Positions 1 to 14,807 of a DNA stretch of 14,807 nucleotides are shown here, in pieces. Location: positions 1 through 14,807 of the IMG/VR virus record IMGVR_UViG_2634166457_000018. One strand, written 5' to 3'. The translations under genes were made by a program, and so were the position numbers. Within the stretch, counting starts at the first letter, position 1; every line of letters starts with the position of its first letter. The notes under the pieces are model-generated. The model did no database searches. It had not been told where the DNA came from and saw only the letters and a list, made by a program, of their open reading frames with translations. The DNA comes from a virus. Lineage: Duplodnaviria > Heunggongvirae > Uroviricota > Caudoviricetes.

Positions 1-1174
1 TTACGGGGTTGCAGAAATCGCCGTTTTTCCATCGTATTCTGCAAGGTAAGAGCCGTAATGTCTGAACAGCATTTCCGGTCCTTTATGCCCCATCTGACCA
101 GCAAGCCAGAACAGGTTTACGCCCTGGCTAATGTGCCGAGTGGCGAACGTGTGGCGTGTCTGGTACGGATTGCGATAGCGTACACCAGCTTTTTTAAGGG
201 TTGGTCCCCAGGCTTTTTTTCGGATCGCATCTGCGTTTGCCCAAGGAGCGCGAGTTTTCGGATCGCTGAATATGAAGTCGCTCTTTAGCGCCGTGTAGGG
301 CTTTTGTGCCTGAAGAGCCGCCAGCGCTTCGCTGTTCAGTTGCACTTTGCGGGTGCCGGCTTTTGTTTTGGTGCTTTTGATTACCCCGACTACGCTTGCA
401 GTTTGAACATGCGCGGTGTTGCCGATGAAGTCTATATCCGTCCAGCGCAACGCGCACAATTCTGAGCTACGCAGTCCGGTATTAAAGGCAAAGCGAAACA
501 GATTTCGCCATTCCGGGTAATGACAGGCGTCATAGATTGCTGCCGTCTCCGCTGGTGTAAAGGGATCGACCTCGTAATCACCACTGCCTGGTGTGTTGTC
601 CAATACGTGATACCGGCTGGCGCTGACTAGCGTGACAGGATTTATTGTTAACAAACCATCGGTCACCGCTTCATCTATGGCGCTGCGCAGAAACGAAAGA
701 TTATTGCGGATCGTTTTCAGTTTTGTTTTTCTGCTGGCGATCCAGTTTTTTAGTACAGCAGGTGTCAGTTCTGATACATGAAATTTATGCAATGCTGACA
801 GCGCCGACAAGCATTTTTCATAACCTCTAATTGTCGATGGTGACAGGTTACGGTTCTGGCAGATAATCAGGTATTCATCCAGGTAAGATTTTATATTTTT
901 GTTTTTTTTTCACTCCCCCGAACAACTCCAGCTTTTGGGAGTTGGGGAAGTATTTTGCATATTCGAAGGTACCATCGATAATCTGATTTTTTATTTCTCC
1001 CAGCAGACGCTCGGCGTACTTCACACCGCGCGCGTTTACTTCCATTCTGGAGAGGGGCTCCCGACACAGAACCCCTTTATATGTAAAAGTGATAACCAGA
1101 GTGCTACCAGTTTTATGCTGCCGAATAGTTACTCCTCTAGGGAGAGATAATGATCCTTGTTCTTTCTTGCCCAT
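1..1174 (-). pseudogene. int: Tyrosine recombinase (phage integrase), apparently frameshifted: N-terminal piece 875..1174, catalytic C-terminal piece 1..810
   Basis: C-terminal ORF shows the tyrosine-recombinase catalytic pattern (HTFATRH ... LFRHYGSY). The N-terminal ORF is an arm-binding-like domain, probably starting at the internal ATG (MGKKEQ...) with SD GGAG upstream. The two pieces sit in different frames and join cleanly if one A is removed from the A9 run (plus-strand T9, 902-910). Confidence 0.8.
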
Positions 1175-1338
1175 TTTGTAATCTCCATTAAGTCGACCCA
1201 ACGTTCTTTAACTCCGTCGACTTTTAATACATGTACCCCTTCTTTCCATATTCCTCTTTGTATCCGTTTGTTAACGGCATCAACCGTTTCTCCCGCGTTG
1301 CGGCAGTAGGTTGATATAGGTACGCAATCCAGTCCCAC
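1129..1338 (-). CDS. xis: Excisionase-like small DNA-binding protein (69 aa)
   Basis: Small ORF immediately upstream of and overlapping the int 5' end, which is the usual xis position; GTG start preceded by GGTGA. Family assignment is by position and size, not by alignment. Confidence 0.5.
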   Translation of the reverse strand: MGLDCVPISTYCRNAGETVDAVNKRIQRGIWKEGVHVLKVDGVKERWVDLMEITKWARKNKDHYLSLEE

Positions 1339-1346
1339 AGTTCACC

Positions 1347-1493
1347 TCACACAACATTCAGTCCACGGCAGTGGCACCACACTTCAAACATTCGCCTCAC
1401 AACTTCACGACAGTAGAAGCCGTCAACGTCTCGCGTCAGGTCATAGCGATTGCCGTAACGCTGGCGTACCCATAGCTCAAATGCTTTATTCAT
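1347..1493 (-). CDS. Hypothetical small protein (48 aa, MNKAFELWVRQRYGNRYDL...)
   Basis: ORF not in the supplied track (below its size cutoff); ATG start with SD AAGGAA about 8 nt upstream, packed between the 80-aa gene and xis. Confidence 0.3.
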   Translation of the reverse strand: MNKAFELWVRQRYGNRYDLTRDVDGFYCREVVRRMFEVWCHCRGLNVV

Positions 1494-1496
1494 TCT

Positions 1497-1739
1497 CTAT
1501 TTCCTTTTCATGGCTCGTAATTTTTTCAGATGAGCTTCCTGCTCTGTTTCTGCCAGAATTTGTCGGTATTCTTGGTGATCGATCCGTTCAAACGATTCAT
1601 TAAAATCGCTTATTTTTACAGATTGTGTTCGCCCATCCATTCTTCTGTACAACACAGTGTTGTTTATGCAGCGAATAATTTTTATCGGGTAACCAGCACT
1701 ATCGGTGTATATCTGACCACGTTGAATCAGAGCGAACAT
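1497..1739 (-). CDS. Hypothetical phage protein (80 aa)
   Basis: ORF in the supplied track; SD AAGGAA upstream of ATG; sits in the minus-strand early-left operon. Confidence 0.55.
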   Translation of the reverse strand: MFALIQRGQIYTDSAGYPIKIIRCINNTVLYRRMDGRTQSVKISDFNESFERIDHQEYRQILAETEQEAHLKKLRAMKRK

Positions 1740-1743
1740 TCCT

Positions 1744-1830
1744 TTATCCCCAGCGGAAAAGCGAATACAGAATAAATGCCACCGCTATTGCAACTCCTAC
1801 TGCGGTGAATGCTTCAGGCCAATTCATCAT
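1744..1830 (-). CDS. Small hydrophobic peptide (28 aa, MMNWPEAFTAVGVAIAVAFILYSLFRWG), putative single-pass membrane peptide
   Basis: ATG overlaps the stop of the upstream 209-aa gene (ATGA overlap); SD GGAGGTGA upstream; hydrophobic core typical of a transmembrane helix. Confidence 0.3.
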   Translation of the reverse strand: MMNWPEAFTAVGVAIAVAFILYSLFRWG

Positions 1831-2456
1831 TTCACCTCCACGCCGATCCCGGCAATAACACAATCCCGTTTGATAGCTTCTTTCACCCAGCGTTTATAGG
1901 TTTCCGGATGGAATTTTGCGTTTTTTCCGGTACCGCTCCAGAATGCCTTTGATGTGATATCGAGCAGGGTGATGGTCAGGCCTTTCTTCTTGCTGCCTTC
2001 AGAACTTTTGCAAAAAGTTAATGCGTCGCGTAGTTCTTTAACACACGCATAGTTTTCTGCTTTCTCTGGGTCGCCGGTACGGTGTTCAGCTTCTTGTCTG
2101 CACCATTTGATGACTTTCTCTGCGGCTGCGTGGAGACGCTGACGTTGCCAGTCGTATGTGTCGACCAGCCCATATGCGTGATTCTTTGCTTTGCTTAATT
2201 CAGCGACGAGGCATTCGGAATCAATCAGATTATTTTCCGCAGCGGATAGTGCTTGTTTCAGTCGCTCGATTTCTTCAGCCATGTAATAGCCGGTTTTACT
2301 CCAGGTATCGACATCATCGTCACTCATATCCAGTTCCATCGACGCCATCAGAACGGCGTCGTGATAGTTCTGGCTACCGCAGGTGATTGCAACGGCGTAG
2401 GAGTCACTATTTTCGCGCTTATGGATAAGTACAACTGGGTTTTTGATCTTGCCCAT
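1827..2456 (-). CDS. Hypothetical phage protein (209 aa)
   Basis: Long ORF co-oriented with the early-left operon; no motif I can assign. Confidence 0.65.
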   Translation of the reverse strand: MGKIKNPVVLIHKRENSDSYAVAITCGSQNYHDAVLMASMELDMSDDDVDTWSKTGYYMAEEIERLKQALSAAENNLIDSECLVAELSKAKNHAYGLVDTYDWQRQRLHAAAEKVIKWCRQEAEHRTGDPEKAENYACVKELRDALTFCKSSEGSKKKGLTITLLDITSKAFWSGTGKNAKFHPETYKRWVKEAIKRDCVIAGIGVEVK

Positions 2457-2464
2457 CCCGCACC

Positions 2465-2560
2465 TCAGTAATTCATTAAAAATTTATATTCAATCAGCGC
2501 ACCGAAAACGACGGACGCCAGCAGCAGACCAAACAGCATGGACAGGAGGAATGACTTCAT
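2465..2560 (-). CDS. Small hydrophobic peptide (31 aa, MKSFLLSMLFGLLLASVVFGALIEYKFLMNY)
   Basis: ATGA overlap with the stop of the upstream 74-aa gene; SD GGGAGG 7 nt upstream; sequence resembles a signal peptide or transmembrane helix. Confidence 0.3.
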   Translation of the reverse strand: MKSFLLSMLFGLLLASVVFGALIEYKFLMNY

Positions 2561-2781
2561 CGCTTTGCCTCCCGCTGTACGATTTTGTAGGCGCGCAGGA
2601 TGTCGCGTGTTTTTCCTGACAACGATGACTTAACCCAGAAAAAGCCGCTGCGGTTTTCAGTGATCCCCGGTACATTAAACAGCACCGCATCAACAACGCG
2701 GTTATGCTTTCGCAATGTCAGGCAGGAACTGGTGATCACGGTGTTCGCTACGGCGCCATAGTCCTGGTATTGGATTTTCAT
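2557..2781 (-). CDS. Hypothetical phage protein (74 aa)
   Basis: ORF abuts the upstream gene (TAA immediately followed by ATG at 2781/2782), consistent with operon packing. Confidence 0.55.
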   Translation of the reverse strand: MKIQYQDYGAVANTVITSSCLTLRKHNRVVDAVLFNVPGITENRSGFFWVKSSLSGKTRDILRAYKIVQREAKR

Positions 2782-3120
2782 TTACATGTTCCCCATAACG
2801 GTATCGCTCATGTCGTTGACCATGCTCTGCCAGATTTCTTTGCCGCTTTGCGTCAGCTCGTTTCCACGAACGCATTTGCTTAACAGCTGAATACCAACGG
2901 CTTCCCATTGGGGGTAATTTTCTTTGATAGCCTTCAGAGCATAACCATCGATTAAGTCTCTGATGCCTTTAACCCCACCGATGATGTTTACTCGTATGGA
3001 TTGTCCATTGGCATTAATCATGAAATGATCGCCGCTGGTGGCGGATATGTGGTTGTGCAGTGCAGCCGCATACTGATTTGCCAGCGCATTGAGGCGGAAA
3101 TTTTGTGTAATGAGTGGCAT
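2782..3120 (-). CDS. Hypothetical phage protein (112 aa)
   Basis: ORF whose start overlaps the stop of the upstream 248-aa gene by 1 nt. Confidence 0.6.
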   Translation of the reverse strand: MPLITQNFRLNALANQYAAALHNHISATSGDHFMINANGQSIRVNIIGGVKGIRDLIDGYALKAIKENYPQWEAVGIQLLSKCVRGNELTQSGKEIWQSMVNDMSDTVMGNM

Positions 3121-3866
3121 TATTTACCCTCCCAACCAATCACCTGAAACAGCCCCATTTTCGGGTGATACCAGCGGGTACCGCGTGGCTCTGCCTCTGA
3201 CATCATCTGATGAAATGCTTTCATGAACGGCTCCAGCTCCACGATAGCCCGGCGCGAAAGAAGACCATCTGGCGTCATAAATTCGTGCGTATCGGTTGGG
3301 ATGCTGTAGGCATTGACCAGATTGCGGCACTTAGCATCAGTCATTCCGCTTTTGGCGACCACCTGGCGATAACCGACATATCCGGCGCGCATATTTCCGC
3401 GTTTGATGGTTTCCACCGCTTCTGTGACTGTTTCGAGCTGTTCTTCCACATGATTCAGGCGCTTCTGTTGACGAACAGCGTCGGCGGCTATCGCAGCGAT
3501 CATCTCGATTTCCGTTAGCGGTGTGCGAGTGCGGAAGTAGCTGTTAACCAGTTCGCGCTGAACCTGCCAGGCAAGGGCGTCATTGAATGACTTCGTCAAC
3601 ATCAGGTAACCTGATTCAAAAAGTACAATCCCCGATGGTGCAAATTTAGAGAATGTTCCTTCCGGGAGGTCCGTACGTATTACGTCCGCACCTAATTCGG
3701 CATAATCCACACCGCTGATGAAATGCTCACGGTTTCGGTTGAATGCTGCGCGCGCGGTTCCTTCCGGTCGCTGGTGGACTTCATCAATCATCGCCAGCGT
3801 CACAACACGCTGACCGCGATATTCGACTGCCGGAAGCTGTTTGTTATTGATCGTTACTATGTTCAT
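3120..3866 (-). CDS. ORF6N/KilA-N-like domain protein, putative phage antirepressor (248 aa)
   Basis: N-terminus (MNIVTINNKQLPAVEYRGQRVVTLAMIDEVHQRPEGTARAAFNRNREHFISGVDYAEL) fits my recollection of the ORF6N/KilA-N antirepressor-type domain; SD GAGGTGGA upstream of ATG. Family call from memory, not verified by search. Confidence 0.6.
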   Translation of the reverse strand: MNIVTINNKQLPAVEYRGQRVVTLAMIDEVHQRPEGTARAAFNRNREHFISGVDYAELGADVIRTDLPEGTFSKFAPSGIVLFESGYLMLTKSFNDALAWQVQRELVNSYFRTRTPLTEIEMIAAIAADAVRQQKRLNHVEEQLETVTEAVETIKRGNMRAGYVGYRQVVAKSGMTDAKCRNLVNAYSIPTDTHEFMTPDGLLSRRAIVELEPFMKAFHQMMSEAEPRGTRWYHPKMGLFQVIGWEGK

Positions 3867-3877
3867 TTTCGTCCACC

Positions 3878-4033
3878 TCAGTGCATAACCGGCATGTCTG
3901 GCATACCGTCTTTCTGAATCAGTTCAATGAAGCTGTCATGTAGTATGTTGAATCCCTCCCGGCCCATCGCTGACAGCCTGAATCCGCATTTCTCGTCAGT
4001 TACAACCATGTCCTGATACATACGCAGCGCCAT
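3878..4033 (-). CDS. Hypothetical small protein (51 aa, MALRMYQDMVVTDEKCGF...)
   Basis: ORF not in the supplied track; ATG 3 nt after the stop of the upstream 140-aa gene, so possible termination-reinitiation coupling; no strong SD. Confidence 0.3.
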   Translation of the reverse strand: MALRMYQDMVVTDEKCGFRLSAMGREGFNILHDSFIELIQKDGMPDMPVMH

Positions 4034-4036
4034 CTG

Positions 4037-4459
4037 CTAGCCAACGTCAGGCCCGTATTTTTCAATTGCGCACGCCTCGATATGGTTAGCGAGCGCGAAG
4101 CGCTCAGACCACGGATAAATGCTGATTGAACCGGGTTTTCCTGTGTATACAACGGCTGTATCTACGCCGCCCTTGTCATTCTGAACATCGACAGTCCCGT
4201 TCTTCTCCTGCTCCTCAGCAATGAACACGGCGACAACAAGCCAGCGCCATAGGATGATTTGTTTTTCAATACACGGCATAAACCAGCCGCTTTCAATCCC
4301 TTCCATAATGCAAGCTATCAGATCGAGCCCGTCCGGAATTCGTTTGTCATAGTTACCGTTGTCGATCTGGCGAACCGCAGTTGAATAACCAATAATTCGA
4401 TTACCAAAACGGATGCCTGTTAATGTAGGTTCAGGGGTAATGGTTGAATTAATCATCAA
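4037..4459 (-). CDS. Hypothetical phage protein (140 aa)
   Basis: ORF with SD AGGAG upstream of ATG. Confidence 0.65.
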   Translation of the reverse strand: MMINSTITPEPTLTGIRFGNRIIGYSTAVRQIDNGNYDKRIPDGLDLIACIMEGIESGWFMPCIEKQIILWRWLVVAVFIAEEQEKNGTVDVQNDKGGVDTAVVYTGKPGSISIYPWSERFALANHIEACAIEKYGPDVG

Positions 4460-4489
4460 TACTCTCCTTTTGGTTTGAAGGTTTATTGT

Positions 4490-4711
4490 TCATTTCCGGT
4501 CCTTAACTTTGCTGTATCGTTCATGGCTCATTACTTCCCAGTTCTGGCCGCCGTCTCGGGACAGCAGCCGCCAGCGGCGATTAACCCTCAGACTCAGGTT
4601 TCCGGAGCCGCGCATACGACAGGGATGAATTCGTCTGGCTCTGAACTGGCGGAGAACACGGACCGCCTGCAGGTGCACCCACTCAGGAATTCGTATTGCT
4701 GTTAATGTCAC
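4490..4711 (-). CDS. Uncertain ORF encoding an Arg-rich basic peptide (at most 73 aa; true start unclear)
   Basis: Only long minus-strand frame in the 4490-4680 gap; its 5' end overlaps the 69-aa gene by 29 nt; many rare Arg codons; an alternative plus-strand ORF (4475..4705) also exists. Coding status unresolved. Confidence 0.2.
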   Translation of the reverse strand: MTLTAIRIPEWVHLQAVRVLRQFRARRIHPCRMRGSGNLSLRVNRRWRLLSRDGGQNWEVMSHERYSKVKDRK

Positions 4712-4892
4712 CGATTTCCTCCAGATCAGGAGCGATTACCTGATATCCCGCTTTCTTTGCTATCCATAAGAAGGTATCCATGCTGGCAATCATCTCGTTA
4801 TTGTGAACTTTACGGGTATTTATTACCTGACCATTTTCAATCGTCATAATGAGCTGTACTTTTTCGTGTATAAGAGGGGATAAATCAGACAT
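4683..4892 (-). CDS. Hypothetical protein (69 aa)
   Basis: Strong SD GGAGGA upstream; start overlaps the stop of the upstream 119-aa gene (TGATG); lies in an AT-rich block. Confidence 0.55.
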   Translation of the reverse strand: MSDLSPLIHEKVQLIMTIENGQVINTRKVHNNEMIASMDTFLWIAKKAGYQVIAPDLEEIGDINSNTNS

Positions 4893-5251
4893 CAGTTAAT
4901 TCCTCCACTGATATATTTCTCTTTTACGTAGTCAACAACCTCTTTTAAAAGGCCGTCCACTATCAGTTTCCCTGATTCAGTGAGATATTCCGTGTGTTGA
5001 TTAATACCGATGGCATTCTGGTATGCGGTACGGATTGTTGCTTCTCCTTCCGTCCGTCCATATTCAACACGGGTAAGACCCTCAAATCGTAATAACAACT
5101 GGTTCATGAACTGTTCAGTTATTTCTATCGTTGTTATTTCTCCGTCCGGGAGGTCAACGACGAGCAGATTACTACCTGTTTTACGTTGCATCCGCCGGAG
5201 TGCCGCTGTTACCATGCGGCGACGATCTTTATAAATGGTTGTACATGCCAT
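4892..5251 (-). CDS. Hypothetical protein (119 aa)
   Basis: ORF in an AT-rich block, translationally coupled to the 69-aa gene downstream. Confidence 0.6.
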   Translation of the reverse strand: MACTTIYKDRRRMVTAALRRMQRKTGSNLLVVDLPDGEITTIEITEQFMNQLLLRFEGLTRVEYGRTEGEATIRTAYQNAIGINQHTEYLTESGKLIVDGLLKEVVDYVKEKYISGGIN

Positions 5252-5254
5252 TTG

Positions 5255-5353
5255 TTATTTCCCGTATGCTTTTCTGAGAAACAGTATTGCAACTGACCAG
5301 TATCCTGCATTAGCCATTAATAATGCGGTTTTATAAGCGTTTCTATTTTTCAT
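5255..5353 (-). CDS. Small hydrophobic peptide (32 aa, MKNRNAYKTALLMANAGYWSVAILFLRKAYGK)
   Basis: ORF not in the supplied track; SD GGTGA upstream; stop lies 3 nt before the start of the 119-aa gene. Confidence 0.3.
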   Translation of the reverse strand: MKNRNAYKTALLMANAGYWSVAILFLRKAYGK

Positions 5354-5435
5354 GCATCACCATTATTTTCTGGTTGTGGAAATCCACGACCAGAGGCCGT
5401 CATGTTTTTATGTGTGATTTTTTACTGAGTGTTCT

Positions 5436-5627
5436 TTATTCGTTGCGTAGTGTTTCTATATACTCGTAAGCCATTTCACAGGTCTTATTCATGGAGCGAA
5501 TGAGGCAGCATAAATAATCGTCTACCTCTCCTGAGTCGGGCGAATTCTTAAATATAAATTCAAGCATTGATGTATTCTCTTTTATTTGTGCTGCCACTTC
5601 CTCAAGAATATTTAATGGAGTTTTCAT
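5436..5627 (-). CDS. Small acidic protein (63 aa), third gene of the cI-adjacent cassette
   Basis: ATGA overlap with the stop of the upstream 63-aa gene; AT-rich; acidic composition (many D/E). Confidence 0.55.
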   Translation of the reverse strand: MKTPLNILEEVAAQIKENTSMLEFIFKNSPDSGEVDDYLCCLIRSMNKTCEMAYEYIETLRNE

Positions 5628-5815
5628 GTTCTTTGCTCCTTAAATGCATCGCATGCGCTTCTGGCGTATTGTTGTGCCAGTAAAAAGATATCATCCGAAA
5701 GTTCATCACATTCTTCATCACCGGAAGCCGAAATGATTAACCCCGCTTCAAGCAGTACGGCAATGTGATGAAAAGCTGTCTCCGGTTCGTTGGTAAGGCC
5801 CTTGAACATTTTCAT
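5624..5815 (-). CDS. Small acidic protein (63 aa, start at internal ATG: MKMFKGLTNEPETAF...), second gene of the cassette
   Basis: The track ORF 5624..5848 overlaps the upstream gene by 32 nt. The internal ATG at 5813-5815 has SD AGGAGG 9 nt upstream and lies 1 nt after the upstream stop, so is the likelier start. Confidence 0.5.
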   Translation of the reverse strand: MKMFKGLTNEPETAFHHIAVLLEAGLIISASGDEECDELSDDIFLLAQQYARSACDAFKEQRT

Positions 5816-5816
5816 C

Positions 5817-6245
5817 TTATGCTTCCTCCTGATTTTGTTTATAAGCATCAGTCAATAACAACATTGGATCACAGCCAAGAACATTAGCCAGAGGGATAAG
5901 CATGCTGATGGTTGGTTCGTACTCTCCGCTTTCCCACTGGATGATAATTTCTTCATCGAGATCGAGCAGCCTGGCGAGTTCGGCGGTTGTTAAGCCGCAG
6001 GCTTCGCGTTGGGTGCGGATTTTATTTGGTTGTTTGTTGATTATGTGATTATGTAATGGATAAGTAGCAGACAGGGCGTATTCATGAACAAACTCCATGA
6101 CTTCAAACCCCAATTCTTTAGAGCGATCACCATCAATTAAATGGAAAGTACGAGCAGCACCTACCAGATTTGCAATATTTAATGCAAAGGATTCTTTTTC
6201 GAAGTGGTTTAAGTTCGATATCTCAGTGGTTGTCAGATCTTTCAT
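5817..6245 (-). CDS. Two-domain protein with C-terminal XRE-type helix-turn-helix (142 aa), first gene of the cI-adjacent cassette
   Basis: C-terminal segment IRTQREACGLTTAELARLLDLDEEIIIQWESGEYEPTISMLIPLANVLGCDP fits the Cro/C1 (XRE) HTH pattern; the N-terminal 75 aa match nothing I recognise. Confidence 0.7.
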   Translation of the reverse strand: MKDLTTTEISNLNHFEKESFALNIANLVGAARTFHLIDGDRSKELGFEVMEFVHEYALSATYPLHNHIINKQPNKIRTQREACGLTTAELARLLDLDEEIIIQWESGEYEPTISMLIPLANVLGCDPMLLLTDAYKQNQEEA

Positions 6246-6391
6246 TGAATCACTATCAATTTAAAATTAACAATAAATCAAGTTAAAATTGATGGTGTGA
6301 TGTTAGATCTTGATTGATGGAATTGTCAAGAAAAAATTGATTTCTGCGTCTCTTTTACTTGATTTGTAAATTTTTCTTTAATAATCAATAA
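6246..6391. promoter_or_regulatory. Leftward promoter/operator region downstream of cI (PL/OL-like): sigma70-like promoter on the minus strand plus TTGAT-type operator repeats
   Basis: Minus-strand -35 TTGACA (plus coords 6324-6329), 18-nt spacer, -10 TAACAT (6300-6305); imperfect palindrome ATCAAGTTAAAATTGAT at 6277-6293 over the predicted transcript start; 13-mer TTTTACTTGATTT at 6353-6365 identical to one in the cI/cro intergenic region. Confidence 0.45.
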
Positions 6392-7081
6392 TTAACCAAA
6401 TCTATTTATATTGAATGGAACAGATGAGATTACCTTCGATTGGATATAAAGCAGCTCAAGAGCATCTTTTTCAATGCTCCAGGATTGGTAATTTGGGTTA
6501 TCAGATAACACCATGATTTTACTTCCTATCTTTTGTAATCTTTTGACGTAGCATTCACCATCAAAGCAAAAAGCATAAATGCCATCACCATCAAAGTAAT
6601 TCACTGTTTTATCGAGAAAAAGAAGATCTCCTGGGGCTATTGTTGGAGCCATACTATCTCCTCTTGCGTTACCAATCTCTATGTTTTGAAATGCTCTATT
6701 GCCAACAAGGCGACGGGCATATTCAGGATCAAGCTCGATTGAGCGAACTACATCGATAAAGTCCCCACGGACATGTGTTCCATCGCCGCAACTAAACTCA
6801 ACATCGAGCACGTTAAAGACCACACTGTCAGTTCTTGCTTGATGTTTTTCCTTTGAAGAGAACTGCCGTGACGTGATTTCTCCTAAAAACCACGATTGCG
6901 GATAACCACTTATTTCGGATAACTGGGCAAGCCGGTTTCCCCTTGGAAATGTTTTTCCTGTTGTCCAGTACTGTACGGACTGTGCGCTGACACCTAACTT
7001 TCGGGCCAGCTCTGCTTGGCTCCAGCCTTTCTCCTGTAGCAGCTTTGTAATTCGATTTTCAGTGCTCTTTAAGTTTTTCAT
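6392..7081 (-). CDS. cI: CI-type phage repressor (N-terminal HTH, C-terminal S24 LexA-like peptidase domain; 229 aa)
   Basis: N-terminal HTH (LLQEKGWSQAELARKLGVSAQSVQYW); C-terminal GDSMAPTI with downstream VKRL, matching the Ser/Lys dyad pattern of LexA/CI autopeptidases; divergent from a Cro-like gene; SD AAGGA upstream. Confidence 0.9.
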   Translation of the reverse strand: MKNLKSTENRITKLLQEKGWSQAELARKLGVSAQSVQYWTTGKTFPRGNRLAQLSEISGYPQSWFLGEITSRQFSSKEKHQARTDSVVFNVLDVEFSCGDGTHVRGDFIDVVRSIELDPEYARRLVGNRAFQNIEIGNARGDSMAPTIAPGDLLFLDKTVNYFDGDGIYAFCFDGECYVKRLQKIGSKIMVLSDNPNYQSWSIEKDALELLYIQSKVISSVPFNINRFG

Positions 7082-7215
7082 TGTTAATCCTTGCTGGTTA
7101 CTTGGTTTCGATAAATTTTTACTTGATTTTAGTGTATTCGATCTTTTGTGGACTTGTATGTTAATTTAAACTTGATGTAATCTTGAATTTATAAAGTTTA
7201 GATTGGTGGGTTGCG
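7082..7215. promoter_or_regulatory. Divergent cI/cro control region (OR with PRM/PR-like promoters) carrying repeated ACTTGAT-type operator motifs
   Basis: AT-rich 134-bp spacer between divergent repressor genes; repeats ACTTGGT (7099), ACTTGAT (7121, 7171), TCTTGAA (7181); 13-mer TTTTACTTGATTT at 7117-7129. Exact -35/-10 hexamers not confidently placed. Confidence 0.6.
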
Positions 7216-7488
7216 ATGAAAGGAAATGATTACGACGCACTTCGTGAGCTAATTGCACAAAATGCCATAGCGCGAAATCTAGGCGTTACGCCGCAAGCTG
7301 TGAACCAATGGTTTTCAAAAAGAACAATTCCTGCTCGTTTCGTCTTGCGTGTATGTGAAGTTGTGGAATGGAAAGTTACTCCTCATGGGTTAAGACCAGA
7401 TCTTTATCCCCATCCTGAAGATGCAATCCCTGATTTGTTACGTAGAAGTCACACAGCCACAAATGCGGCAGTTATGAAAAACGAATGA
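7216..7488 (+). CDS. cro: Cro-like HTH regulator (YdaS-type; 90 aa)
   Basis: First rightward gene of the immunity region; HTH ARNLGVTPQAVNQW and a downstream LRPDLYP motif, which I recall as typical of YdaS-like Cro proteins; SD GGTGGG upstream. Confidence 0.7.
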   Translation: MKGNDYDALRELIAQNAIARNLGVTPQAVNQWFSKRTIPARFVLRVCEVVEWKVTPHGLRPDLYPHPEDAIPDLLRRSHTATNAAVMKNE

Positions 7489-7500
7489 TGAAGGGCTTGT

Positions 7501-7794
7501 ATGTCCCAGAATTACGTTCAGACAGAGATGCCATCTAGGCACTGCCAGGCAGACGAAGAGTGGATTCAGCAGCAGTTACAGGGGCTGCCTCCGTCACTGA
7601 GACGGAAGGTCGCCCTGAAATATGCGGAGGTATACGAAATCACTTTTGACGCTGAGCCTGTTTCATTCCGCAAGGAGAACAGAGCAAGGCACGAAGCAAA
7701 CACAAGGCTCCGCTTGTTTGTGAGAAATCAGGGCAGAGCTTTACAGGGGTATACAACTCAGCCGCCCCTGGCAGGAACGCAATCGCGCTCCTGA
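7501..7794 (+). CDS. Hypothetical early protein in the cII position (97 aa)
   Basis: ORF 12 nt after cro-like gene with SD AAGGG; function not assignable from sequence. Confidence 0.5.
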   Translation: MSQNYVQTEMPSRHCQADEEWIQQQLQGLPPSLRRKVALKYAEVYEITFDAEPVSFRKENRARHEANTRLRLFVRNQGRALQGYTTQPPLAGTQSRS

Positions 7795-8043
7795 TTGGTA
7801 CCGGGCTTAAAGGTGTCCGGTGGCTGAATCCCAAATCTCATTGCATTTGTGTACTAGCTAAGGAGTACATGCAAAATTCAGTGAGAGGAGGGGAGGGGGA
7901 GGAGTGCTCGTGTGTTAGTGCGAAGCACTGGAACAGGCTTTTCCAACAGACGGGTACATAGGTTAGGTAGATCTCGATCTAAAGGGGGATACCCCTGAAA
8001 AAACGGCCGTACCATAAAGCTAGTACAAGATGGATAAAAAAGT

Positions 8044-8412
8044 ATGAGTGAAGACCTGAAGCAAAATTTAATCGCTCTCCTGGAAGAGCAATTCATTCGC
8101 TCCGATGACAAAGTCGTTTTCGATTATGTGATGCAGAAAAAAATCAAGTCTCAGGGATACCACCTGCAACGCAATTTCAGCATCAGCATTAGCGGTGGTC
8201 GTAAAGGGTTTATTGATTGCCTGGTTACATCATCAGACGGCCAGCAGTGTGCCATTGAGGTCGATAAGAAGTCTCCCCGCAACCGTTCGTTGATGAAGCT
8301 GGCTCAGCTACCTGAGGGGATGTCAGGCTTTGTCCTGCTCAGGGATGGTAAGCACCCTCTTCGATATAGCGAGAACGGAATTGACGTTATTCGTGCGACG
8401 AAATTTAAGTGA
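8044..8412 (+). CDS. Hypothetical protein (122 aa), possible small PD-(D/E)xK-type (VRR-NUC-like) nuclease
   Basis: Contains GFIDCLV ...(12 aa)... AIEVDKK, resembling the D ... E-x-K core of PD-(D/E)xK nucleases; sits directly upstream of an SF2 helicase, a context I recall for phage VRR-NUC proteins. Motif-level inference only. Confidence 0.5.
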   Translation: MSEDLKQNLIALLEEQFIRSDDKVVFDYVMQKKIKSQGYHLQRNFSISISGGRKGFIDCLVTSSDGQQCAIEVDKKSPRNRSLMKLAQLPEGMSGFVLLRDGKHPLRYSENGIDVIRATKFK

Positions 8413-8523
8413 GTTGATTCGGAAAGGGGCTGGCAGCCTTTGGGGAGACCACCAGCCATGTGAGGAGGAATCCATGAAAACCACATCACAAAATTATTAT
8501 CTCATCACTGCGGGGACAGCACA

Positions 8524-10182
8524 ATGCAGCTGACAATCACGCCGAATTTTGCACAGGAGCGAGCGCTAAACATGTTGCGCCGTGACTGGAAGGCAAACGA
8601 CACCTTCATGGTTTACTCGCCAACAGGTAGCGGTAAAACGGGTCTGGCAGCCTTCATAGTTGCTGGTTTTGTCAGCCGTGGTATGCGTGTTCTGTTCTGT
8701 GTTCCGTACACCATCCTGATTGGTCAGACGGCTAATCGGTTCGTGCAGTATGGTTTACCTGGAGATGAAATCGGTTATATCTGGGCGGATCACCCGAACT
8801 ACGATCCGGACCGGAAAATTCAGATTGCCAGCGCTGACACGCTTATTCGTCGTGTTTTTCCTGAAAATATCGATCTGCTGATTATCGACGAAGCGCACCT
8901 GCGTAAAAAACGCATCCTGAAGGATATCGAACGTCTGCGCGGCAAAGGCGTAAAGGTGATTGGCCTGTCGGGTACTCCGTTTTCTCCGTTCCTGGGCAAA
9001 TACTATGACCGACTGATTAAGCCGACCACCATCGGCGAGTTAATCCAGCGTGGCGATCTGAGTAAATACGAATTTTACGCGCCAACTAAGCCGGATCTGA
9101 AAGGTGTTAAAACCACATCTTCGCTTGAGTACGGCCGCGATTACAACGAAACACAGCTGGCTGAAATCATGTGCGGCTCTACGCTGGTGGGCGACATCGT
9201 ACAGAACTGGCTGGAGAATGGTCGGGATCTACCTACCATCGCTTTCTGCGTCAACGTAGCTCACGCCAATTATCTGACAATCCAGTTTAACCTGGCGGGT
9301 GTTAACGCTGAGGTAATGACCGCAGACACTCCGGTAGATGAGCGCCAGACCATCATTCACCGCTTTGAAACTGGTGCAACGAAAATCATCGTTAGTGTGG
9401 GCGTTCTGGTGGCCGGCTTTGATAGTGACGTTCGTTGCATCATCTACGCCAGGCCAACAAAAAGCGAAATTCGCTGGTTGCAGGCACTCGGGCGTGGGCT
9501 GCGCACCGCACCGGGTAAAGAGTCCTGCCTTATCTTCGATCACAGCGGCACCGTGCACCGTCTGGGTTATCCGGATTCAATCGAGTACGACGATCTTCCC
9601 GGTAAGTCTGACGGCATGGAGGAAAGCGCGCGCCGCGCAGTTGAGGAACGGGCCGAAAAACTGCCACATGAATGCCCTCAATGCCACTACATGAAGCCAG
9701 CTGGCGTCTATGTTTGCCCTAAATGTGGACACAAGCCGCTGCGAGGTGAAGATGTTGATACTGACACTAGCCGCAAACTTAATAAGCTGGGTAAAAATCA
9801 GCATCAGTCGACGAAGGCAGAGAAACAGTCCTGGTGGAGTCAGATCAAATTTTATCAGCGCCAGCGTGCTTCGCTGGGGCGTCCAGTCAGTGATGGATGG
9901 TGTACTCACACTTTCAGGGAGAAATTCGGTGAATGGCCTGATGGGTTGAGCAGTTTCCCGATGGAAATAAGCCCAGAGGTAAGTAACTACATCAAACACA
10001 AGCTGATTCGGTTTGCCAAAGGCCGTCAGCGGACGCAGAGAACTATAGAAAAATTGCAGGCAACGATTCCTCTGTCTCAGGAACGAGGTGAGCGAAGCGA
10101 GATGCCAATAGGCACTGAGGCTTGGCGCATCATGCAAGCAAAGCAACAACTCCAGAAAAATATAAACAGTTTGAGTCAGTAA
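8524..10182 (+). CDS. Superfamily-2 (DEAD/DEAH-type) helicase with C-terminal Cys4 zinc ribbon (552 aa), phage replication helicase
   Basis: Walker A SPTGSGKTG, DEAH box LLIIDEAH, motif III GLSGTP, motif VI LQALGRGLR; C-terminal CPQC...CPKC. Confidence 0.85.
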   Translation: MQLTITPNFAQERALNMLRRDWKANDTFMVYSPTGSGKTGLAAFIVAGFVSRGMRVLFCVPYTILIGQTANRFVQYGLPGDEIGYIWADHPNYDPDRKIQIASADTLIRRVFPENIDLLIIDEAHLRKKRILKDIERLRGKGVKVIGLSGTPFSPFLGKYYDRLIKPTTIGELIQRGDLSKYEFYAPTKPDLKGVKTTSSLEYGRDYNETQLAEIMCGSTLVGDIVQNWLENGRDLPTIAFCVNVAHANYLTIQFNLAGVNAEVMTADTPVDERQTIIHRFETGATKIIVSVGVLVAGFDSDVRCIIYARPTKSEIRWLQALGRGLRTAPGKESCLIFDHSGTVHRLGYPDSIEYDDLPGKSDGMEESARRAVEERAEKLPHECPQCHYMKPAGVYVCPKCGHKPLRGEDVDTDTSRKLNKLGKNQHQSTKAEKQSWWSQIKFYQRQRASLGRPVSDGWCTHTFREKFGEWPDGLSSFPMEISPEVSNYIKHKLIRFAKGRQRTQRTIEKLQATIPLSQERGERSEMPIGTEAWRIMQAKQQLQKNINSLSQ

Positions 10183-10183
10183 G

Positions 10184-11152
10184 ATGAAAACAGCAGCTGC
10201 AGCGAAAGGCCGCTGGCCTGAAATATTAGAGCACTTCGGCTTGCCGCCGATAACAGGAAAAAATCACTTCAAGGGTGAATGCCCGGTATGCGGTGCACGT
10301 GGCAAGTTCCGAATTGATGACCGCGACGGTGCAGGAACGTGGATCTGTGTATGTGGTAGTGGCGATGGTATGAAACTTGTCACCCTGACACAGGCGAAGC
10401 CATTTAACGAGATTTGTACCGAAATAGACCGCCTGATCGGTAATGATTACCAACGGGTTAAAATCCCGGTAACCAGCAGCGCCACCAGCTTACGCAAACG
10501 GGTATTGAGCAAGTTTTCAAAACTGGAGGCACTGCGTGGTACATCCGGCGCAGCGTATCTTAATTCTCGTGGAATATTCAGTCTTCCTGCTGAGGCGATC
10601 CGGTTCAATGCCAGGCAGAGACACAACGGGAGTGTGTTCCAGTCTCTTTATTCACTTGCTACGGACGATAAAGGGGAGTTGTGCTATCTGCACCAGACTC
10701 TGCTTGATGGTGATAAAAAAGCAGATATCGGTAGCAGTGCAAAGCGCCTCAAATCCCTGCAGGAAGATAACTATTTGGATCACGCTCGTTCTGTAGCTAT
10801 CCGCATGTTTCCTGTTGCCAGCACTCTGGGTATCGCCGAAGGCATCGAAACAGCGCTGTCAGCGCACCAGATTTATAACGTGAACACCTGGGCAACCATT
10901 AACAGCGGCTTTATGAAAAAGTTCCGCGTACCAGCTGGTGTTCTGCACCTGATTATTTTTGCCGACCGTGACGAGAACAGCGCCACCGGGCTGGCTGCGG
11001 CTTGCGAATGTGCTCATGCCAATCTGATGGCAAAGAATGACCTGCAGCGCGTGAGCGTGTACTGGCCGGATCACGATGATTTCAACAATATGCTCATGAA
11101 CGGTGATCAGGTTCGAGAGCTGGTTTTCCATAAGAAAAAGGCGGTTGCGTAA
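10184..11152 (+). CDS. DNA primase-like protein: N-terminal zinc-ribbon plus Toprim domain (322 aa)
   Basis: N-terminal CPVCGARGKFRIDDRDGAGTWICVCG (primase-type zinc ribbon); Toprim-like acidic motifs IAEGIETALS and LIIFADRDEN; start 1 nt after helicase stop. Confidence 0.75.
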   Translation: MKTAAAAKGRWPEILEHFGLPPITGKNHFKGECPVCGARGKFRIDDRDGAGTWICVCGSGDGMKLVTLTQAKPFNEICTEIDRLIGNDYQRVKIPVTSSATSLRKRVLSKFSKLEALRGTSGAAYLNSRGIFSLPAEAIRFNARQRHNGSVFQSLYSLATDDKGELCYLHQTLLDGDKKADIGSSAKRLKSLQEDNYLDHARSVAIRMFPVASTLGIAEGIETALSAHQIYNVNTWATINSGFMKKFRVPAGVLHLIIFADRDENSATGLAAACECAHANLMAKNDLQRVSVYWPDHDDFNNMLMNGDQVRELVFHKKKAVA

Positions 11153-12009
11153 TGCGTACTGATAACAACGAACATAAAGCACTATTCACCATCCCGACGG
11201 CAGCGTACAGCTCCGCCATCGCAAACATCAAGCCCCTGCCAGAGCAACGGAGAATCACCGGGCATAAGCAGACTGATGCTTATCTTTGGGTGCTGGAGGT
11301 TATCCGTCTGAACGAACCCGCACATCTGGATGCTGCTGAGGCTGCGCTGGTGAAAATTAAAATTTCCCCAAAAGAGGCTCAGGAACGCTATTCGCGTTAT
11401 CTGCTGGCGAATGGTGGTGATCCTTTCCAGATTGCTTTCGGTACCATCGGCATGGATAACCCGGCACAGGCAATCAGGATCGCCCGGGAGAATATCAAAA
11501 AAGCAGCATCAGTCAGGGCTACGTTTGGTAGCTATGAAGCAGCACTCGAAGATGTGGAAGCCGAGCGAGTGATCAAGTCTTCCCAGAAATTTATCGACGA
11601 TCATCTCTGGGGCTGGACTGCAGCCGAGAAGAAAGCGGGCAGAATTGATGGCATCCGTATGAATGAAATTGATGATCAGCGTCGTGCATATGTTGATGGC
11701 TATCGTGATGTACTGCCAGAGCCTCATACATTGTCAGACGTAGTTCGTGAGTTTGTTTACTGGGACTGGCTCTACAGTGTTCGCCACACTGCGACTAAAG
11801 AACAGGGCGATGAGTATGGTTACTCTGAGCATCACGAATCGGTATATGACCGCGAGCGCTACCTTGAAAAATTGCTGATGACCATCAAACCGGTGACACG
11901 GGCTGAAGCCGTGGAGGTGTGTCGTTGGTTTTTGGCAAGCGGAAAGGGCGAATATATGAAAGACAATGGCGAGGCGGTTATTCTTAATCTGGTTGGGGAG
12001 TGTGAATAA
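11152..12009 (+). CDS. Hypothetical protein (285 aa), translationally coupled to the primase
   Basis: Start overlaps the primase stop (TAATG); no recognisable motif. Confidence 0.65.
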   Translation: MRTDNNEHKALFTIPTAAYSSAIANIKPLPEQRRITGHKQTDAYLWVLEVIRLNEPAHLDAAEAALVKIKISPKEAQERYSRYLLANGGDPFQIAFGTIGMDNPAQAIRIARENIKKAASVRATFGSYEAALEDVEAERVIKSSQKFIDDHLWGWTAAEKKAGRIDGIRMNEIDDQRRAYVDGYRDVLPEPHTLSDVVREFVYWDWLYSVRHTATKEQGDEYGYSEHHESVYDRERYLEKLLMTIKPVTRAEAVEVCRWFLASGKGEYMKDNGEAVILNLVGECE

Positions 12010-12824
12010 TGAAGCTTGAGGCATCGCTAAAATACTTCAGTCCTCAGGGAATGTATATCGGCGACGATGTGAAAGGAACCTCTCCGGAACGTCTTACAGG
12101 CACCGATGTTATGGCGGCTATTGGTACCACCAGCAGCCGAGCGCGATTTGGTCTGGCGGCTTTCTTTGGGAAGGCCGGTATCAGCAAGACTGATGAGCAG
12201 ATGGCAGTCCAGGCGCTTGCGCGTCACGCGATGGAAATTGCACCGAAGAATGTGCGTAAAGCAGCTGGTGGTGAATTTGGGTGGTGTATGCTGGTACTGG
12301 CGCAGTTTGCCTTTGCTGAGTACTCTCGCTCAGCTGCTACCAGCAGCGTCTGCACTATATGCAAAGGAACCGGTAGAACCACACGGACTCAAATTACACG
12401 AAAGGTTTCTTTCCCGTGTGGACCGCCTCCGTACTGGGCCAGCCGTTCTCGCGCTGTTCGGCCATCAGATTGGGAGCATTGGACGGAGATAATGGAGAGT
12501 GTGCCTGCAGTCTGTGATGTCTGCGAAGGCAGGGGAGCAATAAGCGCACGTTGCCGTTGTGGTGGAAAAGGGAAAATTCTAGATCGTATTGCGACAAAAG
12601 AGCAAGGTATGCCAGTATTTAAAACCTGCGAGCGTTGTAGTGGAAAGGGATTCGTATCTATCAAATCAGCTAATGTTCATCGAGCTATTCAAATATACAT
12701 TCCCGATCTGCACCAGTCTTCATGGTCGCGCAATTGGAAACCATTCTATGAAAAATTGGTTGATATCCTGCATCAAGGTGAGCGGCATGCGGCTGGAGCA
12801 TTTGAGAAGGCAACGAGTTACTGA
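12009..12824 (+). CDS. Zinc-finger protein with DnaJ-like CxxCxGxG repeats (271 aa); candidate late-gene antiterminator (Q-position protein)
   Basis: Start overlaps upstream stop (TAATG); three CxxCxGxG motifs (CTICKGTG, CDVCEGRG, CERCSGKG) plus CRCGGKG; immediately followed by a promoter and intrinsic terminator resembling PR'/tR'. The Q assignment is positional. Confidence 0.6.
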   Translation: MKLEASLKYFSPQGMYIGDDVKGTSPERLTGTDVMAAIGTTSSRARFGLAAFFGKAGISKTDEQMAVQALARHAMEIAPKNVRKAAGGEFGWCMLVLAQFAFAEYSRSAATSSVCTICKGTGRTTRTQITRKVSFPCGPPPYWASRSRAVRPSDWEHWTEIMESVPAVCDVCEGRGAISARCRCGGKGKILDRIATKEQGMPVFKTCERCSGKGFVSIKSANVHRAIQIYIPDLHQSSWSRNWKPFYEKLVDILHQGERHAAGAFEKATSY

Positions 12825-12850
12825 TCTGAATAGATCTGGGGGAGAGATTT

Positions 12851-12893
12851 TTGAGCAACTGACTTGACTTTGCATAAAATTGTCTTGTACTAT
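12851..12893 (+). promoter_or_regulatory. Candidate late promoter (PR'-like) with a downstream -10-like element
   Basis: -35 TTGAGC (12851-12856), 18-nt spacer, -10 TAAAAT (12875-12880); alternative overlapping parse TTGACT (12864-12869) N18 TACTAT (12888-12893). The TACTAT could act as a sigma-dependent pause element as in lambda qut. Confidence 0.4.
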
Positions 12894-12934
12894 TTTGAGC
12901 ATGGGTTTTAGTGCCAAAATAAAAATTACCACAG

Positions 12935-12957
12935 AACCCGCCTTACAGCGGGTTTTT
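12935..12957 (+). terminator. Rho-independent terminator (tR'-like), also at the 3' end of the convergent 314-aa gene
   Basis: 7-bp stem AACCCGC/GCGGGTT with 6-nt loop CTTACA followed by a T5 run; lies 40-70 nt downstream of the candidate late promoter. Confidence 0.7.
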
Positions 12958-12959
12958 AA

Positions 12960-13904
12960 TTATGGTAAATTTTCCATAAATTTCTTAAATAGTAATTTGT
13001 CTTTGTTGCTTACAGATTTCTGGATGTTAAGTAATGCGCGTAAAGGTTTAAGATTTTCTCTTGTTGCAAAAAACCTCGATTTTTCTAAGCGTTCCTGAAC
13101 AAAAATAAAGCGCTCTCTTAATCTTGAAACCTTTATTCCAAATGACAACACCTCTCTTTCAGTTAATTCATCTGGGTTGCATTTGTTTAATTTTTCCAGA
13201 ACCATTTTTATATCTCTTTCATAAAGAAGAGCAATGTCATAATCATTCAGCAAGCATTCAGGGTATTGTATTACCCCAATAAGTTCGTTTACGGTTTTGT
13301 TCTTATTGTTAACTTTCGGAGCTAAGTCGCTTGTTTGCTTTTGGGATATAATTTCGTCCAGTTCTAGCTCTTCTGTATTTTTTAATCTTGAGCGGAAAAC
13401 ACGCCCATCACCAGAAGCAGCCATCTTTTTCAATGTTTGATAAGCTGCACGCCCGATGATTTTAGGGTCTTTCATGTCAAGTATTCTATGAGCAACCTCA
13501 GTTAGTGATGGACGCCCAGATTCGATTTTGGCTTTGAGTTTGTAATAGCTAAAAATATCATCTTTTGCCTCTTTAAGTGCGGTAAGTAAGCGATGGAAAT
13601 CTGCTTTTCGGCAAAGTTCTATTGCTAAATTATCAAAGGCTATACCAAAAACATTAGTTCCACATACATGGCCGATATTCGTTTCAAATCCTTCTTTCGT
13701 AACTACCAGAAATCCCTTTTTATGCCCTTTGCGGCAATTTGATTTTCCACATGGAATTTCCTCTGGTAGGTCATCGTAGTAACCAAAAACGTCAGAGAGT
13801 TGCTGATCATTTAACTCTAATTTGGGATAGTAAGACTCTCTCGCCTGAATTTCTGCCCAGTCATTCACGCGAATAAAACTTTCGCCATTCTTGAGAAAAA
13901 TCAT
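12960..13904 (-). CDS. Hypothetical protein (314 aa) in an AT-rich island, antisense to late transcription (moron)
   Basis: Long minus-strand ORF with SD AAGGA 6 nt upstream of ATG; visibly AT-rich against GC-balanced neighbours; Lys/Glu-rich with N-terminal Cys/His cluster (CGKSNCRKGH...GHVCG). No family recognised. Confidence 0.75.
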   Translation of the reverse strand: MIFLKNGESFIRVNDWAEIQARESYYPKLELNDQQLSDVFGYYDDLPEEIPCGKSNCRKGHKKGFLVVTKEGFETNIGHVCGTNVFGIAFDNLAIELCRKADFHRLLTALKEAKDDIFSYYKLKAKIESGRPSLTEVAHRILDMKDPKIIGRAAYQTLKKMAASGDGRVFRSRLKNTEELELDEIISQKQTSDLAPKVNNKNKTVNELIGVIQYPECLLNDYDIALLYERDIKMVLEKLNKCNPDELTEREVLSFGIKVSRLRERFIFVQERLEKSRFFATRENLKPLRALLNIQKSVSNKDKLLFKKFMENLP

Positions 13905-14030
13905 ACTCGTCCTTACTGTGGTTAGATTTAAAGCATATCCATTTGATATTTAATCACTATTCTTTTTGTATTTCACCTAAAACCATTTTGTTTTCATGTT
14001 TAATGTGACTGATGTATCATCACTCCCCCA

Positions 14031-14102
14031 GCCATTTTAGCTAAATGATGAGAGCGAGTTATAATCGCCAGGTCGCTGGTTCAAGTCCAGCAAGGGCCAC
14101 CA
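14031..14102 (+). tRNA. tRNA-Ile-like element with degenerate 5' half (probable pseudo-tRNA or 3' tRNA fragment)
   Basis: The 3' part (about 14059-14102: ATAATCGCC AGGTCGCTGGTTCAAGTCCAGCAAGGGCCACCA) closely matches my recollection of the enterobacterial tRNA-Ile2 3' half, including T-arm and CCA. The upstream sequence cannot form a paired acceptor stem and the D-arm region is shortened; the inferred anticodon loop reads UAU. Confidence 0.5.
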
Positions 14103-14103
14103 A

Positions 14104-14180
14104 CCGTCACTAGCTCATCGGGATAGAGCATCAACCTTCTAAGTTGATGGTGCGGGGTTCGAGTCCTCGGTGACGGACCA
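14104..14180 (+). tRNA. tRNA-Arg (anticodon UCU)
   Basis: Manual cloverleaf: acceptor CCGTCAC/GTGACGG, D-stem GCTC/GAGC, anticodon stem TCAAC/GTTGA with loop CTTCTAA, T-arm CGGGG-TTCGAGT-CCTCG, discriminator A, encoded CCA; 77 nt. Begins with C1-G72, which is unusual. Confidence 0.75.
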
Positions 14181-14181
14181 T

Positions 14182-14256
<75 letters not shown>

Positions 14257-14539
14257 TGTGTTTTTTTTGTCTGCACAACAGGTAAGAGCATTCTCCCTTA
14301 TGGGGCCTGGCTTAAATGCATTGAGTGCTCTTTCCGTTGTGCTGAATTAAGCGAATGCCGGAAGCAGAACCGGATTACCAAATGCGCACGGGCGTCGTCG
14401 CCGCCCAGCAACAGCACAACCCCGACAGAGCCGTAGCCACTGGCTGTCATGAATTAATCAGTGACAGTTATGCTGCGGCCTTCTTTTTTCCCTTCCCGAT
14501 ATAAGAATTACGCCATCCGTTCCGTGCGGAGGTGAGGCT

Positions 14540-14626
14540 ATGAAATCCATGGATAAAATTTCAACGGGCATTGCCTACGGCACCTCCGCAGGCAGTGCTG
14601 GCTACTGGTTTTTACAGTGGCCATAG
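14540..14626 (+). CDS. Small Gly/Ala/Ser-rich peptide (28 aa, [28 protein letters not shown])
   Basis: ORF not in the supplied track; strong SD GGAGGTGAGG ending 5 nt before ATG; small-residue-rich segment could form a membrane helix. Confidence 0.35.
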
Positions 14627-14636
14627 GATAAATTCG

Positions 14637-14807
14637 ATGTCGATTAAACGTTATGATGTGGTCAGGGCAGCCTCGCCGTCAGATCTGGCGGAAAAACTGA
14701 CACACAAACTGAAAGAGGCCTGGCAGCCGTTTGGTAGTCTGGTGGACATAACTCCTTATACCCTGATGCAGGCGATTGCAGCAGAAGGTTATGTGGTGGT
14801 CAAGTAA
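14637..14807 (+). CDS. Hypothetical small protein (56 aa, MSIKRYDVVRAASPSDLAEKL...), first gene of the region after the tRNAs
   Basis: Track ORF 14571..14807 is likely over-extended; an internal ATG at 14637 has a plausible SD (AGGAT) and lies 10 nt after the stop of the preceding micro-ORF. The stop TAA is the last codon of the window. Confidence 0.5.
   Translation: MSIKRYDVVRAASPSDLAEKLTHKLKEAWQPFGSLVDITPYTLMQAIAAEGYVVVK

Follow-up and report, generated by a model that had tools for sequence, protein, structure and literature searches.

Lambda-type tyrosine integrases (PF12167 and PF00589) have a three-domain layout, an overlapping xis-like gene upstream, and an att core nearby. The change in run length described below has its closest counterpart in the "pseudo-pseudogenes" of Escherichia coli (Baranov et al., 2005; Genome Biol 6:R25, PMC1088944), which are frameshift alleles with a +1 expansion of A8 to A9, the orthologues of which keep A8 and a single ORF, and in which some of the mRNAs could regain the frame through transcriptional slippage. 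Genes with programmed slippage, such as mxiE of Shigella (T9), dnaX of Thermus (A9), and IS transposases, likewise have a 9-nt A/T run joining overlapping ORFs; the run and the split are conserved in those genes, but not in the gene described here.

The present study concerns a window of 14,807 nt, which is the whole stretch of DNA that was analyzed and contains an integrase gene in two pieces. Since the reading frame is broken by an A9 run and is whole in relatives with A8, the window copy is a frameshifted allele of an arm-binding lambda-type integrase family. It resembles other members of this family in the three domains of the repaired protein, in the xis-like gene that overlaps it upstream, and in a putative att core nearby, and differs from them in that the arm domain has been cut from the core-binding and catalytic domains. 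The change is a homopolymer slip of the ordinary kind: it reflects a mutation of very recent date or a miscall in sequencing, and does not represent a designed switch.

The two reading frames and the repaired integrase

The run, T9 on the plus strand and A9 (AAAAAAAAA) on the coding strand, is flanked by CGGGGGAGTG and CAAAAATATAAAATCTTACCTGGATGA and is the longest homopolymer in the window (Table 1). Three-frame translation and Pfam searches agree with the earlier note that the arm-binding ORF and the catalytic frame differ in phase; they are offset by one base, inside the run. The first frame ends in SQKLELFGGVKKKQKYKILPG and a TGA stop, and the second reads E, a stop, and KKNKNIKSYLDEYLIICQ, after which it remains open. 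The catalytic-frame TGA that had been placed just upstream of the run is indeed in frame, but overlaps the first A of the run. Because both frames are open only over a stretch of 32 nt that includes the run, any mutational, transcriptional, or ribosomal change of frame yielding full-length Int has to fall there, in keeping with the roughly 40 nt proposed previously, and the sole indel in the region, in an alignment with 14 close relatives, lies within the run itself.

Table 1. Positions of features in the window and its flank (minus, coding strand of the integrase)
Feature	Position	Strand	Remark
A9 homopolymer, frameshift site	902-910	minus	one A beyond the in-frame A8 that all close relatives have; plus-strand T9
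N-terminal integrase fragment, 99 aa (KNA42728.1)	875-1174	minus	ATG at 1174; open upstream to TTG at 1201; TGA stop at 875-877
Catalytic reading frame	1-909	minus	open from just past TGA 912-910 to the stop at 1-3
Mechanical ORF in the catalytic frame, 269 aa (KNA42727.1)	TTG at 810	minus	Phage_integrase domain
Overlap with both frames open, 32 nt	878-909	minus	from three-frame translation
Shine-Dalgarno-like GGGGGAG	913-919	minus	2 nt 5' of the A9 run; from sequence only
Excisionase-like ORF, 69 aa	1129-1338	minus	46-nt overlap with the start of the integrase
A7 on the coding strand (T7 on the plus strand)	214-220		within the catalytic domain
T8 homopolymer	14261-14268		second longest run
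A7 homopolymer	8137-8143		
A6/A5 polymorphism	8036-8041		2 nt upstream of the ATG of ORF 8044-8412
ParE_like ORF (PF24732)	4490-4711	minus	among the early genes
tRNA-Arg(tct) and tRNA-Gly(tcc)	14104-14256		downstream of the Q-like antiterminator
ssrA 3'-end copy, 27 nt	132-159 nt past the int stop (L004 11306-11333)		outside the window, beyond its left end

The 99-aa product consists of native residues 1-90 and an out-of-frame tail of nine residues (KQKYKILPG). In the catalytic frame, no ATG occurs until far downstream, and the TTG at 810 has no obvious ribosome-binding site, which suggests that this frame is probably not translated alone; on the same grounds, the C-terminal ORF was ruled out as an independent gene. 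The deposited names of the two products in strain M114 are "hypothetical protein" (KNA42728.1) and "phage integrase" (KNA42727.1).

As the earlier note had foreseen in proposing an integrase of about 390 aa, the deletion of one A yields a CDS of 1173 nt that encodes exactly 390 aa. The repaired protein has Arm-DNA-bind_2 (PF12167, residues 12-79, E = 2.7e-19), a SAM-like core-binding domain (PF13102, 24.8 bits against a cut-off of 22.3), and Phage_integrase (PF00589, residues 206-373, E = 1.7e-19), and is predicted to be a lambda-type tyrosine integrase with an arm-binding domain. The 99-aa fragment also matches PF12167 and contains this domain complete, and the catalytic domain is found in the 269-aa fragment. 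The nearest solved relative by sequence is the Tn1549 Int (6EN0, E = 8e-11), with a weaker match to the lambda Int (1Z1G). Alignment with 6EN0 gives R235 (TGLRSSE), the Lys in STKTKAG, R340 (PYQTRHT, in which Tyr replaces the first His), H363, and Y373 as candidate positions for the catalytic Arg, Lys, Arg, His, and Tyr, all of which are in the C-terminal ORF; compared with the Y-to-F mutant 6EMY, the register at the Tyr is displaced by one. The 69-aa ORF upstream is annotated as an excisionase in some relatives, and had no match in Pfam.

Regarding other length changes in these genes, the coding-strand A7 at 214-220 is contracted by one base in ETEC1734 (T6), the integrase of which is annotated as frameshifted, and in the run-level contig L056; the alignment lengths of ETEC1738 and ETEC4085 equal that of ETEC1734, and these two probably share the contraction. 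The integrase of phage phi467 (LN997803.1) is also split, into a 202-aa "xerC" and a 151-aa hypothetical protein, at approximately position 1001 of the locus (L008); here, compared with E2865 and PhiR12_1, one nucleotide is missing from a TT dinucleotide, and a long run is not the cause.

The prophage and the tract in its relatives

Scaffold KQ241471.1 of E. coli M114 (GCA_001186315.2) matches the window at 100% identity. The window represents the early region of a lambdoid prophage, in which xis and int are followed, in this order, by small early genes, the genes for a repressor (cI-like, S24) and a YdaS/cro-like protein, those for a helicase and a primase, the gene for a Q-like antiterminator, two tRNAs, and a DUF1737 gene. 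The best relatives over the whole window are Stx2f prophages (97.7% identity over 87% of the window). No stx gene was found in the window, and the tRNA pair occupies the position of stx2f in the closest relatives (STECUZB006 and others). The prophage is a stx-negative sibling of the Stx2f phages. To the right of the window, the scaffold continues for only 372 nt and stops just ahead of the lysis genes, presumably because sequence in common with other lambdoid prophages interrupted the assembly, and the late half is on another scaffold.

Past the int stop, a copy of the 3' end of ssrA (tmRNA), CGGGTTCAACTCCCGCCAGCTCCACCA, marks the point at which the flank homology of the relatives ends, and beyond it they carry ypjA/ehaD or another integrase island. 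This copy is the putative int-proximal att core; an adjacent attachment site and a candidate directionality factor are thus both found, in the form of the ssrA fragment and the 69-aa ORF. Stx2f phages have been reported to insert at ssrA (PMC11597368), and the M114 prophage fits this pattern.

Two small features of the early region are recorded here in their own right. For the ParE_like ORF, the two lengths of 73 aa (M114) and 62 aa (sibling assembly) result from the start call only. The A6/A5 polymorphism is located in the spacer after a ribosome-binding site, with A5 in STECUZB006 and SRR024330, and A6 in M114, F719, and GCA_051592065.1.

A homologue of the integrase was present in 131 complete E. 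coli genomes, in 25 of which the identity was at least 94.9%, and all 25 alignments at this level fell short of the window by one or two bases. The 14 complete-genome relatives that were fetched and aligned all have A8, and the other 11, which were judged by alignment length, have lengths that fit A8. A 390-aa integrase is annotated in 13 of the 14, the exception being ETEC1734, which has A8 and has lost a base at 214-220. A scan with a pattern allowing A7 to A10 also returned A8 in all IMG/VR contigs (10/10) and metagenome contigs (3/3), and no match to the tract-spanning pattern was obtained among the GTDB representative genomes. The comparison of tract lengths in sibling strains, which had been suggested as a check, therefore sets A8 in close relatives against A9 here. 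Homologues at 80-84% nucleotide identity (phages phi467, PhiR12_1, phiES15, and LMessi, and the prophages of E2865 and 25-07338) read GTA AAG AAA ACC AAA AAT (V K K T K N) at this point. As the run is interrupted in these homologues, the A8 run (GTG AAA AAA AAC) is peculiar to the present sublineage, and recoding is not conserved at this site.

The entry WP_001316577.1/EGI39666.1, from E. coli TA280, has exactly the sequence of the repaired 390-aa protein, which is encoded with A8 in TA280, GCA_051592065.1, GCA_902847985.1, and the run SRR28921530. Apart from the tract, the int CDS of TA280 has one synonymous difference from the window, and those of GCA_051592065.1 and GCA_902847985.1 have none, such that no secondary decay is detectable in the int CDS once the extra A is removed. 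Pseudogene decay had been considered because Gly323, in a first comparison of 14 integrase sequences, seemed to occur in the window only, and was dropped because this residue also occurs in the intact alleles of TA280, GCA_051592065.1, and GCA_902847985.1. Since the CDS has not decayed further, the label of a domesticated, non-excisable prophage in the earlier note was overstated, although the real mutation behind it remains a candidate.

The prophage of GCA_051592065.1 occupies the same ssrA/ypjA site and is approximately 99.95% identical over the shared 14.8 kb or so, with four SNPs and the tract as the differences; two further SNPs relative to M114 are in a chromosomal flank of about 2 kb. 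The chromosomal junction is the same in both strains, beside a 1522-aa YpjA/EhaD-like autotransporter. Over approximately 17 kb, no other homopolymer differs between M114 and this sibling, including the T8, T7, and A7 runs.

Four contigs encode exactly the 99-aa A9 product, namely, the M114 scaffold, SRR024322, SRR077219, and WVUR01000072.1 (GCA_014325405.1). SRR024322 and SRR077219, both assembled at the run level, match the window at 100% identity and carry SNPs that are specific to M114. GCA_014325405.1 represents another haplotype, with 19 differences from the window in 1340 nt and another prophage backbone, and equals strain cq9 (A8) over 2999 nt except for the tract. Because A9 is present on a separate haplotype and backbone, it arose, or was miscalled, on at least two independent occasions. 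The predicted A7 product (93 aa) was found only in seven run-level (Logan) assemblies with seven haplotypes, and three of these seven contigs show further homopolymer-length discrepancies from their closest reference. One of the three, SRR024330, the accession of which adjoins M114's run, has A7 for A8 and A5 for A6 within 2.6 kb. The predicted A10 product was absent from the protein collection searched. Since A9 occurs in an unrelated assembly and A7 in seven raw-run assemblies, the tract is unstable, miscalled, or both.

Origin of the additional A

The earlier note had offered a consensus error, a real inactivating mutation, and phase variation as explanations, of which the former two are now roughly level, while the evidence argues against the third. 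We consider a real, recent, unselected +1A slippage mutation to have about an even chance of being correct. Two runs and the deposited assembly concur on A9, and the second, unrelated assembly (GCA_014325405.1) shows the same change. The lack of any other homopolymer discrepancy from the sibling indicates that homopolymer noise is not a general feature of the M114 data in this region, and SRR024330, if wrong, errs toward contraction (A7 and A5), which is the opposite direction. Indels at runs of 8-9 nt occur at rates orders of magnitude above those of per-site substitution, and, thus, a single change in the tract between siblings that are just a few SNPs apart over 15 kb needs no selection to explain it. 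The findings on the assemblies and on the other homopolymers also count against the competing view that M114 truly has A8 and an intact int, with a miscall having passed from the reads into all of the assemblies, to which we attribute a probability somewhat below even. What speaks for a miscall is that the int CDS is otherwise identical to two A8 alleles, as would also be expected from such an error; that every finished or independent relative has A8, with deviant lengths being almost confined to raw single-run or old assemblies and absent from all 14 of the finished-genome relatives aligned; and that the affected run is the longest in the window. The A7 contigs, with SRR024330 among the discrepant ones, show that mis-sizing of the tract in raw data is common, which weighs toward error. 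We also suspect that the M114 runs, which have old accessions, are pyrosequencing runs; a full-text literature search found no paper for M114, its assembly, or its run accessions. Taken together, we lean slightly toward a real, very recent mutation over a consensus error.

Phase variation and programmed slippage are improbable even when considered jointly. A contingency locus, in which the A8/A9/A7 tract acts as a reversible switch of prophage mobility with an OFF state that frees an arm-binding peptide, would account for near-identical strains that differ in the tract, with A9 in at least two lineages and A7 in up to seven, and for the complete arm-binding domain of the OFF product. However, we regard it as very unlikely: the run is missing from the 80-84% homologues, A8 is near-universal, nothing suggests maintenance by selection, and OFF alleles are rare and come mostly from run-level assemblies that are unreliable. 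In mismatch-repair-proficient E. coli, a run of 8-9 nt slips at rates well below those of classical phase variation. The differences themselves, A9 versus A8 in two sibling pairs and A7 in seven run-level contigs, may each be due to sequencing error, and nothing pertinent was obtained when the literature was searched for integrases with phase variation driven by a homopolymer. A related notion, that the lineage-specific A8 of this ssrA-targeting integrase is a real mutational hotspot that repeatedly and reversibly grounds Stx2f-type prophages and that the freed arm domain competes for P-arm sites, is a distant prospect in our estimation; if true, the freed domain could alter the integration or excision of related phages. 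The least probable proposal is programmed recoding, in which full-length Int is made from A9 by transcriptional slippage or a +1 ribosomal frameshift, and we give it almost no weight. It is in its favor that A9 is the length at which E. coli RNA polymerase starts to slip (PMC1088944, PMC6260861) and that the Shine-Dalgarno-like GGGGGAG precedes the run. On the other hand, restoration of the frame needs a change of -1 or +2, whereas slippage in E. coli is mainly +1 (PMC5574713, PMC6260861); no slow A-site codon is present; and no significant RNA structure was detected downstream of the run (z = -0.27), which ruled out such a structure as a frameshift stimulator. Neither the run length nor the split layout is conserved, as relatives have A8 and one ORF and the diverged homologues do not have the run, and the locus therefore fails the test of conservation that defines programmed slippage and recoding (Baranov et al., 2005, PMC1088944).

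Expected consequences of the frameshift, if real, and comparison with known systems

The account that we propose starts from a lambdoid, Stx2f-phage-like, stx-negative prophage at the ssrA (tmRNA) site of E. coli M114, in which the lineage-specific A8 run would have expanded by one A through replication slippage very recently, as an unselected mutation that would be neither programmed nor conserved. Translation would end after 99 aa and release a free arm-binding domain with a nonsense tail of nine residues, the core-binding and catalytic domains would no longer be joined to the arm domain, and Int-dependent excision and reintegration would be largely lost; the same slippage could revert the mutation. 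The sequences show the difference in the tract, the separation of the domains, the intact A8 alleles of siblings, and the missing conservation; in this account, we further infer that the extra A is present in the DNA and not only in the reads, that the function of the integrase is lost, and that leakage is low.

Leakage should be small because rescue of the frame requires one A fewer or two more, or a ribosomal shift of +1 or -2. Slippage of E. coli RNA polymerase at runs mainly inserts a single base, with in-run single-base deletions being rare, and is weaker on A than on T in the sense strand (PMC6260861, PMC5574713). The GGGGGAG motif, which corresponds to the Gly-Gly-Val codons of this lineage and is specific to it, may in principle be a weak stimulator of a +1 ribosomal shift, with a spacing reminiscent of the prfB +1 frameshift stimulator; the run offers no slow A-site codon. 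As -1 and +2 changes are disfavored and a slow A-site codon is lacking, we expect only trace amounts of full-length Int from the A9 template.

For annotation, the lesson is that the integrase of M114 was deposited as two unrelated proteins, and that a tool for prophage completeness would score the element as defective even though the sole int lesion is one base. This lesion sits in the run that is most prone to miscalling, and alleles of the A8-to-A9 type may be leaky. If A9 is real, M114 and its 99.95% identical sibling form a clean natural pair, suited to measuring residual excision from a slippage-prone, frameshifted int in a relative of the Stx2f phages.

Among known systems, defective or "grounded" prophages with mutated integrases (PMC6379469) are comparable in that a single lesion in int would lock a normal-looking prophage in the chromosome. 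The present int differs from theirs in showing no further decay, and only the early region of the prophage is on the scaffold. The frameshift itself is one more case of a known type, or a sequencing artifact, and raises no new biological question. Integrases are not mentioned among the alleles of Baranov et al. (2005, PMC1088944), and the gene described here is a prophage integrase. If A9 is real, it belongs to the same class, with a +1 expansion of A8 and orthologues that retain A8 and a single ORF, and it may be a "pseudo-pseudogene" in their sense, the new run being long enough for polymerase slippage (PMC1088944).

Follow-up and report, generated by a model that had tools for sequence, protein, structure and literature searches.

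Why a lambdoid prophage should carry a single gene on the strand opposite to late transcription, directly downstream of its late antiterminator gene, is the question raised by the locus studied here. The window is a stretch of 14,807 nt from a tailed phage (Caudoviricetes; IMG/VR record IMGVR_UViG_2634166457_000018). A sequence-only reading of it had placed a 314-aa antisense ORF between Q and its late terminator on one side and a tRNA cluster on the other, and the ORF was found there, at 12960-13904 on the minus strand, with the Q and hairpin flank at 12009-12957 and the tRNA flank at 14031-14256. The ORF, here called X, is best explained as an autonomous cargo ('moron') cassette in a variable slot that follows Q, pR' and tR' of a lambdoid prophage. 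The features of the locus are as follows.

12009..12824 (+), late antiterminator Q gene (271 aa); PF03589 Antiterm, E 4.8e-52; phrog_127
12864..12893 (+), putative pR'-like late promoter from a consensus scan; -35 TTGACT, 18-nt spacer, -10 TACTAT
12934..12957 (both strands), tR'-like hairpin GAACCCGC / GCGGGTT plus T-run, from folding energies
12960..13904 (-), ORF X (314 aa); ATG start; encoded protein soluble
13910..13914 (-), Shine-Dalgarno sequence AAGGA, 5 nt before the X ATG, read from the sequence
13948..13976 (-), candidate X promoter read from the sequence; -35 GTGAAA, 17-nt spacer, extended -10 TG-a-TTAAAT
14031..14099 (+), degenerate tRNA, ileZ-like, anticodon loop TAT, opening the phage tRNA cluster; Rfam tRNA, 31.3 bits (gathering score 29)
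14104-14180 (+), tRNA-Arg(TCT), sense with late transcription; ARAGORN; Rfam, 56 bits
14182-14256 (+), tRNA-Gly(TCC), sense with late transcription; ARAGORN; Rfam, 62.8 bits

X is an AT-rich gene under purifying selection

The block around X had been described as AT-rich, and measurement of GC content and GC3 bore this out. Block 12830-14030 has a GC content of 36.0%, below the ~50% of the flanking genes and the 46.8% of the window as a whole, and the lowest-GC 945-bp stretch of the whole window falls inside this block. The X ORF has a GC content of 36.3% and a GC3 of 31%, compared with a GC3 of 45-55% in Q, primase and helicase. X was lower in GC than its surroundings in every lineage checked (11 others besides the window). 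Comparison with orthologues gave dN/dS values of 0.06-0.08, which indicate strong purifying selection, and X is therefore not a chance reading frame. X is a real gene under selection, foreign and AT-rich in composition, and it is polymorphic, being present in some phages with related Q genes and absent from others. When X and the adjacent Q were compared in the same pairs of phages, dS was 0.08-0.18 in X vs. 0.49-0.50 in Q. From this jump in dS and the polymorphism of the slot, we infer that X arrived by insertion; no clean empty site was found.

The slot after Q holds variable cargo

The interval between Q and the lysis genes had been proposed as a cargo hotspot. A protein-level survey agreed, as a member of the X family fills this slot in 24 of the 80 closest Q relatives and the others carry different genes, including IS transposases, PipA, DUF3800/PDC-M04A, DUF6575, DUF6367, and unknown or sense ORFs. 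Cargo further downstream also varies among related phages. An antisense ORF of Fels-1 that occupies the same slot is unrelated to X. At the nucleotide level, X had looked like a conserved core partner of this Q, with all 22 E. coli genomes that have a full-length nucleotide match to Q also carrying X; this apparently obligate pairing is an effect of the megablast threshold, because the survey of 80 relatives shows that the slot is variable. X did not prove to be a core gene of ordinary composition, and no homology to structural or lysis proteins was found.

X is antisense in the window and at every Q-linked locus, where it lies between pR'/tR' and the tRNA and lysis genes. This placement has recurred independently. 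A subfamily with 25% identity to X is found antisense after a phi467-type Q, and in Ewingella a 59% identical orthologue runs antisense between holins and a Q of an unrelated family (PF06323). Many copies of the sister subfamily, however, are split or truncated, which counts against the defence reading given below. Head-on placement after tR' is thus seen with two unrelated Q families and in two 25%-identical subfamilies. In Hollowayvirus and in temperate phages of Klebsiella, homologues of X are found beside cI in a rexAB-like slot. The family as a whole comprises ~550 representatives at 50% clustering in prophages, plasmids and islands of Proteobacteria.

X shares its hotspot between Q/tR' and the lysis genes with the sense cargo of other phages (Stx, Bor and PipA/GtgA-type effectors), which raises the possibility that it has no part in phage conflict and instead serves lysogenic conversion or virulence, or acts as a toxin-like addiction gene. 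PipA, a virulence effector, is found at exactly this position in Salmonella-type phages, behind a Q with 75% identity, and occupancy of the Q slot therefore does not by itself imply defence. Moreover, many E. coli carriers of X are STEC, stx2e-like genes follow the Q-X-tRNA module in some E. coli as part of the downstream cargo, and toxin-antitoxin genes neighbor X in phi644-2 and on some plasmids. On the other hand, the protein lacks a signal peptide, any transmembrane segment and any domain associated with secretion, no antitoxin-like partner is conserved across X loci, and members of the family are frequent in environmental genomes of Xanthomonadales, Burkholderiales, Gallionella and Nitrosomonadales. 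X is unlikely to serve virulence, given this spread through environmental Proteobacteria, and we regard cargo of this type as a very improbable account of X.

Transcriptional layout of the cassette

The Q protein of the window is 39% identical to phi80 gp17/Q, and the pR'-like layout 3' of Q is kept across all related loci. The sequence-only reading had X converging on the tR'-like terminator, and the stop codon of X (12960-12962) indeed abuts the hairpin at 12934-12957, which folds as a terminator on both strands. On the plus strand its folding energy is -16.6 kcal/mol (z -4.75), and on the minus strand an extended stem followed by UUUUUAUUUU gives -20.7 kcal/mol (z -3.3). A simple terminator scan of the window did not call this hairpin; an equivalent GC hairpin was found in every Q/X locus. 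Based on these folding energies, the tR'-like hairpin is predicted to double as a minus-strand terminator for the X transcript.

At the opposite end of the gene, the candidate promoter is weak, scoring under the threshold of the consensus scan, and yet the motifs TGnTTAAAT and (G/A)TGAAA are retained 5' of orthologues whose proteins share only 59-62% identity with X, as is the AAGG of the Shine-Dalgarno sequence. These conserved promoter-like and Shine-Dalgarno elements, together with a bidirectional hairpin shared with tR', are in silico evidence consistent with the autonomous cargo unit that had been suggested.

In a lysogen, where Q is absent, transcripts from pR' would stop at the hairpin at 12934-12957, and the weak sigma-70 promoter of X itself (extended -10 at 13948-13956) would drive a transcript that is predicted to start near 13941 and to terminate at the same hairpin from the opposite side. 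Upon induction, RNA polymerase modified by Q would read through the hairpin and run head-on across the 945 nt of X toward the tRNA and lysis genes, lowering X expression through collision and antisense RNA. Judging from this anatomy and from the precedent of phi80 Tai, X is probably expressed in the lysogen and shut off in the late phase. In phi80, taiEcA is antisense inside the Q-controlled late operon and expression of Q lowers the amount of Tai protein; TaiEcA/AtiEcA form a 'noncontiguous operon' for tail assembly inhibition, a prophage defence gene expressed in the lysogen (He et al., Nat Commun 2024, PMC11364771). X likewise is antisense and interrupts a Q-controlled late unit. In contrast, Tai is located near cos, past the lysis genes, and X comes immediately after tR' and before the tRNA and lysis genes. 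As a candidate homologue of Tai, X was rejected after hhalign comparison of a 132-sequence profile with phi80 Orf63 returned a probability of 0.1%. Stx genes, unlike X, are in sense orientation and depend on Q read-through. Since X is antisense and has a candidate promoter of its own, late transcription is expected to work against its expression, not to promote it.

X also resembles lambda rexAB, P22 sieB and BTP1 BstA, which are single or small AT-rich cargo units that are independently transcribed and expressed in lysogens, but it shares no homology with them. The likeness to rexAB extends to position in Hollowayvirus and Klebsiella phages, where X homologues are found between the early-left operon and cI, equivalent to the rexAB slot, but oriented opposite to cI. 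RexB and SieB have membrane segments, and X has none. The BstA family is defined by an N-terminal KilA-N DNA-binding domain (PMC8585504); membership of X in it was rejected, as neither KilA-N nor any other Pfam domain was found in 132 members of the X family.

A zinc-binding domain joined to a variable helical domain

X encodes a 36-kDa protein with a pI of 8.8. According to an AF2 model and alignments, it consists of an N-terminal CCHC zinc-binding beta domain (aa 1-87) and a basic, all-helical C-terminal domain (aa 88-314; pI 9.35). The N-terminal Cys/His cluster remarked on in the sequence-only reading corresponds to C52, C57, H61 and C81; across 132 homologues with 18-97% identity the three cysteines are invariant and H61 is 99% conserved. 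Zinc binding by this cluster is predicted from the conserved residues and the model. Nearly all invariant residues of the family lie in the zinc domain, and relative to distant homologues the N-domain is 37% identical vs. 17% for the C-domain. No catalytic-looking invariant residues were found across the homologue alignment.

The protein had been said to match no recognizable family, and searches gave the same picture. Its sole family match was phrog_7003 ('unknown function'; E 2.3e-116, residues 1-313 vs. positions 1-308 of the 309-position profile). Pfam, NCBIfam and PADLOC scans returned no meaningful match for X or any of its 132 relatives; against PADLOC-DB v2, X had no match at E<=1 and the relatives only scattered single matches at E>1e-3. 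Sequence-profile searches of the PDB gave only coiled-coil and designed-protein noise, and a word-index protein search with the deep X profile added almost no further relatives. An AF2 model from a 14-sequence alignment was discarded, as the alignment was too shallow (pLDDT 57). The model from the 132-sequence alignment has a pLDDT of 95.7 and matches no known fold and no PDB entry.

By eye, the modeled zinc knuckle (C52-x4-C57), the following beta hairpin (64-69, 74-77) and the helix bearing C81 look like a treble-clef/His-Me arrangement, and N76 is nearly invariant in the family. The notion that X is an HNH/His-Me nuclease was nevertheless rejected, as no HNH Pfam match was found in the 132 members, no structural match was obtained, and H79 varies (H/N/K/S/G/Q). 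The fourth zinc ligand is more plausibly H61 than H79.

A CCHC zinc site joined to a basic C-terminal domain would also suit a regulator that binds nucleic acid and tunes prophage or host transcription, such as late or Stx expression or repressor maintenance. In four phage lineages X is next to a regulatory hub, either Q/pR' or cI, and in 6 of 22 E. coli genomes its cassette is directly flanked by Q on one side and stx2e-like genes on the other. Neither the model nor any of the 132 members shows a helix-turn-helix or other known DNA-binding fold, however, and the family also occurs away from any Q or cI, on islands and plasmids. In addition, X is not needed for the function of Q, because most Q relatives hold unrelated cargo in the slot. 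We consider a regulatory role improbable, if less so than a role in virulence.

Genomic neighbors and a defence prediction

When 127 neighbors of 34 X loci were examined, the neighborhoods were found to be heterogeneous, and the results are given as raw counts. AbiJ_NTD5 and Abi_C were found beside X homologues in 3 of the 34 loci, and other neighbors included GajA/GajB (Gabija), IetA, a DRT reverse transcriptase, AriA-like, mad3, HipA, integrases and Tn3. Chromosomal copies of X are present in tight operons with AbiJ-like and DUF2026 genes. No homology of X to known defence proteins was detected by PADLOC or by profile comparison.

The cluster that contains X (WP_000576620.1, with member WP_096111884.1) is listed as 'Predicted novel defense gene' in Table S10 of the DefensePredictor study, with a mean log-odds of 4.67, slightly over the cut-off of 4 (DeWeirdt et al., Science 2026, PMC13092281). 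It is one of 1,041 uncharacterized predicted clusters in that table, and only 42 of 94 high-scoring units were validated in the study (PMC13092281). The X accessions are absent from its tables of tested and validated systems, and the cluster is given there as a prediction, without a family description, structure, context analysis or mechanism (PMC13092281). A full-text search of the literature for the X accessions found no mention of them outside this supplementary table. The DefensePredictor score is not independent of the neighborhood argument, because the model also uses genomic context. Taken together, the neighborhoods and the machine-learning prediction favor a role for X in defence.

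Our working hypothesis is that X is a lysogen-expressed, non-enzymatic, single-protein exclusion or defence factor, and we put it forward tentatively. The protein would act stoichiometrically, binding a component of a mobile element, such as a superinfecting phage, to block that element, and its shut-off in the late phase would spare the lytic growth of the carrier phage.

The main rival to this hypothesis is that X is an anti-defence or establishment factor, expressed constitutively from its own promoter upon entry of a phage, plasmid or island, that binds and neutralizes a component of the host's immune or SOS response. It is the main rival because some plasmid copies of X are in settings that resemble leading regions. 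Homologues of X were found on 23 of 72,556 plasmids. Genes for Hok, antirestriction, ArdC-like and PsiA proteins and for relaxases are typical of plasmid leading regions, which are rich in anti-defence genes. On a Vibrio vulnificus plasmid, X adjoins hok/gef, antirestriction and zincin (ArdC-like) genes; on a Burkholderia plasmid it lies among small same-strand ORFs beside the TraI relaxase; and PsiA and ParE are encoded on a contig with the X homologue P0003 (locus L158). X also has a DUF4942 neighbor in Pseudomonas, and a protein with no catalytic residues and a variable, binding-type domain would suit an inhibitor as well as a sensor. However, only about three of seven plasmid contexts look leading-region-like from their gene content, and the four others are not evidently so. 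Phage anti-defence genes are usually located in early operons, whereas phage copies of X occupy lysogeny-type slots, either next to cI or on the antisense strand of the late leader. The tight chromosomal operons with AbiJ-like and DUF2026 genes and the defensive DefensePredictor score also run against an anti-defence role, which we judge to be unlikely, if the least so of the alternatives to defence.

If X does act in defence or counter-defence, it would represent a family for which no relatives can be detected among known systems and whose fold seems to be new, and as one gene of about 300 aa it would be simple enough for quick dissection. A bolder and more doubtful proposal than the defence hypothesis itself is that X is the founding member of a new and widespread family of immunity factors that act as single proteins and have a fold not seen before, and that their recurrent head-on placement has been selected as a lytic off-switch, possibly modulating toxin output in Stx2e-type prophages. 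The fold in this proposal would combine a conserved CCHC zinc module with a rapidly diversifying helical recognition domain. Since some STEC have X between Q and stx2e-like genes, head-on transcription could affect toxin expression. In porcine STEC, a 'hypothetical protein' gene precedes stx2e in 9 of 52 cases (PMC12571312), and X is a candidate for it. If true, the repeated antisense placement after tR' would broaden the 'noncontiguous operon' principle of phi80 Tai into a general design for self-sparing prophage immunity. E. coli alone has roughly a thousand 'predicted novel defence' clusters of this kind, and X is one good candidate among many.

The tRNA flank

In the direction of late transcription, the cassette is bounded on its downstream side by the tRNA cluster. 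Small ORFs 3' of the tRNAs (e.g., 14224-14436) gave no match in a Pfam search. The degenerate tRNA at 14031-14099 was not called in an ARAGORN run. Its counterpart in phage vB_EcoS-611R1 is labeled tRNA-Pseudo-TAT, and two other loci (L019 and L024) have an intact homologue in its place.

Results

The window covers the regions of a lambdoid prophage for immunity, replication and late control, with a Cro-like gene and the following features:

6392-7081, minus strand: CI-like repressor gene
8524-10182: DEAD-box helicase gene
10184-11152: primase gene
11152-12009, plus strand: gene of unknown function (285 aa, phrog_6204) between primase and Q; no Pfam match
12009-12824, plus strand: Q antiterminator gene (PF03589, E 5e-52)
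12864-12893: pR'-like promoter, after Q
12934-12957: GC hairpin with T-run (tR'-like), ~40 nt past the pR'-like promoter
12960-13904, minus strand: X, the 314-aa ORF
14031-14099, plus strand: decayed tRNA with TAT anticodon loop (Rfam, 31.3 bits), beyond the 5' end of X
following the decayed tRNA: tRNA-Arg(TCT) and tRNA-Gly(TCC)

A sequence-only reading had placed an antisense 314-aa ORF in an AT-rich block at 12830-14030, between a Q-like gene with its late terminator and a tRNA cluster, and each of these elements was recovered. The block has a GC content of 36.0%, and the 945-bp stretch with the lowest GC in the 14.8-kb window falls within it; GC3 is 31% in X vs. 45-55% in the adjacent genes. 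The hairpin ends 3 bases short of the X stop codon and folds well on both strands, the minus strand giving a longer stem followed by UUUUUAUUUU (z -3.3); it can thus act both as tR' and as the terminator of antisense X.

Comparison of X with its E. coli prophage orthologues gave 15-52 synonymous changes against 5-20 non-synonymous ones (dN/dS 0.06-0.08); X is a real gene under selection. In the same phage pairs (window vs. the related loci L004 and L005), dS was 0.08-0.18 for X and ~0.5 for the adjacent Q, indicating a recombination boundary between the two genes and more recent exchange of the X cassette. The junction was placed in or near the pR'/tR' interval (window 12009-13904 in these comparisons). 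A TG-n-TTAAAT element lies ~45 nt upstream of the X ATG, with (G/A)TGAAA 17 nt farther up and an AAGG ribosome-binding site ahead of the gene, and all three are kept in orthologues of just 59-62% protein identity. An independent promoter of X, predicted in silico, has its best support in these conserved elements.

A word-index search for relatives of X returned just 13 clusters (59-97% identity), and an exhaustive HMM search at E<=1e-3 recovered 550 representatives. Among the representatives listed, most measure ~300 aa and none has a length that would suggest fusion to another domain. In an alignment of 132 sequences (mean column identity 22%), Y43, C52, C57, G64, G78, C81 and G82 are invariant and G53, H61, G72, N76, F86, F90, E179 and N284 nearly so, in keeping with the N-terminal Cys/His cluster noted previously. 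Identity to distant members is 37% over residues 1-87 and 17% over the remainder; the N-domain is acidic and the C-domain basic, and the protein is predicted to be soluble, with no hydrophobic segment. An AlphaFold2 model built with a deep alignment (pLDDT 95.7, pTM 0.85) has a small N-terminal beta domain in a zinc knuckle, hairpin, helix arrangement, in which C52, C57, H61 and C81 presumably bind zinc, and then a long helix and an all-helical body, which includes a single beta hairpin and a variable linker. As the initial reading had supposed, X falls in no recognized family: Pfam, NCBIfam and PADLOC models matched none of the 132 members, PDB sequences did not match X, the model had no significant neighbor among PDB and BFVD structures, and the only library match was phrog_7003 ('unknown function'). 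Since no catalytic-type residues are conserved outside the zinc site, a binding role appears more likely than an enzymatic one. That X might be a regulator seems improbable to us.

At the nucleotide level, this Q allele was present in 22 E. coli genomes out of 5,426 complete ones, and all 22 also carry X. The obligate Q-X linkage first suggested by this observation was overturned by a protein-level survey in IMG/VR of the 80 Q proteins most closely related to this one (72-99% identity), 24 of which are followed after ~135-140 nt by an antisense member of the X family. The others hold IS transposases, a PipA-type effector, a DUF3800 protein matching candidate defense model PDC-M04A, DUF6575 or DUF6367 proteins, sense ORFs, or unrelated antisense ORFs of 130-165 aa such as Fels-1 STM0904. 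This variety of occupants shows the interval downstream of Q to be a cargo hotspot, as had been proposed. The placement itself recurs independently. A second X subfamily, just 25% identical, is antisense after a phi467-type Q in Stx2f and mouse-gut E. coli prophages, and in Ewingella americana (CP048243.1; locus L157, 7001-8759) a 59% orthologue is antisense between Q and holin genes. The Ewingella Q belongs to PF06323 and that of the window to PF03589, so the same geometry occurs with a non-homologous antiterminator. The order Q, pR', short leader, hairpin and ORF stop codon is kept at all Q-linked loci of the family, including these two.

Cargo beyond the tRNAs is also variable (stx2e-like genes, DUF6645, TerB with an esterase, or lysis genes directly). 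Some E. coli genomes have stx2e-like genes immediately after the Q-X-tRNA module (loci L005 6124-8768 and L155 3124-7109; E. coli STEC276, STEC306-308), and there Q-dependent transcription must therefore cross antisense X to reach stx. A 'hypothetical protein' reported upstream of stx2e in 9 of 52 porcine STEC may be X; the same study describes a context of 9 strains to which most low-toxin strains belong (PMC12571312).

Among isolated phages, the X family was found in just 7 of 50,697 records, and a cI/repressor gene was present in every carrier whose context was examined. The homologue of Pseudomonas Hollowayvirus phages and of one Klebsiella phage occupies the position that rexAB has in lambda, with the early-left operon on one side and cI on the other; that of Burkholderia phi644-2 is at the genome end, beside a toxin-antitoxin pair. 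Across 34 genomes (Xanthomonadales, Burkholderiales, Pseudomonas, Gallionella, and others) neighbors varied between loci, and included a DUF2026 papain-like peptidase gene 4 nt upstream (6 loci), an AbiJ-like HEPN gene just downstream (3 loci), integrases, Tn3 transposases, plasmid RepA, ImmA/IrrE peptidase and HipA, with PADLOC matches including GajA/GajB, IetA, PDC-S06, DRT reverse transcriptase, AriA-like and mad3. X is GC-poorer than its surroundings in every lineage checked and is thus mobile-element cargo, which travels alone. The environmental spread of the family, together with the absence of secretion features, makes a role as virulence effector unlikely.

In Xanthomonadales (Xanthomonas, Lysobacter, Luteimonas, Stenotrophomonas, and Pseudoxanthomonas), the DUF2026 gene and X homologue, with their 4-nt gap, are closely followed in loci L035-L040 (~5310-7745) by an AbiJ_NTD5+Abi_C gene or an unknown 269-aa gene, possibly as a three-gene operon.

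Of 72,556 plasmids, 23 carry a homologue, and some of the copies have surroundings that recall conjugative leading regions. The homologue adjoins hok/gef, antirestriction and ArdC-like zincin genes on a Vibrio vulnificus plasmid (L160) and a TraI relaxase gene on a Burkholderia plasmid (L161), and a further contig (L158) also carries PsiA. An anti-defense or establishment factor, a reading based on these plasmid contexts, is rather unlikely in our view.

Discussion

X is an AT-rich, mobile cassette of one gene under selection, and it belongs to an uncharacterized, putatively zinc-binding family. Its slot is polymorphic, and it lies antisense to late transcription with a bidirectional hairpin common to X and tR'. 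It is somewhat probable that X would be transcribed from its own promoter while Q is absent, and that after induction it would be opposed by head-on antiterminated late transcription. This regulatory geometry has a published precedent in the phi80 defense gene taiEcA, which is antisense within the Q-controlled late operon, expressed in the lysogen and reduced upon Q expression (PMC11364771). X was also considered as a Tai homologue and rejected, as no homology was found.

Recently, DefensePredictor (Science 2026) listed WP_096111884.1, in cluster WP_000576620.1 (the exact X protein), as a 'Predicted novel defense gene' (Table S10). The cluster's mean log-odds was 4.67 (range 3.6-5.6; the authors' strict cut-off is 4), it had no HHblits or Foldseek match to known defense proteins, and it is not among the systems tabulated as tested or validated. 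We tentatively suggest that X may be a stoichiometric exclusion or defense protein; unrelated conversion or addiction cargo is very unlikely. The element is of a well-known kind, a moron in the Q-lysis hotspot, probably with a role in conflict between mobile elements. What is new is the protein family, unnamed and without detectable relatives, whose modeled fold is apparently also new, and the recurrence of the exact antisense-after-tR' placement with unrelated Q families. X, already flagged computationally, is a solid, tractable candidate, one of many such.

Split or truncated copies (132+173, 245, 248, and 188+136 aa) suggest frequent loss and belong for the most part to the 25%-identical sister subfamily; they occur at loci L002 4001-4875 (phi467), L006 4946-5683 (with an IS200/IS605 transposase ~1.2 kb away), L074, L146 and L148-L150. 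Elsewhere in the window, the 285-aa gene between primase and Q is found at that position in this phage group (Fels-1, phi467, and many E. coli prophages) and is called HTH-containing in some records. The decayed tRNA has a damaged D-arm and was missed by ARAGORN; its position is taken by an intact ileZ-like tRNA in the related phages L019 and L024. Another AT-rich stretch, of 30-33% GC, at 5817-6600 beside the cI-like gene, includes a 142-aa HTH_3 ORF (5817-6245, minus strand) that may be another accessory or regulatory gene of the immunity region.

Follow-up and report, generated by a model that had tools for sequence, protein, structure and literature searches.

An ileZ-type tRNA-Ile pseudogene carrying a probable recombination junction between the late antiterminator and lysis genes of a lambdoid prophage

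The tRNA-Ile-like element at positions 14030-14102 of the viral sequence considered here appears, from its alignment with intact homologues, to be a non-functional pseudogene of an ileZ-type tRNA-Ile2(CAT). We consider it probable, at roughly 80%, that such a gene first decayed and that homologous exchange inside the remnant then joined the decayed front part to a back part of another ancestry, so that the element is a chimera produced by ordinary phage mosaicism. In the following, we refer to the whole 14,807-nt stretch that was analysed as the window, and to loci opened in related genomes by L numbers where they have to be told apart.

By its gene content, the window comes from a lambdoid prophage and covers its early-right and late-regulatory regions. 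It contains a cI/Cro-type immunity region (5817-7488), genes for a helicase (8524-10182) and a primase (10184-11152), an ORF without an assigned function (11152-12009), and the gene for a 271-aa late antiterminator Q (12009-12824, plus strand; Pfam Antiterm, E=4.8e-52). Downstream of Q, a consensus scan identified a candidate pR'-like late promoter, TTGACT-18-TACTAT (12864-12893, plus strand). On its 3' side, a GC-rich hairpin, AACCCGC-CTTACA-GCGGGTT, followed by the T-run TTTAATT can be read by eye at about 12936-12958 as a candidate tR'-like terminator; a terminator scan made no call for this hairpin. Next comes ORF314 (12960-13904, minus strand; from the ORF listing, with a match to phrog_7003 at E=2e-116), which is antisense to late transcription and represents the "moron" of an AT-rich region: the GC content of 12750-14000 is 35-39%, compared with about 50% in the flanks. 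The tRNA cluster begins with a predicted, weakened promoter, TTTTCA-18-TATCAT (13991-14020, plus strand; consensus scan), and a C-rich stretch lies between this promoter and the tRNA element. The element itself, on the plus strand, consists of a decayed 5' part (14030-14065), delimited by alignments to intact ileZ, and an intact-type 3' part (14066-14102) that comprises the 3' strand of the anticodon stem, the variable loop, the T-arm, the 3' strand of the acceptor stem and CCA. It is followed, after a gap of 1 nt, by an intact tRNA-Arg with the anticodon TCT (14104-14180, plus strand; Rfam, 56.0 bits) and by an intact tRNA-Gly with the anticodon TCC (14182-14256, plus strand; Rfam, 62.8 bits), and further downstream by the start of a truncated holin gene (14541-14627) and a DUF1737 gene (14637-14807).

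ARAGORN reported only tRNA-Arg(TCT) and tRNA-Gly(TCC) in this region and called no tRNA at 14031-14102, in agreement with the expectation that the element does not form a canonical cloverleaf. The Rfam tRNA model RF00005, used with Infernal, gave a full-length match at 14031-14099 with a score of 31.3 bits; the gathering score of this model is 29, and intact homologues of the element score 52-69 bits. In the Infernal alignment, the 5' strand of the anticodon stem is 4 nt short, and six of the 21 cloverleaf pairs are broken (two in the acceptor stem, one in the D-stem and three in the anticodon stem), while an intact homologue forms 20 of the 21. As a consequence of the 4-nt deletion, two of the five anticodon-stem pairs are left in Infernal's register; in the alternative register, as read from the sequence, it is the D-stem that is left without its 3' strand. 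Because of this deletion, the 5-bp anticodon stem and the 4-bp D-stem are never complete together. The free-energy fold of 14026-14102 is like that of shuffled sequence (z = -1.29). Among the copies in relatives, those of the Stx2e/i type have changes without compensation in both the T-stem and the 3' strand of the anticodon stem, and no compensatory pair changes were seen. The element is thus real, tRNA-derived and non-canonical.

These results bear out most of the description in the original prediction, namely a tRNA-Ile-like element with a conserved 3' part and a degenerate 5' part, located beside an AT-rich region and 1 nt from an intact tRNA-Arg. Three details need to be modified. The start was placed at 14031, and the homologous start is either 14030 or 14031. 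The 5' acceptor strand and D-arm were said to be unable to fold, which is right as far as the broken pairs are concerned, but the D-arm is recognisable and retains three of its four pairs. Finally, an Ile-Arg-Arg cluster was described as frequent at this place in lambdoid phages; the third gene here is tRNA-Gly(TCC), and the present cluster is therefore not Ile-Arg-Arg.

A tRNA cluster between Q and the lysis or stx genes is present in many lambdoid and Stx phages, and the ileZ-argN-argO cluster is typical of 933W-type Stx phages. We aligned the element against the first cluster tRNA, annotated as ileZ, of phages 606R7, Stx2_EH1910 and Stx2a_F765; in the last of these the whole cluster is annotated (AP012534). 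Intact ileZ is the 76-nt sequence GGCCCTTTAGCTCAGTGGTGAGAGCGAGCGACTCATAATCGCCAGGTCGCTGGTTCAAATCCAGCAAGGGCCACCA. Like ileZ of Stx2a_F765, the element is the first gene of a tRNA cluster located downstream of Q and upstream of the stx/lysis genes, and it shares with that gene a homologous promoter and the 76-nt backbone; the 3' halves of the two differ at a single T-loop base. Unlike it, the element lacks 4 nt of the anticodon stem, has some 6-7 substitutions and one insertion in the 5' half, carries the anticodon TAT rather than CAT, and is accompanied by Arg(TCT)-Gly(TCC) rather than by argN-argO. The substitutions in the 5' part relative to intact ileZ are G1>A, C5>A, C13>A, G15>A, G18>A and C34>T, of which the last converts the anticodon CAT into TAT, and the 1-nt insertion is a T added next to C5>A. 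The 4-nt deletion corresponds to the loss of one unit from the tandem AGCG-AGCG; in the allele of Ec10671, GAGAGCGACTCATAA, exactly one AGCG unit is gone. GC>AT changes account for six of seven substitutions in the 5' half. In total, about 8-9 mutational events separate the 5' ~36 nt from intact ileZ-type genes, whereas the 3' 37-41 nt differ from them by 0-1 base (97-100% identity), an asymmetry with a binomial p=0.013. The segment 14066-14102 is 100% identical to the 3' half of ileZ in a prophage of E. coli CFSAN029787, with the same T-loop G and 1-nt spacer, and from 14066 on the sequence differs from ileZ of the 606R7/EH1910/F765 type at one T-loop base only.

In the alignments, homology to intact ileZ loci also extends about 45 nt upstream of the element, through the promoter. 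The promoters of intact loci lie 9 nt 5' of the tRNA and read TTGCAA-17-TATTAT in L002 and TTGCAA-17-TATCAT in L018, and the TTTTCA-18-TATCAT of the window occupies the homologous position; consequently, the tRNA has no breakpoint at its 5' end. A search for other phage tRNAs as a source of the aberrant 5' half returned only the pseudogene of phage vB_EcoS-611R1 (hereafter 611R1) and one chance match. The 5' half appears not to be foreign: the alignments identify it as the homologous but mutated 5' half of ileZ.

The same decayed 5' half occurs in other phages. It is identical in 611R1 and in three prophages of the Stx2e/i type, while in Ec10671 two anticodon-loop bases differ; there CAT is kept, and the deletion is the same. 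The record of 611R1 (ON470586.1) already annotates the element as tRNA-Pseudo-TAT; this is the same pseudogene allele as in the window, with 98-100% identity over the spacer and the 5' half and with the same Q-ORF314 neighbours.

Decay is recurrent in the tRNA clusters of these phages, and the tRNAs in the second position of related clusters are also affected. The second tRNAs of L018 (2723-2796), L030 (43-116) and L031 (38-111) are dead, and ARAGORN reports them as "tRNA-???" with 2-nt anticodons; in L018, the anticodon loop has lost 2 nt, and L030/31 show a defect of this kind too. That of L037 (about 2698-2772) has a 2-nt gap in the anticodon loop, as read from the alignment, and in the Stx2e/i type (L005, about 4812-4895) the anticodon arm is scrambled. 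In YeP3 (L039, 3013-3087), a tRNA-Pseudo-TTG is annotated.

On the left-hand side, the spacer and the decayed 5' half are common to all the E. coli relatives; on the right-hand side, these are combined with three different parts. The first type, found in the window and in IMG/VR contig 648276671_000019, has the T-loop G, the 1-nt spacer, Arg(TCT) and Gly(TCC). The second, found in 611R1 and Ec10671, differs from the window in having the T-loop A, the 7-nt spacer TCACATA, and argN(TCG)-argO(TCT), as in 933W-type phages. In the third, which is that of the Stx2e/i-type prophages (STEC308, STEC276 and CFIA), the second tRNA is dead and one intact Arg(TCT) precedes stx2; here the 3' half of the element contains 10-11 uncompensated changes, including two broken T-stem pairs. 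Variation across phage groups and subtypes is known for the tRNAs encoded between q and stx (PMC7366253), and only general statements of this kind were found when the literature was searched for ileZ or pseudo-tRNAs in Stx2e-type phages (PMC7366253).

Pairwise comparisons locate the change of ancestry inside the element. Between the window and 611R1, there are 2 differences in 106 positions on the left and 22 in 121 on the right (p=4.5e-5), that is, an increase from 2% to 18%. Between the window and the Stx2e type, the corresponding values are 11/171 and 11/37 (p=2e-4). The relationship is reversed with the intact Ile-Arg-Thr-Gly cluster of CFSAN029787, from which the window differs at 8 of 115 positions on the right and at 59 of 110 on the left, and the right-hand parts of 611R1 and Ec10671 differ from the ileZ-argN-argO cluster of F765 at 6 of 123 positions. 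Informative sites place the breakpoint of the window between 14060 and 14066 (72:4 on one side and 5:39 on the other; p=2e-21, uncorrected for the fact that the split was chosen as the best one). The split of informative sites gives the same interval, 14060-14066, for 611R1, and 14058-14060 for Ec10671. The junction of Ec10671 is no more than about 8 nt away from the deletion, which makes a small crossover target; alternatively, its allele may represent the ancestral state. The comparisons thus support a recombination junction inside the tRNA-Ile remnant, and homologous exchange within the remnant would be the simplest reading of its front/back asymmetry. By the same comparisons, the segment 14066-14102 of the window and the tRNAs downstream of it appear to have been acquired from a cluster of the Ile-Arg-Thr-Gly type.

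The left-hand module consists of Q and ORF314 in the E. coli relatives that were inspected. The region 12300-12960 of the window, which covers the 3' part of Q and the promoter region downstream of it, has matches in 22 complete E. coli genomes, and ORF314 adjoins Q in all six of those inspected (L005-L008 were opened, and the others were judged by their listed features). Within this module, the 5' half of the element shows no difference in 36 positions between the window and the Stx2e/i type (L005-L007), whereas the adjacent 135 nt, comprising the start of ORF314 and the spacer, show 10-11 differences. Such invariance next to a spacer divergence of about 8% seems marginally unusual (p ~0.05, an estimate), and pure decay does not explain it.

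Modules of lambdoid phages are exchanged at short conserved boundary sequences, as comparative genomics has revealed. The junction described here resembles such boundaries in that ancestry changes abruptly at a short segment shared by co-resident prophages. It differs from the usual case in that the shared segment is a tRNA remnant, so that exchange leaves no clean gene edge but a pseudogene of chimeric composition.

An alternative to exchange is selection: the 3' half may be kept because it is required for the processing of tRNA-Arg by RNase P or RNase E, or because it forms a stable minihelix, while the 5' half decays freely. The uneven distribution of changes described above is in line with this, and so is the Stx2e/i type, in which the second tRNA is dead and the 3' half is decayed too, as would be expected if the 3' half served the neighbouring tRNA and nothing else. 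However, the variants of the 3' half co-vary with the type of the downstream cluster, each being that of the intact ileZ of the same cluster; for this reason exchange is needed, and conservation alone is insufficient. The jump in divergence between the window and 611R1 at the junction also speaks against selection, which we regard as an unlikely explanation.

Some further observations were made at the right-hand end of the window. In comparison with the closest intact cluster, that of CFSAN029787 (Ile-Arg-Thr-Gly), the window lacks tRNA-Thr (L036, 2620-2702); the deletion of about 80 nt spans from CCA end to CCA end, and Arg and Gly are now 1 nt apart (14180-14182). The 3' acceptor strand of tRNA-Gly(TCC) (14245-14252) reads TGTCCGC in the window and TGCCCGC in L009, L036 and L002, which gives the window's tRNA-Gly a single G-T wobble pair in its acceptor stem. 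Downstream of the tRNA cluster, relatives contain the Rfam sRNA STnc100 (L001, 4653-4852; L008, 3427-3635), and some of them additionally contain the anti-sRNAs AgvB or AsxR; in 14260-14520 of the window, no sRNA match reached the Rfam gathering threshold. The segment 14324-14482 is about 91% identical to 44845-45003 of phage lambda. The holin reading frame stops after about 28 codons and is joined directly to the DUF1737 gene, with a breakpoint at about 14622-14626; a near-identical IMG/VR contig, L009, has a full-length holin, and the E. coli matches to the left and to the right of this breakpoint are different prophages. It is either a second mosaic or deletion junction or a sign of a lysis-defective prophage.

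The original prediction attributed the loss of the 5' half to the AT-rich island: the moron would have been acquired by site-specific integration or illegitimate recombination within the tRNA-Ile gene, leaving an att-like duplication of the tRNA 3' end. Two observations favour this explanation. First, only about 125 nt separate the element from the AT-rich region. Second, the decayed allele is found only beside ORF314: the exact 5'-half sequence is next to ORF314 in all eight viral contigs that contain it, and the 22 complete E. coli genomes that closely match the allele all have it next to ORF314. In accordance with the prediction, the short element was not encountered without the island. The recombination part of the proposal is also partly right, since there is a junction inside the remnant, but insertion of the moron as its cause is contradicted by the following results.

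Direct and inverted repeat searches detected no repeat of the tRNA 3' end within 12700-14400, and no copy of the 3' segment with up to three mismatches exists elsewhere in the whole window; in particular, the att-like repeat suspected near 12830 is not there. The island contains no integrase or recombinase, its single ORF having no Pfam, PADLOC or NCBIfam match. With neither a 3'-end copy nor a recombinase, the model of an att scar fails. Moreover, as described above, homology to intact ileZ loci runs through the 5' half and some 45 nt before it, with no breakpoint at the 5' end. Relatives that have the Q type of the window and lack ORF314, which would define the edges of the island, were not found at the DNA level; at the position of the island, the nearest other Q (66% aa identity, from a Klebsiella phage) is accompanied by unrelated small genes. 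Two 13-nt segments in inverted orientation (12836-12848, CTGGGGGAGAGAT; 14019-14031, ATCACTCCCCCAG), complementary at 12 of 13 positions, enclose pR', ORF314 and the spacer. This repeat is probably meaningless, about one being expected by chance in a 1.7-kb region according to our estimate.

In addition, ORF314 homologues exist beside intact tRNA genes. In L018, L027, L030/31 and L037, an intact tRNA(CAT) and a homologous spacer/promoter of about 124 nt lie beside an ORF314 homologue; the homologues in L018, L027 and L030/31 have 59-68% identity, and L037 is the prophage of E. coli MS 115-1 (NZ_CP146665). Four further E. coli genomes gave, like L037, a 75%-identity match over an annotated tRNA-Ile (at the level of matches). 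The MS 115-1 prophage and IMG/VR contig 2029527006_000023 are like the window in the order of Q, antisense ORF314 homologue, spacer with promoter, and tRNA, and unlike it in having an intact tRNA (69 bits in L018) and an ORF of only about 62% identity; their arrangement appears to represent the state before decay. Because divergent relatives keep the ORF314 homologue, the spacer, the promoter and an intact tRNA(CAT) together, the comparison indicates that ORF314 did not break the tRNA and that insertion of the moron was not what destroyed the 5' half. The ORF314 copies linked to the decayed allele are closely related (94-99% identical), and the association of the two would reflect linkage by descent and their 125-nt proximity, not causation. 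We therefore judge the insertion model very improbable.

ORF314 itself belongs to a small family, phrog_7003, whose function is unassigned, and no match to it was found in Pfam, PADLOC, NCBIfam or a PDB profile search. Its homologues fall into 13 clusters, of which the three named ones come from E. coli, Kluyvera and Ewingella. In most of the loci that were opened, the homologue is located on the opposite strand between Q and the lysis genes; in L028 and L029, there is no Q near it, and in L028, L032, L034 and L035 it occurs without any tRNA. Invariant Cys and His residues of the family are C52, C57, H61, H79 and C81, and the copy of L017 (3001-3942) contains an internal stop. An AlphaFold model based on 14 sequences had a mean pLDDT of 57 and a pTM of 0.33, which is too poor for a fold search. 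A protein-pattern scan for relatives of ORF314 in contigs from one genome per species gave none that was confirmed.

The least credible explanation is that the element functions as a non-canonical tRNA with an aberrant D-arm, whose UAU anticodon would read the rare codon AUA without TilS: it could point to the alternative register, which gives an anticodon arm AGCGA/TCGCC with the loop GUUAUAA and, as read from the sequence, retains U33, A37 and a 4-bp stem like the intact gene, to C34>T as the change that yields the one anticodon still reading AUA, and to the promoter-like site that is kept. However, this register makes the D-stem impossible, D-loop G18 is mutated, and two mismatches, of which one affects pair 1 or 2, weaken the acceptor stem. 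The element is not accepted by ARAGORN, and the annotation pipeline of ON470586 flags it as pseudo. The Ec10671 type keeps CAT together with the deletion while the T-stem of the Stx2e/i type is broken, so that no consistent structure is conserved, and D-arm-less tRNAs are not known to function in bacterial translation.

For the preferred reading, decay of an ileZ-type gene followed by exchange within it, we infer the following order of events from the observed homology, mutations, breakpoints and relatives with an intact tRNA. In the ancestor, a spacer of about 124 nt, in which the cluster had a sigma-70 promoter of its own, would have lain between ORF314 and an intact ileZ, an arrangement still present in the divergent relatives with an intact tRNA. 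In the lineage of the E. coli group, ileZ may have been inactivated by a slipped-strand deletion of 4 nt in the anticodon stem, to which point mutations biased toward GC>AT were added. Over about 40 nt, the remnant would have stayed identical to the functional ileZ genes of co-resident prophages, and homologous recombination inside it could repeatedly have replaced everything to the right. The expected products combine the old decayed front with a "fresh" back, as in the window with Arg(TCT)-Gly(TCC) and in 611R1 and Ec10671 with argN-argO; the fully decayed version in the Stx2e/i-type prophages would be a third product.

In its present state, the remnant probably forms the leader of the Arg-Gly transcript, made from the weakened promoter and by Q-dependent read-through, and would be removed by RNase P cleavage at the 5' end of tRNA-Arg. 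In evolution, it would then act passively, as a homology patch for swapping late-region modules. There is a very slim chance that it is not inert, and that, transcribed from its own promoter, its intact T-arm, acceptor strand and CCA yield a stable tRNA-like RNA. If so, this RNA might be a decoy against host defences that target tRNAs, a processing scaffold for tRNA-Arg, or a TilS-independent UAU decoder of AUA. Each of these roles would account for a 3' half that is always "fresh" and for a 5' half that, among the relatives examined, varies only at the two loop bases of Ec10671. The decay of the T-stem and the 3' half in the Stx2e/i-type relatives indicates that the structure is not maintained.

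The element was already annotated as a pseudogene, its setting is that of ordinary mosaicism, and no new mechanism is involved. Beyond annotation, where it should be labelled as a tRNA-Ile (ileZ-type) pseudogene, neither as a tRNA nor as an att scar, its importance is small. ORF314 is to be seen as an old resident of the gap between Q and the lysis genes in this phage group, not as a recent insertion into a tRNA gene. A dead tRNA gene is still a homology patch where lambdoid prophages swap late tRNA, toxin and lysis modules, and this is relevant for tracing the movement of stx-flanking regions between Q types.
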